DNA of 64,000 nt from NCBI GenBank assembly GCA_003142475.1, contig PLMK01000025.1, forward strand, positions 24,532-88,531, written 5' to 3'. The notes below the pieces were generated by a model. That model did not search any database. It saw nothing but the letters and a program-made list of their open reading frames with translations, and had not been told where the DNA came from. Every line of letters starts with the position of its first letter. Positions within the stretch are counted from its first letter, which is position 1. The position numbers and the translations under genes were made by a program. This document shows, in pieces, positions 1-64,000 of the stretch. The DNA comes from Ignavibacteriota bacterium (GTDB lineage: Bacteria; Bacteroidota; Ignavibacteria; UBA10030).

Positions 1-127
1 TGCCTATGATAATCTATTAATTAAACAGCAATCCATATGCCAATATATAAATGTGGATTTTTTGATGAAATAGAGGATTTTTATGGTGATTCGTGCAAAA
101 TATGCACGTCTGTGCATTCTCTGCGCG

Positions 128-913
128 TCAGAACTTGAAAGCGAATGTCAGCGTTGTTCCTCTCGCTGGAGAAAGAGCAGACTGTAATGAAATAGAAGGT
201 GAGTGATTAAATGTAAAGATATCAATTTCGGAGGTAACATAAACGACGGCGAAAGCAACAAATGATGCGATCTCCGCTTTATAATAACGATTGTAGATAT
301 CATATTTTGAACTTATATCTGAAGGAATAGTAGCTGCAAGATATTCCTGACGAGCGGAACCTCGAAGTATCTCAAATGTTATTCCAGCACCAAGTGTAAC
401 AACTCCAGCCCCGAGAAAGATTGAACCTATCGTTGTTCGTCCTGTATGCAATTGTTCCCATCCTGGGAATAAAATGGTTCGGTAGGTGATTAAAGGTTGG
501 CTGTTTTTGAAAGAAGAAGTGAGATCATTATTTGAGAATTTTCTGGCTGATAGAAAATTCTGCTTCGTCTCGGTGAAAACAACAAGTATTTTGGGTGACG
601 TGTAAACAGGATCAAGAGAGAAATCGGGATCAACGGTTAAAATTGATTTAAAATGTTCCCGGGCGAAATCAGACTTACCTTGTGCAATCAAGCTGAATGC
701 AATATACTTATGAAGAGTTACGAAAGCCGTATCGCTGAGAGGTGTGTGTTCAAGAAATCGTCGGGCTTCGACTTCTGCGGAAAGATATGCGCCAGAATTG
801 TACGTTGATTCAACAGCTTGAAGAACAGCACGAACAGAATCTGTCTGCGCATGCATAGAAAAATGAACACATAAAGCGAAACATATGAAGATCAAGATTT
901 CCTTCTTCCTCAT
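128..913 (-). CDS. hypothetical exported protein
   Basis: ORF 128..946 trimmed to an internal Met that gives a signal-peptide-like N-terminus (MRKKEILIFICFALCVHFSMHAQ). Its ATG overlaps the TGA of the upstream kinase gene (ATGA), suggesting translational coupling. No recognisable catalytic motif. Confidence 0.45.
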   Translation of the reverse strand: MRKKEILIFICFALCVHFSMHAQTDSVRAVLQAVESTYNSGAYLSAEVEARRFLEHTPLSDTAFVTLHKYIAFSLIAQGKSDFAREHFKSILTVDPDFSLDPVYTSPKILVVFTETKQNFLSARKFSNNDLTSSFKNSQPLITYRTILFPGWEQLHTGRTTIGSIFLGAGVVTLGAGITFEILRGSARQEYLAATIPSDISSKYDIYNRYYKAEIASFVAFAVVYVTSEIDIFTFNHSPSISLQSALSPARGTTLTFAFKF

Positions 914-2415
914 CGTTTTTCCTGAAAGATAACTGATAGGGAGCATGTGTCTTTTGTCTTGATGGTTACTTCACGAACGATGTCGGCAAACGATGTATTT
1001 TTGAATCGTACATGGTGCAACCCAGGTGAAAGCACTATAGGTTTTTCTAGCGGTGTCGTTTCTTTATACTGTTCGTCAATATATACCTCTGCCCATGGCG
1101 ATGCAATACATTTGAGATATCCTGCATTCTCAATAAAATTACCGGCAAGTTGTAATTGCTTATGAGGTTGCACGGTGATTGTTTTGATAATCGGCTCAAA
1201 TGAGGGATGCATAAACATAACAGAATGCTTCCCTGCTACTAATGTTAGCGGATTACTTAATGGTGTCTCTCCAATAAATACATTGTCTATATAAACCTTA
1301 GCCCATGGCGTACTTGTAATAAGAACGGAACCTGAATTCAACCCTGTTGTTTCCATCGTTGTTGTTTGTACTTTAGATTGCTGTTTTGACAATTGTTCCT
1401 TGGAGGGATTGTTTTGATTAACCAATGGTACGGCTTGAACTGCCATGAGAGATTGCACCGTGTCAGAAGCCGCCCTTCCTTGTGATGGCTTAGGAACATG
1501 GGAACCAGAAAAGTATAGAAAGAGGGAAATTATTATTACACAAACAATGAATAGAATTGAGCCGATGATTGCCATTCGCTGTTTTTTGGGCAAAGATGCT
1601 TGTTGTTGAGGAATGATAATATTCGAGTCATTCTTATCGAGTGCATAAAGTGCATCTCTTGACGTAGTGAACCTGTCCTGTTTTTGTGGACTCATCAGAA
1701 GTTTCAGAAATTGCACAAACTCAACAGATGATCGTTCGGTAAATTGATTCAGTGTATCCACTTTAAATGTCAAAATCTTTTTAGCGCACTCCGCGTAGGA
1801 ATTTCCATCAAACAAACGATTTCCTGTTAATACTTCAACCAATGTAGCGCCGAGAGAAAACAAATCGCTTCGCTGGTCAATCTCTTCCTGACGGATTTGC
1901 TCGGGAGACATGTAGGCAGGTGTGCCGAGAACCGTACCCTGTACTGTTACCGTAGGAACAAACGCGATATACGCTAATCCGAAGTCTGACACTTTAAAGG
2001 TACCATCACTTGTGACCAGAATATTCCCCGGTTTAACATCCCGATGAATAATTCCTTTATTATGCGCCGCCATTAGTCCTCGAAGCGAGTGAAGTGCAGC
2101 TTTCCTTGCAAATTCCAGTGATTGTGTTTTTCCTTCGGTAATCAGATTCTTGAGCGACGTTCCTTCAACATACTCCATTAAAATTGCCGGTGCACCCTCA
2201 TATTCAATGAGTTCATACACCTGCACTATATGTTCAGATCGAAGAGCTGCACATGCCCGTGCTTCCCGTATAAACCGTTGATGAAGATCATGATCGGATG
2301 CAAGATGCTTATGTAATACTTTTAGCAGTACGCGCCGTTGCAAGACTGTATCGAATGCCCGGTACACACTAGTAAAACTGCCTTCGTTAATCTTTTCTTC
2401 GATCGTAAGCTTCAT
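910..2415 (-). CDS. Ser/Thr protein kinase with transmembrane segment and C-terminal PEGA-like repeats
   Basis: Hanks kinase motifs HRDVKPGNILV and DFGLA. Central hydrophobic helix (IIGSILFIVCVIIISLFLYF). Two C-terminal repeats of the type TPWAKVYIDN..GETPL / SPWAEVYIDE..ETTPL typical of PEGA domains. Confidence 0.85.
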   Translation of the reverse strand: MKLTIEEKINEGSFTSVYRAFDTVLQRRVLLKVLHKHLASDHDLHQRFIREARACAALRSEHIVQVYELIEYEGAPAILMEYVEGTSLKNLITEGKTQSLEFARKAALHSLRGLMAAHNKGIIHRDVKPGNILVTSDGTFKVSDFGLAYIAFVPTVTVQGTVLGTPAYMSPEQIRQEEIDQRSDLFSLGATLVEVLTGNRLFDGNSYAECAKKILTFKVDTLNQFTERSSVEFVQFLKLLMSPQKQDRFTTSRDALYALDKNDSNIIIPQQQASLPKKQRMAIIGSILFIVCVIIISLFLYFSGSHVPKPSQGRAASDTVQSLMAVQAVPLVNQNNPSKEQLSKQQSKVQTTTMETTGLNSGSVLITSTPWAKVYIDNVFIGETPLSNPLTLVAGKHSVMFMHPSFEPIIKTITVQPHKQLQLAGNFIENAGYLKCIASPWAEVYIDEQYKETTPLEKPIVLSPGLHHVRFKNTSFADIVREVTIKTKDTCSLSVIFQEKR

Positions 2416-3899
2416 TACTCGTTATTCCATTCTTTCAAACGATATTGAAGCCATCGTAGAGATACTCCAAGCTTTTCTGCGGTTCGTCTCCGATTTCCTT
2501 CCATCTCATTCAATGTTGTTTGAATGATTTGTCGCTCAATCTCTTCCAGTGTCATAGCAGGGGGCAAATCAGTAGCTTGTTTCGTGAAATCAAAAACCAG
2601 ATCATTCGGCATTAATTGAGTCCCACGGCAAAGCACAACAGCCCGTTCGATGATGTTTTGAAACTCCCGAACATTTCCTTTCCAGGAATTGGTGAGCAGC
2701 ATTTGCATTGCGTCTGGGTGGATTCCGTCGATAGAGCGTTTGTACATCTGTGAAGTTCGCTGAATAAAATAATTTGCAAGAAGAGGAATATCATCCCTCC
2801 GATCACGAAGCGGCGGCAGATGAATACCGACGACATTCAATCGAAAATAAAGATCGTCCCGCATTTTGCCATTTTTAATTTCGTCTTTAAGATTTTTATT
2901 CGTCGCTGCAATGACGCGGATATCCGCTGTTCGGTTAACGGTCTCTCCTACACGCCGGAATTCTTTCTCCTGAAGCAGACGCATGAGTTTTGATTGAAGA
3001 GCAAACGGCAGATCGGCAATTTCATCTAGGAACAATGTGCCGCCATTCGCGACTTCAACCAATCCTTTTTTCATTGCAGCTGCTCCGGTAAACGATCCTT
3101 TTGCGTATCCAAACAGCTCACTTTCTATGAGTGTCTCCGGAATTGCAGAACAATTGACCGCAACGAATGGAAAACCTTTTCGCTTGCCATTTTCATGGAT
3201 TGCCCTAGCTACAAGCTCTTTTCCTGTTCCGCTCTCGCCGGTGATAAGCACTGCGATATCAATATCTAGTACTCGTTGTGCTATCTCGAGAGCATTTTTC
3301 CATGACTGACTATTTCCAATCATATTAGAGAACAGATGAGTGACATTAGCTTCATTCTTTAATCTATCGTTTTGCTTTTGAAGTGCTGTGTAACGGGTTG
3401 CATTCTCGATGGCAATACCGGCAAGGTTGCCAAAGATAGTAAGAAATTTCAGTGATTCCTCAGTAAATCCCTTTAACATTCTGTTGCTATCCAAGTAAAC
3501 CACACCGAATATTCGCTCACCTGTCCGCAGAGGAATACAGATGATGGATAAAATATTCTGTGCGATAATGCTTGTGGATGATTCAAACCGTTCATCATTC
3601 AAAGCGTCAAATGTTAAAACCGCTTCGCCGGTATTAAGCACATTCTTAACGACCGATGAGGAGGCTGCAAACTCACTCGTAGACTGCTGAGAAGAAAAGT
3701 TTTTCAAAGCCACAACGTCATATCCTGAATCCTTGTTCGAATCTGCAAGGATGACAAATCCACGCTCGGCAGAAAGATGTTTCATCGCGATTTCCAGCAC
3801 GCGAACAAGAAGCTCATCCGGCTCAAGGATAGAATTAATCGATCGGGCAATTTCGTACAACGCATTAAAATTATTTTGAAGAGATTGATCCATAATCAT
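2415..3899 (-). CDS. sigma-54-dependent transcriptional activator (GAF - AAA+ - Fis HTH)
   Basis: Walker A GESGTGKELVARAIH, the ESELFGY loop and a C-terminal Fis-type HTH (RTAEKLGVSLRWLQYRLK). An N-terminal GAF-like sensory region of about 170 aa. The stop overlaps the kinase start by 1 nt. Confidence 0.85.
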   Translation of the reverse strand: MIMDQSLQNNFNALYEIARSINSILEPDELLVRVLEIAMKHLSAERGFVILADSNKDSGYDVVALKNFSSQQSTSEFAASSSVVKNVLNTGEAVLTFDALNDERFESSTSIIAQNILSIICIPLRTGERIFGVVYLDSNRMLKGFTEESLKFLTIFGNLAGIAIENATRYTALQKQNDRLKNEANVTHLFSNMIGNSQSWKNALEIAQRVLDIDIAVLITGESGTGKELVARAIHENGKRKGFPFVAVNCSAIPETLIESELFGYAKGSFTGAAAMKKGLVEVANGGTLFLDEIADLPFALQSKLMRLLQEKEFRRVGETVNRTADIRVIAATNKNLKDEIKNGKMRDDLYFRLNVVGIHLPPLRDRRDDIPLLANYFIQRTSQMYKRSIDGIHPDAMQMLLTNSWKGNVREFQNIIERAVVLCRGTQLMPNDLVFDFTKQATDLPPAMTLEEIERQIIQTTLNEMEGNRRRTAEKLGVSLRWLQYRLKEWNNE

Positions 3900-4909
3900 C
3901 GCACAATAAATGAGGCCTCTTTTGAACGGGAATAATTCCCAAAATCATCAACAACGGAGATCGTCCAGACATATTCACCAGCAGAGAGTGTATCACTGTT
4001 ATTATTCCCGTGATACTGAATCTGCAAGTCAGATGAGTACAACTGTGAATATGTCCACACAACTGTCCTAATATCCGATTCAACGCGTGAGAGTAAAAGA
4101 GTGTAGGTATAATTAAACGTAACATCCGGAGGGTTCCATTGGAAAACTGGAGTAGTGCCGGTTGTATCTTGTTTTTGTGTTAGCAGATTGATATTGGGAT
4201 ATACTGGTGTTGCCGTGTTTTCAATAATGCGTGATATATAGAACGATGCACTGAGATTGACCGCATTTCTTCGATCTTTTGAACGAATTCTCAGAGGCTT
4301 ATTTACGAGCCACTGAATAGTATTTGTCGGAATATCGTACTTATATAGCGTTGTTTGAAATTGCTTTGTTGTGAGCGAATATTCCATCGGGTAGAGAAGA
4401 GTATCGACGGCAAACCAGACTGAGTCTACATCCGTAATACCATTCGGATCAGTGACCGATGCTGTAATATCAACAAAGTATTGCGGACTTGGGTAATATT
4501 GATCGATTTTTCTGGTAAGAATGCTCTGCGATAGAACATAGGGTGCGCCGTTCAAATAGAAAGCCACTTCAGTCGATGTGCGGCTTTTCAATACAATACG
4601 CTGTGTATCTGAAACAAAGTTTTCTTTCGTGCAAACAAGTGTTTGTGACCCTATGGAAAGGTTTTCGAAAGAAAAATTTCCATTAATATCGCTTGAAGCT
4701 GTTACACCGTCTTCGATAGAAGAAATACTAGCAGAAGGAACAGCACTATTTTGATCGAGTAATAGTACACTGCCTTTAACTGCAGCGGTTTTAACGTATT
4801 GCGTTGAAACTGGATCTAGTACATTATCACGAGGGGCATCTTTGCAACCACTTATCAATACGATCGCAGCAATAAGATATATTAAAGTAAATCTCTTCAT
4901 AATGCACAC
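3896..4909 (-). CDS. lipoprotein with carboxypeptidase-regulatory-like beta-sandwich domain
   Basis: Lipobox LISGC after a hydrophobic N-terminus. A DINGNFSFENL-type CarbopepD_reg-like segment. Otherwise unknown. Confidence 0.5.
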   Translation of the reverse strand: MCIMKRFTLIYLIAAIVLISGCKDAPRDNVLDPVSTQYVKTAAVKGSVLLLDQNSAVPSASISSIEDGVTASSDINGNFSFENLSIGSQTLVCTKENFVSDTQRIVLKSRTSTEVAFYLNGAPYVLSQSILTRKIDQYYPSPQYFVDITASVTDPNGITDVDSVWFAVDTLLYPMEYSLTTKQFQTTLYKYDIPTNTIQWLVNKPLRIRSKDRRNAVNLSASFYISRIIENTATPVYPNINLLTQKQDTTGTTPVFQWNPPDVTFNYTYTLLLSRVESDIRTVVWTYSQLYSSDLQIQYHGNNNSDTLSAGEYVWTISVVDDFGNYSRSKEASFIVR

Positions 4910-5116
4910 AATATACTCGATTTTGTCGAATATTTACAAGAAACAGAATATAGAAAAGCAAAAGTTGTTCAGAAACCAATTGTATATTTTAATATAAAGA
5001 TATTCGGACGGAATTCATATCGGTATCTATCTTTCAATTCAGCGGAAAATCAACAACTCAAATGATTTTAACTTTCCTAAAAAAAGTTGTATAATAAATC
5101 GAATTCAATCTAATTC

Positions 5117-5584
5117 TTGAATTATCCTTTTGGAGAGGAGCAACGCATCATGGAAAAACATATTTCACTCGTCGGAATTCTGAACATTGTTTATGCATCT
5201 TTAGCGCTCATTGGCGCATTTGTTCTCTTCACCATCGCAATTGGATTCAGATATTTCTTTGAGCTAATCTCGCGATATAGTCACAACGGAATGGATGAAA
5301 TCCCTCCAGAAGTGATGGACATCGTACCATTCATCCTGATTGTTATCGGAATTCTTATCTTGTTTTTTTCTATTATCGGAATCATTGGAGCTATCGGTGT
5401 GATGAAGAAAAAAGAATGGGGACGGATTATCATGCTCGTGATATCCTTCTTCAATCTGATACATATTCCGCTCGGTACTATTCTTGGGGTTTATAGTATT
5501 TGGGTACTTCTGAACGATGAAACTATTCGAATGTTTAATCCTGTTTATAATTCACCTTCTGAGAAATCGACAATATCGTCCTAA
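5117..5584 (+). CDS. small integral membrane protein
   Basis: Three or four predicted TM helices. An alternative start is at Met-12 (5150). Confidence 0.4.
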   Translation: MNYPFGEEQRIMEKHISLVGILNIVYASLALIGAFVLFTIAIGFRYFFELISRYSHNGMDEIPPEVMDIVPFILIVIGILILFFSIIGIIGAIGVMKKKEWGRIIMLVISFFNLIHIPLGTILGVYSIWVLLNDETIRMFNPVYNSPSEKSTISS

Positions 5585-5596
5585 GATAATTTTCTT

Positions 5597-5899
5597 ATGA
5601 AAATTCTCGCACTTGAAAAAGAAATTCTTGGCATTACAGATGATCAATTCACACCTAGTCTTTTGAAAAAAGAAGCGAGGCAGGCTTGGGAGTTGCATCA
5701 AGCGGGAATTATCCGCGATCTGTACTTCCGGTCAGATCGGAATGAAGCAGTGTTGATTCTTGAGTGCAAAGATGTTGAAGAAGCTCAATCTGTACTTGCA
5801 ACATTACCGTTAGTTAAGGCGGGATTGATCGCGTTTGAAATTATTCCACTTATTCCATATAAAGGTTTTGCACGACTCTTTTCTGAAGAATTTGTTTAA
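5597..5899 (+). CDS. small ferredoxin-fold protein, muconolactone delta-isomerase-like family
   Basis: 100 aa. The pattern (charged helix, then ...LPLV..G.I..EIIPL.PY) resembles MLI/CatC-like domains from memory. Weak assignment. Confidence 0.35.
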   Translation: MKILALEKEILGITDDQFTPSLLKKEARQAWELHQAGIIRDLYFRSDRNEAVLILECKDVEEAQSVLATLPLVKAGLIAFEIIPLIPYKGFARLFSEEFV

Positions 5900-6098
5900 A
5901 ATTTAATAATTGAAGTTGTTTTTAATTCCCGCCTCTTATATATTAAATAGAGCGCTCTGAGTTCTTTTTCGATCGCAATTATTTTCCTCTGGATTCTAAT
6001 GGACGCGCCGAATTCTCCGCGCTTTATAAATAAACAAGCTTCGTAATCGCTCCCTCTATATACAGCTTTTTTACTTACAGGCTGAAAGAGTTTGATCA

Positions 6099-7586
6099 AT
6101 GAACATTCTCCTCATCAATCCAAAATTTCCGGATACGTTCTGGAGTTTCAAGCATGCACTCAAGTTTGTCTCAAAACGTACCACGTTTCCTCCGCTCGGA
6201 TTGCTTACCGTTGCGTCACTGCTGCCTCATTCATGGAACAAACGTTTGGTAGATATGAATGTGCAGGACTTACGGGAAATTGAATTGAAATGGGCTGACC
6301 TCGTTTTCCTTGGCGGTATGTCGATTCAATTGAAATCAGCGCGAGCTGTCATTGAGCAGTGTAAAACGATGGGCAAAAAGATCGTCGCTGGCGGGCCGTT
6401 GTTCACAGCATTCTCTGATGAATTCGAGGATGTTGATTATCTCGTCTTAAACGAAGCAGAGCTGACACTGCCACAATTTCTCGTGGACATGAAAAATCGT
6501 AATGTTCACCACATCTACCAGAGTGATCAGTGGGCAGATGTTACCACTACTCCTGTTCCTATGTGGAGTCTCATCAATTCGAAGTATTACTCTTCTATGA
6601 ACATCCAATACTCACGCGGATGCCCTTACGATTGCGAATTCTGTGACATTACAGTTCTTTATGGACACACACCGAGAACGAAAACAAAGGAGCAGATGCT
6701 TTCAGAATTAGAAGCTGTGTACTCTATCGGCTGGAAAGATGATGTTTTCATTGTTGATGACAACTTCATTGGCAATAAGGCATTGCTAAAGAAAGAAATT
6801 CTGCCTGCAATTAGACAATGGATGGAACGAAAAAAGCATCCATTTGGTCTCAATACAGAAGCATCTATCAACCTTTCCGACGATGAAGAGCTGATGCACA
6901 TGATGGTAAAAGCAGGATTCAATACCGTATTCGTCGGTATCGAATCACCGAATGAAGAAAGTTTGATTGAGTGTAAAAAGAGCCCAAATAGAAACCGCAA
7001 CCTTATCGAATCAGTCAAGAAACTTCAGCATAACGGATTGCAAGTCCAGGGCGGATTCATCGTCGGGTTTGACAGCGATCCGAGTTCAATCTTTCAGAAG
7101 TTAGTCGAGTTCATTCAAGAGAGCGGCATCGTTACTGCAATGGTCGGATTGCTTAATGCACCGACAGGTTCAAGACTATATAAGCGGATGCTTAAAGAAG
7201 GACGATTACTCAAAGCAATGTCAGGTGATAACACTGATTTCTCAATGAACTTTATTCCTAAGATGAATTATGACTTTCTCGTTAATGGATATCGGTCGAT
7301 TTTAGAAAATATTTACTCTTCAAAACAATATTACACTCGGGTCAAAGAATTTCTCCGAACTTACAATCCTCCGAAGGTCAGAATATCATTTGTGAAGTCA
7401 AATCACTTGAAAGCATTAGTGAAATCTGTAATCATCCTTGGTGTTATGGATAAGGAGCGCTTGCATTACTGGAAATTGTTTTTCTGGTCACTCTTCACGC
7501 GTCCGCGAATGTTTCCGCTTGCAATCACATTTACAATTTACGGATACCACTATAAAAGAATTTTGGAATACTATGCAGCAGGATAA
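6099..7586 (+). CDS. B12-binding radical SAM protein (class B, DUF4070-type C-terminus)
   Basis: N-terminal cobalamin-binding Rossmann-like region (LLINPKFPDTFWSF...LGLLTVASLL). The radical SAM cluster motif is CPYDCEFC (Cx3Cx2C). Confidence 0.85.
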   Translation: MNILLINPKFPDTFWSFKHALKFVSKRTTFPPLGLLTVASLLPHSWNKRLVDMNVQDLREIELKWADLVFLGGMSIQLKSARAVIEQCKTMGKKIVAGGPLFTAFSDEFEDVDYLVLNEAELTLPQFLVDMKNRNVHHIYQSDQWADVTTTPVPMWSLINSKYYSSMNIQYSRGCPYDCEFCDITVLYGHTPRTKTKEQMLSELEAVYSIGWKDDVFIVDDNFIGNKALLKKEILPAIRQWMERKKHPFGLNTEASINLSDDEELMHMMVKAGFNTVFVGIESPNEESLIECKKSPNRNRNLIESVKKLQHNGLQVQGGFIVGFDSDPSSIFQKLVEFIQESGIVTAMVGLLNAPTGSRLYKRMLKEGRLLKAMSGDNTDFSMNFIPKMNYDFLVNGYRSILENIYSSKQYYTRVKEFLRTYNPPKVRISFVKSNHLKALVKSVIILGVMDKERLHYWKLFFWSLFTRPRMFPLAITFTIYGYHYKRILEYYAAG

Positions 7587-7641
7587 AGAACAACCAACAA
7601 CCAGCGAAAAACGACTAACAGCTTTTATTATTCCCTATCTC

Positions 7642-8538
7642 TCACTGCATCGCTGCTTTCAATGTATTCTTTAATAGCATTGCAACGGTCATAAGGCCGA
7701 CGCCGCCGGGAACGGGTGTGACCGCTTTCGCGACTTTCGAAGCTGATTCGAAATGCACATCACCGACAATACGATATCCTTTCGGCAACGAAGTATCTTC
7801 AACGCGATTGATACCGACATCGACAATAACAACACCCGGCTTTAGCATCGCACCAGTGATAAATTCCGGTTTGCCGATGGCGGCAACGAGAATGTCCGCA
7901 GATTTGATATAAGATGTAAGGTCAGAAGCACCGGTATGTGCAACTGTTACAACGGCATTCGCGCCTCGCTGCTTTTGTAATAAAATATTTGCTATCGGTT
8001 TCCCGACAATGTTGCTGCGGCCGACAATGACGACATGTTTGCCTGAGGGATCATTGCCGCTGCGCATGAGAAGTTCTTGTATTCCTGCCGGTGTACACGA
8101 CTTGAATGTATCTATCCCTAGAACCAACTTCCCGATGCTCATCGGATGAATGCCGTCGACGTCTTTGCGCGGATCAATGGCTTGAATCACTGTTTGCTCA
8201 TTCAAATGCTTCGGTAGCGGCAGTTGAACGAGAATTCCATGAATCCTCGGATCACGGTTAAACTCATCAATCTTCTTTAACAATACTTGCTCTGAGGTAT
8301 TAGCCGGCATTCGTTCCGTGAGCGAATAAAATCCCATTTCTTCAGATCGCTTTCCTTTCGAACGCACATACGACTGCGATGCAGGGTCATCTCCAACAAG
8401 AATAACCGCCAGCCCGGGGATAATACCTTTTGTTTCTTTCAAGCGCCGTGTTTCTTCTTTCACTTCGCACTTGATATCATCAGCAATTTTCTTTCCGTCG
8501 ATAATTTCTGCCATATCTAATCCTTTGCGTTTTGACAA
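7642..8538 (-). CDS. folD: bifunctional 5,10-methylene-THF dehydrogenase / methenyl-THF cyclohydrolase
   Basis: MAEIIDGKKIADDI N-terminus and a PGGVGPMT-like C-terminal motif (PGGVGLMTVAMLL). About 298 aa, typical for FolD. Confidence 0.9.
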   Translation of the reverse strand: MSKRKGLDMAEIIDGKKIADDIKCEVKEETRRLKETKGIIPGLAVILVGDDPASQSYVRSKGKRSEEMGFYSLTERMPANTSEQVLLKKIDEFNRDPRIHGILVQLPLPKHLNEQTVIQAIDPRKDVDGIHPMSIGKLVLGIDTFKSCTPAGIQELLMRSGNDPSGKHVVIVGRSNIVGKPIANILLQKQRGANAVVTVAHTGASDLTSYIKSADILVAAIGKPEFITGAMLKPGVVIVDVGINRVEDTSLPKGYRIVGDVHFESASKVAKAVTPVPGGVGLMTVAMLLKNTLKAAMQ

Positions 8539-9356
8539 TCTATCGTAACAAATGGAACATTCATGTTAAACCCTTGCTTCTGTTCAGCGAGCAGATTTAA
8601 CTTGTACTCAATTTTTTTAAAGACATTCTCCTGGAATTCGATCGGTACTAATTCTTTCCATGCTGCGATGAAAATCTTCATAAAGAAATGATTTAACATA
8701 GCAGTACCATCTGAGAATTTAAAATCGAATTCATCTTCATAAATGTTATTGATATGAAATTTCGATTGTTCCAATAAATTTTCATATTCAGAAACCGGCC
8801 TTCGCTTCTCATAGATATGATCGTCAACCTTTGTCTGTAATTCTTCCAACCCACTCTCACGAAGAACACAGCGAAACACATCGTAGAATTCAGCGAATGT
8901 CCGGTTTGTATTAAATGTAAATAGAAATTGAGCACCAGGACGGGACACACGGCTACACTCAATCAACGTTTTGGACAGATCCTGAACATTATTGAGCCCG
9001 TTATTTGAAACGATCAAATCAAAATAATTATTTTCATACGGCATCTTTTCGGACACGCCTTTGACAATAAAGACATTCTGTACGCCTGTATATTTTATTT
9101 TGAATTTTGTACGTTCGATGGCCGCTTTCCATGGATCGATGCCCGACACTTGAGAAGTCGGGCCAAGACGCATAGCAAGTTCAATCAAAGGAAATCCGGA
9201 TCCAAAGCCGATATCGAGTGCACGGATACCTTTTTTATAGTGCACAAGGTTGAGCAGTTTTATTCCGAATGGAGCCGACCAAAACGACATATCATCAAGG
9301 GCTCTCAAAAAATCCGGATCATCAAAGTTGAGTTCGGTTTGCAGGTACTGTGTCAT
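8517..9356 (-). CDS. class I SAM-dependent methyltransferase
   Basis: Motif I ALDIGFGSGF and overall Rossmann MTase layout. Substrate unknown. Confidence 0.7.
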   Translation of the reverse strand: MTQYLQTELNFDDPDFLRALDDMSFWSAPFGIKLLNLVHYKKGIRALDIGFGSGFPLIELAMRLGPTSQVSGIDPWKAAIERTKFKIKYTGVQNVFIVKGVSEKMPYENNYFDLIVSNNGLNNVQDLSKTLIECSRVSRPGAQFLFTFNTNRTFAEFYDVFRCVLRESGLEELQTKVDDHIYEKRRPVSEYENLLEQSKFHINNIYEDEFDFKFSDGTAMLNHFFMKIFIAAWKELVPIEFQENVFKKIEYKLNLLAEQKQGFNMNVPFVTIDCQNAKD

Positions 9357-9391
9357 TTTATATTGCGATGAATAGTTAAGTGAAAACAGTG

Positions 9392-10189
9392 CTATTGGAA
9401 ACTTGGAAAGATAACTTGCTCGATTTTTACGGCTTTTCCTGTTTCAACGTCAACTTGAATGAAGACCGCGCACATCCGCACGTCGTGCTCGGCAAGCTCA
9501 AACTTGTACGGTGTCTGGAATTGAAAACGGCGGATCGCAATTTCTTTCTTCATCCCTATCACCGAATCGTAAGGTCCGCTCATTCCAACATCCGTAATAT
9601 ACGCAGTGCCTTTTGGAAGAATCCGCGCATCTGAAGTCGGGATGTGTGTATGTGTCCCAACGACTGCACTCACGCGTCCATCGAGATGCCAAGCGAGCGC
9701 CATTTTCTCAGCCGTTGCTTCGGCATGCATATCTATTAGAATCACTTTTGTGTCATTCGCAATTCTGCTCAATGCCCAATCGGCCGCTTTGAATGGATCG
9801 TCAATCGTCTGCATATAAGTACGCCCCTGCAGATTGATAACGCCGATGTGTCCTTTTTCTTTCAAATCGTACAGGACAAAACCGTTGCCGGGATTTTCTT
9901 TCGGATAGTTCAGCGGCCGCAGAATGTTGCGTTCTTTCGATATGAGCGTTTTCGCCTGCCAGCGATCCCACAAATGATTGCCTGTTGTAATAACATGAAC
10001 ACCTAACTCGAAAAGCGCCTTCGCATCCGCCTCGTCAATTCCCTTTCCTTCGGTTGCATTTTCTCCATTGACAACACAGAAATCAATTTCATATTTCTGG
10101 ATGTACTGTTTAAGTAGTGTAGAAATAAGCGTCATTCCAGGCTTGCCATTAATGTCGCCAACAAAAAAAATATTTATAAGTTTCGCCAC
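9392..10189 (-). CDS. YmdB-family metallophosphoesterase (2',3'-cyclic-nucleotide phosphodiesterase-like)
   Basis: N-terminus MAKLINIFFVGDINGKPG and metal-binding GNH/GTHTH motifs typical of TIGR00282. Confidence 0.8.
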   Translation of the reverse strand: MAKLINIFFVGDINGKPGMTLISTLLKQYIQKYEIDFCVVNGENATEGKGIDEADAKALFELGVHVITTGNHLWDRWQAKTLISKERNILRPLNYPKENPGNGFVLYDLKEKGHIGVINLQGRTYMQTIDDPFKAADWALSRIANDTKVILIDMHAEATAEKMALAWHLDGRVSAVVGTHTHIPTSDARILPKGTAYITDVGMSGPYDSVIGMKKEIAIRRFQFQTPYKFELAEHDVRMCAVFIQVDVETGKAVKIEQVIFPSFQ

Positions 10190-10264
10190 AATTTCCCTCG
10201 TTGTGTTATGATTGAGACATAATGTTCAATACGAAATATATATCGATGCTTGGTGAAAAACTGG

Positions 10265-11302
10265 CTAGGTCAAATTTAGAATATTTTCGTATACCTGCTT
10301 CGTCTTTTCTCCTACTTTTTCCCACAGAAATTCTTTCTGAATTCGTGTACGCAGTGTATTATCTTTTTTATTTTTCAACGCCGCTTGTATTCCTTCAGCA
10401 ATATTCTCCACCGATGTCGGTTCAACATAGATAGCATCGTCGCCAAAATAATCTCTTGTTCCCCCAACCGGTGTGATGACAATTTTTGCTCCAGCCAAGC
10501 CCGCTTCTAATGCGGCAATTCCCGGTGTTTCAAACTGCGAGGGAAGAGCAAAAACATCGCAAGCGGCATAAGCCGATGCCAGCAACATCGAGTCATGAGG
10601 AATCGCGTCGATGATCAACAATCGAGGATTGTGGCTTGCACGCTCAAGGCACGCCCGTCCGGGTGGCGTATCCTCTATACGTCCTATAATTACCGCCGGA
10701 TGATCGATGCGCTCAAGCGCTTCAACGAGGCGTAAAATATTTTTTCGTTCAGGTCCAATATGTCCCACTGAAAGAATAAAGTTTTTTATTCCATACTCAC
10801 GTTCGAATAATCCTGGTGTCGCATGCACGAACCGTTCTTCCACGCCATTCGGAACAACTATCACCTTTTTCTGCGGAATGCCAAAAGCATCAACGAACAA
10901 CTTCCCCTCTTCAGTAGTGTTTGGTGTGACGGCTTCTGCCCAGCTGCACATCTCTGCGATCAATCCATAGTCTGTCCAGATTCCGCGTACTTTGCGGCTT
11001 ATAAATCTATCAACCTTAATAACGTTTTGAACCACCTTGACGGTGCGCCTTGTATAAAAAACAGGTGAGATGACAAGAGGAAGTCCTTGTGTTTTGACAG
11101 CACGCGCGAAATGGTACGTTGCCATGTTCGCTGCAAAAACATGCACAAGATCAAATTCATTCACTTGAAAATTCCGCCATGTATCGAACAACGTCACTTG
11201 TACACCAAGACTTTCCAATGCTTCTTTTGTCTGCAGCACCTGTGTTCGCACGCCTCCGCGCATTAATGCTGTTGCCTGACTTGTTGCAAATAAAACATGC
11301 AT
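10265..11302 (-). CDS. glycosyltransferase family 4 (GT-B)
   Basis: C-terminal GT1/GT4 motif region (E..GIAALEAGLAG.KIV). Confidence 0.8.
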   Translation of the reverse strand: MHVLFATSQATALMRGGVRTQVLQTKEALESLGVQVTLFDTWRNFQVNEFDLVHVFAANMATYHFARAVKTQGLPLVISPVFYTRRTVKVVQNVIKVDRFISRKVRGIWTDYGLIAEMCSWAEAVTPNTTEEGKLFVDAFGIPQKKVIVVPNGVEERFVHATPGLFEREYGIKNFILSVGHIGPERKNILRLVEALERIDHPAVIIGRIEDTPPGRACLERASHNPRLLIIDAIPHDSMLLASAYAACDVFALPSQFETPGIAALEAGLAGAKIVITPVGGTRDYFGDDAIYVEPTSVENIAEGIQAALKNKKDNTLRTRIQKEFLWEKVGEKTKQVYENILNLT

Positions 11303-11311
11303 ACGTTTTCC

Positions 11312-12868
11312 CTATGCCTTTTTACTTCGAACAAAATTTACTGCTGCATTTACACTACGCACAAGCGGAATGCGATAATTAAACCGTCGAGCACGCAAAT
11401 AATCGTCTGGCATCGTCCAAGCCGCGGATTTCGGTTCCCATCGAACAGTCGCCAGTACAATCTGTCCTGATGCAGGGATGATTGCTTCCGTTCCATTGGG
11501 TTGTGCAATACGAACGTAAAGCGATTTATCTGAATGAACACCTTGCAAACGCACTTTTCCGTTTGCATACTGTAATTCAGGAATCGATGCTGCACGCGTT
11601 TTCCACCACCATGCATATTCACTCATCGTTTTTGCAGGGACTTTCTCATAGCGCATTTCTTGAAAGAGCCATTCCAGCACATCAAGATGCATATCCCGTG
11701 GGTGATGATAGAAAATGATCGGTTCGCACACCGCTATTTTCCGTTCAACAACACTAGCAAAGTACCGGATCATCTGCTCGCTGTTATAACCGTTTCTATT
11801 TAAACTGCCAATACAAATTGGATGAATCGGCACTTGCAGTGCACCGCTGCCGTCTTGAAGAGGTGGTACACTCGGCAAGTTGTCATAATCATACGAGAAC
11901 TCTGATGAATATTCAAAACCACAATCAACAATTGCACGGCCAAGTTCGTTGTTCCATGTGCCAAAAGGAGCTGCAAATCCTTGCAAACGAAATCCTGAAG
12001 TGCTTAATATCGTTTGTGCTCTGCGAATGTTCTGAACATTGCTATGATAATCCGGAAACGTTTCGTGATTGTAGCAATGCACACCAAACTCCTGCTCATT
12101 CATCTCCACACAGGACTTTATGGACTTTGCATGATTTTTAGCGTCGATGAACCATGTTCCAGAAATCCCGTTTTTATGGACAACAAGAGATAGATTTCTT
12201 AACTGTTCATCTGTTCCATTGTCTGTATCAATTCGGAGACAGAACAATGAACGTGCACCATTTGGGAAGTTCCAGAGATGGACAAACGGCAATCCGCGAC
12301 GATGATGAAGAAGTTCGAGGCAACGCAAAACCAACGCACGTATTTCTCCTTTTGAAACTTTTGAAACAGTTTCAAAGGGAAGGCGGCGTTCCGGTGAGTA
12401 AAACGATTTAACCGCTACACGGTGATCCGTCACCAGCACTGCAGGGTCAAATGGTAAGGCAACGACCAAATCATCTACATTTGTTCCAACGTGAGCCGCA
12501 AAACTGCCACGGTTGGTCTTCAGTTCGTTAGCATTCCATGCAAGCTGGCATTGGGCATAAATATCGACGATACCAAGTGAAGAAAATGCTGAATTATTTC
12601 CCGGATAAAGATAATCGATTTGTCCTAATTGAGCTGTTATCTGTCGGATACGCGCATACGCTTTTACCGAACACAACACTGCTCCTCCAAGCGCAAGGTA
12701 CTGACGAAGCATTTCCGATTCACGGTCATCTATCGTATCACTTACAGCTGTAACACTAAATTCATCAGGAAGCAATGAGTCTGTAATGTCCGCATGCGGC
12801 ACACCGATTTGCTGAAGAAGGATATGCCAGCCGGTATGTCCGCCAAGAATTCCGATTTTCAAGTTCAT
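11312..12868 (-). CDS. polysaccharide deacetylase (NodB-homology) family protein with extra N-terminal domain
   Basis: RIDTDNG (TFDDG-like motif 1) and HCYNHETFP (HxxxH motif 2) in the C-terminal half. The N-terminal ~200 aa are unassigned. Confidence 0.55.
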   Translation of the reverse strand: MNLKIGILGGHTGWHILLQQIGVPHADITDSLLPDEFSVTAVSDTIDDRESEMLRQYLALGGAVLCSVKAYARIRQITAQLGQIDYLYPGNNSAFSSLGIVDIYAQCQLAWNANELKTNRGSFAAHVGTNVDDLVVALPFDPAVLVTDHRVAVKSFYSPERRLPFETVSKVSKGEIRALVLRCLELLHHRRGLPFVHLWNFPNGARSLFCLRIDTDNGTDEQLRNLSLVVHKNGISGTWFIDAKNHAKSIKSCVEMNEQEFGVHCYNHETFPDYHSNVQNIRRAQTILSTSGFRLQGFAAPFGTWNNELGRAIVDCGFEYSSEFSYDYDNLPSVPPLQDGSGALQVPIHPICIGSLNRNGYNSEQMIRYFASVVERKIAVCEPIIFYHHPRDMHLDVLEWLFQEMRYEKVPAKTMSEYAWWWKTRAASIPELQYANGKVRLQGVHSDKSLYVRIAQPNGTEAIIPASGQIVLATVRWEPKSAAWTMPDDYLRARRFNYRIPLVRSVNAAVNFVRSKKA

Positions 12869-14271
12869 GTGAACCTCACTATTAATGTCTTGACATCATT
12901 CCAAACAACTGCACGCAATAGTATCAACATAAGACTATAACACACAACTCCAAAAAGAATTCCCCACAATAATCCATAAGGAATAACAACTGCAACACAA
13001 ACAGCCATTATCGCGACAGAAAGGAACACACGCAATATTTTTTCTGACGAATAAAGCGGTATAATTCGCTGTAGTGCATGTTTCATCAGCAAAACACTTA
13101 TGCCTTCCGCTATGACGACACCGAAGGCAGCTCCAATCGCTCCGAACAAACACGTCCCAGCAGTAACACTTACAAGATATGCGAAAGCAGTGACAAGCAT
13201 AATCTTTCCGTACGATTTCTCTCCGCCAACGCCAATCAATCCAGCAGTATACACCGTGTGCAACATTGTAATAAAGAAATACCAAATAAAAACTTGAAAC
13301 ACTGCAATGGATGAACCGTACTCGGATCCATAAATTATCGCAATAAGTTTGTTTGCGATCAATATCCCACCAACTGCAACAGGCAAGCTTATGATAAGAA
13401 TCCATCGCATTGCATCAGTCAGCATGCGATTGAATGTCTCTGGCGAATCAGAGTACTTGCGCGCCGATGCCGGTAAAAGAAGCAAAATGAGAATTCGATC
13501 GCCCATTAGTAAAAAATAGACAAGCTTGCTCGCCGCACTATACGTACCAACATCTGATGTCGTGGTAAAAATGCCAAGTGCAAGCGACGGGTAATTAATA
13601 ACCAAAGTTGTAAGAACAATCCCCACTGCCAGTGGAATTGACTGCTTCAAAAGATGTAGCGAGGGTTTGATACGAATGTGAACATCTGGATGTTTCATGC
13701 GAAATCGTACAAACAGCATCACCGCCGCTACACATTCACCAGAAATACTTCCTACAGCTACCCACAGAATATCATTGATCGTTCTGACAAAAATGATGAC
13801 GACAGCAAGATAAACAAACGCTTGCATTACTCTCGCTGCACTGACAATTCCTAAGGTTTCTTTCCCCTGAAAGAACCAATCCACGAAAAATATTTGCGGG
13901 AGTACAGCACATGAGAATAAGATGATGAGCAACACGATTGTTGTATCCTGAACTGCAGTCAGCACTGTGAACACAACTACGAAAAGCACTATAATTGTTG
14001 CAATCAACCTGCTGCCGATCACGCTGCCTACAAGTTCTGGTTGTCCGCCCTGCGCTATTTTCTTAGTTCCGAGCGTAGGATAACCAGCTGCACTCAAGAC
14101 CATGACATACGCCAGTACAGCAAAGCCGAGATTGACTGCACCGAAACCTTCTTTCCCAAGTATGCGCGCCAGATACGCAACGGCAATAAAGCCAAACAGA
14201 CGGCGTGCTATATCTGCAGAAAAAAGTGAAAGGAGATTTTTAGAAAGTCGTTTCAAGGGAATAGTTTCCAC
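12865..14271 (-). CDS. oligosaccharide flippase (Wzx / MOP-superfamily polysaccharide biosynthesis protein)
   Basis: 468 aa, 12-14 predicted TM helices, N-terminus typical of Wzx-like proteins. Confidence 0.75.
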   Translation of the reverse strand: METIPLKRLSKNLLSLFSADIARRLFGFIAVAYLARILGKEGFGAVNLGFAVLAYVMVLSAAGYPTLGTKKIAQGGQPELVGSVIGSRLIATIIVLFVVVFTVLTAVQDTTIVLLIILFSCAVLPQIFFVDWFFQGKETLGIVSAARVMQAFVYLAVVIIFVRTINDILWVAVGSISGECVAAVMLFVRFRMKHPDVHIRIKPSLHLLKQSIPLAVGIVLTTLVINYPSLALGIFTTTSDVGTYSAASKLVYFLLMGDRILILLLLPASARKYSDSPETFNRMLTDAMRWILIISLPVAVGGILIANKLIAIIYGSEYGSSIAVFQVFIWYFFITMLHTVYTAGLIGVGGEKSYGKIMLVTAFAYLVSVTAGTCLFGAIGAAFGVVIAEGISVLLMKHALQRIIPLYSSEKILRVFLSVAIMAVCVAVVIPYGLLWGILFGVVCYSLMLILLRAVVWNDVKTLIVRFT

Positions 14272-15281
14272 AGGATTTCTATTAGCTTTTGCTCACGCTG
14301 TTTCCGAGTAAATCTATTTGCAACTTGCTCGCGCACTTTGTATCCCTTTTCTTCAGAAAACTGCATTGCTCGTTGAAGTGCTGAAACAAGAGCGGAAACA
14401 TCTCCTAATGAAACAATAATTCCTTCATCACCGAGAATCGATTGTGTTGCACCGACATTAGTCGCAACTGGTATACAGCCGCATAACATTGCTTCGCACA
14501 AAACATTCGACATCCCTTCATGACGAGAAGGTTGACAATACACTTTTGTGCGTTGATAATAGGGAAGCAAAGACTTTCGATCCATCGACGGTATTATTTC
14601 AACATTCGTCGGAACGTTGAGTCCTCGAACAATTCTCTCGCTTAGGCCGATAATTGTAAATGGTATATTAGGAAGAAGATGCGCGGCTTCCAATAATACA
14701 TCAATTCCCTTCACACGCAAACGCCTTTCGTCTTCTGCTATTGCTATCGTCAAAACACTTTTGATCTTGTGAATCTCGGAGATTTTCCAGAAATTAATAT
14801 CATATCCTGTAGGGACAATTTCCATATTCTCTCCGTTATATCCGGCAAGCTGACGTGCTTTCTCACCAAGACTATCATCCACTGCAATAATTTTGCTTGC
14901 ATGCTTAAGTGCATATCGAACAAATCGAGCTTTCCATGGTACCAACCAAATTCCGTACTGTAACTTTTCGTCTCTGGCAACATCAACACCGCCAATTACG
15001 ATAATCGATTTTCGATGAAGTAGCCTCATCATCCAAACTGCGATAGAGGAGTACGTAGAAGCAAACCAACAAAAGGCAATATCCGACTTGATACATGAAA
15101 GAGCGATCTTGAGAATGTGATAGATTCCAGAACCGATCTGAACTTCTATTCTGTAGTACCTTTTAAGCATTTCAAGATCATCTTGAATGAAAGGAGTGGA
15201 AAGAGTAGATATAAAAGCAATTCTTAAGGAACTCTGTGCTTGCATTTTTTTGGGCGTTTCATCCGGAATGGCAAATGTCAT
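14253..15281 (-). CDS. glycosyltransferase family 4
   Basis: GT-B fold C-terminal motif (EGMSNVLCEAMLCGCIPVAT). Confidence 0.8.
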   Translation of the reverse strand: MTFAIPDETPKKMQAQSSLRIAFISTLSTPFIQDDLEMLKRYYRIEVQIGSGIYHILKIALSCIKSDIAFCWFASTYSSIAVWMMRLLHRKSIIVIGGVDVARDEKLQYGIWLVPWKARFVRYALKHASKIIAVDDSLGEKARQLAGYNGENMEIVPTGYDINFWKISEIHKIKSVLTIAIAEDERRLRVKGIDVLLEAAHLLPNIPFTIIGLSERIVRGLNVPTNVEIIPSMDRKSLLPYYQRTKVYCQPSRHEGMSNVLCEAMLCGCIPVATNVGATQSILGDEGIIVSLGDVSALVSALQRAMQFSEEKGYKVREQVANRFTRKQREQKLIEILWKLFP

Positions 15282-15773
15282 CTAATCGTCCACCTGCACC
15301 TCAAACTTGACGATGCTGAAGCCTTTCATCGTGTCGATCACTCCAAAAATAACTCCCACAAATACAACAACCATACCGCTAAGGAACATACCAAGAATTA
15401 AATAACGAAGTAGAAGCATTGGCACAAAATAGTCAGCACCAATTAATAATGAAGTGACGACGAACAAGCCGACTGCGCAGAGGTAACAGAAAACTGAATT
15501 CCGGATGAGCCGCGCGCGATTAAGTAGTCCGGCTACTTGCCGTGTAATGCTTTCGACGCGCTGGTTTTCAGCGGGATGAAAATCCCGTTCCACTGCATTG
15601 AAGATTATCTTCCTTTTTTCCTCTGTCAACGTCCTGATGCGATTGAGTACACTTGTAAATTTATTATTAATGCCGAGTAGCAAAAGCCCACATGCACTGA
15701 TCATCACACCAGGAGCAAGAATCAACTGGATAGCTTGGATGACAGATAAATTCTCAGTAAGATTTGGATTCAT
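15282..15773 (-). CDS. membrane protein (DUF2721-like)
   Basis: 163 aa with hydrophobic segments at both ends and a charged middle. Family recalled from memory only. Confidence 0.4.
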   Translation of the reverse strand: MNPNLTENLSVIQAIQLILAPGVMISACGLLLLGINNKFTSVLNRIRTLTEEKRKIIFNAVERDFHPAENQRVESITRQVAGLLNRARLIRNSVFCYLCAVGLFVVTSLLIGADYFVPMLLLRYLILGMFLSGMVVVFVGVIFGVIDTMKGFSIVKFEVQVDD

Positions 15774-15795
15774 GTGCTCAACCTTAACATTTTGA

Positions 15796-16806
15796 TTAAT
15801 CTTTTTCTACAACCTCACCCATAATAAATGGTTTTTCTTTTTTTCGTCTAAGGGCAGAGACAACAGCATCAACACCCCTACGATCTACGAGTAAAATCAA
15901 TCCTACACCAAGATTGAATGTGCGCCGCATATCTTCCTCTGGCACTTCGCCAACATGCTGAATAAGATTAAAAATTGCAGGCCGCTCCCATGCATTCCAA
16001 TCCACGTTAAGCGCCATTTCGTTTGGCACAACACGCATTGTATTACCTTCGATGCCGCCGCCTGTGATGTGCGACAGACCATGGATATATTTTGAAAGAG
16101 GCGAATTCAGCAACGGATAAATAGATTGTCGGTATGAACGATGGACAGCAAGCAGTGCGTCGCCTAAAGTTTTTCCCAGTTCATCAAAATGGATTGTAAG
16201 TGCAAACTTGTTGAGGAGAACGCGGCGAGCGAGCGAATAACCATTCGTATGCAATCCGGTGGAAGGTAAGCCAATGAGCACATCGCCCCTCCTGATGTTC
16301 TTACTGTTTAATATTTTCTTCTCATCTACAACACCGACGATGGTTCCTGCGATATCGTAATCTTCCATCCCATACATGCCGGGCATTTCTGCTGTTTCGC
16401 CGCCGATAAGTGCGCATTTGTTTTCTTTGCATGCTTTCACAAAACCAAGAACTACCTGCTCGGCAATATCCGGCGATAATTTACCGGTGGCATAATAATC
16501 CAAAAATAATAACGGTTTTGCACCGCACACAAGAATGTCATTCACACAATGGTTCACTAAATCCTGTCCAACTGTGTTATGGCGATTCATTGCAATAGCA
16601 ATTTTCAGCTTTGTGCCAACACCGTCAACACTAGAGACAAGCACGGGCTTTTTGATGCCTTTGAAATCCGCACGGTAAAATGCGCCGAACATACCGATAT
16701 CCGTAAGCACGTTGCGGTTAAAAGTAGAACGAATTGGTTTTTTAATGCGACGGATAAGTCCTTCACCCGCATCAATATCAACGCCTGATTCTTTATATGT
16801 TGCCAT
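15796..16806 (-). CDS. purM: phosphoribosylformylglycinamidine cyclo-ligase (AIR synthase)
   Basis: The ORF 15796..17049 is trimmed to [15 protein letters not shown], the canonical PurM N-terminus. ATG at 16804-16806, which I verified on the minus strand. Confidence 0.9.
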
Positions 16807-17008
16807 AAATGGAACTTCCTGACGAAAAATTTTTATTGGTATAAGATAGGAGATTTTTTTTCCTTGAACAAGGAAAGAGCGAATATCTGCTACACAAAAT
16901 AATAATAGAGTCTCTTCCTTGCTCTTTTTCCTCGGCTTCTCTATATTACTAATAGTGAAGCCAATCATAAAGGATGCGAATGGTGATAAAAATTTGTAGG
17001 GAGGGAAT

Positions 17009-17383
17009 TTGAAAATACATTTGTCTCTTATTACTGTGGCAGTGCTCACACTCCTTTCAATTCAATGTTCATCTACAAAATCGCTATCAGATATTGAAAA
17101 AGCCAAATTAGACCCTCCCCTGTTACATTTATTGAGTGGTGACCGTGATGATGACAAACGACTTGATATCACTCACAGAGCCGATGGAACAAAAGAGTAC
17201 GCGGTCATAGTCCAATCAGAAAATCCAGAAGCAATCCGAGCATTAGGGATCACCGTAAGCAGTGTCTTTGGAAATATCATTGTGGTACACGTCACGCTTG
17301 AAGAGTTAAAAAATATCGTATCTTTATCTACAGTTCAGTCTATACGAACCGGATCAAAAAGAAATATACAGCAGCAACAATAA
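17009..17383 (+). CDS. free-standing subtilase-propeptide-like protein (paralogue of the N-terminal domain of the two downstream S8 peptidases)
   Basis: A signal peptide followed by about 95 aa that align with residues ~25-125 of both S8 proteins. Example: [42 protein letters not shown] versus DGTVRYSSIVYTRDVETVRAMGIHVNSVLPEFVTAQLTPSDM. Confidence 0.6.
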
Positions 17384-17393
17384 AAAGGCTCCT

Positions 17394-20183
17394 ATGTCCG
17401 CTCTAATAAGATATACAAGAATATCCATCCTCATGTTGATTGTTGTTTATTTGACATTCGGTGCAGACCTCACAGAAAAGCAACGATCAAAATTGCATCC
17501 ATTATTTCGATCTTTAATCACAAATTCGTCGCAGCCATTGGCAAAGACGACAAGCAAGTTACAGCGCAGCGCATCGACAGTTTCCGAAGATGGCACAGTT
17601 CGTTATAGTTCCATCGTGTACACACGCGATGTTGAAACGGTTCGTGCGATGGGAATACACGTTAATTCTGTACTTCCGGAATTTGTCACTGCACAGCTTA
17701 CACCATCGGATATGATAAAGCTCGCCGATCTTGAAAGCGTGAGGTTTCTTGATCCCGGCAAAGTACATCATCCACTGCTCGATGTCAGTGTGCCAGAAAC
17801 CGGTGCAGCGCTTTTGCATTCAGGTTTTATAAACAATACTCCTTATAAAGGAGCGGGTGCGATTGTCTTGATCTACGATACTGGCATTGACTGGAAGCAT
17901 ATGGATTTTCGAAAAGCGGGAGATACGACGAAGTCGCGCATCCTATACATTTGGGATCAAACACTCGATTCACTTGCAGGCGATAAACGTCCTATCGGTT
18001 TTAATTATGGTGTCGAGTACACACAAGCACAAATTGAAAATGAATTTAAGAAAAATCGCCCAGGTCTTGTGCGCGAAAAGGATACATACGGGCACGGAAC
18101 GCATGTAGCAAGTATTGCCGCCGGAAACGGCCAGGCGTTCAATAATAAATATATCGGCATGGCACCTGAAGCGGATATCATTATGGTAAAAGGTGGAGAT
18201 AGTTTCACGGAGGCAAAAGAGATCGATGGTTTAACCTATGCACAAAACAAGGCAGCAGAAAAAGGAGAACCGATCGTTGTCAATATGAGTCTCGGAGGTC
18301 AAGTTGGTCCGCACGACGGAACAAACCCAGATGAAGTTGCAGTGAATTCTTTTGTAAATAGTAATTCCGGACGTGTGGTATGTATTGCAGCCGGTAATGA
18401 TGGTGCAAACCCAATTCATATGAATGGATCTGTTACAAATGGATCGTCAATAGCAATCTCTATTAGCGTTCCTTCTTACACTCCTCATCCTTCCGGGAAA
18501 AGTGATAATTATTTCGTTTTGGATATTTGGCTGCAGGACAATAAAGCATTGAACGCAACAGTAAAATCACCAAATAATATTGTTTTTTCCAGCCAATTGA
18601 ATAATGAAGTATATGGACCAAATCAATCAGACGGAACAATTGATATATACGACGAAATTGATTCTCCATATTCACATCGTCATTTACAGGTTTATATTTA
18701 CGACGCAACTTCTTCTGTACCTAAAACTGGTACATGGACCATTACTCTAAATACAACCGAAACCTCAGTTGCTTACGATGCATGGATAGATAGCGATCTT
18801 AACGGACCATCGGCAAGCTTTACTACAGGCGGTAATACAAATAAAACTGTGGCAATGCCGGGCACGGCTGCAGGTGCAATCACAGTCGGTTCTTATGTAA
18901 CAAAGTGGAGTTGGACGAGTTCGGATGACACAACTTGGAATTATATCGGCTCAACCGATCGAACTGGAAATATTTCGACATTCAGCAGTATCGGGTCCAC
19001 GGCTGACAACAGACAGAAACCAGACATTGCAGCTCCGGGTCAGGGCATTGTTGCCGCATTCTCCGGCAATGATACTTCTGAATCGACATCACACATTATT
19101 GTGAGCAATAAATATCTCCTTATGCAGGGCACAAGTATGGCTACACCGCATGTTACAGGAGCTACGGCGTTATTATTGAGTGTTAAACCATCATTGACTG
19201 CGAATCAGATCAAAAATTATTTTACAAGCACAGCCCGAACCGATGCCTTTACTTCCACAGTTTGGAATTCATCATGGGGGTTCGGCAAGATGGATATCTA
19301 CAAAGCCATGGCAAGTGCAGTCGGTGCAAGTGGTGCTAGCCGTGTAACTCTTTCTTATAATACTGACTCAATAGTAGGTTACACTCCCATAACAAACAGT
19401 GGCAACCGGAAACTTGCTATACGTTTCACTCCAACTACAACAGGCAAACTTACGAGTATCGCTGTAAATATAAATGGTGGAGTAAGTGCAATCAAAGGAA
19501 CTGGAAATCTGAAAGTTTCCGCAACCCAGAGTGTTACAGGAAGTGTCGGTTATATCCCCAGTACTACACAGATTGGCAACAGTGTTCTCGTTCCATTCAG
19601 TTCATTAAATCCCGGAGTTACCAATGTGATCGATTTTTCTTCCTCAGGTGTATCCGTCAAAACCGATACAGATTTTCAAATTGTACTTGAGAATACAAAT
19701 GCTAGCGATACTCTCCAAATTTTGCTGGACGATGGAACACTTAACATTAACCGTACTTCATCATATCGAACAGGTGCAAACGGTGTATTAGGATGGTATA
19801 ACAGGCACGATCCTAATTATACATCTGGTTATAAACCAACTTACTATAATTTATTTATCACGGCGGAGATCGCAGCAACAGTAGTAACGAATGTCGACCG
19901 TATTTCTAGTACTTTGCCAACTTCATTTTCGCTCAAGCAGAACTATCCCAATCCATTCAATCCGAGCACAAACATCGAATACAGCATTCCTGTAAAAGGA
20001 TTGGTAAAACTTCAGATATTCGATATTCTTGGCAGGTCAATAGCCACGCTTGTGAATACAACGCAAGAGGCAGGAGTTTATCACACAGCCTGGGATGGAA
20101 AAGCAGCCGCGTCGGGTGTGTATTTCTATAAACTGGAAAGCGGCAGCTTTTCAAAAACCGAACGAATGCTCCTCTTGAAATAA
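17394..20183 (+). CDS. S8 family serine peptidase (subtilisin-like) with T9SS C-terminal sorting domain
   Basis: Catalytic triad contexts LIYDTGIDW (Asp), HGTHVASIAAG (His) and GTSMATPHVTG (Ser). The C-terminal ~80 aa match the Por_Secre_tail/T9SS CTD pattern (KQNYPNPFNPST...GVYFYKL...). Confidence 0.9.
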   Translation: MSALIRYTRISILMLIVVYLTFGADLTEKQRSKLHPLFRSLITNSSQPLAKTTSKLQRSASTVSEDGTVRYSSIVYTRDVETVRAMGIHVNSVLPEFVTAQLTPSDMIKLADLESVRFLDPGKVHHPLLDVSVPETGAALLHSGFINNTPYKGAGAIVLIYDTGIDWKHMDFRKAGDTTKSRILYIWDQTLDSLAGDKRPIGFNYGVEYTQAQIENEFKKNRPGLVREKDTYGHGTHVASIAAGNGQAFNNKYIGMAPEADIIMVKGGDSFTEAKEIDGLTYAQNKAAEKGEPIVVNMSLGGQVGPHDGTNPDEVAVNSFVNSNSGRVVCIAAGNDGANPIHMNGSVTNGSSIAISISVPSYTPHPSGKSDNYFVLDIWLQDNKALNATVKSPNNIVFSSQLNNEVYGPNQSDGTIDIYDEIDSPYSHRHLQVYIYDATSSVPKTGTWTITLNTTETSVAYDAWIDSDLNGPSASFTTGGNTNKTVAMPGTAAGAITVGSYVTKWSWTSSDDTTWNYIGSTDRTGNISTFSSIGSTADNRQKPDIAAPGQGIVAAFSGNDTSESTSHIIVSNKYLLMQGTSMATPHVTGATALLLSVKPSLTANQIKNYFTSTARTDAFTSTVWNSSWGFGKMDIYKAMASAVGASGASRVTLSYNTDSIVGYTPITNSGNRKLAIRFTPTTTGKLTSIAVNINGGVSAIKGTGNLKVSATQSVTGSVGYIPSTTQIGNSVLVPFSSLNPGVTNVIDFSSSGVSVKTDTDFQIVLENTNASDTLQILLDDGTLNINRTSSYRTGANGVLGWYNRHDPNYTSGYKPTYYNLFITAEIAATVVTNVDRISSTLPTSFSLKQNYPNPFNPSTNIEYSIPVKGLVKLQIFDILGRSIATLVNTTQEAGVYHTAWDGKAAASGVYFYKLESGSFSKTERMLLLK

Positions 20184-20203
20184 ACCGAACAATGGTCATT
20201 TTG

Positions 20204-20235
20204 AAAACCCTAGCGCAATAATATGACAGGGTTTT
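20204..20235 (+). terminator. possible weak intrinsic terminator after first S8 gene
   Basis: An aaaaccct / agggtttt 8-bp stem with a 16-nt loop. It shares the gacagggtttt 3' half with the stronger terminator after the second S8 gene. Confidence 0.3.
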
Positions 20236-20288
20236 CATGTTTCGGTATATATTGCCATTCCACAAGAGCTACACTATATCAGCATTAG

Positions 20289-23200
20289 ATGGGAATGAAT
20301 ATGAAGTTATGGACACGTTTTGCTAATACATGCATCCTGCTGTTCATCGTAAGTTGCATAACCATCGGGGGAGAACTAACAGATCAGCAGCGTTCAAAGC
20401 TTCATCCATTTTTTCAATCTGTTATAGCAAAATCATTTCCGCAATTATTGAAAACAACAACGGCACGCAATCGCATTGCCTCAACGGTAGTGAGCCAAGA
20501 TGCTTCCTTATATAAAGCCATAATATATACCCGCGACGCGGCGACTCTACGTTCAATGGGCATACAGGTAAATTCCGTCCTGCCCGATTTCGTTACAGCA
20601 CAGATTTCGGCATCAGACATGACACGACTTGTCGCTCTCGAAAGCGTAACATATTTAGATCCCGGCAATCTAAATTATCCTCAACTCGATGTCAGCATTC
20701 CTGAGACCGGTGCATCGCTTTTACATTCGGGATTCATCAACAGTACATCCTACAAAGGAAGTGGCGCAATTGTCCTTATTTACGACACCGGCATAGATTG
20801 GAAACACAAAGATTTTAGAAAAGCGGACACGACAAAATCGCGTATACTTTGCATTTGGGATCAAACGCTGACAAAAACAGGCAGCGAAGTAAATCCTTCC
20901 GGATTTTCTTACGGTGTTGAGTACACTCAAGCTCAAATTGAAGACGAACTTGACGGAACTCCTGCCGGATTTGTTCGCGAGATGGATATTAACGGACACG
21001 GAACGCACGTAGCAAGCACCGCAGCCGGAAACGGATTGTCATACAACAATAAATATATTGGTATGGCACCGGAAGCAGATATTATTGTGGTCAAGGGTGG
21101 GAATTCAAGCTTTGGCGAAACAGAAATGATCGATGGGTTGACGTATGCTCAGAATAAAGCTGCCGCATATGGCAAACCTCTTGTGGTAAATTGGAGCATT
21201 GGCGGCCATGACGGTCCGCATGACGGAACACGCCCATATGAAGTCGCAGTAAATAATTTTGTTTCTAATCCCGGCAGAGTTGTTTGTATTGCGGCAGGCA
21301 ATAATGGTTCAGACGCTATACATTTTTCAGGAACGGTTGCAAGCGAGTCACCTTCCAGTTTTTCGATCACGGTGCCGACATATACACCACATTCAGGACT
21401 CGACAATGATTATTTTTATTTCCCGATTTGGTGCCGAGATGGTCTGGCAGTTGATGTAACCGTATTATCACCTACAGGCGTCTCATATACGCGCACAGCT
21501 GGTTTAGTGGGCATAGGCATAGCGCCCTCGACAGTAGATGGAACTATCGAAGTTTCAAATTTAATAAGCTCTATGAATAATAACCGAGAGATAGAAGTTT
21601 ATGTACACGATGTAGACGCGAATGTCCCTAAGAGCGGAACGTGGACTATAACATTAACAATGACCAGCGGATCAGTTGTTTACGACACATGGCTTGAATA
21701 TTCTGACCTTGGAGGTTCAAATGCTACTCTTCCGGCCGGCAACACAAATGAAACAGTCGGTATGCCGGGTACAGCAAGCGGGGCAATCACAGTGGGCGCA
21801 TATGCATCTAAATGGTACTGGTACTCATACAATAATACTGGGCCATGGAATTATGGAACAGATCGAACCGACAATATTGCCACATTCAGCAGCATAGGTC
21901 CAACTGCCGATGGAAGGCAAAAACCAGACATCGCTGCTCCGGGTCAAATTATTGCTGCTGCACTTTCCTCGGGTGTGGATATAACAGGCAAAGCCACTTA
22001 CATCGTTACCGGACAGAAGCACCAAATTATGCAAGGTACCAGCATGGCTTGCCCGCATGTCACAGGCGGTACCGCTCTCTTACTCGGAGCGAATCCTTCT
22101 TTGACCGCCGCTCAAATTAAAATGCTCTATACCTCGACAGCCAACTCCGATTCGTATGCTATCGGACTTCCTAATTACATTTGGGGATATGGAAAGTTTG
22201 ACGTATTGGAGGCAATGGCAAAATCCATTGCTGCTGACGTAACAGTAACACGGACAACACTTGCGTATGATGGAACGGCATCAAGTACTTACCTGGATGT
22301 CACTGGTACAACAAAGATCGCTGTACGCTTTACTCCAACGACAACAGGAAAACTTACAGGCATTCAAGTGTACATCTCGTCGCTCCCCAGTCCAATCATT
22401 GGCAGCGGTCCGCTCGTTTGCGAAGTATATACTGACAATGCAGGACTTCCAGGAACAAAAATCGGAAACAGTGTCAATCAACCGTTCACACTACTTTCTC
22501 CCTATACCAACAATTATATACAAATGCTTTCGGCGAACGCGACCGTCACAGCGGGAACAGATTATCAGATAGTTCTCTCTGTGGCAAATAGTAGCGACGA
22601 TGTCAAAGTTCTCGCTGAGGGAGTTACGGGGACACATTCTTCTGTATTTAATGGTTCATCATGGACCGCACAAACAGCATTCAATCTCCGTATTCGCTCC
22701 ATCGTCACTTCTACGACTGGTATCTTTCCCGTGGAACTCGTATCATTATCGGCGACAACTAAAGGAAGGAATGTTTCTCTCCATTGGTTAACTATAACCG
22801 AGGTCAATAATTTTGGTTTTGACGTAGAGCGAAGACAGTCTGGAATAAATCTTCAGTGGGCAAAAGTTGGTTTCATGCCTGGGTATGGTACGAGCAACAT
22901 CTCACACGATTACTTCTTCATCGATAGTTCATTTAGTATCGGTAATTTTGTTTATCGCTTAAAACAAATAGATAACGACGGTGTATGGAAGTATTCTAAT
23001 TCTATCGAAGTATCTAATGATATTCCACTTACATTTGCGTTATCTCAGAATTATCCAAATCCGTTTAACCCAAGCACAACGATTAAATATACAATCCCAG
23101 CTGTAAGCAATGTTACATTGAAGATATTCAACTTGCTCGGCCAGGTTGTCACAACCTTGGTTGACGAAAGACAGGAAGCTAATACATATGTGAAGGAATT

Positions 23201-23291
23201 TGATGCTTCCAAGTTGTCTTCTGGAATTTACTTCTATCAGATCAGTGCCGGCAGCTTCAATGCCACAAAGAAGATGATTCTGCTGAAATAA
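20289..23291 (+). CDS. S8 family serine peptidase with T9SS C-terminal sorting domain (tandem paralogue)
   Basis: The same D/H/S motif contexts (LIYDTGIDW, HGTHVASTAAG, GTSMACPHVTG). It is collinear with the upstream S8 over the whole length and has a T9SS CTD at the end. Confidence 0.9.
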   Translation: MGMNMKLWTRFANTCILLFIVSCITIGGELTDQQRSKLHPFFQSVIAKSFPQLLKTTTARNRIASTVVSQDASLYKAIIYTRDAATLRSMGIQVNSVLPDFVTAQISASDMTRLVALESVTYLDPGNLNYPQLDVSIPETGASLLHSGFINSTSYKGSGAIVLIYDTGIDWKHKDFRKADTTKSRILCIWDQTLTKTGSEVNPSGFSYGVEYTQAQIEDELDGTPAGFVREMDINGHGTHVASTAAGNGLSYNNKYIGMAPEADIIVVKGGNSSFGETEMIDGLTYAQNKAAAYGKPLVVNWSIGGHDGPHDGTRPYEVAVNNFVSNPGRVVCIAAGNNGSDAIHFSGTVASESPSSFSITVPTYTPHSGLDNDYFYFPIWCRDGLAVDVTVLSPTGVSYTRTAGLVGIGIAPSTVDGTIEVSNLISSMNNNREIEVYVHDVDANVPKSGTWTITLTMTSGSVVYDTWLEYSDLGGSNATLPAGNTNETVGMPGTASGAITVGAYASKWYWYSYNNTGPWNYGTDRTDNIATFSSIGPTADGRQKPDIAAPGQIIAAALSSGVDITGKATYIVTGQKHQIMQGTSMACPHVTGGTALLLGANPSLTAAQIKMLYTSTANSDSYAIGLPNYIWGYGKFDVLEAMAKSIAADVTVTRTTLAYDGTASSTYLDVTGTTKIAVRFTPTTTGKLTGIQVYISSLPSPIIGSGPLVCEVYTDNAGLPGTKIGNSVNQPFTLLSPYTNNYIQMLSANATVTAGTDYQIVLSVANSSDDVKVLAEGVTGTHSSVFNGSSWTAQTAFNLRIRSIVTSTTGIFPVELVSLSATTKGRNVSLHWLTITEVNNFGFDVERRQSGINLQWAKVGFMPGYGTSNISHDYFFIDSSFSIGNFVYRLKQIDNDGVWKYSNSIEVSNDIPLTFALSQNYPNPFNPSTTIKYTIPAVSNVTLKIFNLLGQVVTTLVDERQEANTYVKEFDASKLSSGIYFYQISAGSFNATKKMILLK

Positions 23292-23320
23292 TACTCGCTG
23301 TAAACTATTTATTAGAAAGC

Positions 23321-23355
23321 CCTGCCACATTTATGTGACAGGGTTTTTGCTTTTT
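23321..23355 (+). terminator. rho-independent terminator
   Basis: ccctgccaca-tttatg-tgacaggg hairpin (one mismatch) followed by TTTTTGCTTTTTT, 30 nt after the S8 stop. Confidence 0.7.
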
Positions 23356-23417
23356 TCTCAAGTTGCCATTCTTCATGGGCTTCATTATATTAAGTCATCT
23401 AAGGTCAGGATAGCCCA

Positions 23418-24089
23418 ATGAAATCAGTTACTCTTCGCGGCACCGATAAATTCTATCCAGTAGGCAAGATCATTTGTCTCGGACAGAATTATGCTGAGCA
23501 TGCCAAGGAGTTGAAATTTGAAGTTCCCGCATCCCCTGTATTCTTCTTGAAACCTCCAAGCGCAATCATATATGAAGGCGGGCAAATTGTTCTTCCTGAG
23601 ATATCGAATGAAGTCCACCACGAAGTTGAAATGACCATTTTGATAGGTGAAAAAGGAAACAACATCCACCGCTGTGCCGCTTTGAAGCATGTTGCAGGAT
23701 ATGGAATTGGGCTCGATATGACAATGCGTGATATCCAGAATGAAGCGAAGAAAAAAGGACTTCCGTGGGCGCTTGCAAAAGGGTTTGATACTTCCGCTCC
23801 TGTTTCGGAATTTATTCCGGCCGAGACAATCGGCGATCCGGGCTCACTTAATATCCAATTGTTCATCAACGGAAAACTCCGGCAGTCGTCCAGCACGAGC
23901 AAATTTGTATTCCCTGTCGATAAAGTTATCTCCTACATTTCGCAGTTCATCACATTTGAACCTGGAGATATTATTTTCACCGGTACGCCGGAAGGTGTCT
24001 CACGCGTTGAGCATGGTGATAAATTAGAAGCTTCATTGCTTGATGCAAATAAAAATAAATTAGTATCTTTATCTGTAAGTGTGCAGTAG
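23418..24089 (+). CDS. fumarylacetoacetate hydrolase (FAH) family protein
   Basis: 223 aa single-domain FAH fold signature (..ILIGEKG...GYGIGLDMT.RD.Q...). Confidence 0.8.
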   Translation: MKSVTLRGTDKFYPVGKIICLGQNYAEHAKELKFEVPASPVFFLKPPSAIIYEGGQIVLPEISNEVHHEVEMTILIGEKGNNIHRCAALKHVAGYGIGLDMTMRDIQNEAKKKGLPWALAKGFDTSAPVSEFIPAETIGDPGSLNIQLFINGKLRQSSSTSKFVFPVDKVISYISQFITFEPGDIIFTGTPEGVSRVEHGDKLEASLLDANKNKLVSLSVSVQ

Positions 24090-24172
24090 AGATAAAACGA
24101 GAGTTGATTAAAGATAAAAGAAACCAGATTGCGAATTACTGACAACTAATAACTGATTGCTGAAAGTTTTTT

Positions 24173-24982
24173 TTGACTAAAATTATAACTATAGCGATTC
24201 CGAAAGGCGGCGTCGGGAAAACAACGACGGCAGTGAATCTTGCCGCAAGTTTCGCCGCACTCGAAAAACGCGTTCTACTCATCGACACGGATCCATTTGG
24301 TGCATGCAGTATGTCGCTCGGTTTCACACCTGAGAAAACCAAAGGTGGATTATATGAAGTTTTCAACTTCATGCACTCGATGGCGCAGGTGATTCACCGA
24401 ACGGAACTTCCATTCTTGGATTTCGTTCCCACAAACATTACTTCGCCGCAAGCGGAAGAGCGTATGATGCGTATTGCTGAAAATCGCACGTTATTGAAAA
24501 ACATCCTCCGCACTATCGCACCGCACTATGATTATGTCGTTATAGATACACCGCCGTTTCTGCGCGGGTTAACAACCAACGCGCTCACTTGCGCTGATTC
24601 TGTACTCATACCAATTAAATCCGGACATTTCTCGCTTGAAGGTATTGATAAACTTTTGAAGTACTTCGACTGGATTCGCGAAGCCGCAAATAAAACTCTG
24701 CAAATTGAAGGCATTCTTCAAACGATGTACGAACCGCACACGAAGGTTGCAGAAATTACCGACCGCGAATTGTTAATACGTTTCCGCAAGTACTTGATCA
24801 AAACAACCATTCCGAAGAATACACATTTAGCGGAAGCATCTTTTTATGGAAAACCCGCTGTGCTCTTCAATGCTGCATCGAAAGGCACGCTGGCATATTT
24901 GGAACTTGCAAGAGAACTGATCGATCGACACACAGCGGCACTGCCCCAGACATCAATTACTACTCAAGTCCAATCTGCATAA
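24173..24982 (+). CDS. ParA/Soj-family P-loop ATPase (orphan)
   Basis: Deviant Walker A AIPKGGVGKTTTAVNLA. TTG start at 24173. No parB/parS seen nearby. Confidence 0.8.
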   Translation: MTKIITIAIPKGGVGKTTTAVNLAASFAALEKRVLLIDTDPFGACSMSLGFTPEKTKGGLYEVFNFMHSMAQVIHRTELPFLDFVPTNITSPQAEERMMRIAENRTLLKNILRTIAPHYDYVVIDTPPFLRGLTTNALTCADSVLIPIKSGHFSLEGIDKLLKYFDWIREAANKTLQIEGILQTMYEPHTKVAEITDRELLIRFRKYLIKTTIPKNTHLAEASFYGKPAVLFNAASKGTLAYLELARELIDRHTAALPQTSITTQVQSA

Positions 24983-25100
24983 GTTTCAGCATTCTCTCTA
25001 CTGTCGTTGATTTCATCCCCCTTTTTTCGTTAATTAATTATATATGATAAATTTTGGGTAGCAACGTGCCACCCTTTTCTACACAATATGCAGAATCCGT

Positions 25101-27848
25101 ATGAGTGTCCAAGAACTTTCCAAGACATATAATCCAAAAGATGTTGAAGACAAATGGTATTCCTGGTGGGAATCGAATCATCTCTTCCACGCTACCGTGA
25201 ATAAAGATAAGGCGCCGTACACCATCGTTATTCCGCCGCCAAACATCACCGGCATTTTAACTATGGGACATGTGCTGAATAATACTCTGCAAGATGTGTT
25301 TGTTCGATGGAAAAGAATGCAAGGATTCGAAGCATGTTGGATTCCCGGAACCGACCATGCCGGTATAGCGACACAGAACGCCGTTGAAAAATCTCTTGCC
25401 AAAGAAGGCAAGCATCGCCATGATCTTGGACGCGAGAAGTTCATTGAACTTGTATGGCAATGGCGCGAAAAATATGGCAGCACCATTATTCGGCAACTGC
25501 GTAAACTCGGCGTCTCTTGCGATTGGGAACGTGAACGATTCACTATGGATGAAGGATTGTCGAATGCAGTAAAAGAAGTCTTCATACGGTTATTTGATAA
25601 GGGACTTATTTATCGCGGCAAGTACATCGTCAACTGGTGTCCGCAGCATCAAACCGCACTCAGCGACGATGAGGTTGATCATGCGGAATCAAACGGCAAT
25701 CTCTATTATATAAAATATCCGATTGTCGGATCAGATGAGCATGCTATCATCGCTACAACGCGGCCGGAAACAATGCTCGGCGATACTGCACTTTGCGTCC
25801 ATCCCAAAGATGAACGATACAAACATTTGATTGGCAAGACGGCAATTTTGCCAATTGTTGGGCGCAAACTTCCAATCATTGCCGATGATTATATCGATCT
25901 GAGCTTCGGCACCGGTGTCATGAAAGTGACACCCGCGCATGACACCAACGACTTCCTTCTTGGCCAGCGGCATGAACTTCCACAATTGAACATATTTGAT
26001 GAAACTGCACACCTGAATTCTTCTGTACCAAAAGAGTATGAAGGAATGGATCGGTTTGACTGCCGCGCACAGCTTGTAAAAGATTTAGAAGCGAAAAACT
26101 TTTTATTAAAGGTCGAACCGTATGTGCACAACATCGGCAAATGCTATCGTTGTCACACTATCATCGAACCCTGGCTGTCGGATCAATGGTTTGTAAAAAT
26201 GAAACCTCTTGCCGCACCGGCATTGCGTGTAGTGCACGAAGGTAAAGTGCAGTTCCATCCGGACCGCTGGACGAAAGTGTATGAACACTGGATGACAAAC
26301 ATCCGTGACTGGTGTATCTCACGCCAGATCTGGTGGGGGCATCGCATTCCTGTATATTATGCACCGAACGGCAACTATGTCCCGGCACGCAACGAAGAAG
26401 AAGCACGCAAAAAGCTCGGTCTTGCTGCGGATGTCCCGATTCGTCAAGATGAAGATGTGTTAGACACTTGGTTCTCCTCATGGCTTTGGCCTTTCTCTAC
26501 GCTCGGCTGGCCGGAAGATAATGCAGATCTGCATTATTTCAATCCAACCAACACACTCGTCACCGCACCCGATATTATTTTCTTCTGGGTTGCACGGATG
26601 ATTATGGCGAATATGGAATTTATGAAAGGGACGCCGGGACGAGACGGCAAACCTCGTAAAAAAGATGACGACTTGATTCCCTTCCGTGACGTGTACTTTA
26701 CCAGCATCATTCGCGACGAACAGGGACGTAAAATGAGCAAGTCGCTCGGTAATTCGCCTGACCCGCTCGACGTCATCGATCAGTATGGCGCTGACGCACT
26801 CCGCTTCACCATCGCATACCTTTCTCCGCTCGGTCAGGATGTACTGTTCGCATCAGAAAAATGCGACCTTGGCCGTAACTTCGCAAATAAAATCTGGAAC
26901 GCCGGCCGTTTTCTTTTGATGAATAAACGGGAAATCATCGGTAATGATAATGTCTCGATCGACAAACTGCCGATAGAAAATCTCGATCTTGCGGATCGGT
27001 GGATTCTCTCCCGGCTTAATCACGCCATCAAATCATTCAACACGTCACTCGACCAATTCCATGTCAACGAAGCAACAAAACTGATCTATGATTTTATATG
27101 GCATGATTTTTGTGATTGGTATGTGGAGATGGTGAAAACGCGCTTCTATGGTGACGAACCGAAGGAAGTGAAAACTGCTGTTGTAATACGAGCACTTTGG
27201 ATTTTCGATCAAGCACTTCGATTGATGCATCCGGTGATGCCATTCATTTCGGAAGAATTGTGGCAGAATTTGAGCGACCGCAAAGGGCAATCACTCGTAC
27301 GCGCCGCCTTCCCGAATGTCAATGAGCATTACATCAATCAAACGGTTGAAGATGAATTGAATTTTATCATCAAAGTCGTCGAAGCGGTACGGAATATCCG
27401 CGGCGAGTTGAATGTTGCGCCGTCAAAACAAATTGAAATACATATGCATCTTCACGGCGAACTTGCAGAGAGACTTTCCATCGATGTAAATGCGATGCAA
27501 GGTCTCTTAAACTATCTCGACCGACTCTGCCACGCAAAGACGGTGCCAACATGGGCACAGGACTCCGTAAAATTCGAACGCCCCAAAGCGTCAGCCAGTG
27601 CCGTAGTTGATGGAACCGAAATTTTTATTCCTCTCGCAGGAATTATTGATCTTGATGCCGAACGAAAACGCTTGGAAAAAGAAATCGCGCGCCTGCAAGG
27701 ATTAATCGACAGCATTGGGAATAAATTAGCAAACAATAGTTTCATTGAGCGTGCACCAAAAGATGTTATAGAAAAAGAACGCGAGAAACAGAAATATATC
27801 ACTATGAATATGGAAAAGCTAAAAGATAGTTTGAAGCAATTAAACTGA
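25101..27848 (+). CDS. valS: valine--tRNA ligase
   Basis: HIGH-type motif (PPPNITGILTMGHVLN) and KMSKS. 915 aa with a C-terminal coiled-coil. Confidence 0.95.
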   Translation: MSVQELSKTYNPKDVEDKWYSWWESNHLFHATVNKDKAPYTIVIPPPNITGILTMGHVLNNTLQDVFVRWKRMQGFEACWIPGTDHAGIATQNAVEKSLAKEGKHRHDLGREKFIELVWQWREKYGSTIIRQLRKLGVSCDWERERFTMDEGLSNAVKEVFIRLFDKGLIYRGKYIVNWCPQHQTALSDDEVDHAESNGNLYYIKYPIVGSDEHAIIATTRPETMLGDTALCVHPKDERYKHLIGKTAILPIVGRKLPIIADDYIDLSFGTGVMKVTPAHDTNDFLLGQRHELPQLNIFDETAHLNSSVPKEYEGMDRFDCRAQLVKDLEAKNFLLKVEPYVHNIGKCYRCHTIIEPWLSDQWFVKMKPLAAPALRVVHEGKVQFHPDRWTKVYEHWMTNIRDWCISRQIWWGHRIPVYYAPNGNYVPARNEEEARKKLGLAADVPIRQDEDVLDTWFSSWLWPFSTLGWPEDNADLHYFNPTNTLVTAPDIIFFWVARMIMANMEFMKGTPGRDGKPRKKDDDLIPFRDVYFTSIIRDEQGRKMSKSLGNSPDPLDVIDQYGADALRFTIAYLSPLGQDVLFASEKCDLGRNFANKIWNAGRFLLMNKREIIGNDNVSIDKLPIENLDLADRWILSRLNHAIKSFNTSLDQFHVNEATKLIYDFIWHDFCDWYVEMVKTRFYGDEPKEVKTAVVIRALWIFDQALRLMHPVMPFISEELWQNLSDRKGQSLVRAAFPNVNEHYINQTVEDELNFIIKVVEAVRNIRGELNVAPSKQIEIHMHLHGELAERLSIDVNAMQGLLNYLDRLCHAKTVPTWAQDSVKFERPKASASAVVDGTEIFIPLAGIIDLDAERKRLEKEIARLQGLIDSIGNKLANNSFIERAPKDVIEKEREKQKYITMNMEKLKDSLKQLN

Positions 27849-27862
27849 AATTAAATTTTACT

Positions 27863-28246
27863 TTGGACTTGCTTATGTATACAGTCACAATAGAAACGGA
27901 ATTCTCCGCCGCACATATCATCCGCGGATATAACGGCCCATGTTCACATCCTCATGGACATAATTGGAAAGTTATAGTCGAAGCTAAAACCGATGTTCTT
28001 GATAATCTCGGGATGAGTGTCGATTTCTATGTGCTTGAGAAAAAAACGGAAGAAATTGTTGCACAATTCGATCACCGCGATTTGAACACTACTCCGCCTT
28101 TCGACCAAGCTCTTAATCCAACGTCAGAAAATATTGCGCGATATATTTTCGATGAATTGAAAAAACATTTGCCCGCACAAATAAAACTATCATTCGTGGC
28201 AATTGGTGAAACGGGAAAATACACAGCAAAGTATTCAGAGACTTAG
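27863..28246 (+). CDS. queD: 6-carboxy-5,6,7,8-tetrahydropterin synthase
   Basis: MYTVTIETEFSAAHIIRGYNGPCSHPHGHNWKV with the CxxxHGH zinc motif. Confidence 0.85.
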   Translation: MDLLMYTVTIETEFSAAHIIRGYNGPCSHPHGHNWKVIVEAKTDVLDNLGMSVDFYVLEKKTEEIVAQFDHRDLNTTPPFDQALNPTSENIARYIFDELKKHLPAQIKLSFVAIGETGKYTAKYSET

Positions 28247-28270
28247 CGAAATGTCAGCGCTTCAACGACC

Positions 28271-28930
28271 ATGACATCACCTTCACCAGACACTCTCTTC
28301 ATCAATGAAATTTTCTTTAGCATCCAAGGCGAATCGACGCGCATTGGACTGCCGTGTGTATTCGTTCGATTAACTTCATGTGACCTCCGTTGTGCTTGGT
28401 GCGATACAGCTTATGCCTTCGATGAAGGCACAGAAATGAGTATTGATGTAATTTTAAAAAAAGTAGAAGAATATAAATGCAAGCTCATTGAAATCACAGG
28501 CGGCGAACCGCTTCTTCAGGAAAATGTTCACCTCTTAATGAAACGCCTTTGCGATGAACGCTATGATGTCATGATTGAAACTGGCGGTCATCGGGATATC
28601 AGCGGTATTGATTCACGCGTAAAACGTATTATGGATATCAAGTGTCCCGGCAGTTTGATGGAAAAGCGTAATCGCTGGGAAAACATTAAATTGCTTACGG
28701 CAAAAGATGAAGTGAAGTTTGTCATCGCTGATGAAACCGATTACAAGTGGGCAAAGGAAGTCATTCAAAAGTATAGCCTGACAGCACGGTGCACCATTCT
28801 CATGTCGCCTGTGTTTGGCAATATAGAAAATCATACTTTAGCAGAGTGGATTTTACGCGATCATCTTCGTGTGCAGTTTCAGCTACAGATACACAAATAT
28901 ATTTGGGATCCGACAACAAGAGGAGTATAA
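28271..28930 (+). CDS. queE: 7-carboxy-7-deazaguanine synthase (radical SAM)
   Basis: [10 protein letters not shown] cluster motif. Position in the que operon. Confidence 0.85.
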
Positions 28931-28931
28931 A

Positions 28932-29291
28932 ATGAATCCAATCGACAAACTTGAAACATTCGACAACAAATATCCAGCCCGCGATTATACCGTCACGATA
29001 GTGAATCCCGAATTTACATCTGTCTGTCCAAAAACCGGTTTACCTGATTTCGGTACAATCACAATCAACTATATCCCCAATAAAAAATGTGTAGAATTGA
29101 AATCGTTGAAATACTATTTTCTTGAGTATCGTTCTATGGGAATATTTTATGAGACAGTCACTAATAAAATTCTGGATGACATGGTGACAATGTTGAAACC
29201 GAAATGGATTGAAGTGATCGGATCATTTACAGCTCGCGGCGGCATTTCTACAACTGTCAAAACCGTTCACTCAGAAAAAGGAAAGCGTTAA
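28932..29291 (+). CDS. queF: NADPH-dependent 7-cyano-7-deazaguanine reductase
   Basis: Trimmed to [10 protein letters not shown] with an AGGAGTA SD 5 nt upstream. [23 protein letters not shown] is the QueF Cys/GTP-cyclohydrolase-like fold motif. Confidence 0.85.
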
Positions 29292-29296
29292 ACTAA

Positions 29297-30001
29297 ATGA
29301 GTAAGTCACGCGCAGTTGTACTGGTGAGCGGAGGAATGGATAGCTGCGTAACTGCTGCTATTGCCAATCTTCAATACGAATTAGCTTTTTTGCATGTAAA
29401 TTATGGGCAACGGACAGAGCAGCGTGAATTGAAAGCGTTTTATGCACTTGCCAAACATTACGGCGTTCAACAGCGGTTGATTGCTGATTTGACGCATCTT
29501 AAATCCATTGGTGGGTCCAGTCTCACCGACATGCACATGGAAGTGACTGAAGCAAATCCGGAAATACTCTTTCATTCTAAGAAAAATGATATTCCAACTT
29601 CATATGTTCCATTTCGGAATGCCAACATTTTATCTACCGCAGTAAGCTGGGCGGAAGTCATAGGGGCGAAACACATATTCATCGGCGCAGTGGAAGAAGA
29701 TAGTTCCGGTTATCCCGATTGCCGAAAAGAATTCTACGATGCCTTCAACACCGTTATTGACTTAGGAACGAAACCTAAAACGAAGATTTTAATCAGTACT
29801 CCTGTTATCAATCTAAGAAAATCTGAAATTGTAAATCGCGGCATAGAATTGAATGCTCCCTTTGAATTAACATGGTCATGCTATACAAGAGAAGATAAAG
29901 CGTGTGGTGTTTGCGATAGTTGTGCTTTACGTTTACATGCATTCCAAGTGGCAGGAGTAGAAGATCCAATTCCATATTTACAACGGCCGCAATATACATA
30001 A
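29297..30001 (+). CDS. queC: 7-cyano-7-deazaguanine synthase
   Basis: [15 protein letters not shown]-loop and a C-terminal zinc Cys cluster ([10 protein letters not shown]). Confidence 0.9.
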
Positions 30002-30006
30002 TATTA

Positions 30007-30040
30007 AGTCATCCTGAGCGCAGCGAAGGATCTTCTTAGC
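30007..30040. repeat. left terminal inverted repeat of GIY-YIG cassette
   Basis: See the mobile_element entry. The outer 13 bp match 11/13 and the inner 11 bp match 10/11 with the right end. Confidence 0.5.
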
Positions 30041-30042
30041 AC

Positions 30043-30339
30043 ATGAAACAGTTTTATGTATATATTATGTCAAATCGTAAGCATGGAACCATCTATACTG
30101 GAATGACCAATGATCTTGAACGTCGGGTATTAGAACATAAGAAAAAGCTGGTTGATGGATTCACAAAAAAGTACAATCTAACTAAACTTGTTTATTTCGA
30201 AGACACAAACTCTGCATTATCAACAATTGAGCGAGAAAAACAAATCAAAGGTTGGCTGAGATCAAAAAAAGTAGCGCTTATTGAAGCACAAAATCCAGAA
30301 TGGAACGATTTAAGTCATGGTTGGTATAATGATTTATAA
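30043..30339 (+). CDS. GIY-YIG nuclease family protein
   Basis: YVYIMSNRKHGTIYTGMTNDLERRVLEHK gives the GIY...YIG motif plus the conserved Arg and Glu. Confidence 0.85.
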   Translation: MKQFYVYIMSNRKHGTIYTGMTNDLERRVLEHKKKLVDGFTKKYNLTKLVYFEDTNSALSTIEREKQIKGWLRSKKVALIEAQNPEWNDLSHGWYNDL

Positions 30340-30341
30340 TT

Positions 30342-30386
30342 TTAAGAAGATTCTTCTCCCGACTTGTGGTCGGGATCAGAATGACT
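30342..30386. repeat. right terminal inverted repeat of GIY-YIG cassette (contains cccgacttgtggtcggg hairpin)
   Basis: Reverse complement aligns with the left repeat. The internal 17-nt perfect hairpin is at 30358-30374. Confidence 0.5.
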
Positions 30387-30489
30387 AATTATGTTTCCAG
30401 CAGAAATACTTCGCAATATTCTCAAACTATTTCAGCTCCTTTCGCGGGGGTTTAAATCTAGTTTCTCTCTCAATCCATCGGAGAAAAGT

Positions 30490-31119
30490 ATGAATCAATC
30501 CGGTGCAAATCGACCCATTCCGGTCGCCCATCGTAACACATGTCCGCACTGTAAACTTGATATTCCGGACGGCGCGCGCGTATGCCATCACTGCCATCAA
30601 TTCGTCAGTGTGAGATTCAATCTCGCAAACATTATTACCATCATCGTATCTGTTGCTGCGGTATCTATGTCGGTGTACTCGCTCTATATGACAGCTACGC
30701 AGGCACAGATATCAAAGCAAATTGAGAGTCGTCGCTTCCTGATCGAGACGCTTCATAATATGCAGCAAATACAAGATGATTTACAAATGTCGCGTGGAAA
30801 TCCCAGTGGTGAAGACAATTTGAACGAAAAACAAATTTTACTTTTAAATTATTACCAAGTGCTCTCACGGACATTAGTGCAGTATATCAAACAAGATCCG
30901 GGATTATTTGTGAAAATGCGCTGCACATACGAACCTTCCATCCGTCTAAGGCAAAATCCCTCAACAAAATCCAAGCAACTTGGAACGGTATACAAAGATG
31001 AAGAAGTTTATAGACTTGGAAATTTTACGGATGGAAAAGGTGATATGTGGTATTACGTTGCCAGTGCTGACCAACAAAAGATCGGTTGGATTTATAAGTA
31101 TCTAGAAATAGTACAGTAG
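30490..31119 (+). CDS. zinc-ribbon / single-TM / C-terminal SH3-like hypothetical protein
   Basis: CPHCK...CHHCHQF zinc ribbon at the N-terminus, then a TM helix. A GGAG SD precedes the ATG at 30490. The longer 30391 start abuts the cassette repeat and has no SD. Confidence 0.45.
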   Translation: MNQSGANRPIPVAHRNTCPHCKLDIPDGARVCHHCHQFVSVRFNLANIITIIVSVAAVSMSVYSLYMTATQAQISKQIESRRFLIETLHNMQQIQDDLQMSRGNPSGEDNLNEKQILLLNYYQVLSRTLVQYIKQDPGLFVKMRCTYEPSIRLRQNPSTKSKQLGTVYKDEEVYRLGNFTDGKGDMWYYVASADQQKIGWIYKYLEIVQ

Positions 31120-31185
31120 AACCTTTTCTAAGTTCCAGCAATGGAACTGAAAAATATTGAAAAGGTATCTTTCAATTTCTTTTGT

Positions 31186-31737
31186 CTATTCCCTCCATTT
31201 AATCGAGCAACCTATAGATGGAAATTGTTCTCGCGTGATTGGTTTGCCAGCAATGAGATCCTCAATCGCTTCCTTCAATTCTTCCTTTGTCACTTTCGAT
31301 TCATCCTGCCAATTGTCATCAACACGTCCGTGATAGACAAGTTTTTGCGTGGCATCAAACAAGTAGATATCCGGCGTACATTGTGCCTTGAATTCGCGCG
31401 CCGTCTTTTGCGTATCGTCAATCAGATATGGAAATGGTATTCCCCATTCCTTTATTTTATTCCGCATTTTGTCCGGTGAGTCATCGGGATAGTCCGGATT
31501 GATATTAGGATTAATTGCCAGAACGTTCATACCGTTTTTCTGCGCATATACACCAAGGCGAATCACACGCGGCCACACTGCTTTCGCATAAGGACAGTGA
31601 TTACAGGTGAATACAATGAGCAGTCCTTTCTTCCCAAACGCATAATCGCTTATTTGAATAACACCATCTGGATCTCTTAAAATAAATTTCGGCATCTTTG
31701 TGCCCAGCGGTATGTCAATAGATTCTAACTGCGCCAT
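31186..31737 (-). CDS. thioredoxin-fold thiol-disulfide oxidoreductase (redoxin/AhpC-TSA-like)
   Basis: CNHCPYAKAV CxxC-type active site in a thioredoxin-like context. Confidence 0.7.
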   Translation of the reverse strand: MAQLESIDIPLGTKMPKFILRDPDGVIQISDYAFGKKGLLIVFTCNHCPYAKAVWPRVIRLGVYAQKNGMNVLAINPNINPDYPDDSPDKMRNKIKEWGIPFPYLIDDTQKTAREFKAQCTPDIYLFDATQKLVYHGRVDDNWQDESKVTKEELKEAIEDLIAGKPITREQFPSIGCSIKWRE

Positions 31738-31942
31738 TCCATTTTTCTCCTTTTGTCACATTGAATACATGAATATTTAATATAAATTACCATTTTTTTT
31801 AACTAAGTATTTAAATATGAATCATCGCAGGCGATGGAAAAATAAGTCCCAATGCTGTAAGAAATCTCAGAAATTTTTGAATTTTTCTTTTCTCTTGCCT
31901 TCCCGCCATAATCGGAAAACTGCTTTGTCTATCTCTTTGCTG

Positions 31943-32773
31943 CTATTTAAGAACGATCTTTTTTGTATCCATCGCAAATGCCGAAAAATATCCCAGGGAT
32001 CCATTGCTCAGATTCGTGTTAGGATTAGCAGGGGACAAAGATGTGGGACTTCGGTCCGATGAGAGGATATCCCTTAAAGTACTAAAGTAATCGTACGAGG
32101 CCTTATCAATAGATAGCAGCTCCAAGGTAATCGTATCTCCGGGCTGCACCTGTCCACCGGCCCGGATTCTTTCTGTCATTTCATTCCCGTTTGTCAGCTT
32201 ATCCGTATAAAGTCGGTAGCGACGGCCATCTATGGAATCAGCAGGAATCAGCGTGCTGGACTTCGCATTGAGACGGTAATAATTCCCAGGTTCCGGCGGA
32301 TCTTTGAATAACACATAAATATCGTATCCTGGTTCTGAACGAAATCCTGTTCTTGCCACCGCGTAGATCGAATCGATCAACACTTTCGCCGGCATAAAGG
32401 ACGAGGCGCTGTATATCTTCCCTTTGCTTACTACAGACATGGAATACGTTCGTCCCGAGATTCCCCTCAAGGTTGTGGAAAGATAGGTTCCTTGGTCACT
32501 CTCTTTTAGTGTGTCCCGTTGTCCATTATCATCTGTTAAAACAATCTGAGCATCAGTAACGGGCGGGAAATAGAGTGATGGTTCAAAATAATTGCCTGTC
32601 ATGCTGACCTTAACAACATACGGGCCTGGTTGATCTGAAATGATGCCTTCGATGACAATGTGCGGGTCGGCTTTGTTGAGATCGATCGACACGACCTCCT
32701 GGCAGGAATTCAAAGCGATGCCTAACAGAATGAATGTTGTCGGCAATAGATATTTTATATTTTCTATTTTCAT
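31943..32773 (-). CDS. DUF4249-family lipoprotein (TonB-dependent-receptor partner)
   Basis: Lipobox ALNSC. Sits immediately downstream of the TBDR gene. Family recalled from typical SusD-less TBDR pairs. Confidence 0.65.
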   Translation of the reverse strand: MKIENIKYLLPTTFILLGIALNSCQEVVSIDLNKADPHIVIEGIISDQPGPYVVKVSMTGNYFEPSLYFPPVTDAQIVLTDDNGQRDTLKESDQGTYLSTTLRGISGRTYSMSVVSKGKIYSASSFMPAKVLIDSIYAVARTGFRSEPGYDIYVLFKDPPEPGNYYRLNAKSSTLIPADSIDGRRYRLYTDKLTNGNEMTERIRAGGQVQPGDTITLELLSIDKASYDYFSTLRDILSSDRSPTSLSPANPNTNLSNGSLGYFSAFAMDTKKIVLK

Positions 32774-32795
32774 AGAGAATCAATCCTTCGTGATT

Positions 32796-35117
32796 CTAAA
32801 AAGTGAAATTATACGTGACCGACGGTATGATCGGGAAGAAGGTCGTCTGTACCGCCTGTGTCTTGTTCGGGTCGTTTGGGTCTTGTTGGAAATTGATAGC
32901 ATAGGGATTCATCCGATTATACGCATTATATAAAGAGAAATTAAGATTGGAATGCGGTCCCAAAGTCCATGTAGCGGAAAGATCTAATCGATGGTACGCC
33001 GGCATACGATAGCCATTCCGCTCTGTATAATATGGCACCAGCCGGCCGTCCAGCCAGTAATTTCCACTGGGGAATGTAACAGCATTACCAGTGTTATATA
33101 CCCAGGTTGCCGAAAAATTCCACTCGCTGTTATGATTATAAATCAGCACAATTGAAATGTCGTGTGTTCGGTCTTGCCGTGCAGGGAATGGGTTGCCATT
33201 ATTTATCTGATCAAATTGTTCTTCTGTTTTTGAAAGCGTATATCCAATCCAGCCGCTGAGTCGGCCAGCGCGTTTTCGAACAAGTAATTCTGCGCCATAA
33301 CTTCTTGCGGTGCCATACAAAAGGAGAGCTTCCACCGTCGGATTGATTTGCAGGTCGGCACCATTCTTATAATCGATAACATTTTGCATGCGTTTGTAAT
33401 ACAATTCTAGAGACGCTTCATATTCATTATCAAGAAAATTTCTGAAGTAGCCTGCATCAATTTGATCGGCAAATTGCGGTTTTACATTATTCGTACTTGG
33501 CACCCACACATCGCTTGGATTTGTTGTTGTAGAATTCGAAAGAAGGTGAAGGTATTGCGTTGTACGAGTGTAGGAAGTTTTCAGAGAACTTGTTTCGTTT
33601 AAGAGGATGTTTACAGCAAGCCTCGGCTCCAGCGAAACATATGTTTTAATAATATTGCCGGATCCGTATGTCAATGTGTCAGAAATATTTCCATATTCAT
33701 CATAATCATAGAGATGTGCAGGACCAATCAAACTAAAGGCCGAGAACCTCAACCCATAGTTTACTTTCACACCGGGTATCATATCAATCTCATGCGCAAC
33801 GTACAAAGCGTTCTCAAGGGCGAATTTGTTTTCAAGCGCCGTATTGTTGATGATACTTCCAGCAATTGAGGTTACCTTTCCTGGAAGAAAGGTGTGATAA
33901 ATAGAATTGAGGCCGAACTTCACAGTTCCAGAAGCATCGGTAAAATATTGAAAATCGGTTTTAAAGTTCAGGTCTTGGATTCCGGAAGTGATCTGGAATT
34001 GACTTGTGCCGACTCCAATGGTGTTGCTATATTCATAATCGCTGTAAATAAGCGAAGTGTTGGAAAATAAATGATTAGCGAAAATATGATTCCATCGAAG
34101 TGTCGCTGTTGTATTACCCCAATTGAATCCAAACGTATTGGAAAATGCAAAATTGTCACGCCCAAAATAACCGGAAAGGTACAATCGGTCTTTATCGCCA
34201 AGGGTATAGTTCGCTTTCATATTCAGATCGTAGAAATATAAACTCGCACGGTTAAGAGTTGTGTCGCTGGACAGTTTAAGGAAAAGATCTGCATATGTGC
34301 GCCTCCCCGAGATGATGAATGATCCCTGATCCTTCACAATAGGTCCTTCCACCATCAGGCGTGATGCCAGCAATCCAATGCCGCCCGAACCACCAAATTC
34401 CTTGTTGTTGCCGTCGTTTGTGCGAATATCCAATACCGAAGAGAGTCTACCGCCATATTCTGCCGGTATGCCTCCTGTCATGACTTTCACATCTTTGATC
34501 GCGTCGGAATTAAAAACCGAAAGAAATCCGAGGAGGTGAGAGGAATTGTAAATCGGTGCCTCGTCCAGAACGATTAAATTCTGATCTGTTCCTCCGCCCC
34601 GCGCATAGAAACCAGTGCTTCCTTCTCCGGCAGATTGTATTCCGGGGAGCAATTGAATCGTTTTTAAAATATCTTTTTCACCGAGAAGGACCGGGATCGA
34701 TTCAATTTCCTTTACTTCTAATTTATTAACTCCTATTTCAGTCGAGGTAACGTTTGCGTTCGACCGTTCGCCGGAAACAACCACTTCTCCCAGTTTGATC
34801 GGTTCCGGTGTCAGATCATAATTGATCAATCTATTGTCATTGAAATTTAATGTATCCTTTCGAGTTTTGAATCCAAGATACTGAACAAGAATTGTGTAGG
34901 TACCTTCTGGAAAGGTCAATGAATAAAATCCGTAAGCATTCGAAGTAACACCAACACCCGGGAGTTCTTTTACAAGAAGCGTTGCACCAATAAGCACCTC
35001 GCCGGTTTCTCCATTTCTGATAGTTCCACTCAGTGTAAATCTATTTTGTGAGACGGAAGGAAGTGTGAGAATGAACGTAAGAATAATTAGCTGGATTGAT
35101 AGTGATTGCTTTTTCAT
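32796..35117 (-). CDS. TonB-dependent outer-membrane receptor with N-terminal carboxypeptidase-regulatory-like domain
   Basis: Signal peptide, CarbopepD_reg-like segment (FTLSGTIRNGETGEVLIGATLLV), plug region and a 22-strand-sized barrel ending in a terminal aromatic (…YNFTF). Confidence 0.9.
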   Translation of the reverse strand: MKKQSLSIQLIILTFILTLPSVSQNRFTLSGTIRNGETGEVLIGATLLVKELPGVGVTSNAYGFYSLTFPEGTYTILVQYLGFKTRKDTLNFNDNRLINYDLTPEPIKLGEVVVSGERSNANVTSTEIGVNKLEVKEIESIPVLLGEKDILKTIQLLPGIQSAGEGSTGFYARGGGTDQNLIVLDEAPIYNSSHLLGFLSVFNSDAIKDVKVMTGGIPAEYGGRLSSVLDIRTNDGNNKEFGGSGGIGLLASRLMVEGPIVKDQGSFIISGRRTYADLFLKLSSDTTLNRASLYFYDLNMKANYTLGDKDRLYLSGYFGRDNFAFSNTFGFNWGNTTATLRWNHIFANHLFSNTSLIYSDYEYSNTIGVGTSQFQITSGIQDLNFKTDFQYFTDASGTVKFGLNSIYHTFLPGKVTSIAGSIINNTALENKFALENALYVAHEIDMIPGVKVNYGLRFSAFSLIGPAHLYDYDEYGNISDTLTYGSGNIIKTYVSLEPRLAVNILLNETSSLKTSYTRTTQYLHLLSNSTTTNPSDVWVPSTNNVKPQFADQIDAGYFRNFLDNEYEASLELYYKRMQNVIDYKNGADLQINPTVEALLLYGTARSYGAELLVRKRAGRLSGWIGYTLSKTEEQFDQINNGNPFPARQDRTHDISIVLIYNHNSEWNFSATWVYNTGNAVTFPSGNYWLDGRLVPYYTERNGYRMPAYHRLDLSATWTLGPHSNLNFSLYNAYNRMNPYAINFQQDPNDPNKTQAVQTTFFPIIPSVTYNFTF

Positions 35118-35126
35118 AGTAGTACC

Positions 35127-35152
35127 AACGTTCTAGGCATTTATTTTGTTCC
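35127..35152 (-). promoter_or_regulatory. candidate ECF-sigma-type promoter (GGAAC-N17-CGTT) upstream of TonB-dependent receptor gene
   Basis: Read on the minus strand: GGAACaaaataaatgcctagaaCGTTggtac. The -10-like element is only ~10 nt from the ATG. Confidence 0.3.
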
Positions 35153-35331
35153 CGCTTAAGATGAGTCACTTGTGTAATTGAGTAAAGCGATAACGGATTA
35201 TAATAATAGAAAAGAAGTAATTGATACCTGTGTATATTGCTAGAGCGAAGTCGAGGATCGCAACACTCGACTCGCTCCAGTTCATACTCATCAGATGATA
35301 GGATATTATATTCTCGAACTAGACTTGTGGT

Positions 35332-35787
35332 TCAACGGAACCGCCGATGATGGAAGAATCCAGAATGATATCCCATACGTACAGAGAATGTCGGATAATA
35401 CCAATATGGATAAAATCCATCATACCAGAAGAACGAAGGATAGGCATAATATCGCACTCCATTCGAATCACTAGTCTTGCCGGATGGTTGGGATGGCGGC
35501 TGCATCATAGCCGCGACTACTTTATCGCTCACTCCTGCGTTTCTGAGATCAATGACATCCTGAGTTTTCAATTGGAACCACGAATCTGTTGCATCCATCA
35601 TTCCAATGATGAGACTATCGCTCACTCCAGCTTTTGATAAAGCAATCACGTCATCTATCTTCATCAACCGGAGCGAATCTACTTTCATCGAATGGTCCTT
35701 GTGGCTTTGCGAATATTGCTCTGCTGCACATCCGGCAAATCCAAGTGCTATCACAATGAAGGTGAGTATAATCAATTTGTGTGTCAT
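35332..35787 (-). CDS. lipoprotein with two tandem ~22-aa repeats
   Basis: Lipobox GFAGC. Repeats KIDDVIALSKAGVSDSLIIGMM / KTQDVIDLRNAGVSDKVVAAMM. Tyr/Trp-rich C-terminus. Confidence 0.5.
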   Translation of the reverse strand: MTHKLIILTFIVIALGFAGCAAEQYSQSHKDHSMKVDSLRLMKIDDVIALSKAGVSDSLIIGMMDATDSWFQLKTQDVIDLRNAGVSDKVVAAMMQPPSQPSGKTSDSNGVRYYAYPSFFWYDGFYPYWYYPTFSVRMGYHSGFFHHRRFR

Positions 35788-35923
35788 ATTACCTCCAATT
35801 TTATTATCTACTAATTAGACGTATCGTTACCTCCATAAGTTTAATTGAGTACGATGGAACATATCATATGGAAGCGTGAAATATTATCCTGCATTTTATT
35901 GATTGTTGTTTCACATTAGTACA

Positions 35924-35949
35924 AACGTTTTAAGCGGGTCTTTTGTTCC
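35924..35949 (-). promoter_or_regulatory. candidate ECF-sigma-type promoter (GGAAC-N17-CGTT) upstream of the repeat lipoprotein gene
   Basis: Minus-strand reading GGAACaaaagacccgcttaaaaCGTTtgtac. It has the same spacing and the same extended flanks (..GGAACAAAA.. / ..AACGTTtGTAC) as the site at 35127-35152. Confidence 0.35.
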
Positions 35950-36081
35950 TGTCTCAAGATATAACGCCTCTGCAGTAGTGTAGAGCGATGATGAGAGTTA
36001 TAAGGAAGAAAGGATGAGAACGTTCTCTGATATAAGAACGAGGAATTTCAGTAAAAGAGGTTATTCTTGGTTATTATTTTC

Positions 36082-38874
36082 TTAAGCCTTCCAACCCTGC
36101 ACCCACGCTGTGCCACAGAGTCCGGTGTATGGACAACGCGGACAACTCTTGCTGAGATCGGCGGGCGGCGAGAAAGGAGTCGCTGCGTTATTTATCTCCT
36201 TTAGTATAAGCTCAATGAGTTGTTTGATTTGTTCAAAGCAAGTCACACGTTCTTCAGTATCTTCCCCAAAAACTACCTCACATTCTTTGCCGAGCCGGTT
36301 CTTACCAAGGTAGAGGTACGCGGGAACGATTTCTTCTACCACAGTTTTTGTATGAATGCTATACAACAAAAGATACATCGGCAATTGCAGAGATGTAACC
36401 GCTTCGTTCCAGCTTTCTCGTTCATCAATATGGAGATTGAGCTTGCCGAAATTAATCGGCGGCTTGCTTGGCTTCGGCCCGGTCTTATAATCGAGTATGA
36501 AAATCTTATTGCTGCGCTGCTCAATGCGGTCAAGACGTCCTTCAAACTTTGTCCCTAATGCATGAATCAATATCTTTTCTTCAAGTCCCTTTATAATTAT
36601 TTCGCTTGCCTCAGTCATCGGTTGTTGGTATTCTTTAAGCAGCGTTTCCATTTGCCGCTGAATCTGCCGTTTCAGTAAATATGCTGCTCCCGCTGGTTCA
36701 ACTCCGAATTCCTGCGCGAACAATTCATCCACCACTTTTTTCATGCGTTCAGGCAACAGATCGCGTGTTTCTAATTTTCTTCCTATACATGGTGCAAAAA
36801 AATTATCCAGCACCTCATGAACAAACTTGCCAACCTCCTGACTATCAATATCCTCCGAAGCTTCTTCTTTTTCTTGTAAGCGCATGATGTACCGGTAGTA
36901 AAACTTAATTGGACATTGTAGATACGTGTCTAATGCGCTCGCGCTGTATGTGAATCCTTGTATAATTGAAAGCACATCATCCGATTTAGAAATTGGGAGA
37001 ACGGTTTCATTGGCAAGTTTCACATGATAACGCACTGTCTGAACGTAATTATCGGATGAAAATAAACCATCTCGCTTCTGGCGTTCCCACAGCAATTGCT
37101 CAACGAATCGGCTCTTATCGCTCTCACCGGATTCAGAGAAAAAGAGATGCACGCGATTTGCGCCACGTACGAGTAGGTGAAAATAATACTCGCTCAATTC
37201 ATCCCGATCATGCCGCGTTTCCAATCCTAATTTTTCGCGCAGCTGCTGCGGTAAAAGCATATCGCTGCCGATACCACCGGGCAGGATGTCATCATTCACA
37301 TTTAATAAATATACGTCATCAAAGTGCAGACTGCGCGTTTCTAATAAACCGAGCACTTGCAAACCTCGAAGCGGTGTGCCGGAGAACGGAACATCTTGAA
37401 GAGCTACATATTGTTGAAGGAAGTTAAAATATCCAGAGGCATCGAGAAACGATGCACTTCCAACAAACGATTGTTCCAAGTGCAGAAATACTTTCAGCAG
37501 CGCTTCTGCATAAAGACGAAACAGTGGATGTAGACGAGCGGTGCTTTGTTCGTAGATATAGGTGAGGACTTCAATGACATTATGCGCAAATTCTTTGACC
37601 GATGTAATATTTTCAAGTAGGCGAATGGTTGATGAATGTATTGTGTGAATATGTTTTTTCAACTGCTCCGGCGTAACTTTATTGTCGAATTCTGAAATTG
37701 CAAATGCAACATTCGTAAAGATTTCATCCGACTGCTCTATTTCTTCCAGTGTAATGAGGATTTTAGATTTATCATTCGTCAGCGTAGATTCTATTGCATG
37801 AAAAAGCATACGTGTAACATCTGTGCGTTGATCCAAGCGGATGTTTTTGGTGTACGGATGCAGAATATATTTTATGTACTGTACCGCCGAGTACCGCTCT
37901 CCTTGCTTCGAGCACACTAATTCCATGAGATTGTTCAGAAAACCATAGATCGGTGTGCGCGCCATTGGATATTCAAGCGCAATATTGTATTGTTCTTGCG
38001 GCATCAACGAAAGCGTTTGATGCACAACAGGAAAGAGTGCATCGGCAGTTGGCAGAACAATTACCGAGTGTTCATCGAGCTGTGCGCTACTATCCAATTG
38101 TTTCTTGATAAGCGCCGAAAGTGCAAAGACCTGTCCGTGTGTATCGGATGCTTTGTAGAAATGAATCTCCGGTTCCGGTGTTCCTTCTTCAATTTTATCC
38201 GTTTGAAGCACGAACAACGTATTCGATCGCTTCTGTAAATCCTCAAAAATGATTTGCTCGGCGTGAGTTAGCTTAAATAATCCCGCCACAACGATCTGTG
38301 TGTAACAGCTGAGATCCAGTTCGCTGATATGTTCGGCAACTTCCATGTAACGAACCGCGCGCGTTGTAAAATCTTTTTCCGCTGCAAGTGCGTAGAACTT
38401 TGTGTAATATTCCGCAAGTGAAAAGAGCCGATTGTACGTGAGTGCCGACAGTACTTCTCTCAGCTTTCGTTCGGGAAGATTCGCCAGCCGGAGTTCTTCC
38501 AATTCACCAAACAGCTTTAATCCAATTGGAATGAATGCATCGAGCGTTGTAAAGTAATCGCCGCCCAATCGTTCCTTTAATCCGCTATGCACAAGGTGAA
38601 GCAAAGCGACCGCATCAATCGGTTCCAGATCATGCACGGGCTCCGGATGAAAATGCTGATACAGCGAAAGAATAAATTCATCCACGGAAAATATTTTTGG
38701 AGGAATGATACTACCGCCAGAACGATGAGCAAGTTCTTTCCGCAAGAAATGTGCGGGGCGTTTTCCCGGGAAAACAATTGCACTCGTTGAGAAATCTCTT
38801 CCATGTGAATCAAGAAGAGAGGCAACAGTTTCAATAAGATGATCGGTTGGACCAAGGACAATGCGTTCGCTCAT
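36082..38874 (-). CDS. AddB-like PD-(D/E)XK nuclease subunit with C-terminal Fe-S cysteine cluster
   Basis: 930 aa with no Walker A. ILDYKTG nuclease motif. Four Cys (C...CPRCPYTGLC) at the extreme C-terminus, as in AddB iron-staple domains. Confidence 0.7.
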   Translation of the reverse strand: MSERIVLGPTDHLIETVASLLDSHGRDFSTSAIVFPGKRPAHFLRKELAHRSGGSIIPPKIFSVDEFILSLYQHFHPEPVHDLEPIDAVALLHLVHSGLKERLGGDYFTTLDAFIPIGLKLFGELEELRLANLPERKLREVLSALTYNRLFSLAEYYTKFYALAAEKDFTTRAVRYMEVAEHISELDLSCYTQIVVAGLFKLTHAEQIIFEDLQKRSNTLFVLQTDKIEEGTPEPEIHFYKASDTHGQVFALSALIKKQLDSSAQLDEHSVIVLPTADALFPVVHQTLSLMPQEQYNIALEYPMARTPIYGFLNNLMELVCSKQGERYSAVQYIKYILHPYTKNIRLDQRTDVTRMLFHAIESTLTNDKSKILITLEEIEQSDEIFTNVAFAISEFDNKVTPEQLKKHIHTIHSSTIRLLENITSVKEFAHNVIEVLTYIYEQSTARLHPLFRLYAEALLKVFLHLEQSFVGSASFLDASGYFNFLQQYVALQDVPFSGTPLRGLQVLGLLETRSLHFDDVYLLNVNDDILPGGIGSDMLLPQQLREKLGLETRHDRDELSEYYFHLLVRGANRVHLFFSESGESDKSRFVEQLLWERQKRDGLFSSDNYVQTVRYHVKLANETVLPISKSDDVLSIIQGFTYSASALDTYLQCPIKFYYRYIMRLQEKEEASEDIDSQEVGKFVHEVLDNFFAPCIGRKLETRDLLPERMKKVVDELFAQEFGVEPAGAAYLLKRQIQRQMETLLKEYQQPMTEASEIIIKGLEEKILIHALGTKFEGRLDRIEQRSNKIFILDYKTGPKPSKPPINFGKLNLHIDERESWNEAVTSLQLPMYLLLYSIHTKTVVEEIVPAYLYLGKNRLGKECEVVFGEDTEERVTCFEQIKQLIELILKEINNAATPFSPPADLSKSCPRCPYTGLCGTAWVQGWKA

Positions 38875-41800
38875 GCAACCACCCGCAATTTCTTTCGGTC
38901 CATAAAAGCCAAAACACCGCGAACGGTACGGCCGGGATAAAAGTTTTGAAGAATGTTTATGTACCCTTGCACTTGATCAGTATATCCTTCTTTATCATCT
39001 CCTGTTTTGAAATCAAGAACTGTCACCGTATCCTTATCGACAATAATCCGGTCCATGCGGAAGAGCCGTCCCTCCGGATTAACAAATTCTTGTTCATTCA
39101 TTATTTTTCTGCCTTCAATGTGAACAAAGAACGGCGCGATTTCCGGCGAGTGCAGAAATTCAAGTATTGACGATTTGATGCGCTCCTCATCAGCGGGCTG
39201 CATCCAGCTTCCCGTAACATTCTTTATCGATGATGAGATGAGCATCTCAACGTCCGCATCTGCGAACTCTACTTGCGACAACACATCGTGAATAGCATCA
39301 CCGCGACGGCGTTCATACAGCGCCAGCTTCTCTGATGAAATATTGCTTACTGGCACTCGCACCGACGAATGATACAGAGGCACGGCCGGCTCGATTGATT
39401 GCTTTTGTTTTTCTACTTCAGGTTTTACCGACGGTTCATAGCCGGAAGTCGGTAGGAATTTTGACGGCTCATCTGAATATTCATTCTTTACACCGATTAC
39501 ATACATCTCTTCTTTTGCTCTCGTAAATGCCACGTACAATTTGTTGAGGTCATCTATCGCTCGTTCAATGCGGTGCTGATTGTATATTTCCTGAAGCGTG
39601 TCGTCAAACGCTGCATTTTTTTGAGTAATGTGCACTAACCGTACACCGTCGGCATTTTCTTCGACAAATAAATTATCGGATCGCAATTTAGAATCTACGA
39701 GTAAAACGATGACAACTCGATTGTCTAATCCTTTCGCCTTGTGGATTGTCATCACAGAAACGGCATCCGCACCATGCGGCACCGCGATATTCCAATCTGC
39801 ATCGTCCGCTTCATCATCAGCAAAGGCAAGAAAATCTTTTAGATTATTCTGTCCAATCTCTTCAAAATTATTCATCACATCCAACAGCTTTGCAAGTGCA
39901 CCTTCTTCTTCTGGTGCAATCTCGAACAATCGAAATTGTTTATAGATTTCTGATAAGAGATCGTACATCGGCAAGTAACCAACAACTCTGAAAAGTTCAT
40001 CAAAGTACTGCTTCCAGATATCGACATAACGCAAGCGGAACAATGCATACAGCGGCGCTGGGTGTTCTGTTCTTCGCGCCTGAAGAAGGAACGAGTGAAG
40101 TTCCTCTTGCGCCAACTTCACATTATCAGCAGCAAGTGCGCGATGAAACGTACCGCTCAGTAAAACGGTTGCAAATGCGAGATCATCAATCGGCGAATCG
40201 AGGAAGCGAAGAAGCGCAATGATATCATCGGTGATTGCACGCCCGCGAATATCGAGACTACTGTGCGAAATAAATGGAATATGTTCGCCATTAAGCCATC
40301 CACTGACCGCAACGACATGTTCATTCTTCGGAGTCAGGATTGTGATATCGCCATATCGGTAACCACGCGTGTGGCAATCGTGGACAATTTCTAAAATTTT
40401 CGCGCGTTCCTGTTCTTGTTCTTCATCTTTTTCAAACGAAACAACCTCAACGTATCCTTTCTTCTTATTATTTTCTTCAACCTCTTGTTTGAACATTGAC
40501 AACCCGCTGGCATGTGGTGCGTCGTCATCTATTACTGATGGCACGATGGAATGAAAAACTGTTTTGTTGAAATCGAGAATACGTTCGAAGCTGCGGTAAT
40601 TTGTTTCTAATTCCCGAACTTCCGGCGGTGCTGATGGAAAAACGTTGTTCGTCATGACGTTTTTCATAATGCGCCAATCGGCATGACGGAATGCATAAAT
40701 AGATTGTTTTGTGTCTCCGACAACAAATAAACTTCCCTGCTTTGAAAGCGCTTCGGCAAACAGCGGTTTTATTGCTTCCCACTGCACTGGTGCTGTGTCC
40801 TGAAACTCATCGATGAGATAATGGTAGATGGCATCGCCCAAATAAAAATATACTTGCGGTACAATTTCTTCCGAAATATAATGCAGAAGCGTACGATTGA
40901 CATCGGAAAGATTCACCTGACCGTTGCGCCTCATAATCTGTTCGATAGTGCCCCGAAACAATTTATGTGCTTCGACGTACGGAAGATAGTAGTGATATGC
41001 CTGCTGCACAACATATTCTGCAGCAAGCGAGCTGAACTTCTCCTGCAAGGGCGCAAACCGTGTATTCCATTCTTCCGTTACTTCTTTTTCAGTCTTCGAT
41101 TTGCCGGTTTTCACCGGTTTATTGATGCTTTTCAATTCTATCAGCTTGTCTACTTCTCCGGCTTGAGCAACAGCAGCGACATTTTCAAAATTCTTTGTTG
41201 TCTCCAAACCAGAATCTCGTACAAGTGCATGGAGTTGGTGAAACGTATCAAGAATTTCCTTACGCAATGCGTTCACCGATCTGCCGTTTTCAGAAGAAGG
41301 TAAAATTTCTTTTGATTGTGCGCTTAATGTGTTATACAGATTGCGGACTTCATCGGAGAGTTTTTGAAATGGATTCCAAATATAGCGGGAAGAAGTATTT
41401 TGGCTTTCAACAAGAATATCTGTTAGTTCTTCAAGTAATTGTTGCCTTGACGGATCGGTTGCAAGTTCGCGGACGAATTGTTCAAAAGCCGCATCAAGTA
41501 TTGCGCGGTTGTTCAGTACAATTTCAAGCGTTGGTGAAAAACCAAACTCCAACGCCGAAGCGCGAAACACTCGCGCCATAAAGCTGTCGATCGTTTGCAC
41601 CTGAAATGCCGAGTAATCCTGCAATATCGTTTCAATCAATTCGCCGCACCGAGTGCGAAGGTTCGCTTCATCCATTGAAACGAGAGGGCACAATTGATCA
41701 AGAATATTTTTATTCCCGTGGAATGTTCTCTTCAGATATTCCAGAACACGCTGGCGCATTTCAGCGGCTGCATTCTTGGTGAACGTCATCGCCAGCACAT

Positions 41801-41951
41801 TATTCAGCCGATTGTTCGGGACATGGAGGGACAGCAAGAGCTGCAGAATTTTCAGCGTGAGCGTGTGCGTCTTACCCGATCCTGCAGATGCAGAAACGAT
41901 AGTAAAATTAGGAAATTGAAGTTCGGTATCGTTTAAAAGAATGGAAGCCAC
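38871..41951 (-). CDS. AddA-like UvrD-family helicase with C-terminal PD-(D/E)XK nuclease
   Basis: Walker A SAGSGKTHTL, motif Ia AMTFTKNAAAEM, and a C-terminal VLDFKTG nuclease motif. Overlaps the AddB-like gene by 4 nt. Confidence 0.85.
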   Translation of the reverse strand: MASILLNDTELQFPNFTIVSASAGSGKTHTLTLKILQLLLSLHVPNNRLNNVLAMTFTKNAAAEMRQRVLEYLKRTFHGNKNILDQLCPLVSMDEANLRTRCGELIETILQDYSAFQVQTIDSFMARVFRASALEFGFSPTLEIVLNNRAILDAAFEQFVRELATDPSRQQLLEELTDILVESQNTSSRYIWNPFQKLSDEVRNLYNTLSAQSKEILPSSENGRSVNALRKEILDTFHQLHALVRDSGLETTKNFENVAAVAQAGEVDKLIELKSINKPVKTGKSKTEKEVTEEWNTRFAPLQEKFSSLAAEYVVQQAYHYYLPYVEAHKLFRGTIEQIMRRNGQVNLSDVNRTLLHYISEEIVPQVYFYLGDAIYHYLIDEFQDTAPVQWEAIKPLFAEALSKQGSLFVVGDTKQSIYAFRHADWRIMKNVMTNNVFPSAPPEVRELETNYRSFERILDFNKTVFHSIVPSVIDDDAPHASGLSMFKQEVEENNKKKGYVEVVSFEKDEEQEQERAKILEIVHDCHTRGYRYGDITILTPKNEHVVAVSGWLNGEHIPFISHSSLDIRGRAITDDIIALLRFLDSPIDDLAFATVLLSGTFHRALAADNVKLAQEELHSFLLQARRTEHPAPLYALFRLRYVDIWKQYFDELFRVVGYLPMYDLLSEIYKQFRLFEIAPEEEGALAKLLDVMNNFEEIGQNNLKDFLAFADDEADDADWNIAVPHGADAVSVMTIHKAKGLDNRVVIVLLVDSKLRSDNLFVEENADGVRLVHITQKNAAFDDTLQEIYNQHRIERAIDDLNKLYVAFTRAKEEMYVIGVKNEYSDEPSKFLPTSGYEPSVKPEVEKQKQSIEPAVPLYHSSVRVPVSNISSEKLALYERRRGDAIHDVLSQVEFADADVEMLISSSIKNVTGSWMQPADEERIKSSILEFLHSPEIAPFFVHIEGRKIMNEQEFVNPEGRLFRMDRIIVDKDTVTVLDFKTGDDKEGYTDQVQGYINILQNFYPGRTVRGVLAFMDRKKLRVVA

Positions 41952-41959
41952 AGATTAAT

Positions 41960-42541
41960 TTATTTCTTCTTCTTCGTTTTATATTTTACACTTGGTTCCT
42001 TCATTTGAAATCCGATCTGACGTTTTGGTTTTTCCGGCGGCTGCATTAATTGGCGGATGGCATCGAAGAGATTTTGAATTTCTGAATCATGTTGAATGAT
42101 TTTTGATTCAAGTTCTTTCAATTTTGCAGCAAGTTCTGTATTCGCTGACAGTATTTCCCGCAAGCGAACAAAAGCGCGAACCACAAGAATACTTGCCTTT
42201 ATTGCCGCATCGCTGTTGAGAACCGAAGCAAGCATAACAACGCCATGCTCGGTAAATGCATTGGGGAGGTACCGTCTCCCACCGCGCCCGATTACTTTTG
42301 AGGTTCCAAATTGGAACTTCAAAGAATTCCACTCATCAGGTGTAAGCTGAAAGAGAAAATCTTCCGGGAATCGGTGACGATTTCTTGCAACGGCTTTATT
42401 GAGAATCTTGGTTTGCACTCCATAGATTTCCGCCAAATGAAAATCGATCATCACTTTTTTGCCGCGAATGAGGAAAATTCGTTGTTCGATATGTTCTATT
42501 GGTACAATTGACTTATACCTCGAAAATGTTTTCTTTTTCAC
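41960..42541 (-). CDS. ORF6N-domain DNA-binding protein with C-terminal coiled coil
   Basis: RIFLIRGKKVMIDFHLAEIYGV...LPNAFTEHGVVMLASVL matches the ORF6N (KilA-N-related) domain architecture common in Bacteroidota. Confidence 0.65.
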   Translation of the reverse strand: MKKKTFSRYKSIVPIEHIEQRIFLIRGKKVMIDFHLAEIYGVQTKILNKAVARNRHRFPEDFLFQLTPDEWNSLKFQFGTSKVIGRGGRRYLPNAFTEHGVVMLASVLNSDAAIKASILVVRAFVRLREILSANTELAAKLKELESKIIQHDSEIQNLFDAIRQLMQPPEKPKRQIGFQMKEPSVKYKTKKKK

Positions 42542-42559
42542 TCACTCAGGACTACTTCT

Positions 42560-42796
42560 TTATAGATCCGCTGCCAAGATTAACCATTTTCCCGATATCG
42601 GCAAAATGGTTTGCAACAGGTTCGCCTGCATTTTCACACGATTTTTTGCTTTCTCTAGTGTGTTTTTGAAGTTGTCCCATTTACTGTACCCAAAAATATT
42701 TTGCAATTCCCTTGCGCTCCAGCATTCAATGCCGTTAAAGATATAGCATGTGTTTTCAAATTGCGCAAATAATTCTTCAATCTGCTTTTTTTTCAT
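42560..42796 (-). pseudogene. N-terminal fragment of a DinD / Bro-N-family (DNA-damage-inducible protein D-like) gene
   Basis: ELFAQFENTCYIFNGIECWSARELQNIFGYSKWDNFKNTLEKAK parallels the E. coli DinD N-terminus (...EFWSARDLAPLLGYRDWRNFQKVIARA). The frame ends after ~78 aa against ~270 aa expected. Confidence 0.5.
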
Positions 42797-42926
42797 AGCG
42801 TTCTTGCTTTACTTCCCCATCGCCTTTCTCCTAATCATTTATTTTACCAACTCTGCCCAGACAAAATGAGCAATGTTTTCGTGTGTCTTTCGGTCAAGAA
42901 TGGAATTCAAATGTGATTCTAATAAA

Positions 42927-43496
42927 TTATTTTCTCTGATCTGGATTCTCGCTGTCATAAAACCATTTTATTGGATTGTCGATAATATAATCGCGGATGT
43001 TTTGTGAATCTCTTTCATCATTAATGATGTGCTCATAAAATCGTGGTTGCCAGCGAAATTCATACCAACCATTACGCCGACACTCTGTAGTCACGGCAGC
43101 TTTGAAGGTTCGTATTACCACCGACAATGTTCCTCTTTTCGGCGAAATCCTTGTAGAGACGTTCAATTGAACGTCTCTACCATTTGGATTATTATCCATT
43201 TCACCCGATTGAACGTCTCTACGATTATCATCTATTATTATGATTCCGTGTATGTGATTTGGCATTATGACAAACTCATCCAATTCAATATTATGGAAAT
43301 GCTTCGGTATTTCTTCCCAGCAGCTTTTTACGATCCGACCAATGGGTGATAACTCGACATCCTCCTCTATTACCGTGCCAAATAGACATTTATGTTCATC
43401 TGTACAAATCGTTACAAAATATTCGCCTGGCAGGGAATAATCATATTCTTTCAGCCGTATCGATTCAATTCGAAATGTGTTTTTATATAACGTCAT
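42927..43496 (-). CDS. IS200/IS605-family HUH (Y1) transposase, REP-associated (RayT-like)
   Basis: HUH motif PNHIHGIII and a C-terminal WQPRFYEHII Tyr motif. Start placed at MTLYK (ATG at 43494-43496). The ORF stays open to 43544 through the upstream palindrome. Confidence 0.75.
   Translation of the reverse strand: MTLYKNTFRIESIRLKEYDYSLPGEYFVTICTDEHKCLFGTVIEEDVELSPIGRIVKSCWEEIPKHFHNIELDEFVIMPNHIHGIIIIDDNRRDVQSGEMDNNPNGRDVQLNVSTRISPKRGTLSVVIRTFKAAVTTECRRNGWYEFRWQPRFYEHIINDERDSQNIRDYIIDNPIKWFYDSENPDQRK
43153..43180. repeat. 28-bp perfect palindrome GTAGAGACGTTCAATTGAACGTCTCTAC inside the transposase ORF
   Basis: Verified base by base. Read in-frame it encodes NGRDVQLNVSTR. Confidence 0.8.
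43209..43222. repeat. extra half-site TTGAACGTCTCTAC (direct repeat of right palindrome arm)
   Basis: Identical 14 nt lying 29 nt from the full palindrome. It encodes ..RRDVQS. Confidence 0.6.
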
Positions 43497-43503
43497 ATTA
43501 TCT

Positions 43504-43531
43504 GTAGAGACGTAATATATTACGTCTCTAC
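43504..43531. repeat. 28-bp perfect palindrome GTAGAGACGTAATATATTACGTCTCTAC immediately 5' of the transposase start
   Basis: Same 10-bp arms (GTAGAGACGT/ACGTCTCTAC) and the same outer flanks (tg...ccat) as 43153-43180. It lies 7 nt upstream of the ATG. Confidence 0.8.
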
Positions 43532-43540
43532 CATGTAATA

Positions 43541-43789
43541 TCATTTCCCCATCAACTTCAACACAATCCCATCGATCTCCCCCATCTGTTCAATTGTAAA
43601 TGCGAGTATGTTGCAAATCTGCATAAACGTTTCTTGTTCCTGATAACTGAGCGTATTTACTTTTCGGTCACGGCGGGAGCGAAGCCATTTCTCTAATACT
43701 TGATAACCGCCGATTTCATATTTATGACATAAATATTTATTGAGCACTGGGGAAATTAAAACCAAGCAATTTCGCAATTGCATTGCCAA
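43541..43789 (-). pseudogene. C-terminal relic resembling the end of type IIG restriction-modification / BREX PglX-like N6-adenine methyltransferases
   Basis: HKYEIGGYQVLEKWLRSRRDRKVNTLSYQEQETFMQICNILAFTIEQMGEID fits the recalled C-terminal motif of MmeI-family/PglX proteins (..IGGYQVL.KWLK.R.GR.LS..DI.HYQKI..AL.ETI.LM.EID). Only 82 aa are present, and they overlap the 3' end of the pentapeptide gene in another frame. Confidence 0.4.
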
Positions 43790-45623
43790 TATTTACAATC
43801 TTGTCGAAGTTTTGAATGCCATAATTAGCAGCTTTTCCTAATGCACCTAAAACTGTCTTGGTTCTTAATCTAAGTTGTTCATTATCCCCTTTTTCTTTTT
43901 GCTCGATTAATATGTTTTTAATCTCTTCTTTAAGATGATCTATTTCAGCTTGGTGAGCTTTAGATTTAATGTTATCTAATTCGTCTGACAAGCTCGCCAA
44001 TTCAATCCCTACCTTAATATTATTTTCCATCTCAACATTCATTTCTTGATTTGAACTCTGTTGATTGTATATATTAATTGAAGCTGGGGGCTTGTTTTCT
44101 TTTAGAATAATTAAGTTGCGAAACCATTCTAGATCTCTTTTATATTCGGCTATTTGCATTTTAGATATTTCTAATGCGGTTTTATCTCGCCTTTGTTCAT
44201 CAATTAGACCATACAATATTCTTTTCCGAACTATAATATGTTCATCTCGATAATTCGTAATGAAGGATTCTTTTTGAATTGCACTCAATTTATTGTTTCT
44301 GAATTCATAGTTTATTTGATCAAATGGCTTAAATATATTTTCGATATAGTTTTGAAAAGTAACAGCAATGATATCTTTTTTCGTCTCATCTTTTGTAAGG
44401 AGGCTGAGCTTTGATTTTTCACCTTGCGGTTCAGTTGCGATGTCTACATTAATATCTTCGGTTGATCGTATATAATCTTTAAAGAAATTTATATAATTCA
44501 AGATGCCAGTTCGCACCTCAATTGGCAAGTCTAACAAGAAATTCCATTTATGAAATTGTTGAAAATAATCTATAAGGGTAAAATTTATATTGTCTTTATC
44601 TCCAAAATCTCCAGTTAATGGAATACGGGAATTAATTTTAGGAATAATTCTTGTCATCCCTGCTTCTTGAAACTCTTCATAATCAGTATATATAAACTTT
44701 GTCTTTGCACAAGTCTTGGAGTCAATGGAAATATTGTCGGAATAAATAGATTTGAGAACTGCACCTGTGAAATCACAGTTTATGAGAGATTTATTTGAAA
44801 AATCACAAAATATTAAAACGGAGTTTTTAAAGGAATAATTATGAAAGTTAATTATATCTTTAAAATTTGTTGAATGCAAAATTGTTCCATCAAGGTTAAT
44901 TCCAGAACCCTTAATGTTTTTCAGTGATGCAATCACTGTCTTGTTAAACACCACCTCATCTAAAAGTTTTGCATTCAAGAATAACAGTTGTCCGCGAAAC
45001 TCTGAATTGCTAAAATCAAGTTTCTTGTGAAATTCTGTTTTTGGGAAATCAGCATTCTTATAAAAAATACTGCTTTGAAAAACAACATCGTCAAGGAAAC
45101 AACGATCTTGAAAAACAGCGTTCTCGTGAAACTTACACCCATGAAATACTATTTTGTTTAAGACTTTATCCCCGATAAAAATTAACTTATTAAATTCTGT
45201 TCCAACGAATGAAACGCTATTATGAAATTTTGCACCTTGGAAGAAAGCTATACCTTTAAAGTTGGTCTTATGCGCAAACATGCCATTCTTAAAGAATGCA
45301 TTTTCGAAATCCGCCATGTCAGTGAATGTCGCCCAACGTATATCAACCATTTTATTAAACACTTTGTACTTTAAACTAATCTTAGGGAAAACAAATCCTC
45401 TGAAATTATATTCCATCATCTTGTTATTATTTTCTATCTGCTCTATAAGCAGATTAAAAGCACTATCGAATTGATTTGTCTTTTTGGAAATGTTCTCCGA
45501 ATGAAATATACAATAGGTATCATCTTCTAGCGACCGAAGTCCGCAAGAGAGGAGTTCTCCATTATTATCCTTCTTTTTAAAATTACACTTTCTTTGTGTT
45601 GACACCTTCAATTTATCAATCAT
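43737..45623 (-). CDS. pentapeptide-repeat protein with Cys-rich N-terminal motif and long C-terminal coiled coil
   Basis: About 55 consecutive pentapeptide repeats with a central Phe/Leu (ADFEN AFFKN GMFAH KTNFK GIAFF QGAKF ...). The N-terminus carries C-x16-C-x11-C-x2-H. The C-terminal ~230 aa are a charged coiled coil. The region is very AT-rich. Confidence 0.8.
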   Translation of the reverse strand: MIDKLKVSTQRKCNFKKKDNNGELLSCGLRSLEDDTYCIFHSENISKKTNQFDSAFNLLIEQIENNNKMMEYNFRGFVFPKISLKYKVFNKMVDIRWATFTDMADFENAFFKNGMFAHKTNFKGIAFFQGAKFHNSVSFVGTEFNKLIFIGDKVLNKIVFHGCKFHENAVFQDRCFLDDVVFQSSIFYKNADFPKTEFHKKLDFSNSEFRGQLLFLNAKLLDEVVFNKTVIASLKNIKGSGINLDGTILHSTNFKDIINFHNYSFKNSVLIFCDFSNKSLINCDFTGAVLKSIYSDNISIDSKTCAKTKFIYTDYEEFQEAGMTRIIPKINSRIPLTGDFGDKDNINFTLIDYFQQFHKWNFLLDLPIEVRTGILNYINFFKDYIRSTEDINVDIATEPQGEKSKLSLLTKDETKKDIIAVTFQNYIENIFKPFDQINYEFRNNKLSAIQKESFITNYRDEHIIVRKRILYGLIDEQRRDKTALEISKMQIAEYKRDLEWFRNLIILKENKPPASINIYNQQSSNQEMNVEMENNIKVGIELASLSDELDNIKSKAHQAEIDHLKEEIKNILIEQKEKGDNEQLRLRTKTVLGALGKAANYGIQNFDKIVNIGNAIAKLLGFNFPSAQ

Positions 45624-45650
45624 AATATAACCTCCCTCTTGATTTACCCA

Positions 45651-45851
45651 TCAATAGCCCATCCTTTTTCCATCATAAAGTCCAGTGTTCCTAAACATAT
45701 AACACGTTTTTGGCTCTTGAGTAATCTTGAGTTTCTTGTTCAGCTTCACGTCCTCGATTATATTTTCAAGTACCGTACGAGGAGTATGCTCTGTGCCTTT
45801 TGATGAACATTCTTTGAGTTTCTTAAAGTAGCTAATCCAGAGATCGGTCAT
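45651..45851 (-). CDS. small hypothetical protein upstream of pentapeptide-repeat gene
   Basis: 66-aa ORF lying 27 nt upstream in the same orientation. No recognised motif. Possibly co-transcribed. Confidence 0.3.
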   Translation of the reverse strand: MTDLWISYFKKLKECSSKGTEHTPRTVLENIIEDVKLNKKLKITQEPKTCYMFRNTGLYDGKRMGY

Positions 45852-46338
45852 AGGTAGATATGGTTTATAATTCGTTTATCAATCTTAAGGATTATTGTTA
45901 TTAACACGGAGTCAAAAATCCTATCAGCATTCGCCCAAAATGTAGCCAATAAGTTCGTGTGTTGCAACGATGAAGTACGGCAATGAGAGCCAAAATAATC
46001 ACAATTCTCCGGCAACATTCTTTCTCTTTGTGCATCTTCTATATGGAACGATGTAAATCGATTTGTATGAACATCAATTCTTGCGGCACAGAAAGAATTA
46101 CGCGGTGAGAACAGATACAGAGCTGGCTTTTAAATTTGTGGAAAAAAGAAGAAATGAAAAAAGATGTGTAATAATTTTAACATTGCTGTCAGGAGTTTCC
46201 TCCTAACAGCAATAAGTTCTTCAATGCCATACAATAATGTTTAGACGAAAGTCCCGTAACTACAGTCGGAAAATGGCATCTATGCAATACAACCTTTTTG
46301 ACGTGATAGTAGTAATGAACTTTCAGCGGGGTTAATGT

Positions 46339-47451
46339 TTATTGCGAAATATGAGTACTCAGTCCTATAGGAAGAATTTTCATTGTTACTCCTACTATGA
46401 AGTTTCCATGATCAGCCAATGTAATAAAGAGCCCAGGTGAGAAGTAAGATGATGAAATCACACCTGGATATACATTGAACCGAAACAGGCAATTCCTCGA
46501 TTCTGAGTATACGAGAGACATGAGTAGAGAATTATTTCGATCATAGTATATTCCAGCCATTGGTCCGGATTCAACTGTATTTGACGGCACACCATTTTGC
46601 ACCGGCAGGCTTCTCACACCTACGGATGCTAAGCCAGCGCCAAATGATATTGCATCTTCGGCATCTTTTTTAAACGATAATCCCAAAAGTACAAAGTTTC
46701 CGAAATGAAAGAATAGACTTGTAGATTTCGATTGTGTTATAGCATACTTCATTACAAAGTTCTGTCCTGGATTGCGGAAGGCAAGTGGAGTGAAAGAAAT
46801 TGCACATGGTTGAGACCAATCGTTTAGGTTTAACTCAGATGAAAAAAACTCACATACTTTATCAGAACTAAAAAGTAGAACTCCAAGAGGTTGAAATATG
46901 AGAAAGTCAGGAATGCAGTCTTCATTAGGGTAAATGCCCTGGCCGTTTTCTACCATCTCATTAAAGAATTCATACACCATTGCAGTCGCTGCACCCAGCA
47001 CATACGGAATCGGATAATCGTGATAATCGTACCATTCAGAAAGTTTGCGTGATTCCATTCCTCCACCTATGACATGAAGCGAATAATTAGGAACCCATTG
47101 CGTACGATCTCTATCGAGACTTGTTGGAAATATTTCTTGACTGAGGAACCGATTCCAGCCAAAGTCACTAATTACAGGAAGAGGAGAAGTGATACTTCGC
47201 CAAACACTTGTTGCACCGTTTTTCCATGGAATGGCGTCAAATGTGCTCGGCCGGTCGAGCTGTTGGTACGTATCACATCCTCCATTAATGAGGACTGATA
47301 GAGGATTATAGATTGCTTCTGAGCCATAATCATATGGCCGGAAAAAATAATAATTCTTTTCTTGTCCAAAGAGCATGCAAGATAAAAGCTGAATACAGAT
47401 AAAAATAATTGTACTTCTTCCTATAAATAGAGTGACCTGAGAATCTTTCAT
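46339..47451 (-). CDS. hypothetical secreted protein
   Basis: Signal-peptide-like N-terminus (IIFICIQLLSCMLFGQ). 370 aa, aromatic-rich, no recognisable domain. Confidence 0.45.
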   Translation of the reverse strand: MKDSQVTLFIGRSTIIFICIQLLSCMLFGQEKNYYFFRPYDYGSEAIYNPLSVLINGGCDTYQQLDRPSTFDAIPWKNGATSVWRSITSPLPVISDFGWNRFLSQEIFPTSLDRDRTQWVPNYSLHVIGGGMESRKLSEWYDYHDYPIPYVLGAATAMVYEFFNEMVENGQGIYPNEDCIPDFLIFQPLGVLLFSSDKVCEFFSSELNLNDWSQPCAISFTPLAFRNPGQNFVMKYAITQSKSTSLFFHFGNFVLLGLSFKKDAEDAISFGAGLASVGVRSLPVQNGVPSNTVESGPMAGIYYDRNNSLLMSLVYSESRNCLFRFNVYPGVISSSYFSPGLFITLADHGNFIVGVTMKILPIGLSTHISQ

Positions 47452-47829
47452 TTCCCGCTTATCTCCAAGATCATTCTAAGTTCTTTTTCCTGCATTCCAT
47501 CCTCTACTTTTATATTCTCACATGCAACCGACATGACGAATCCCTTGGTTCATTGTATCTGCTTCCCCATTTCACTGAGCATAAAAATCGTAACCGATGA
47601 TATTCTAAATAAATATGCCTAAAATTTACTCAAAATTCTGCAATTGTGTTATGATAAAAATCACACCGTCATAGTTGAAATGTTATCCCTTAAATGATAT
47701 TAAAACCAAATCACTTCATTTCCCGTCCAGAAAGCAACAGTTTTCCAGTGCGACGTTTTTGAATTCTAATCTTACTATCAGAAATTTCCTACTAAAAATT
47801 TCCAATGCTTTAAATATGCCAGCTTACGC

Positions 47830-48096
47830 TCAAAAAGGAACAAAGAGACCAATAATAATGAATGATGCAGTGCTTATACCAAGAGATCCAACGATGCTTG
47901 GTGTGAGACCCCACATATGATAGAATGCGAAAATAAGTGATGTACTAAAACCAAAAACAATATAATACGCAAATCCTGCCGATTGAGTATCGAAAATATT
48001 TCCTCCGTAATTCAACAAACCCGCAATCATACTCCCTATAAAACCAAGAAATATAATTAAACATAATCTCCATATTTCCCTAGGCCACTTTTTCAT
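47830..48096 (-). CDS. small two-TM membrane protein
   Basis: 88 aa with two long hydrophobic helices. Confidence 0.3.
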   Translation of the reverse strand: MKKWPREIWRLCLIIFLGFIGSMIAGLLNYGGNIFDTQSAGFAYYIVFGFSTSLIFAFYHMWGLTPSIVGSLGISTASFIIIGLFVPF

Positions 48097-48151
48097 AGTG
48101 TTCTATTTATATGTGAGATATGAATAGCTGCCATTCAATTGCACTGCCGTC

Positions 48152-51100
48152 CTACTGTACAAACTTTTCTGATTTTTCCAATTCCTCAAAATATTTTCGT
48201 ATAAGTTCTTGATAATCTTTGGAATATCCCTGTTCTATTGCTTTCAATAATTCTTCCTGCAATCGACTTTTTCCTTCCAGAGAATTTGGATCAATTTCGT
48301 TCGGACTGCGGCGTGTAATCTGTGTACCGGTTTCTGCTTTACGTTTTTTCTCGTAATCGCGCTCGTGCATGGATTTTGATGCATCGAGTAAACGAGAGAG
48401 AATGCGTTCTTGTTTTTTTATCGTTTCAGGATTCACATTATTCTGTTCGAGATTTCTTATAACCTCGTTCATCTCTTCCGCAATTTTCTGAAGATCGCCC
48501 AACATTTTTTTCTGTTCGCTGCTCTGTTGTGCCTCGCGGTTAAGTTCTTCCAGAGATTTACGAACAGCTCCTTGTTCCTTCGCCAGACGCGCCGCTTCTG
48601 CGGCTTGTTGTTGAGACATCCCGCCCATTTGTTGTGTCTGCATGTTAATAGACATCTGCTGACCCGCCATTCTTTGCAATTGCTGCATTAAACCTCCGGC
48701 GCCACCCCCTCCACCCTGCATCATTGCCTGCAATGCATTCTGCACTTGCATCGCTGCACGGTTGAGCGCTGCCATTGCTTGTTCTTGCTCTTGGGATGCT
48801 GTTGAACCGTTGCGCATATCCAAAGCATGCATTGCGTTATTCATCCGCGCCAATGCTTCACCAATCGCTTTTCCCATTTCCGGCGTTACCGCGAAGGATT
48901 TTTGCGACAGTTCACTTAATCCTTTGATAACATTGTTTAAATCCTGCGTTGCCTCCAATTGGTCTTGCGCATTCTGGCGAAGTTGTGGCGAATTCTGCGG
49001 TGCACTTTGCGATTGTTGTTTCAACGCTTCCTCATCTTTCGAAAGTTCCAGCATGTCATTGCTCGCTTTGCGCAGTTCATTCATCACATATTGCGATTGC
49101 TGCTGAAGCATCTCCTGCTGCATCTTTTCCATCTGCTTGCTGAATTGCTGTAACTGCTGACTGATCTGATTTTGCATTTGTTGTGCTGATTGCATGTTTC
49201 CTGTTTGCATTTGCTGGGATGCTTGCTGCATCTTCTGATCAAGCTGCTGTTTCTGCATCTGCTCCAACAGCTTCTGTAATTTATCCGCAGGCATTTCTGT
49301 AAAAAATTCTTCCATTCGCCGCTGGAGGTCGGCTGCTTCGCGCTCCATCGCTTGCTCTTTCTTCGCAAGATCAGCTTGCTTCTTCGGCAGCTCCTGCTGT
49401 TTTTGTGAATTATCTGATGACTTTGAGCTTACTTCCTGTAATTCTTCCTCTGACTTCTCTAACTCTTCTGCACGTTTCTTTACTTCATCTACTTTCTGTT
49501 CAATCTGAATGCGTTTGAGTAAATTCAGCGTTCGTTCAATGCTTTGTCGGAATTGTTCTTCCGAAAATGTCATATTCTGCATTGCTTGCTGCAGTTGTTC
49601 TTTGCTGATATTTGGCATTCGCTGCTGCATTTGTTTGAGCGCTTTTTGTAATTCGGTTGCATCGAGCTGCTGGAACAACTGCTGAAGCTCTAAATATTTT
49701 TCCATCGTTTCTTTGGAAAGCACGTTTTGCTGCTGCATTTGCTGCATCATTTGCTCAATACGCGAATGCACTTCATCCAATTTCTTCTGCACTTGCTGGT
49801 ACTGCTTTGCCATCTCTTCCATTTTCTTCTGTGTCTGCCAATCGGGATCTTTATTCTTTTTCAAATCGCGATTGATGGATTCGATGTCGTTCTTCAATTT
49901 CTTTGCATCTTCAAGCGACTGCTTCAAATCGTCTATCGAACGCTCATGTTCTTTATCGACATCTGTAAAAACTTCGTCCAATGATGGAAGGCGGAGAAGG
50001 TAGAGATTGCTCCGTCCGCTCTTTGGTCCTTTTACATTATCATTATCGAACACTTCCGCAAAATATTCAACGACATCTTCCGGCACAAGATTAAGATTTG
50101 TCAGATTCCACGTGAACGGCAATTCGATCTGTTCCACTGCATCAGCGGAAAACGGAATAGGAGTAAAGGTGAATTCAGTTCGCGTCTGTTCATAACGTGA
50201 TTTCATTAAGCGGTACCCAAGACGCATGCTGGAAAATCCAAAATCATCTTTTGCCTGTAAAAGAAGATTCAGCGATTGATCGCCGGCAATATCTATGTTG
50301 CGGCCCGGTTCGATTATAGCGATAGTGGGATATTCATCCGGCACGACTTTAATTTGATACTGAACCGGTTCACTATTTGACAATCCTTCTTCGTCAACTA
50401 TAGAAATATGATAAGAGTTGTCGGCAAGAATAGGAATCGACGCCGAGAATTTTTCTCCGCGTATTTCCAATGGAAGTCCAGTGTTGGTTTCAAATTGGAT
50501 AGATGCCTCCTTCAACGATTTGCTTGACGTGCCGGAAATCGTAATGCGCGTTCCTGTTAGCGCCATAACATCACCGACAAATTCATCCATTGTTTTTGGT
50601 GAAATTTTAGTGTACGCTGGATAATCGAGTCTTATATGGAACGACCGAATCGATGGTCTATCCTTCACTATCAATCTATAATGCTCGCTCTCAGCATCTG
50701 TAATTCGTGCAAAATACTCTGTTGATGCACGCAAAGTCTGAAATGCTGTATGGTATATGCCGCTTGAATCCGGCTTCACTTTGATTTCATCATAATTCTT
50801 CTGCCCTTCCTGCTGTCGATAAATCTTGATATCTGTTGGTCGCAGGGCGAATGCCGGAAGAAGAGAAATCACTTTGACTCGAATAGCAACATTTTCACCT
50901 TTAACAATTTCTTTATTACCTGGCGAAACTTCAAATAAATATTTGGGTGGAGGTGCGAACTCACGCGTAAAATGGATTAATCGATATGCTGCATCAGAGA
51001 AAGATGTCGGGAATAAGCATGCGATCAGAATTGAAATACCCGCACTTATCATCAGCCAACGGCGACAAAGAGGAAGACGAGACGTGTCCACCGATTGTGT

Positions 51101-51550
51101 GAAGTCAAGCGGTTGAATTTCTTCGGCAAAATCTTTTAGCGATTCATCGATCAACTCAGCCGAATAGACCGTGGAATCGGATGCGGCATTTTTCGCGAGC
51201 TGAAGTGCATTTATAAGCCGGTCGCGAATAGAAGGGAAAAATGCGCCGATGCGGCGCGCTGCCGTATCTTCCGTAATTGATGACAGCATACCGATGAGGC
51301 GAAGAACCGGACGACCTATAATCCAGCCGCTAACGCTGAGGAATAAGAATATAAAAGATACTGAAATAGCTGTCCGTCCAATGCGGGATAATTCAAACAG
51401 TATTTCTGTAACAATTAGAACTGTTGCCGTTACAATAACACCGATAAGGAAGATGAGAGTATTCGACGACAAATCAACACGGTTCTGTTTGTTTCGAACC
51501 AGCCTCAATCGATGTGACAACATTGTTAATATAGAAGAGGATCCTTGCAT
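48152..51550 (-). CDS. DUF4175-like large membrane-anchored protein with ~600-aa glutamine-rich coiled coil
   Basis: Two N-terminal TM helices, a beta-rich middle, then an extremely Q/E/K-rich coiled coil (MQQMQQQ.., QQMQNQISQQLQQ..). The C-terminal ...GYSKDYQELIRKYFEELEK matches the recalled DUF4175 terminus. Confidence 0.55.
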   Translation of the reverse strand: MQGSSSILTMLSHRLRLVRNKQNRVDLSSNTLIFLIGVIVTATVLIVTEILFELSRIGRTAISVSFIFLFLSVSGWIIGRPVLRLIGMLSSITEDTAARRIGAFFPSIRDRLINALQLAKNAASDSTVYSAELIDESLKDFAEEIQPLDFTQSVDTSRLPLCRRWLMISAGISILIACLFPTSFSDAAYRLIHFTREFAPPPKYLFEVSPGNKEIVKGENVAIRVKVISLLPAFALRPTDIKIYRQQEGQKNYDEIKVKPDSSGIYHTAFQTLRASTEYFARITDAESEHYRLIVKDRPSIRSFHIRLDYPAYTKISPKTMDEFVGDVMALTGTRITISGTSSKSLKEASIQFETNTGLPLEIRGEKFSASIPILADNSYHISIVDEEGLSNSEPVQYQIKVVPDEYPTIAIIEPGRNIDIAGDQSLNLLLQAKDDFGFSSMRLGYRLMKSRYEQTRTEFTFTPIPFSADAVEQIELPFTWNLTNLNLVPEDVVEYFAEVFDNDNVKGPKSGRSNLYLLRLPSLDEVFTDVDKEHERSIDDLKQSLEDAKKLKNDIESINRDLKKNKDPDWQTQKKMEEMAKQYQQVQKKLDEVHSRIEQMMQQMQQQNVLSKETMEKYLELQQLFQQLDATELQKALKQMQQRMPNISKEQLQQAMQNMTFSEEQFRQSIERTLNLLKRIQIEQKVDEVKKRAEELEKSEEELQEVSSKSSDNSQKQQELPKKQADLAKKEQAMEREAADLQRRMEEFFTEMPADKLQKLLEQMQKQQLDQKMQQASQQMQTGNMQSAQQMQNQISQQLQQFSKQMEKMQQEMLQQQSQYVMNELRKASNDMLELSKDEEALKQQSQSAPQNSPQLRQNAQDQLEATQDLNNVIKGLSELSQKSFAVTPEMGKAIGEALARMNNAMHALDMRNGSTASQEQEQAMAALNRAAMQVQNALQAMMQGGGGGAGGLMQQLQRMAGQQMSINMQTQQMGGMSQQQAAEAARLAKEQGAVRKSLEELNREAQQSSEQKKMLGDLQKIAEEMNEVIRNLEQNNVNPETIKKQERILSRLLDASKSMHERDYEKKRKAETGTQITRRSPNEIDPNSLEGKSRLQEELLKAIEQGYSKDYQELIRKYFEELEKSEKFVQ

Positions 51551-51616
51551 AATTTATTCATACAATCACAAAATCACTCAACCGCAAATATTAAATATTT
51601 CAATCTCCGATTGTGT

Positions 51617-52306
51617 TTAATGTGTCAGGACCCAGACAACAATATTTGTTCCAAACCGTAATGCTTCTTGTCGCACCGATTCAGGGTCGCCATGGATTTC
51701 CGGATCAGCCCAACCATCGCTGGGATTCGATTCGTACGTGTAATAAATAATCAGCCTGCCGTTATGGAACAATCCAAATCCTTGCGGTGGCTTACCGTTG
51801 TGCTCATGCGTCTTTGGTACACCATTCGGAAAGCTGAAATGGCAATTGTAAATGCCATAGCTGAATGGCAGCTCGACCAATTCTTTATCTGGAAACACAT
51901 TTTTCATTTCACGCCGAAAAGCTTTATCCATTCCATAATCATCATCAGCATAAAGAAATCCGCCTTGCATCAGATATGTACGTAGCCGCTGTACTTCATA
52001 GTCAGAGAATTTGATATTGCCATGCCCGGTGATAAACAGGAATGGATATGAAAATAGTTTATCGCTAGAAAGATCAACAAATTCGTATCGTGGATCACAA
52101 TCGATATTTGTGTTCTGCTGAACAAATTTCAAAAGATTTACTTCTTCCGACGGATCGTTGTACCAATCTCCACCACCACTGTATTTCAAGCGTGCAATCC
52201 GGAACTGGCTTTCAATGCGAGGTTGTGCCTCTGCAATGATGAATAAAGAGCAACCAGCAGCAATTAATGAACAACGAACAATAAACGACCAACAAACCAT
52301 CTTCAA
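51617..52306 (-). CDS. DUF4159-like secreted protein
   Basis: Signal peptide plus ...RLKYSGGGDWYNDP...FLFITGHG... Family recalled as the usual neighbour of DUF4175 near Bat/MoxR operons, which are absent here. Confidence 0.5.
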   Translation of the reverse strand: MKMVCWSFIVRCSLIAAGCSLFIIAEAQPRIESQFRIARLKYSGGGDWYNDPSEEVNLLKFVQQNTNIDCDPRYEFVDLSSDKLFSYPFLFITGHGNIKFSDYEVQRLRTYLMQGGFLYADDDYGMDKAFRREMKNVFPDKELVELPFSYGIYNCHFSFPNGVPKTHEHNGKPPQGFGLFHNGRLIIYYTYESNPSDGWADPEIHGDPESVRQEALRFGTNIVVWVLTH

Positions 52307-52826
52307 TCTCCAAAAGGTAAAATCATCTAATCTATCATTAGCGATAAATCAACAAGGTTATTATAATTAATGTAGAAAAAGAGTGTCCGAGAATCAAACA
52401 ACAGAAAGAGCGAACGAATTCCTTAATTAGAACTGTGCTAATCGAAACTCAATGTTGAATAATTCCCGCTGATATGAGACAACATGTCATAGATTTGAGA
52501 CAAAAACTTTCTTCTTGGGGATCTGAGTGAACCAAAACTATTAACGAAAGATCCTGTTGACTCATCAATCAACAAGACTTTCACTACTAATTGGTATCGC
52601 GAGTACAGGATGCACTTGATAGAAAGAATCAGCTCCTCCATTTATAGAAATTATTTTTGCTTTTCTGATTTTAGGAAATATAATATGAATATTTTTGAAA
52701 GAAGAGTTTATTGACAATTATCAACCGTTTTTGCAAATTTACCTATACAAAATTTGTAATATACATTACATACAAGAATAAAAGGAATAATTCCGTTTTT
52801 TAACATTTTTTAAAAGGAGGTATGAT

Positions 52827-53498
52827 ATGAAAAATAATGTAATTGCATTTATGGTTGTGCTATTGTCTATATCTATCGTGATGATGGGTTGTGGTACCAG
52901 TAATACGTTGCAGGGTGGTGCAATTGGTGCGGTCGGTGGGGGAGTTGTTGGAGCCGTTATAGGTAAGCTCGCCGGAAATACTGCTGCCGGCGCCATAATC
53001 GGTGCAGCAGTAGGCGGAACGACCGGAGCACTCATTGGTCATCACATGGATAAGCAAGCGGAAGAAATGAGAAATGATCTCTCGGGTGCAAAAGTTGAAC
53101 GTGTAGGTGAAGGAATCAAGATTACATTTAATTCAGGGATTCTTTTTAAATCAGGTTCGTATGAGCTACAAGCAGCAGCTAAAGAAAACATCGCGAGTCT
53201 TGCGAAAATTCTGAATAAATATCCTGATACGAATATTATTATTGAAGGTGACACTGACAGCGAAGGCTCAGAAGAATATAATCAACGTTTATCAGAGCGC
53301 CGTGCCCAAGCAGTTTCAGATTATACAAAAAGCCTTAATGTTGACGGAGCAAGAATAACTACAATAGGAAAAGGTGAATCAAACCCGGTTGCTTCAAATG
53401 AGACAGTCGATGGACGTGCGCAAAACCGACGTGTTGAAGTTGCTATATTCGCAAATGATAAAATGAAAAAAGCTGCCGAGAACGGAACGCTAAAATAA
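52827..53498 (+). CDS. OmpA-family protein with N-terminal glycine-zipper segment
   Basis: GAIGAVGGGVVGAVIG glycine zipper. OmpA_C motifs (TDSEGSEEYNQRLSERRAQAV, NRRVEV). Confidence 0.85.
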   Translation: MKNNVIAFMVVLLSISIVMMGCGTSNTLQGGAIGAVGGGVVGAVIGKLAGNTAAGAIIGAAVGGTTGALIGHHMDKQAEEMRNDLSGAKVERVGEGIKITFNSGILFKSGSYELQAAAKENIASLAKILNKYPDTNIIIEGDTDSEGSEEYNQRLSERRAQAVSDYTKSLNVDGARITTIGKGESNPVASNETVDGRAQNRRVEVAIFANDKMKKAAENGTLK

Positions 53499-53754
53499 TT
53501 ACTGAAAACAATTTCAAATAGTAGTCCAAACAACAAAGCACATTTGAATTTTTTCAGATGCGCTTTTCTTTGTAGTTGGAGACCGATAAACTACATGGGG
53601 ATCTCAATATCCCGTTTTAGCAATTCCTCAAAAAGAGTCCATTTTCCGATACTGGTACATTCCATTGCAAACAATATAACAATAAACTTTTCGTTGATGT
53701 GAGCATGGACTCTGGTTTTAATTCCTTTCATAATTTACTTTCCATCGGGAGAAT

Positions 53755-55122
53755 CTATTTCTCCGGTTTTATTTCTTTCAGGCACTGCCGGATAATATTT
53801 ATCCCTTCGTCTGCTTCCGACTTTGACAGGTTTAATGGCGGGCGGAAACGGATGGTGCGATCACCACATCCAATCAGCATCAGTCCTTTTTCCAGCGCTT
53901 TCTCTTTGAGGAGCTCGCGGTTCTGAGTCGCATCAAGATCCATTGCACAGAACAATCCAAGCCCACGAGTGTTGGATACAAGTTCAGGATATTCCGTCTC
54001 CAGCGCAAATAAATTCTCGTGCAATGAATTTCCAATCACACGAGCATTTTCCACTAACTGCTCTTCCTCTATTATTTCCAGAATTCTTGTCGCACGCACC
54101 ATATCGATTAAATTACCGCCGAAAGTAGAATTAAGGCGACTTGGTACGTGAAAGACATTATCGGGTACTTCATCAATGCGGGTGCTGCAGAGGAAGCCGC
54201 AGATGTGAGTCTTTTTCCCAAAGGTCATCATATCCGGTTTCACATAATATTCATGCGCCCACATTTTTCCGGTGATGCCCACGCCGACTTGTACCTCATC
54301 AAAGATAAGCATAATATAGTTTTCATCGCAGAGTGTGCGTAGCTCGGTAAAAAATTCTTTTCTGAAATAATTATCGCCTCCTTCGGCTTGAATCGGCTCA
54401 ATAATGAGTGCTGCGATATCATCGGGATTCTCTTTGATGGCTGTTTTGATCTGATCGATGGCCATCGTTTCTTCTTTCTTCACCTGCTCCAGCCGCGCTT
54501 CTGTCACTGGAAATGTGAGAATAGGATTGTGAATCCGCGGCCATTGAAATTTAGGGAAGTAATTGATTTTCACAGGATCCGTATTGGTGAGCGACAAGGT
54601 ATATCCGCTCCGCCCGTGAAATGCCCTCCTGAAGTGAATAACCTGTGTTCCGACTTCTCGCGTATAACCCTTTGCAAAATTTTTTCTCACTTTCCAATCA
54701 AAGGCAGCTTTCAGGGCGTTCTCATTAGCAAGCGCGCCGCCATCAATAAAGAATGCATAAGGAAAGTACGATGGCTGGGCAATGCAAGCAAATGTTTCGA
54801 CAAATTCCGCCATCTCAACTGTGTAGGCATCGGAATTGGACGGTTTATTTACTGCGGCACGACCGAGCTTTGCCAGGAAATCCGGTGTGGTCAACTTCGG
54901 GTGATTAAATCCAAGTGCACCGGAAGCAAAAAAGGTAAAAAAGTCGAGGAGGGATGTATTTGTCAGTGAATCGTAAATGTACGATCCGTGACTTTTTTGA
55001 AGATCTACTACAAGATCGAATCCATCGGCCAATATGTGCCGATTCAGCACTTCGTATACTTTAGAAGGAAGGATTCTTACGGGATTCTTCGTCGTCGGTT
55101 TCGCATTCTTTGTCTCGAACAT
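53755..55122 (-). CDS. lat: L-lysine 6-aminotransferase (lysine epsilon-aminotransferase)
   Basis: NKPSNSDAYTVEMAEFVETF, FHGRSGYTLSLTNTDP and FPKFQWPRI are nearly identical to the mycobacterial LAT (Rv3290c) as recalled. PLP-dependent class III fold. Confidence 0.85.
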   Translation of the reverse strand: MFETKNAKPTTKNPVRILPSKVYEVLNRHILADGFDLVVDLQKSHGSYIYDSLTNTSLLDFFTFFASGALGFNHPKLTTPDFLAKLGRAAVNKPSNSDAYTVEMAEFVETFACIAQPSYFPYAFFIDGGALANENALKAAFDWKVRKNFAKGYTREVGTQVIHFRRAFHGRSGYTLSLTNTDPVKINYFPKFQWPRIHNPILTFPVTEARLEQVKKEETMAIDQIKTAIKENPDDIAALIIEPIQAEGGDNYFRKEFFTELRTLCDENYIMLIFDEVQVGVGITGKMWAHEYYVKPDMMTFGKKTHICGFLCSTRIDEVPDNVFHVPSRLNSTFGGNLIDMVRATRILEIIEEEQLVENARVIGNSLHENLFALETEYPELVSNTRGLGLFCAMDLDATQNRELLKEKALEKGLMLIGCGDRTIRFRPPLNLSKSEADEGINIIRQCLKEIKPEK

Positions 55123-55254
55123 GATGTACCTCGAAATTCTGATTGTGAATGGATTCAGTGATACGCTGTCTTTGATGCGTGCACTGTTCCATTCAGAAGA
55201 ATTCCTGGTGTTCGTACAACGAAACGATATGTGGACGACCCTGCATAGTTTTAT

Positions 55255-56742
55255 TTAATAATTGTCGATCTGAGCTCGTTGAAGCTTGCCGCTGTAATCG
55301 ACATAAACAGCTTTCCACTCTGTGAAGAAATCGTAGACAGCCCAGCCACCTTCACGGTGGCCGTTTCCTGTTTGCTTCACACCACCGAACGGCAAATGCG
55401 CTTCTGCGCCAATCGTTGGTACATTAATATAAGTGATTCCAGCCTTAATGTCACGTATGGCCACAAACGCTTTGTTGACATCGCGTGTATAAATAGACGA
55501 AGATAAACCATATATCGTACCATTTATAATATTTATTGCTTCTTCCAGCGATGCCATGCGGATGACGGAGAGCACCGGGCCAAAGATTTCTTCCTGTGCA
55601 ATACGCATATTCGGTTTTACGTTATCAAAGATAGTCGGTTCATGGAACCAACCTTTCGCCAAATCACCTTGGACGGCAATGTTCCCGCCGTACACAAGTC
55701 GGGCCCATTCCTTTTTCCCAATCTCGATATAGGATTGGACAACATTCCGTTGAGCTTCGTTGATACACGGTCCGACATCGGTTGTCGGAAGAAGCCCGTC
55801 TCCAAGACGAAGCTTCTTTGTCCGATCAACAAGCATCGCCATAAAGGCATCGTATATTTTATCATGAAGAATTAGTCGGCTGGTTGCAGTGCAGCGTTGA
55901 CCAGTGGTGCCAAACGCACCCCACAATACTCCGTCGAGTGCGAGATCAAGATCGGCATCGTCCATGACGATTTGAGCATTCTTCCCACCAAGTTCAAGTG
56001 ATACACGTTTGAGCGTAGCACTTGCTTGGCGCGAAATCTGTTTGCCGACGTCAGTAGAACCGGTGAATAAAATCAAATCCACATCCGGATGTACGACGAT
56101 GGCATTGCCTACTTCTCCTCCGCCACCATGAACGAGATTCACCACTCCTTCCGGAATTCCCGCTTCCATCATGATTCGGATGAGTGTTGTTGCTGTCTTC
56201 GGTGTGTCGCTTGCGGGTTTGAAAACAACAGTATTTCCTGAAAGCACTGCAGGAAATATTCCCCATGTCGGAATAGCCATTGGGAAATTCCACGGTGTAA
56301 TAATTGCTGCCACACCCACCGGAACACGAATTGCCATCGCAAATTTATTCGGTAATTCAGAAGGTACCGTATGGCCGAATAATCGACGGCCTTCGGTCGC
56401 GGCATAATACGCAGTATCGATGCCTTCCTGCACATCGCCGCGGGTTTCTTCAAGCACTTTGCCCATCTCGCGTGTCATTTCGTGTGCAAGTTCTTCTTTG
56501 TTCTTCACAAGGAGGTCGCCGATCTTTCGCATAATATCACCGCGAGCAGGCGCAGGAACGAGCCGCCATTTTTCATAGGCACTGCGTGCCGCTTTTACTG
56601 CTTCGTCAACATCTTCCTTTGCAGACTTCGGAAATACACCTATAACCTCATCCCAATGTGCAGGATTGCGGTTTTCAAAAGTTCGCCCTGACTTTGCATC
56701 AACCCATTTGCCATTAATAAAGTTTTGAAATTTATCCGGCAT
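55255..56742 (-). CDS. NAD(P)-dependent aldehyde dehydrogenase, probable piperideine-6-carboxylate / 2-aminoadipate-semialdehyde dehydrogenase by context
   Basis: ALDH motifs (ELGGKNA, catalytic Cys in GQRCTA). Lies immediately downstream of lat in the same orientation. Substrate specificity is not determinable from sequence by eye. Confidence 0.7.
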   Translation of the reverse strand: MPDKFQNFINGKWVDAKSGRTFENRNPAHWDEVIGVFPKSAKEDVDEAVKAARSAYEKWRLVPAPARGDIMRKIGDLLVKNKEELAHEMTREMGKVLEETRGDVQEGIDTAYYAATEGRRLFGHTVPSELPNKFAMAIRVPVGVAAIITPWNFPMAIPTWGIFPAVLSGNTVVFKPASDTPKTATTLIRIMMEAGIPEGVVNLVHGGGGEVGNAIVVHPDVDLILFTGSTDVGKQISRQASATLKRVSLELGGKNAQIVMDDADLDLALDGVLWGAFGTTGQRCTATSRLILHDKIYDAFMAMLVDRTKKLRLGDGLLPTTDVGPCINEAQRNVVQSYIEIGKKEWARLVYGGNIAVQGDLAKGWFHEPTIFDNVKPNMRIAQEEIFGPVLSVIRMASLEEAINIINGTIYGLSSSIYTRDVNKAFVAIRDIKAGITYINVPTIGAEAHLPFGGVKQTGNGHREGGWAVYDFFTEWKAVYVDYSGKLQRAQIDNY

Positions 56743-57024
56743 GACACGCCTCCATTTTATTGGATACCTTCATGCGCAAAATATAATCAATATGTTTTAA
56801 GCTTCCAAATTGAGTGAAAAATTGTGATGGAACTCTCCAAAAATGTTGTATTTTAGACGGTGAGGGCTTGCGGGTGTCAGCTCTTGTCCTTATTTTCGAA
56901 ATGAACATAAATCACCATTACGATGTTTCAGATACCAAATCGATCTTCATTCTTCACTAGTATAATCATAGCAGGGAAAAAACACAGCGCGTACCTCATT
57001 TAATGAAAGGGAAAAGGATTTTGC

Positions 57025-58143
57025 ATGCCAAAATATAAGATTGCATGGCTGCCGGGCGACGGCATCGGTATCGAAGTACTCGAGGCAGCAAGAATTGTGT
57101 TAGATACAATTCAACTTAACGCGGAATATATTCATGGTGATATCGGTTGGGATTTTTGGTGTTCAGAGGGAGACGCATTTCCGCAGCGGACAATAACTTT
57201 ATTGAAGAGCGTCGATGCTGCAATGTTCGGTGCGATCACATCAAAACCAATGAAAGCCGCCCAAGCTGAACTCAATCCGAAGTTCCAAGACAAGGGACTT
57301 ATCTACCGCTCTCCTATCGTTCGTATGCGGCAGCAATTCGACCTGTATAATTGTCTTCGTCCATGCAAAGCATATCCTGGCAATCCCTTGAACTTCAAAG
57401 AGGGGATCGATCTCGTCGTCTTTCGGGAGAACACAGAAGATTTGTATTCCGGTGTTGAATTCAATCCTGTTCCGCAAGAGCTTGCCGATCTGTTAACAAC
57501 GATATCGAAACCATTTGCACCGTTTGCAAAACTTCCCATTGACCAGTATGCAATATCATGTAAGATTAACACAAAAGCGGGAAGCGAACGGATTGTTCGT
57601 GCTGCATTCGAGTTTGCCAGAAAATTCAAACGAAAGAAAGTCACCATTGTCCACAAAGCAAACGTCGTGCGTGCAACAGATGGTTTGTTCTTTGATGCTG
57701 CAAAAGAAGTTGCTGTGCACTACCCGGAAATCAAGATGGATGATGCCAATATCGATGCGATGACGATGTGGCTGCTGAAGAATCCGTTCAATTACGATGT
57801 GCTTGTCGCTCCGAATTTGTATGGCGACATTATTTCTGATCTCTGTGCGCAGATGGTCGGCGGACTCGGATTTGGCTGTTCAGGAAACATCGGAACGAAA
57901 CTGGCAGTGTTCGAGCCGACACACGGCTCTGCACCAAAGTATGCCGGTCAATATAAGGTTAATCCCATTGCGACTATCCTTGCAGCGAAAATGATGCTCG
58001 ACTGGCTTGGCGAAACAGAAAAAGGTGCAAAGCTTGAGAATGCTGTCGCCGCTGTTATCAAAGAAGGTAACGTACGCACGTATGATATGGGCGGCAATAG
58101 CAAAACACTCGATATGGCAAACGCAATTGCGGAAAAGCTGTAA
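57025..58143 (+). CDS. isopropylmalate/isocitrate/tartrate dehydrogenase-family beta-decarboxylating dehydrogenase (LeuB-like)
   Basis: [15 protein letters not shown]-terminus and a C-terminal ...YDMGGNSKT... motif shared by LeuB/HICDH/TDH/IDH. Subfamily not resolvable by eye. Confidence 0.8.
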
Positions 58144-58150
58144 AAATACT

Positions 58151-59056
58151 ATGAAGCCAATCATCATTCATGAAGTTGGGTTGCGAGACGGTTTGCAAAT
58201 GGAAAAGCAAATTGTTCCGACGGTGCAAAAAATAAAGTGGGCGGAAGAATTCCTGACAACCAGAATTGATATTCTTCAACTTGGCTCTTTTGTTCATCCC
58301 ACGAAAGTTCCACAGATGGCGGACACTGATGTTTTGTTCGAACATTTTAACCAGCCGGAACATAAACCAAACAATGTCATTCTCTCCGGACTTATTCTCA
58401 ACGAAAAAGGATTAGAACGCGGCGAGGTATGCGGCGTCGGGATGTATTGCATGGGCGTCTCGGCTAGTAATACCCACAGTCGGAAAAATACGGGAATGTC
58501 GACAATCGAAGCGACAGACCGAATCATTGCAACAGCGAAGCAAGCAATTGCTGCAGGCAAGCGTGTTCAGCTTTCGGTGCAATCGGCTTTTGGGTGTGGA
58601 TTTGAGGGGAAAGTTCCACAGGAACGGGTGATCGGTATCGTAGAAAAATATCTTCAAGCTGGTTTCAAAAACATTAGTCTGGCAGATACAGCAGGTCATG
58701 CGTATCCGGAACAAGTGATGCGAATGTTTGAAACAGTCTTCCAAATTGATTCCTCCATTGAATGTACGTGCCATTTCCATAATACGTATGGTCTTGGTCT
58801 CGCTAATTGTTATGCGGCAATGCGGGTTGGTGTACAATGTTTCGAATCGTCCATTGCGGGACTTGGCGGTTGTCCATTTACAAAAGTGGCTGTGGGGAAT
58901 GTTTGCACAGAAGATCTTGTGCATTCGCTGCAGCGTTCTGAGATAAGGAAAGATATTAAACTCTCGAACCTTATTGTTCTAGCAAAAGAATTTGCCGGAT
59001 ACTTCAACCGTGAAATGCCGGGATTGGTGTACAAATCCGGACCAATACAATATTGA
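58151..59056 (+). CDS. HMG-CoA-lyase-family (DRE-TIM) acyl-CoA lyase
   Basis: RDGLQ substrate motif, HxH metal site (CHFHNTYGLG) and the catalytic-Cys motif SIAGLGGCPF. Trimmed to MKPIIIHEVG (ATG 58151), 8 nt after the upstream stop. Confidence 0.8.
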   Translation: MKPIIIHEVGLRDGLQMEKQIVPTVQKIKWAEEFLTTRIDILQLGSFVHPTKVPQMADTDVLFEHFNQPEHKPNNVILSGLILNEKGLERGEVCGVGMYCMGVSASNTHSRKNTGMSTIEATDRIIATAKQAIAAGKRVQLSVQSAFGCGFEGKVPQERVIGIVEKYLQAGFKNISLADTAGHAYPEQVMRMFETVFQIDSSIECTCHFHNTYGLGLANCYAAMRVGVQCFESSIAGLGGCPFTKVAVGNVCTEDLVHSLQRSEIRKDIKLSNLIVLAKEFAGYFNREMPGLVYKSGPIQY

Positions 59057-59074
59057 TGTAATGATTGAGGTTCT

Positions 59075-60268
59075 ATGAAATTATTAGAAGGTATTCGCGT
59101 TCTTGATCTGACAAATGTTCTCTCTGGACCATTTGCAACTCTGCACCTCGCACTTGCTGGTGCTGAAGTGATTAAAATAGAAAATCCCAACGATGGCGAC
59201 CTTGCTCGAAAACTTGGCTGCGTTCCCAAGTATAATCAGATGCTGATGGGAACAAGCTTTCTTGCTCAGAACGCCAACAAAAAATCCCTCACACTCAACC
59301 TGAAAACACCGGAGGGGAAAGAGATTTTTAAAAAGCTTGTGAAAGCAGCGGATGCCGTTGTCGAGAACTTTCGTCCGGATGTGATGACGCGACTTGGCCT
59401 CTCTTATCAAGTACTCAGTGAAATTAATCCCAAACTTATTTACTGCGCAATTTCCGGCTTTGGACAAACAGGTCCTGATGCAATGAAACCGGCGTACGAT
59501 CAGATCATTCAGGGACTGAGCGGCGAAATGGCCATCAATGGAGATGAACAATTGAATCCGCTGCGTGCCGGTTTTCCAGTGTGCGATACGGTCGGGGGAT
59601 TGAATGCTGCATTTGCAATAATGGGCGCGCTCTATTATAGAGAGCGAACCGGCGAAGGACAGTTTATCGATGTGGCGTTGCTTGATTCCATTATGCCGCT
59701 GATGGGCTGGGTCGTTGCGAATCTGAAGATTGGCGGCCAACAACCCGTATTGATGGGAAACGATAACTTTACCGCCGCTCCATCGGGTGTGTTCAAAACG
59801 AAAGACGGTTTCATCAATATTGCAGCAAATAAACAAGAGCAATGGGAATCTGTTGCTGATGTGCTTGGTGTACCGGAATTGAAGACCGATACACGCTTTC
59901 GAGAACGTGATGCGCGAAAAAAGAATCGTAAAGAACTGACGCCGCTCCTCAACGCTAAACTTGCACAAAAAGAAACAGCGGTATGGGTGGATGAACTAAA
60001 CAAGCACGATGTTCCTGCAGGTACGATTCTCACGCTCGATGGAGCATTGAAACAAGAGCAAGTAAAACATAGGAATGTGTTCGGGAAAGTGACAGTGGAT
60101 GGAATCGGTGAATTGGAACTGTTCAATTTGTCTGCAAAATTCTCAAAAACACCCGGCATTGTTGAAACACCACCACCGACACTCGGTCAACACACGAATG
60201 ATATTCTTGCAAGCATCGGATATACGAATGAGGAAATTCAAAAATTCAAAGAAATGAAGGCGATATAA
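59075..60268 (+). CDS. family III CoA-transferase (CaiB/BaiF family)
   Basis: N-terminus LEGIRVLDLTNVLSGPFATLHLALAGAEVIKIE and an active-site Asp in GFPVCDTVGG. Confidence 0.85.
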   Translation: MKLLEGIRVLDLTNVLSGPFATLHLALAGAEVIKIENPNDGDLARKLGCVPKYNQMLMGTSFLAQNANKKSLTLNLKTPEGKEIFKKLVKAADAVVENFRPDVMTRLGLSYQVLSEINPKLIYCAISGFGQTGPDAMKPAYDQIIQGLSGEMAINGDEQLNPLRAGFPVCDTVGGLNAAFAIMGALYYRERTGEGQFIDVALLDSIMPLMGWVVANLKIGGQQPVLMGNDNFTAAPSGVFKTKDGFINIAANKQEQWESVADVLGVPELKTDTRFRERDARKKNRKELTPLLNAKLAQKETAVWVDELNKHDVPAGTILTLDGALKQEQVKHRNVFGKVTVDGIGELELFNLSAKFSKTPGIVETPPPTLGQHTNDILASIGYTNEEIQKFKEMKAI

Positions 60269-60323
60269 ATTCGATAATTAGTAAGTATCGCATCATATGT
60301 TATAATACATCGGAGTATAGTTT

Positions 60324-61616
60324 ATGGGCATGACTGTTGTTGAAAAAATTTTGGCGCGAGCTTCGGGCTTGCCGTCAGTAAAAGCGGGAGATGTGGTAGA
60401 GCCAAAGGTCGATCTTGCGATGTCGCATGAAAATGCGGCGCTCGTCATGAATCAATTTATTGAAATATATCAAGGCACGGGAATTCAGCCGAAGATCTGG
60501 GATCCATCTAAAATCAGTATCATCTTCGATCACCGTGTTCCTGCAGAATCACCGAAGACTGCATCAAATCAAAAAAAAATCCGTGAATTCGTTGCGGCAA
60601 ACGATATTGCAAAATTTCACGACATCCGCGGCGATGTGGGGGGAATCTGCCATCAAGTATTGCCAGAGAACGGATATGTCCGCCCCGGTTCTGTTATTGT
60701 CGGCACCGATTCGCATACGACCAGCCACGGTGCGCTGGGCGCGTTTGCATTTGGCATCGGTGCGACCGAAATGGCAAGTGTCTGGGCACTTGGTTCAGTA
60801 CTCAATGTCGAAGTGCCGGCGACTATAAAAGTAAATGTCTCAGGGAAGTTTAAGAAATTTGTCGGGCCCAAAGATCTGATTCTCCACCTTATCGGTAAAC
60901 TCACTGCTGAAGGGGCAAACTTTAGGGTCATTGAATTCCACGGGCCGACAATCAGAGACATGTCAACCTCCGGCCGACTTGTTATTTGCAATATGTCGGT
61001 GGAAGCCGGCGCAACATCAGGCATCGTTCCTGCAGATAAAGAAACACTTCGATATCTTACCCGCGAAGCCGGTGTGAAAGGTAAAATCGTATGTGTGAGT
61101 CCGGATAAGGATGCTTTGTATGAACGAACCATCGACATTGATGTATCGAGAATGGATCCACAGATCGCTTGTCCGCATACGGTGGATAACGTGAAATCAA
61201 TCAAGGCAGTGAAAGGCATCAAGATACACCAAGTCGTGATTGGTTCATGCACAAACGGACGTTTGGATGATCTTGAACTTGCCGCTAAAATTTTACGGGG
61301 AAAGAAAGTTGCAAAGGGAACTCGGATGCTTATCTTTCCGGCATCTGCCCGGATATACAATCAGGCGCTTGCAAAAGGATATATAGGTGAGTTTATGAAA
61401 GCGGGGGCTGTCGTGATGAATTCCGGCTGTGGTCCATGCCTCGGCATTCATGAAGGAGCCCTTGGCGATGGTGAAGTTGCACTCTCGACCACCAACCGAA
61501 ATTTTAAGGGACGCATGGGAAATCCAAACTCCGAAGTGTATCTCTGCTCCCCGGCAGTTGCAGCAGCATCGGCAATCAAGGGTGTTATCACCGACCCGAC
61601 AAAAGGAGTAAAATAA
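60324..61616 (+). CDS. aconitase-family dehydratase large subunit, short archaeal/homoaconitase-type (LeuC/HacA-like)
   Basis: 430 aa. MTVVEKILARASG...VDLAMSHE, with the Fe-S ligands in GSCTNGR and GCGPCLG contexts. Confidence 0.85.
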   Translation: MGMTVVEKILARASGLPSVKAGDVVEPKVDLAMSHENAALVMNQFIEIYQGTGIQPKIWDPSKISIIFDHRVPAESPKTASNQKKIREFVAANDIAKFHDIRGDVGGICHQVLPENGYVRPGSVIVGTDSHTTSHGALGAFAFGIGATEMASVWALGSVLNVEVPATIKVNVSGKFKKFVGPKDLILHLIGKLTAEGANFRVIEFHGPTIRDMSTSGRLVICNMSVEAGATSGIVPADKETLRYLTREAGVKGKIVCVSPDKDALYERTIDIDVSRMDPQIACPHTVDNVKSIKAVKGIKIHQVVIGSCTNGRLDDLELAAKILRGKKVAKGTRMLIFPASARIYNQALAKGYIGEFMKAGAVVMNSGCGPCLGIHEGALGDGEVALSTTNRNFKGRMGNPNSEVYLCSPAVAAASAIKGVITDPTKGVK

Positions 61617-61617
61617 C

Positions 61618-62118
61618 ATGGGACAGGTCATTTATAAACTTGGCGACGATATTTCCACAGACATCATTTATCCGGGCCGATATATGGCAACCGTTCTTCC
61701 AACGGAGACTCCACAGTTCGCATTTGCCGATATCAAAGAGCTCAATGAGAGAATGAAAACAAAACAGGTTCCGCCTGGCAGTGTTATTGTTGGAGGAAAA
61801 AATTTTGGCTGCGGTTCTTCGCGTGAGCAAGCGGTTTCGACACTCAAAGGCTATGACCTCATTATCATTGCTCCAAATTTTGCACGTATTTTTTTGCAGA
61901 ATAGTATTAATCTTGGGCTGCAGACGGTCACCTGCCCTGAGATCGATGCGAACGTTGGCGACGATCTGGAAGTGAACTCGACCGAAGTTATGAACAAAAA
62001 AACCGGCCGGAAGTTTTCTGTTATTCCTCTTCCGAAAGCCCGGCAGGCCATTGTTGAAGCCGGTGGATTGATTGCGTATACACGGAAACGGGTAATGGTT
62101 GGAAAATCTTCAGTGTGA
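61618..62118 (+). CDS. aconitase-family dehydratase small subunit, short type (LeuD/HacB-like)
   Basis: 166 aa. GDDISTDIIYPGRYM and GGKNFGCGSSREQA swivel-domain motifs. Starts 2 nt after the large subunit stop. Confidence 0.85.
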   Translation: MGQVIYKLGDDISTDIIYPGRYMATVLPTETPQFAFADIKELNERMKTKQVPPGSVIVGGKNFGCGSSREQAVSTLKGYDLIIIAPNFARIFLQNSINLGLQTVTCPEIDANVGDDLEVNSTEVMNKKTGRKFSVIPLPKARQAIVEAGGLIAYTRKRVMVGKSSV

Positions 62119-62912
62119 ATTCGAGAAAAAGAAAAGTTGAACTGATAGAAAGTATAGTAAAATAGTTAAAGAGAAAGTTCTTAGCTGTTATAAAAGATGA
62201 TATTAATTCTTTTTCTTGCTTTCGGGTGTTCTCCCGTTTAGCTTTGGCAGGCTCGTCCTCTTGCCATTCACCCACGGACCGCGGGGGTTCGTCCTCATCT
62301 GTGCGACTATCAATGCCTTTTCCTCAGCCTGTAGAGGGGTGAGTGTGAAATGCTTAATGGGATTTGCCATGCTGTTACTCCATTTTGTATTAACTCTGCT
62401 GCTTTATCCAACCGAACTAAGGGTACAACTTAAAAGCTGAATATCACAGGTATGCTGATGTGTTATGATAAGATACGGAATTTTTACTCAAGAATGAACT
62501 TTTCATTTTATCTCCTACTGTTGGAATGGATATTTATTCTGGATCAAGCTTCGGTTTCTTTATAAGATTTTGACCTATTGCAGATGTTGAAATACGAACC
62601 ATTTCCCTTGATTCTGCGATATTCATTAGTTACAATCTGGTGTAGGGTTATTCAAATTTGATTCAATGCAGTAGGGAAGAAGTAGCTTTGGAGGCGTATG
62701 ATTCCCTTGGCTTGATCTGGAATTCTATACTTATACCAATAGTTGCTCTTCAGTTTAAATCAAATTAAGTGATATTTAATACAGGCGACTCAGTTGCTAT
62801 CAGTTTGAAAATACTGATGGCTGTCTATCTATCATGCTTTTTATACACAATATATAGACTAAGTCTATCTAATCAATTGTTAGACATTTTTATTACAGAA
62901 AGGTAAAATATC

Positions 62913-63443
62913 ATGAAAAAAATCCATTTCTTTATTGTACTAGTTCTAATAACATTCAATTTATCACAACTACTGGGGCAGTCTTTTCGCCCGACATTCA
63001 AAAAACCAAATGAGAAGGCGATAACATCAGCATATAAGGTAGCAGAGAAACTATTTGCTGATCTGAAAGCTAATAAGACTCAAGAAGTAGCTGAATGGTT
63101 AGTTGCAAACTTAGGCAAAACCTGGGATGCATCCACAAAGGTGCAAAATGTAAATAGTTATAAATCTAAACTAGATGTAATTCGGTTGAGTCCACCATCT
63201 GGTTCATATGGAAAGCTAGATGGATATGATCTAATTGATGAAAGTTATTTGCCAGGAAGTGATCGCTATTTTCGCCTTGTGTATATCTCTTATCATGAAG
63301 AATCGACACTAATATGGGAATTTCGATTTTATGTAAAACCAGATGGAGATATTGTTCCAATCTATATTTCATGGGATGATACTAATCCATTCGAGATTAT
63401 GTCGACCAACAAAATGTTATTAATGAGATGGTACGAAAAATAA
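62913..63443 (+). CDS. hypothetical secreted protein
   Basis: Signal peptide IHFFIVLVLITFNLSQLLGQ. No known motif. Confidence 0.4.
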   Translation: MKKIHFFIVLVLITFNLSQLLGQSFRPTFKKPNEKAITSAYKVAEKLFADLKANKTQEVAEWLVANLGKTWDASTKVQNVNSYKSKLDVIRLSPPSGSYGKLDGYDLIDESYLPGSDRYFRLVYISYHEESTLIWEFRFYVKPDGDIVPIYISWDDTNPFEIMSTNKMLLMRWYEK

Positions 63444-63651
63444 AAATGCCTATCCAGCGGCTCCCCGCCAAAAACAGCGGGGCAGGCAAGCTGACCGGAT
63501 GAGCGTTGGTGCATTTTACATTGCGCATAGAGGTCAGTACAAAATTGAAAGAACCAGCATAAACTTGTTTTGTTATCAGCAATTTGAAAATTTGCAGTGC
63601 CGCAGCTTAGCGCCCATCCGTTAGGCGCACTCACAATATTAAAGGATTAAA

Positions 63652-64000
63652 ATGGAAAAAATATTAATCACTATCCTTCTTGTTCTATCCGTTAATAATA
63701 TTCTTTATTCACAATCTATAAAGAAGGTTGTCCTAAACGATAAAGACGCTTTCAGTGGATATTATTTGGCTGTCGAACCATGTAGCGATTCAATTGCGGG
63801 CGTCCTGGTTCTGCTTGCCGGATTTGGAGAAAAGGCCGAATGGATCTTTCCTGAAACAAAACTCCACAATGTGGCTTATGTAAACAGAATATTGACAATT
63901 GGCTTTGCAGAAGGAAATAAGATTTCCGCTGATTCGGCAGTGCAATCAAAACTCTCTGCAGTTCTAGAAGATGTGCTTAGAAAATACAAAGTTCATCAAG
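63652..64000 (+). CDS. secreted protein, possible alpha/beta-hydrolase (partial, runs off window)
   Basis: ATG at 63652 with an AAAGGA SD upstream. Signal peptide, then VLVLLAGFGEKAE. Open to the window end. Confidence 0.3.
   Translation, partial: MEKILITILLVLSVNNILYSQSIKKVVLNDKDAFSGYYLAVEPCSDSIAGVLVLLAGFGEKAEWIFPETKLHNVAYVNRILTIGFAEGNKISADSAVQSKLSAVLEDVLRKYKVHQ

Follow-up and report, generated by a model that had tools for sequence, protein, structure and literature searches.

The TnpA-Y1 transposases of subclass 2.4 (Quentin, Siguier, Chandler and Fichant, 2018, BMC Genomics 19:475; PMC6006769), which correspond to RAYT group 4 (Bertels et al., 2017), are recognized by the motifs NH[IFV]H, WQ and YIxNNP, the last of which contains the class 2 signature Y---NP, and have a median length of 194 aa and a median HuH-Y distance of 88 aa. 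[quoted passage not shown] In the same study the in-frame copies were regarded as probably harmless insertions. No biochemically assayed enzyme of subclass 2.4 was found in the literature searched. In the Escherichia coli TnpA-REP (RayT, YafM; subclass 2.2; PDB 4ER8), the GTAG guide is contacted by the W94-Q95 region and by R104, the equivalent of which is usually also R in subclass 2.4 (summarised by Quentin et al., 2018; PMC6006769). [quoted passage not shown] Among the IS200/IS605 elements, leader stem-loops of IS200 limit tnpA expression.

In the window (the whole stretch of DNA analysed here, 64 kb in length), a RayT/TnpA-REP gene that can be placed in TnpA-Y1 subclass 2.4 is located at 42927-43496 on the minus strand, where the likely true ORF encodes 189 aa plus a stop codon and starts with MTLYK. 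An HUH motif, N80-H81-I82-H83 (NHIH), can be read from the sequence at 43248-43259 (minus strand), and the Tyr motif Y170-I-I-D-N-P lies at 42972-42989 (minus strand), with the putative catalytic Tyr at 42987-42989. H81, H83 and Y170 are invariant in an alignment of the 47 closest homologues, and 87 residues separate H83 from Y170. In an HMM alignment to 4ER8, W149-Q150 of a WQxRFYEH motif (43047-43052, minus strand) corresponds to the W94-Q95 region of the E. coli protein and YIIDNP to its YIYINP. The consensus among homologues is YIINNP, so that the D in place of the first N constitutes the one motif deviation.

The preliminary description had proposed a RayT-like HUH/Tyr enzyme, and this is borne out by sequence and structure comparisons. 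The protein matches the NCBIfam model REP_Tyr_transpos (NF047646) with 54.5 bits (E 1e-14), a score under the curated cutoff of 80 bits; in a profile search against the PDB it matches 4ER8 (E 6.4e-7); and an AlphaFold model (pLDDT 80.9) retrieves 4er8_A as the best Foldseek hit (E 3.2e-7, TM 0.54/0.61), followed by the TnpA proteins of ISDra2 and IS608. The match to Pfam Y1_Tnp (PF01797) reaches 20.9 bits, under the curated cutoff of 23, and a precomputed PF01797 match is present in some homologues. The homologues number 5084, several of which are named at source as 'REP element-mobilizing transposase RayT'. On the basis of the motifs, the architecture and the taxonomic spread of these homologues, the locus is very probably a subclass 2.4 REPtron. 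It has in common with that subclass the NH[IFV]H, WQ and YIxNNP motifs, a length of ~190 aa with a HuH-Y spacing of ~88 aa, a variable insert between beta3 and alphaC that contains short DNA repeats, GT[AG]G...C[TC]AC double-foot REPs both adjoining the gene and in frame within it, low copy number, and a distribution over Bacteroidetes, cyanobacteria and scattered phyla. Nothing essential sets it apart, the differences being the D in YIIDNP, an upstream REP only where members of the subclass are flanked by REPs, and N159 at the position equivalent to E. coli R104. Since N occupies this position here and the closest relatives differ in it (N, K or H), GTAG recognition may be altered or relaxed.

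The resemblance to E. coli TnpA-REP extends to the HUH/Tyr fold, the WQxRF(W/Y)EH and YIxxNP motifs, the state of a single-copy domesticated gene accompanied by REPs and, by analogy, presumably to the recognition of a GTAG-footed hairpin on single-stranded DNA. However, identity is ~21% over the Foldseek structural alignment, and the sequence profile aligns only in the HUH and WQ-to-Y motif regions. Furthermore, the E. coli REPs are imperfect, bulged, single-foot and extragenic elements with hundreds of copies, and the E. coli gene, unlike that of the window, has a short linker from the HUH motif to the following helix with no REP inside.

IS200/IS605 TnpA proteins, including those of IS608 and ISDra2, have the same catalytic fold, and these elements carry hairpins adjoining the gene, possibly one over the translation start, much as a hairpin precedes the gene in the window. 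The locus might thus be pictured as a decaying autonomous insertion sequence of this type whose palindromes are the left-end and right-end hairpins. Such elements, however, are mobile and multi-copy, bear hairpins at both ends with none inside the coding sequence, and possess the Tyr motif Y---Q, whereas the gene studied here has the class 2 motif and is single-copy, its chromosomal surroundings being the same at each of the six places listed among the 18 contigs that carry it. No tnpB accompanies it, and no REP or hairpin was detected downstream of it by the palindrome and inverted-repeat scans of the 64-kb window. An active IS200-type element is rejected on these grounds, and the decaying form is highly improbable.

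Two perfect 28-bp palindromes of the form GTAGAGACGT-N8-ACGTCTCTAC are present at 43153-43180 and 43504-43531, in agreement with the positions given in the preliminary description, which had also placed one of them in frame. The upstream double-foot REP, GTAGAGACGTAATATATTACGTCTCTAC (43504-43531), ends 7 nt before the MTLYK ATG (43496) and lies inside a frame that is open from an ATG at 43544. The internal in-frame double-foot REP, GTAGAGACGTTCAATTGAACGTCTCTAC (43153-43180), encodes (G)RDVQLNVST, and the segment NGRDVQLNVSTR is located between the HUH and Tyr motifs. GTAG forms the 5' foot of both palindromes and, by symmetry, does so on both strands, which agrees with the earlier designation of the palindromes as REP-like in that GTAG-footed hairpins are the type linked to this enzyme family. 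The flanks tg...ccat that had been reported as shared are so in part, t...cat on the plus strand being common to both copies and the remainder not. No further match to the 28-bp palindrome was found in the whole 64-kb window when up to two mismatches were allowed, and there were none in 100 dinucleotide shuffles of it. The window contains exactly five copies of the 10-mer GTAGAGACGT, namely the four palindrome arms and a half-site (43213-43222), and a separate scan of the 64 kb for perfect inverted repeats gave arms of 14 nt in these two palindromes alone, compared with a maximum of 12 in shuffled windows. Folded as single-stranded DNA, the palindromes give -12.0 and -11.3 kcal/mol (z ~ -7). 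A chance origin was rejected.

Both palindromes form strong stems, and the position of the upstream copy directly before the start codon recalls IS200, an analogy that is raised in the REP literature. They could accordingly be imagined as RNA-level regulators, the upstream mRNA hairpin, 7 nt from the ATG, covering the ribosome-binding region and its internal counterpart stalling translation or controlling decay, like the stem-loops of IS200 tnpA. Against this, the palindromes are perfect right through the centre and symmetric on both strands, and imperfect examples show no sense-strand bias towards G.U wobble pairs (16 G.T-type against 20 A.C-type mismatches, a small sample). An Rfam scan of 42000-44500 retrieved nothing at E values up to 1, and a scan for sigma-70 promoters and terminators remained at background level and placed no promoter upstream of the upstream hairpin. 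The sole 'terminator' predicted was the internal palindrome on the opposite strand, and the scan is uninformative about transcription of the upstream copy. Regulation at the RNA level is therefore improbable.

The most likely start of the ORF is 43496, as judged from comparison of the sequence with those of its relatives, and not at 43544 as had been considered earlier. In the alignment of close relatives the ORF is aligned from the ATG onwards and the region upstream is gapped and variable; MTL[YF]K is the start of most homologues; and the spacer between palindrome and ATG is 7, 8 or 9 nt in the window, L087 and L091, a shift of 1-2 nt between close relatives. Initiation at 43544, by which the upstream palindrome would become coding as well (MILHGRDVIYYVSTDN...), is in keeping with the open frame, with the 205-aa form given by gene callers and with similar extensions in the homologues P0032 and P0043. 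Nevertheless, N-terminal extensions differ among members of a cluster at least 90% identical, and the upstream palindromes of other loci contain in-frame stops, making this start very unlikely. The stretch at 43497-43544 (minus strand) is thus probably a non-coding leader or promoter region. A small upstream ORF resembling the C-terminus of a Type ISP enzyme was discarded as a regular partner of these RayTs, as tblastn matches to it among L001-L092 were confined to L081-L086, which are loci of the same species.

The internal palindrome is not peculiar to the window. In 66 of the best-scoring 80 homologous loci the HUH motif is followed by a perfect palindrome, GT[AG]G-footed in 40 of them, and these 66 loci are distributed over cyanobacteria, Bacteroidota, Ignavibacteria, Chloroflexota, Planctomycetota, candidate phyla radiation (CPR) bacteria and others. 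The arms reached 10 nt or more in 58 of 79 loci as against 3 of 395 shuffles, with 59 distinct sequences. The presence of a REP within the ORF of its own enzyme, initially described as unusual, is therefore better seen as the published hallmark of the subclass. Translation of a short palindromic repeat that adds 10-30 residues is shared with the REPs of Di Nocera et al. (2013), but those are scattered and lineage-specific and occupy varied sites in unrelated genes, whereas here the REP lies in the gene of its cognate enzyme, at a site that does not change from phylum to phylum. Within one locus, internal and flanking palindromes have a median of 10 nt in common, compared with 5 nt between loci. 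Classical REP/BIME or REPIN families have tens to hundreds of copies dispersed in the extragenic space of one genome, and the preliminary description had made the insertion idea depend on other copies in the genome. Copies in the 64-kb window are confined to the two gene-associated palindromes, and the 808 kb of flanks around 66 other loci contain only 12 arm copies more than 1 kb from the gene, so that a dispersed REP family in this genome is at most putative. In metagenomes, 46 of the 52 evaluable matches among those listed represent the palindrome type dispersed away from RayT genes.

A perfect internal palindrome is missing in 14 of the best 80 homologues, some of which lack any insert (e.g., L063, L035, L041, and L080). 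Because some homologues do without the segment, it can be viewed as an insertion in a permissive loop, and the palindrome is, as far as these homologues indicate, not essential to the protein. The structural model is in line with this, as a strand at residues 81-88 and a helix from residue 124 are separated by a region in which residues 95-116, including the segment encoded by the internal palindrome, have a pLDDT below 50. The internal REP occupies the loop that links the HUH strand to the helix after it, and the peptide it encodes is probably disordered.

An ordinary peptide domain had been named earlier as the outcome that would make the palindrome trivial. The homologues speak otherwise, since the segment is palindromic DNA in two different frames. 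Even-length palindromes use both stop-free frames (19 and 36 loci), odd-length palindromes in 11 loci are read in two further phases, and the frame in which GTAG would become a TAG stop is used by none of the loci with an internal palindrome. The near-invariance of R107, D108, V113 and T115 among the 47 closest homologues might suggest that GRDVQLNVST is a functional peptide motif of which the palindromic DNA is a by-product. However, other homologues use another frame (VETLHATSLQ rather than RRDVACNVST), some switch frame in the middle of the palindrome (VETLHCNVST), and the arms covary at the cost of an amino acid change (VST to VPT, accompanied by a silent AGA to AGG). Together with the complete conservation of third positions described below and the low pLDDT of the segment, the frame variants and arm covariation effectively refute a conserved peptide motif.

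Comparison with six relatives of 69-95% nucleotide identity indicates the level at which the internal copy is conserved. No position of the internal 28-mer varies (28/28 invariant, including 9/9 third codon positions), whereas the rest of the ORF is invariant in 55% of its columns and in 23% of third positions and has no invariant run longer than 10. In those same relatives the extragenic upstream copy decays, being perfect in L087 but carrying one mismatch in L088 and three in L089, possessing a different centre in L091 and being absent from L092. In 40 more distant pairs the palindrome columns are 85% identical compared with 52% at third positions, and the differences between distant loci are compensatory, such as GAGAC/GTCTC versus GGGAC/GTCCC. 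From this comparative sequence evidence the internal copy is conserved as DNA rather than as peptide, and its maintenance at the DNA level is likely, although the invariance could stem from renewal driven by the enzyme instead of selection at the level of the host.

These observations bear most directly on the view of Quentin et al. (2018; PMC6006769), according to which a REP at some time entered the gene of its own transposase at a permissive surface loop and has been tolerated there without function. A disordered, peripheral loop, the existence of insert-free homologues, the highly variable length of the loop with repeats inside it, and the many unrelated genes that contain in-frame REPs are all consistent with such a neutral passenger. 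It is nonetheless a poor fit with complete invariance of the 28-mer among relatives in which 77% of the other third positions vary and the extragenic copy decays, and with a same-site palindrome bearing compensatory changes in 66 of the best 80 loci across phyla. A merely tolerated insertion, the idea offered in the preliminary description, is consequently unlikely.

The half-site noted earlier does contain a second copy of the left arm, of 15 nt (GTAGAGACGTTCAAT, 43208-43222), but it is part of a 42-nt duplication and not a separate site. With this copy begins a unit of 42 nt (14 codons), duplicated in tandem and in frame, at 43181-43222 (minus strand). In the alignment of close relatives there are no extra 42-nt units in L091 and L092, one in the window and two in L087, L088 and L089, and P0126, a member of the 90% cluster, has two units. 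Tandem Repeats Finder reported a period of 42 with 2.5 copies and 91% matches in L087, and no repeat in the window region because only ~1.4 units are held there. In an alternative fold the extra left arm can pair with the single right arm (-18.3 kcal/mol). The arm duplications would be explained most simply as by-products of hairpin-promoted slippage or of hairpin cleavage and rejoining.

The explanation favored here, which is held with good confidence, is that the locus represents a REPtron of subclass 2.4 (RAYT group 4) consisting of a domesticated single-copy HUH/Tyr gene and its cognate double-foot REPs. By analogy with the TnpA-REP proteins of E. coli, S. maltophilia and Marinomonas, the enzyme would bind a GTAG-footed hairpin extruded on single-stranded DNA and then cleave and rejoin the DNA beside it. 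The in-gene copy appears to be actively kept perfect and not to be simply a neutral passenger. It might serve the system in cis, as a protected resident copy or as a binding site through which the enzyme possibly damps its own expression, or the enzyme may keep renewing it. That the in-gene REP is a selected cis element needed by the system, rather than a tolerated insertion, can be put forward only tentatively; examples of such an element would be a protected resident or master copy that matches the enzyme to its repeat family, or an operator-like hairpin for self-sensing or self-limitation. Any specific function, such as the autoregulatory hairpin suggested in the preliminary description, is unlikely on present evidence.

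The locus is an already published kind of RayT gene that carries its own REP and, its apparent oddity being a hallmark of a published subclass, it can therefore be annotated with confidence, namely as a subclass 2.4 TnpA-REP of 189 aa with its start at 43496, an upstream double-foot REP and a second one in frame. The palindromes also account for spurious mirror ORFs and for genes that are called too long near loci of this kind. The point added to the 2018 description is that the REP within the gene behaves as a conserved DNA element. If it is indeed a selected cis element, selection on DNA symmetry would override selection on the encoded peptide, and the arm duplications would be footprints of the enzyme on its own gene. 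Because enzyme and substrate are combined in one short gene, subclass 2.4 is a convenient natural system in which to address questions of RayT-REP interaction in vivo.

The minus-strand ORF (42927-43544) and both palindromes reported for it in the preliminary description were confirmed by reading the sequence and its translation. The pattern GTAGAGACGT-N8-ACGTCTCTAC is found at 43153-43180, inside the RayT gene, and at 43504-43531, upstream of it; there is no further copy in the 64-kb window even at two mismatches, and dinucleotide shuffles of the window gave no match. The 10-mer arm has exactly five exact occurrences in the window, namely the four arms and a half-site (43213-43222), and the two palindromes are its sole perfect inverted repeats with 14-nt arms, the maximum in shuffled windows being 12. 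As single-stranded DNA their computed folding energies are -12.0 and -11.3 kcal/mol (z ~ -7). Since the palindrome reads identically on either strand, CRDVQLNVST also appears in a 106-aa plus-strand ORF (43029-43349), which is a mirror artefact; mirror ORFs of this kind probably give rise to spurious gene calls at these loci.

Assignment of the product as a RayT-like enzyme proved correct. Although Pfam returned only a sub-threshold Y1_Tnp match and the NCBIfam REP_Tyr_transpos match (E 1e-14) fell under its cutoff, a homology search recovered 5084 relatives, several labelled RayT by their source, and in an alignment of the 47 closest homologues H81 and H83 (NHIH), W149 (WQxRFYEH) and Y170 (YIIDNP) are invariant. 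The alignment profile matches Escherichia coli TnpA-REP (4ER8; E 6e-7) over the WQ-to-Y region, and the AlphaFold model (pLDDT 80.9), in which the in-gene palindrome is placed in a low-confidence loop, has 4er8_A as its top Foldseek match, followed by the ISDra2 and IS608 transposases. At the position equivalent to E. coli R104, which contacts GTAG and in TnpA-Y1 subclass 2.4 is usually occupied by R, the 189-aa protein has N159 (43020-43022); the closest relatives have N, K or H there, although their palindromes still keep the GTAG foot.

The locus belongs to a class that has already been described, subclass 2.4 of Quentin et al. (2018; PMC6006769), which is the same as RAYT group 4 of Bertels et al. 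Its members carry the motifs NH[IFV]H, WQ and YIxNNP, have a median length of 194 aa and a median HuH-Y distance of 88 aa, and possess a very variable beta3-alphaC insert holding short DNA repeats, while their REPs are of the 'double foot' type, GT[AG]G ... C[TC]AC (PMC6006769). All of the sequence-level features of the subclass that were tested are present in the window gene. A REP within the ORF of its own enzyme, initially regarded as unusual, is the published hallmark of this subclass (PMC6006769). Cyanobacteria, Chlorobia and Caldilineae are groups in which group 4 is common, and the flanking 16-mers linked with it are only modestly repeated (Bertels et al., 2017); REPs lying in frame within other genes have also been reported, as have REPtrons from species without REP families (Di Nocera et al., 2013). 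No later study of the in-gene REP turned up in a literature search.

The in-gene element was compared across the 80 best-scoring homologous loci among the matches listed, drawn from one-genome-per-species contigs of cyanobacteria, Bacteroidota, Ignavibacteria, Chloroflexota, Planctomycetota, Nitrospirota, proteobacteria and candidate phyla radiation (CPR) bacteria; the frequency count took in the window and left out L077, a locus without a recognisable HUH motif. A perfect palindrome with arms of at least 8 nt, no more than 420 nt after the HUH motif, was present in 66/80 of these best-scoring loci, 40 of the 66 having a GT[AG]G foot, and arms of at least 10 nt were found in 58/79 loci vs 3/395 shuffles. 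Within the same set there are 59 different palindrome sequences, and their translations are of the VETLHATSLQ type, the RRDVACNVST type or, where the centre is odd, switch between both. Palindromes of even length used their phases 19 and 36 times and those of odd length 10 and 1, and the phase that turns GTAG into a TAG stop was never used in these loci. Either permitted frame is used and the stop phase avoided, so that the element is conserved at the nucleotide level and not as a peptide. In 40 more distant pairs, palindrome columns were 85% identical vs 68% overall and 52% at third positions, and the differences were compensatory, paired changes that leave the palindrome perfect. Same-arm palindromes directly upstream or downstream of the gene are present in many loci; within one locus the internal and flanking copies share a median of 10 nt, compared with 5 nt between loci. 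Beyond 1 kb from the gene, arm copies were rare (12 matches in 808 kb of flanks of these best-scoring loci). In one Nostoc MAG locus (L055) the RayT ORF is interrupted by an in-frame stop, a perfect internal palindrome is lacking and the loop peptide is PVGAQHCSAL, and its relative L042, also a Nostoc MAG, has an intact ORF, retains the palindrome and reads PVGAQHCCAL. Though only one case, it gives a hint that decay of the palindrome follows gene death.

A DNA alignment of six close homologues, with 69-95% nucleotide identity over the ORF, shows no variation among them in the internal 28-mer (28/28 columns, 9/9 third positions), whereas in the rest of the ORF invariant columns make up 55% of 500, invariant third positions 23% of 167, and the next-longest invariant run is 10 nt. 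The upstream palindrome, which has the same arms and a different centre, is less well kept, with one mismatch in L088, three in L089, another centre in L091 and loss in L092. Homogenisation with the neighbouring copy does not account for conservation of the internal one, since the two centres stay different.

The additional half-site was borne out as a second left arm (15 nt, 43208-43222), not as a lone element: it opens a tandemly repeated unit of 42 nt (14 codons), so the arm has been duplicated in frame. The relatives L091 and L092 have no extra unit, the window has one, and L087-L089 have two (TRF on L087: period 42, 2.5 copies), as does the homologous protein P0126 from the 90% cluster. 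The extra arm permits an alternative fold of -18.3 kcal/mol. Long in-frame tandem arrays occupy the loop after the HUH motif in many homologues; arm-containing repeats are found throughout the family, as in L028, L034, L039, L040, L044 and L050, reaching about seven units in L028, in agreement with the 'short repeats' described for subclass 2.4 (PMC6006769), and simple repeats are seen in L076, (GNGGG)n, and L007, (GATST)n.

A reading frame starting at 43544, which would make the upstream palindrome coding, is disfavoured. Most homologues begin with MTL[YF]K, the spacer between palindrome and ATG is 7, 8 or 9 nt among close relatives, upstream palindromes of other loci contain in-frame stops and N-terminal extensions vary within the 90% cluster; the start codon is therefore most likely 43496, judging from these sequence comparisons, with the upstream palindrome non-coding. 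A role of the palindromes at the RNA level gets no support: they show no sense-strand wobble bias and no Rfam match, and are wholly symmetric, centres included. Such a role is unlikely, though less so for the copy 7 nt from the ATG.

Directly upstream, an 82-aa minus-strand ORF (43541-43789) matches Type ISP restriction-modification enzymes at their extreme C-terminus only (PF18135, E 0.004) and overlaps the 3' end of a minus-strand gene (43737-45623) for a 628-aa protein with N-terminal pentapeptide repeats, whose long, charged C-terminal half has no family match. In L092, a 93-aa Type_ISP_C ORF (1250-1531) likewise directly precedes the RayT homologue in an otherwise different context. Directly downstream, also on the minus strand, are a small ORF with a weak Bro-N match (42560-42796) and a gene for a 193-aa ORF6N-domain protein (41960-42541; E 3e-31; 163 aa in some same-species contigs, L082 and L086), both phage-type DNA-binding modules. 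The adjoining minus-strand genes (36082-41951) encode a 1026-aa UvrD-type helicase and a 930-aa PD-(D/E)XK nuclease protein, an AddAB-like pair that also follows the RayT gene in the relative L087.

A metagenome scan with the window arms and any 8-nt centre gave at least 83 matches in at least 80 loci. Among the matches listed, four lie within RayT ORFs, two within 400 nt of a RayT gene and 46 have no RayT homologue within at least 700 nt, the other 31 being too near a contig end to judge. The exact upstream 28-mer, including its centre (GTAGAGACGTAATATATTACGTCTCTAC), occurs at 89-116 of L160, an unrelated 1-kb contig without a RayT gene. Sample Ga0272440 accounts for 11 contigs among the matches listed (L095, L115, L128, L131, L133, L137, L140, L142, L149, L156 and L158), with two copies apiece in L128, L131 and L137; nearly all copies read GTAGAGACGTAGCATGCTACGTCTCTAC, a single copy in L128 and another in L158 being one centre base off. 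These contigs suggest an organism in which a double-foot REP family is present at high copy number. The copies distant from RayT genes, together with L160, indicate that this palindrome type, although not dispersed in the 64-kb window, is a genuine dispersed REP family in some organisms. In one of the two usable frames a AGCATGCT centre would create a TAG stop, a possible reason for the frequent use of TGCATGCA by in-gene copies.

By analogy with what is outlined for other TnpA-REPs, the enzyme would recognise the GTAG-footed hairpin on single-stranded DNA and would cleave and rejoin beside it. We infer active maintenance of the in-gene copy, whether because it serves as a cis element or through continued enzyme action. 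Quentin et al. (2018; PMC6006769) suggested that the insert is a peripheral extension by which the protein is little affected; the remaining interest of the locus is the evidence for DNA-level constraint on the in-gene REP, a point that lies outside the published interpretation.

Follow-up and report, generated by a model that had tools for sequence, protein, structure and literature searches.

Qnr, MfpA and AlbG are acidic dimers of approximately 180-220 residues per protein that fold as a right-handed quadrilateral beta-helix and carry no extra domains. The 628-residue pentapeptide-repeat protein described below, which is encoded in the 64-kb stretch of DNA that was analysed (hereafter 'the window'), has the same fold and finds its best solved-structure matches among these proteins, but it adds a Cys3-His motif, an alpha/beta domain and a helical tail.

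Pentapeptide repeats also recur, along with TIR, deaminase and nucleosidase domains, in conflict systems wherein a constant module is joined to fast-varying ones (Kaur, Burroughs, Iyer and Aravind, eLife 2020, PMC7159879; Kaur et al. 2021, PMC8195603). The family of the 628-residue protein likewise combines constant and variable modules and draws on the same recurrent parts. However, the repeats in the published systems serve as a variable module on NTPase, vWA or TRADD-N cores, usually in multi-gene loci, whereas here the repeat block and the adjacent middle domain form the constant core of a solo gene. The Thoeris system provides another point of contact, in that only TIR-bearing relatives (P0013 and P0027) match the PADLOC model for ThsB, and do so through their C-terminal domains (E values of 4e-64 and 6e-60). 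No ThsA-type partner was found beside these two genes, and a search of the window protein for a TIR domain found none.

Two reports on Hailong (PMC13586616, PMC13434031) describe HalA as an ion-channel effector containing pentapeptide repeats, and thus as a defence effector that pairs such repeats with a membrane-acting output; by the same accounts, HalA spans the membrane as a channel under the control of the HalB nucleotidyltransferase. We set this analogy aside because the 628-residue protein has neither a membrane segment (its maximum 19-residue hydropathy is 1.11, below the threshold of ~1.6) nor a HalB partner. The five neighbouring ORFs that were scanned gave no match to a nucleotidyltransferase family.

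Integron cassettes are known to harbour a pool of defence genes, homologues of which occur outside integrons and without attC sites ('BRiCs'; Kieffer et al., bioRxiv 10.1101/2024.07.02.601719), and Darracq et al. 2025, as cited by Kieffer et al., likewise concerns integron-borne phage-defence cassettes. A pentapeptide-repeat cassette is not mentioned in the work of Kieffer et al. BRiCs are compact, promoterless genes that are often single, are bounded by attC sites and lie in arrays next to an integron integrase. One relative of the window gene (locus L002) fits this description in full, and three others (L026, L029 and L001) fit it by their attC-like flanks only. The window copy differs in having neither an attC site nor a nearby integrase, and its role in defence is that of a candidate. 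The last comparison is with Type IIG or 'type ISP' restriction enzymes (for example, Borreliella BBQ67). The two small ORFs on either side of the pentapeptide gene correspond to the two ends of such a gene, of which only ~71 N-terminal and 60 C-terminal codons are left here.

A candidate defence gene inside a former restriction gene

An earlier note on this DNA had singled out an AT-rich two-gene unit composed of the pentapeptide gene and a 66-aa ORF upstream of it. Both ORFs are indeed present in the ORF list (Table 1), and the AT-richness is borne out: with a GC content of 31.3%, the pentapeptide gene ranks lowest among the 24 window ORFs that reach 300 aa, the runner-up being at 39.7% and the window averaging 42.0%. 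We consider it probable, albeit with only modest confidence, that this gene arrived by horizontal transfer and is a single-gene representative of a modular family of immune-type ('conflict') proteins. From the company that its domains keep, we infer a function in defence. Given that known immune-effector domains are joined to the same front half in relatives, the gene is a testable candidate for a new family of single-gene phage defences.

Table 1. Features of the pentapeptide locus (positions are those of the window; residues are those of the 628-aa protein)
Feature	Position	Strand	Basis or remark
Variable 5.9-kb hotspot	41952..47829		between AddA-like helicase and truncated membrane-protein gene
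RayT-like (REP-associated tyrosine transposase) gene	42927..43544	-	NCBIfam REP_Tyr_transpos, E 2.2e-14, below curated cut-off
C-terminal Type IIG relic, last 60 codons (82-aa ORF)	43541..43722	-	PADLOC REase_MTase_IIG positions 1020-1060
Foreign 3' tail, 14 nt past stop codon	43723..43736	-	homology to L023, L006 and L024 resumes at ~43722
628-aa pentapeptide-repeat protein gene	43737..45623	-	intact ORF; stop codon 43737-43739
Helical C-terminal module, residues 446-628	43740..44288	-	ends in conserved amphipathic helix 606-619
Alpha/beta middle domain, residues 301-445, family signature	44289..44723	-	most invariant columns fall here
Pentapeptide beta-helix, residues 70-300	44724..45416	-	Phe periodicity, model, PDB matches
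Cys3-His motif C13-x13-C27-x10-C38-x2-H41, presumed zinc knuckle	45501..45587	-	conservation
Foreign 5' leader, 13 nt, with GGGAGG ribosome-binding site	45624..45636	-	L023 homology ends at ~45637
N-terminal Type IIG relic, ~71 codons	45637..45851	-	PADLOC REase_MTase_IIG positions 4-48 of 1096
66-aa ORF	45651..45851	-	frameshifted reading of N-terminal Type IIG relic
Upstream region of former restriction gene, presumed promoter	45852..45971	-	aligns with L023 7541-7660, upstream of the intact gene's start

A family with exchangeable C-terminal modules

Full-length homologues of the protein number 11, at 36-48% identity, and the family as a whole is rare, patchy and unannotated. Its members share a constant front half, consisting of the Cys3-His motif, the beta-helix of ~231 residues and the alpha/beta domain of ~145 residues, which a local HMM detected in 89 collected sequences, and they vary at the C-terminus. 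Of 73 tails, 25 are class III nucleotide cyclases, which makes this class the largest (profile versus PDB, E 2.7e-6), and the helical type carried by the window protein has 23 members. Other types are the ThsB-like TIR domain noted above, a cytidine-type deaminase (E 1.5e-14) and a PNP-type nucleosidase (E 8e-15). Examples are P0016 for the cyclase, P0176 for the deaminase and P0184 for the nucleosidase. The presence of these domains in place of the helical tail makes the defence-type role proposed in the earlier note plausible by analogy.

Family genes stand solo, often beside toxin-antitoxin pairs, insertion sequence elements or nucleases, and have a lower GC content than their flanks in nine of the ten other loci compared (equal in L031). 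No relatives were found on viral contigs, and the non-repeat half of the protein found no match in phage or plasmid records; the case for mobility therefore comes only from integron and island evidence.

The same family could be read as one of ordinary signalling or scaffolding proteins. The helix and middle domain would then sense a cellular cue, the outputs, mostly cyclases, would feed second-messenger signalling, the helical tail would serve in localisation or oligomerisation, and the location in an island would be incidental. Class III cyclases are a common signalling output, the relatives at L020 and L022 are surrounded by housekeeping genes, and no PADLOC model matches the protein, all of which suit this explanation. 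Nevertheless, we regard it as unlikely, though it fares best of the alternatives, because ThsB-like TIR, deaminase and nucleosidase tails are together typical of immune effectors, because the gene occurs rarely and patchily, has a low GC content and is carried on cassettes, and because the copy examined here has displaced a restriction gene within a variable hotspot.

Architecture of the 628-residue protein

Judged by curated Pfam cut-offs, the protein belongs to the pentapeptide-repeat proteins (PF13576 / PF00805), with matches to Pentapeptide_3 (E 6.5e-15; 55.5 bits against a cut-off of 27) and Pentapeptide (21.1 bits against 20.2). Its AF2 model has a mean pLDDT of 79, rising to 90-98 in the beta-helix, a right-handed quadrilateral beta-helix for which the PDB matches are MfpA, QnrB1, EfsQnr, AlbG and 6fls. 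The repeat block spans 231 residues in 5/6-residue alternation, with Phe periodicities of 5/6, 11 and 22, and thus holds ~42-46 units in ~10.5 coils, rather than the ~55 repeats counted previously. Its length is constant (230-231 residues) across most relatives.

The Cys/His motif reported for the N-terminus is real, although its spacing is that given in Table 1 and not C-x16-C-x11-C-x2-H. In alignments A1/A2, C38 is invariant and C13, C27 and H41 are at least 90% conserved; the motif is nearly invariant in close relatives, and a loose form of the pattern is present in 41 of 77 family members. Residues 7-32 are modelled as short beta-strands, and we presume that the motif binds a metal, probably zinc.

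The middle domain returned no Pfam, PDB-sequence or specific fold match. Beyond the repeats, the model does not predict the 230-aa coiled coil that had been proposed; instead, residues 301-445 are predicted to form an alpha/beta domain and residues 446-628 to form about seven helices of 10-27 residues, separated by breaks and packed as a bundle of low confidence (pLDDT 27-73). The last of these helices has the highest hydrophobic moment. Searches with the tail gave only generic helical-bundle fold matches, with no Pfam model and no recognisable enzymatic or pore-forming domain. The profile search suggested in the earlier note likewise returned nothing for the 628-aa protein, with no match at E values up to 0.1 either to any PADLOC-DB v2 family or to any NCBIfam model, those for Qnr and MfpA included. 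The assertion that this architecture is uncharacterised therefore stands.

Resemblance to solved structures invites the view that the protein acts as its Qnr, MfpA and AlbG counterparts do, as a DNA-shaped protein whose binding protects or inhibits gyrase or some other DNA enzyme, possibly as a mobile anti-restriction mimic. The Qnr variant qnrVC is integron-borne, and the window gene occupies the site of an inactivated restriction gene, both of which would accord with such a role. However, the repeat domain is non-acidic, with a net charge of +6 (median of +1 in 60 relatives; these values are net charges and not surface electrostatics). The protein is also three times longer, with two extra conserved domains. 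Even the two relatives with detectable Qnr-family scores (P0158 and P0016) remain sub-threshold, at 24-36 bits against cut-offs of 240-480. Moreover, the enzymatic effector fusions of the relatives are unlike a passive mimic, and the family is missing from phage, plasmid and viral collections. The DNA-mimic comparison made in the earlier note is thus weakened, and we judge this explanation to be improbable.

Replacement of a Type IIG gene

A syntenic metagenome contig (L023) carries an intact Type IIG enzyme of 1044 aa, which matches the PADLOC Type IIG model with an E value of 1e-225 and contains N6_Mtase, Eco57I and Type_ISP_C domains. The full-length enzyme was found through plasmid records and a metagenome scan. 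The two joined stubs, used as a query, returned only two C-terminal fragments, the matches listed for P0033 as the query comprised only fragments of at most 396 aa and no full-length enzyme, and a PDB sequence search with the stubs yielded only noise. The intact enzyme is 85% identical to both stubs in the window, which match opposite ends of the one PADLOC model. At the N-terminal end, residues 1-48 of the 66-aa ORF align with the L023 enzyme (E 2.6e-24), and the ORF also aligns with the N-termini of Borreliella BBQ67 and an Acinetobacter enzyme; its last 18 residues are the product of a frameshift. The DNA alignment attributes the 66-aa reading of the relic to one extra nucleotide in the A-run at 45707-45711. 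At the other end, the C-terminal relic matches the L023 enzyme with an E value of 4.8e-33, shows a weak Pfam Type_ISP_C match and is 80% identical to L006 at the DNA level. The nuclease motif is out of frame in these stubs, which keep neither the methyltransferase nor the specificity domain. Since the single-chain PD-(D/E)xK/methyltransferase/specificity organisation is absent, we classify both ORFs, on sequence grounds, as relics rather than as members of Type IIG.

These alignments show that ~2.75 kb (~917 codons) of the resident restriction-methyltransferase gene has been replaced by a 1.91-kb foreign segment in the same orientation, which consists of 13 nt with a ribosome-binding site, the 628-aa ORF and 14 nt. 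Both gene ends and the old 5' region are kept at the locus, and a stretch of 335 nt that includes this region (45637..45971) is 79% identical to L023 7541-7874. GC content steps sharply at both junctions, from 31.4% in the foreign segment to 38.6% and 41.5% in the stubs (42.0% in the window). A second metagenome contig (L025) independently shows the same 3' junction at 100% identity; it covers the last 68 codons of the pentapeptide gene and continues to the helicase. This independent copy makes a mis-assembly unlikely. A transposon-like insertion was considered and rejected, as no direct or inverted repeats bracket the segment.

With so many relics nearby (the Type IIG stubs, a BRO-N/DinD fragment and a truncated membrane-protein gene), the pentapeptide gene might itself be a functionless remnant, decaying among other dead genes. 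This seems quite improbable, given that the ORF is full length, is collinear with its relatives, keeps all 52 columns that are invariant in a 13-sequence family alignment, is preceded by a strong ribosome-binding site and is identical in the portion covered by the independent assembly (L025, last 68 codons).

Least credible of all is the two-gene operon, in which the 66-aa protein would work with the pentapeptide protein, for instance as its antitoxin or regulator, since, even though the two ORFs are co-oriented, lie 27 nt apart and are probably co-transcribed, and a 49-aa ORF also precedes the L003 homologue, the 66-aa ORF consists of a Type IIG start (48 residues, 85% identity) plus 18 frameshift residues and resembles nothing upstream of the homologues, the L003 ORF is itself a stub, from another Type IIG family, and cassette-borne relatives have no such ORF. 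The earlier note had stated that its interpretation would fail if the 66-aa ORF were not conserved, and by this criterion the two-gene part does fail: when the 66-aa and 82-aa ORFs were run by tblastn against the loci of the homologues, nothing matching appeared upstream of any of them (best E values of 0.99-3.4). By these sequence comparisons, the conserved-partner hypothesis is already refuted, and the pentapeptide gene is best regarded as a single-gene element.

As the L003 stub indicates, a second, distant relative of the pentapeptide gene is likewise nested in a Type IIG gene. Nesting of this kind is seen in two unrelated lineages and concerns two different Type IIG families.

A probable cassette origin

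At L002, a close relative (P0005) forms one cassette of an array that adjoins a bona fide integron integrase, which matches TIGR02249 with an E value of 1.8e-132 (441 bits against a cut-off of 265). The gene and its neighbours in the array are flanked by repeated elements of 170-190 nt with complementary R''L''/L'R' ends. Minimum free energy folding joined the ends in one of the three elements (top strand, shuffle z of approximately -1.4); for the other two, end-pairing is based on manual arm complementarity together with the repeat structure. Downstream of the stop codon, L026 and L029 carry the same attC 5' signature; only core motifs are found at L001. The flanks of all three appear to fit the pattern of integron cassettes, and attC-type sites border the closest members of the subfamily.

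The window gene resembles a cassette in being a compact, promoterless ORF whose 13-nt leader holds only a ribosome-binding site. A sigma-70 promoter and terminator scan found such sites to be fewer than, or no more numerous than, those in shuffled sequence. No attC-type signature was found in the window, the 14-nt 3' tail after the stop codon included, and a tblastn search of the 64 kb revealed no integron integrase. The cassette ancestry of this copy is therefore inferred from its relatives, and the gene was probably once cassette-borne and has since lost any attC site.

Possible mode of action and significance

A promoterless cassette gene would be useful only behind an active promoter. The pentapeptide gene is probably transcribed from the captured promoter of the restriction gene, as the second cistron after the 66-codon stub. 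In the protein, the front half (Cys3-His knuckle, non-acidic beta-helix and alpha/beta domain) may act as a sensing or regulatory platform that probably recognises a protein or nucleic acid derived from an invader. The C-terminal module would then provide the output, which in relatives is a nucleotide cyclase, ThsB-like TIR, deaminase or nucleosidase, and in the window protein would be the helical module with its conserved amphipathic helix. This module might oligomerise, associate with the membrane or do both, and so halt the infected cell, which is the weakest step of the proposal.

We offer a broader hypothesis only tentatively, and readers should treat it with corresponding scepticism. It holds that the front half constitutes a new invader-sensing module of a single-gene anti-phage family in which the output can be exchanged (for a cyclase, TIR, deaminase, nucleosidase or a helical tail that may act on membranes), and that the promoterless cassettes become established again and again by writing over Type IIG genes, whose promoters they take.

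If the family is defensive, the pentapeptide beta-helix platform would be a new kind of sensor among single-protein immune systems, and the natural domain swaps indicate outputs that can be assayed, namely NAD+ cleavage, nucleotide cyclisation, deamination and nucleoside hydrolysis. The locus also offers a base-resolved snapshot of one candidate defence gene overwriting another and presumably taking its promoter, for which an intact ancestor is available for comparison, and the second, independent case concerns another restriction-enzyme family. With two cases of nesting, it becomes testable how promoterless cassettes come to be fixed outside integrons and whether they land preferentially in restriction genes. 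If true, overwriting of Type IIG genes with promoter capture would be a specific route of defence-gene turnover. There is also a trap for annotation here, in that small ORFs beside such genes can be stubs of the overwritten gene and not partners.

The hotspot and its neighbours

The genes that flank the hotspot in the window lie 0.5-3.5 kb apart in five related genomes, and the content of the gap differs among them; the pentapeptide gene is absent from the hotspot in all five. A GGAGG/AGGAG site precedes only 3 of 37 long window ORFs, and the strong ribosome-binding site of the pentapeptide gene, being atypical for this genome, is therefore counted toward a foreign origin. Horizontal acquisition, as first proposed, thus finds support in the GC steps at both junctions, the variability of the hotspot in five relatives and the occurrence of relatives as integron cassettes.

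Other relics nearby include the BRO-N/DinD fragment and the truncated membrane-protein gene mentioned above. The RayT-like gene and the methyltransferase C-terminal relic adjoin the pentapeptide gene, as had been noted. The former overlaps the stop codon of the relic by ATGA, as in relatives, and a RayT-like gene is also located downstream of the intact restriction gene in L006, L023 and L014.

The pentapeptide gene lies within a Type IIG restriction gene

The gene for the 628-aa pentapeptide-repeat protein is situated between two short ORFs that are the remaining ends of one Type IIG restriction-methyltransferase gene. Pairwise alignments place the 66-aa and 82-aa ORFs at the extreme N- and C-termini of two annotated full-length enzymes, namely BBQ67 of Borreliella (1086 aa) and a 1058-aa enzyme encoded on an Acinetobacter plasmid. 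Through a metagenome scan, a syntenic contig (L023) was found that carries, in order, the end of the 1132-aa gene, an intact 1044-aa enzyme gene, and a gene like that of REP-associated tyrosine transposases (RayT). This enzyme matches the PADLOC model REase_MTase_IIG (E 1e-225) and contains the Pfam domains N6_Mtase, Eco57I and Type_ISP_C. Its first 48 residues share 85% identity with the 66-aa ORF (E 2.6e-24), and its last 60 residues share 85% identity with the 82-aa ORF (E 4.8e-33).

DNA alignment traces restriction-gene homology from 45971 to ~45637, with a 1-nt insertion in the A-run at 45707-45711 that gives the 66-aa ORF its out-of-frame tail, and again from ~43722. The foreign segment is therefore 1914 bp long (13 nt, the ORF and 14 nt). 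It has the same orientation as the restriction gene, of which it replaces ~2.75 kb (~917 codons). GC content steps at the junctions: the stubs have 38.6% and 41.5%, the insert 31.4%. The 628-aa ORF itself, at 31.3%, is the lowest among the 24 window ORFs of at least 300 aa, where the next-lowest is 39.7% and the window mean 42.0%. An independent contig from a different metagenome (L025) shows 100% identity over the stretch that leads from the final 68 codons of the pentapeptide gene to the helicase, so the 3' junction is not an assembly artefact of the window. The two-gene unit proposed in the earlier note must thus be abandoned, given that the 66-aa ORF is a restriction-gene stub and has no counterpart upstream of any homologue.

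Locations and assignments of the features described (window coordinates unless a locus is named)
Feature	Location	Strand	Assignment
628-aa ORF	43737..45623	-	Pentapeptide gene (window ORF list)
66-aa ORF	45651..45851	-	N-terminal stub; PADLOC Type IIG restriction-methyltransferase model, positions 4-48 of 1096
82-aa ORF	43541..43789	-	C-terminal stub; positions 1020-1060 of the same model
Foreign segment	~43723..45636		Limits from DNA alignment
Foreign leader	45624-45631		G-GTTATATT-ATG
88-aa ORF	47830-48096	-	Front part of membrane-protein gene (192 aa in relatives L011 and L014; 180 aa in L012)
1132-aa protein	48152-51550	-	N-terminal membrane segments; very long Gln/Glu/Lys-rich helical region
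ORF6N-domain protein	41960-42541	-	PADLOC candidate family PDC-S05, E 4.6e-55
78-aa fragment	42560-42796	-	Like N-terminus of BRO-N/DinD-type proteins and PDC-S13 (E 2.8e-15)
Palindromes and half-copy	43153-43180, 43208-43222, 43504-43531		Within RayT-like ORF
49-aa ORF ahead of P0007	L003 4833-4982		N-terminal stub; a different Type IIG model, matched over its first ~50 positions (E 6e-11)
Stub right after P0007 stop	L003 6941-7060		C-terminal stub; encodes ...IDQLVYDLYGLTEEEIKIVEGT*
84-aa relic	L007 400-760		Truncated restriction gene
P0024, cyclase-type, 580 aa	L022 2057-4130		Reading continues in another frame right past the stop (VANRFDQFKLRNPSSLGG...)
P0028	L031 5975-6343		~3 kb from terminase large-subunit gene

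A variable hotspot

Helicases that share 66-86% identity with the flanking AddA-like helicase occur in metagenome-assembled genomes of Ignavibacteriota and Bacteroidota. In five of these genomes, the helicase lies only 0.5-3.5 kb beyond the 1132-aa gene and a 192-aa membrane-protein gene; the content of this gap varies, and none of the five has the pentapeptide gene. The window gap measures 5.9 kb, and its 192-aa gene has been shortened to the front 88 aa, so that a resident gene is truncated at the far edge of the island as well. In one relative (L014), the restriction gene is reduced to its last 25 codons, which adjoin RayT, and another (L007) has a truncation that is different again, indicating that this gene is ancestral and has decayed in several ways. 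We have high confidence in this genomic anatomy, comprising the replaced restriction gene, its stubs, the foreign origin of the insert and the variable hotspot, and the earlier note's view of an unusual, horizontally acquired gene is upheld.

Several other observations concern this region or the restriction gene. The 1132-aa protein is kept in all syntenic relatives (71-86% identity). The ORF6N protein and the 78-aa fragment are further defence-candidate material located between RayT and the helicase. Perfect palindromes of 28 nt (GTAGAGACGTTCAATTGAACGTCTCTAC and GTAGAGACGTAATATATTACGTCTCTAC) and one more half-copy occur within the RayT-like ORF and are translated as 'GRDV..VST' peptide insertions, and the RayT homologues of L006 and L014 have similar 'RDAINRVST' stretches; the palindromes look like REP-type elements inside the transposase gene that would mobilise them. 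The L007 relic, an independent truncation, adjoins a pantoate ligase gene and has an inverted-repeat element (GTCATTGCGAGG...CTCGCAATGAC) ahead of it. Many proteins of 235-319 aa bear the Type_ISP_C domain alone (P0038, P0048, P0051, P0093, P0134 and P0143 among them), on contigs of ~100 kb to several Mb; they could be additional relics, or else genes for a specificity domain on its own.

A second nested homologue

The homologue P0007, 41% identical and from another organism, is likewise flanked by two stubs, and this arrangement is found in L003-L005. An annotated 997-aa N-6 DNA methylase aligns through its residues 1-49 with the 49-aa ORF, and the C-terminal stub matches annotated Eco57I-type enzymes at their C-terminal end (E 8e-5), stopping 6 codons before they do. 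Two of seven independent subfamily loci thus hold the gene inside a Type IIG shell, in sense orientation and with tight junctions. The nesting of this second, distantly related pentapeptide gene in a different Type IIG/Eco57I-type gene suggests recurrent overwriting of such genes. Our tentative interpretation is selection for promoter capture, in which a promoterless gene takes over the promoter of a defence gene that is dispensable and constitutively expressed, though a mechanistic preference for Type IIG genes as landing sites may also play a part.

Relatives carried as integron cassettes

In L002, the homologue P0005 lies ~5 kb downstream of an integron integrase (TIGR02249, E 1.8e-132, 441 bits; cut-off 265), and P0005 and its neighbours are each followed by a 170-190-nt element. 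These elements are 83-94% identical to one another, start (C)TAAC-AGCC... and finish ...GGCTTA...GTTA, and between their ends show the R''-L''/L'-R' complementarity that characterises attC sites, the recombination sites of integron cassettes. The same 5' signature follows the stop codons of P0001 (L026-28) and P0008 (L029-30), and P0003 (L001) has the core motifs only. Carriage as a cassette accounts for the compact, promoterless gene, its patchy distribution and its GC deficit relative to flanking DNA, which is seen in the window and in nine of ten other loci (GC is equal only in L031). Neither an integron integrase nor such an attC site was found in the 64-kb window, and hence the gene is at most a former cassette there. 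Cassette ancestry is well supported for the relatives, and we infer that it is probable for the window copy.

The foreign leader resembles the R' ends (GTTATATTG) of attC sites ahead of cassette start codons in L002, a resemblance that could be left over from a cassette boundary or be due to chance. It is established that integron cassettes serve as a reservoir for phage-defence genes; homologues of defence cassettes also occur outside integrons without attC sites (bioRxiv 10.1101/2024.07.02.601719). We found no mention of a pentapeptide cassette in the reports consulted on integron-borne phage-defence cassettes.

Protein architecture and candidate function

The 628-aa ORF has an RBS (GGGAGG) 8 nt 5' of its ATG. 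Its product matches Pentapeptide_3 (E 6.5e-15) and Pentapeptide in Pfam, and nothing in PADLOC or NCBIfam. The N-terminal Cys/His motif described previously is present, although its spacing is C13-x13-C27-x10-C38-x2-H41, and the repeats number ~42-46 units in a 231-residue block rather than ~55. Units of five and six residues alternate (autocorrelation peaks at 5/6, 11 and 22). Where a long C-terminal coiled coil had been proposed, the last 330 residues instead form an alpha/beta domain (301-445) followed by ~7 short helices (446-628). In the full-length AF2 model (mean pLDDT 79), confidence is good for the N-terminal beta-strands, helix 45-65, the beta-helix and a large part of the middle domain, and poor for the tail. 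With the whole model as query, fold searches returned pentapeptide proteins and generic beta-helices; with the cropped C-terminal half, they returned only generic helical bundles. MfpA/Qnr-type proteins are acidic, unlike this repeat block, whose net charge is +6 (family median +1); this counts against simple B-DNA mimicry of their kind.

Eleven full-length relatives (613-623 aa, 36-48% identity) have the whole architecture in common. We searched 1.84 billion representatives by profile and then ran a local HMM of the middle domain on the collected sequences, 89 of which contain it. Distant relatives keep the N-terminal motif, a 230-231-residue repeat block and the middle domain, and diverge after a short helical linker. 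Among 73 clustered tails, 25 are class III nucleotide cyclases (profile matches to PDB 3mr7, E 2.7e-6, and Ma1120, 4.5e-5), 23 are helical tails of the window type, and eight are TIR domains of two types, one matching PADLOC ThsB (E 4e-64). Single tails resemble cytidine/dCMP deaminases (E 1.5e-14) and PNP/MTA nucleosidases (E 8e-15), and the other 15 are helical (three pairs and nine singletons). One member has an extra N-terminal KGGVGR ATPase (E 1.8e-42). The gene is solo in every family locus examined, with no recurring partner; frequent neighbours are toxin-antitoxin pairs, IS elements, an integrase or nucleases.

Prokaryotic conflict systems likewise join an unchanging platform to outputs that can be exchanged, here TIR, deaminase, nucleosidase and cyclase domains, although in those described the pentapeptide repeats are among the variable parts, whereas here they belong to the core (PMC7159879, PMC8195603). 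The defensive character put forward in the earlier note can be retained as likely, its repeat count, coiled coil and gene pairing aside, and the domain swaps and genomic context moderately favour an immune, conflict-type function. No transmembrane segment was found in the 628-aa protein, and its most amphipathic helix is the last one (606-619). That the helical tail acts by oligomerising or by associating with membranes is a speculative and rather doubtful proposal. Among other family members, P0024 is a frameshifted gene or a sequencing error, and P0028 is possibly within a prophage.
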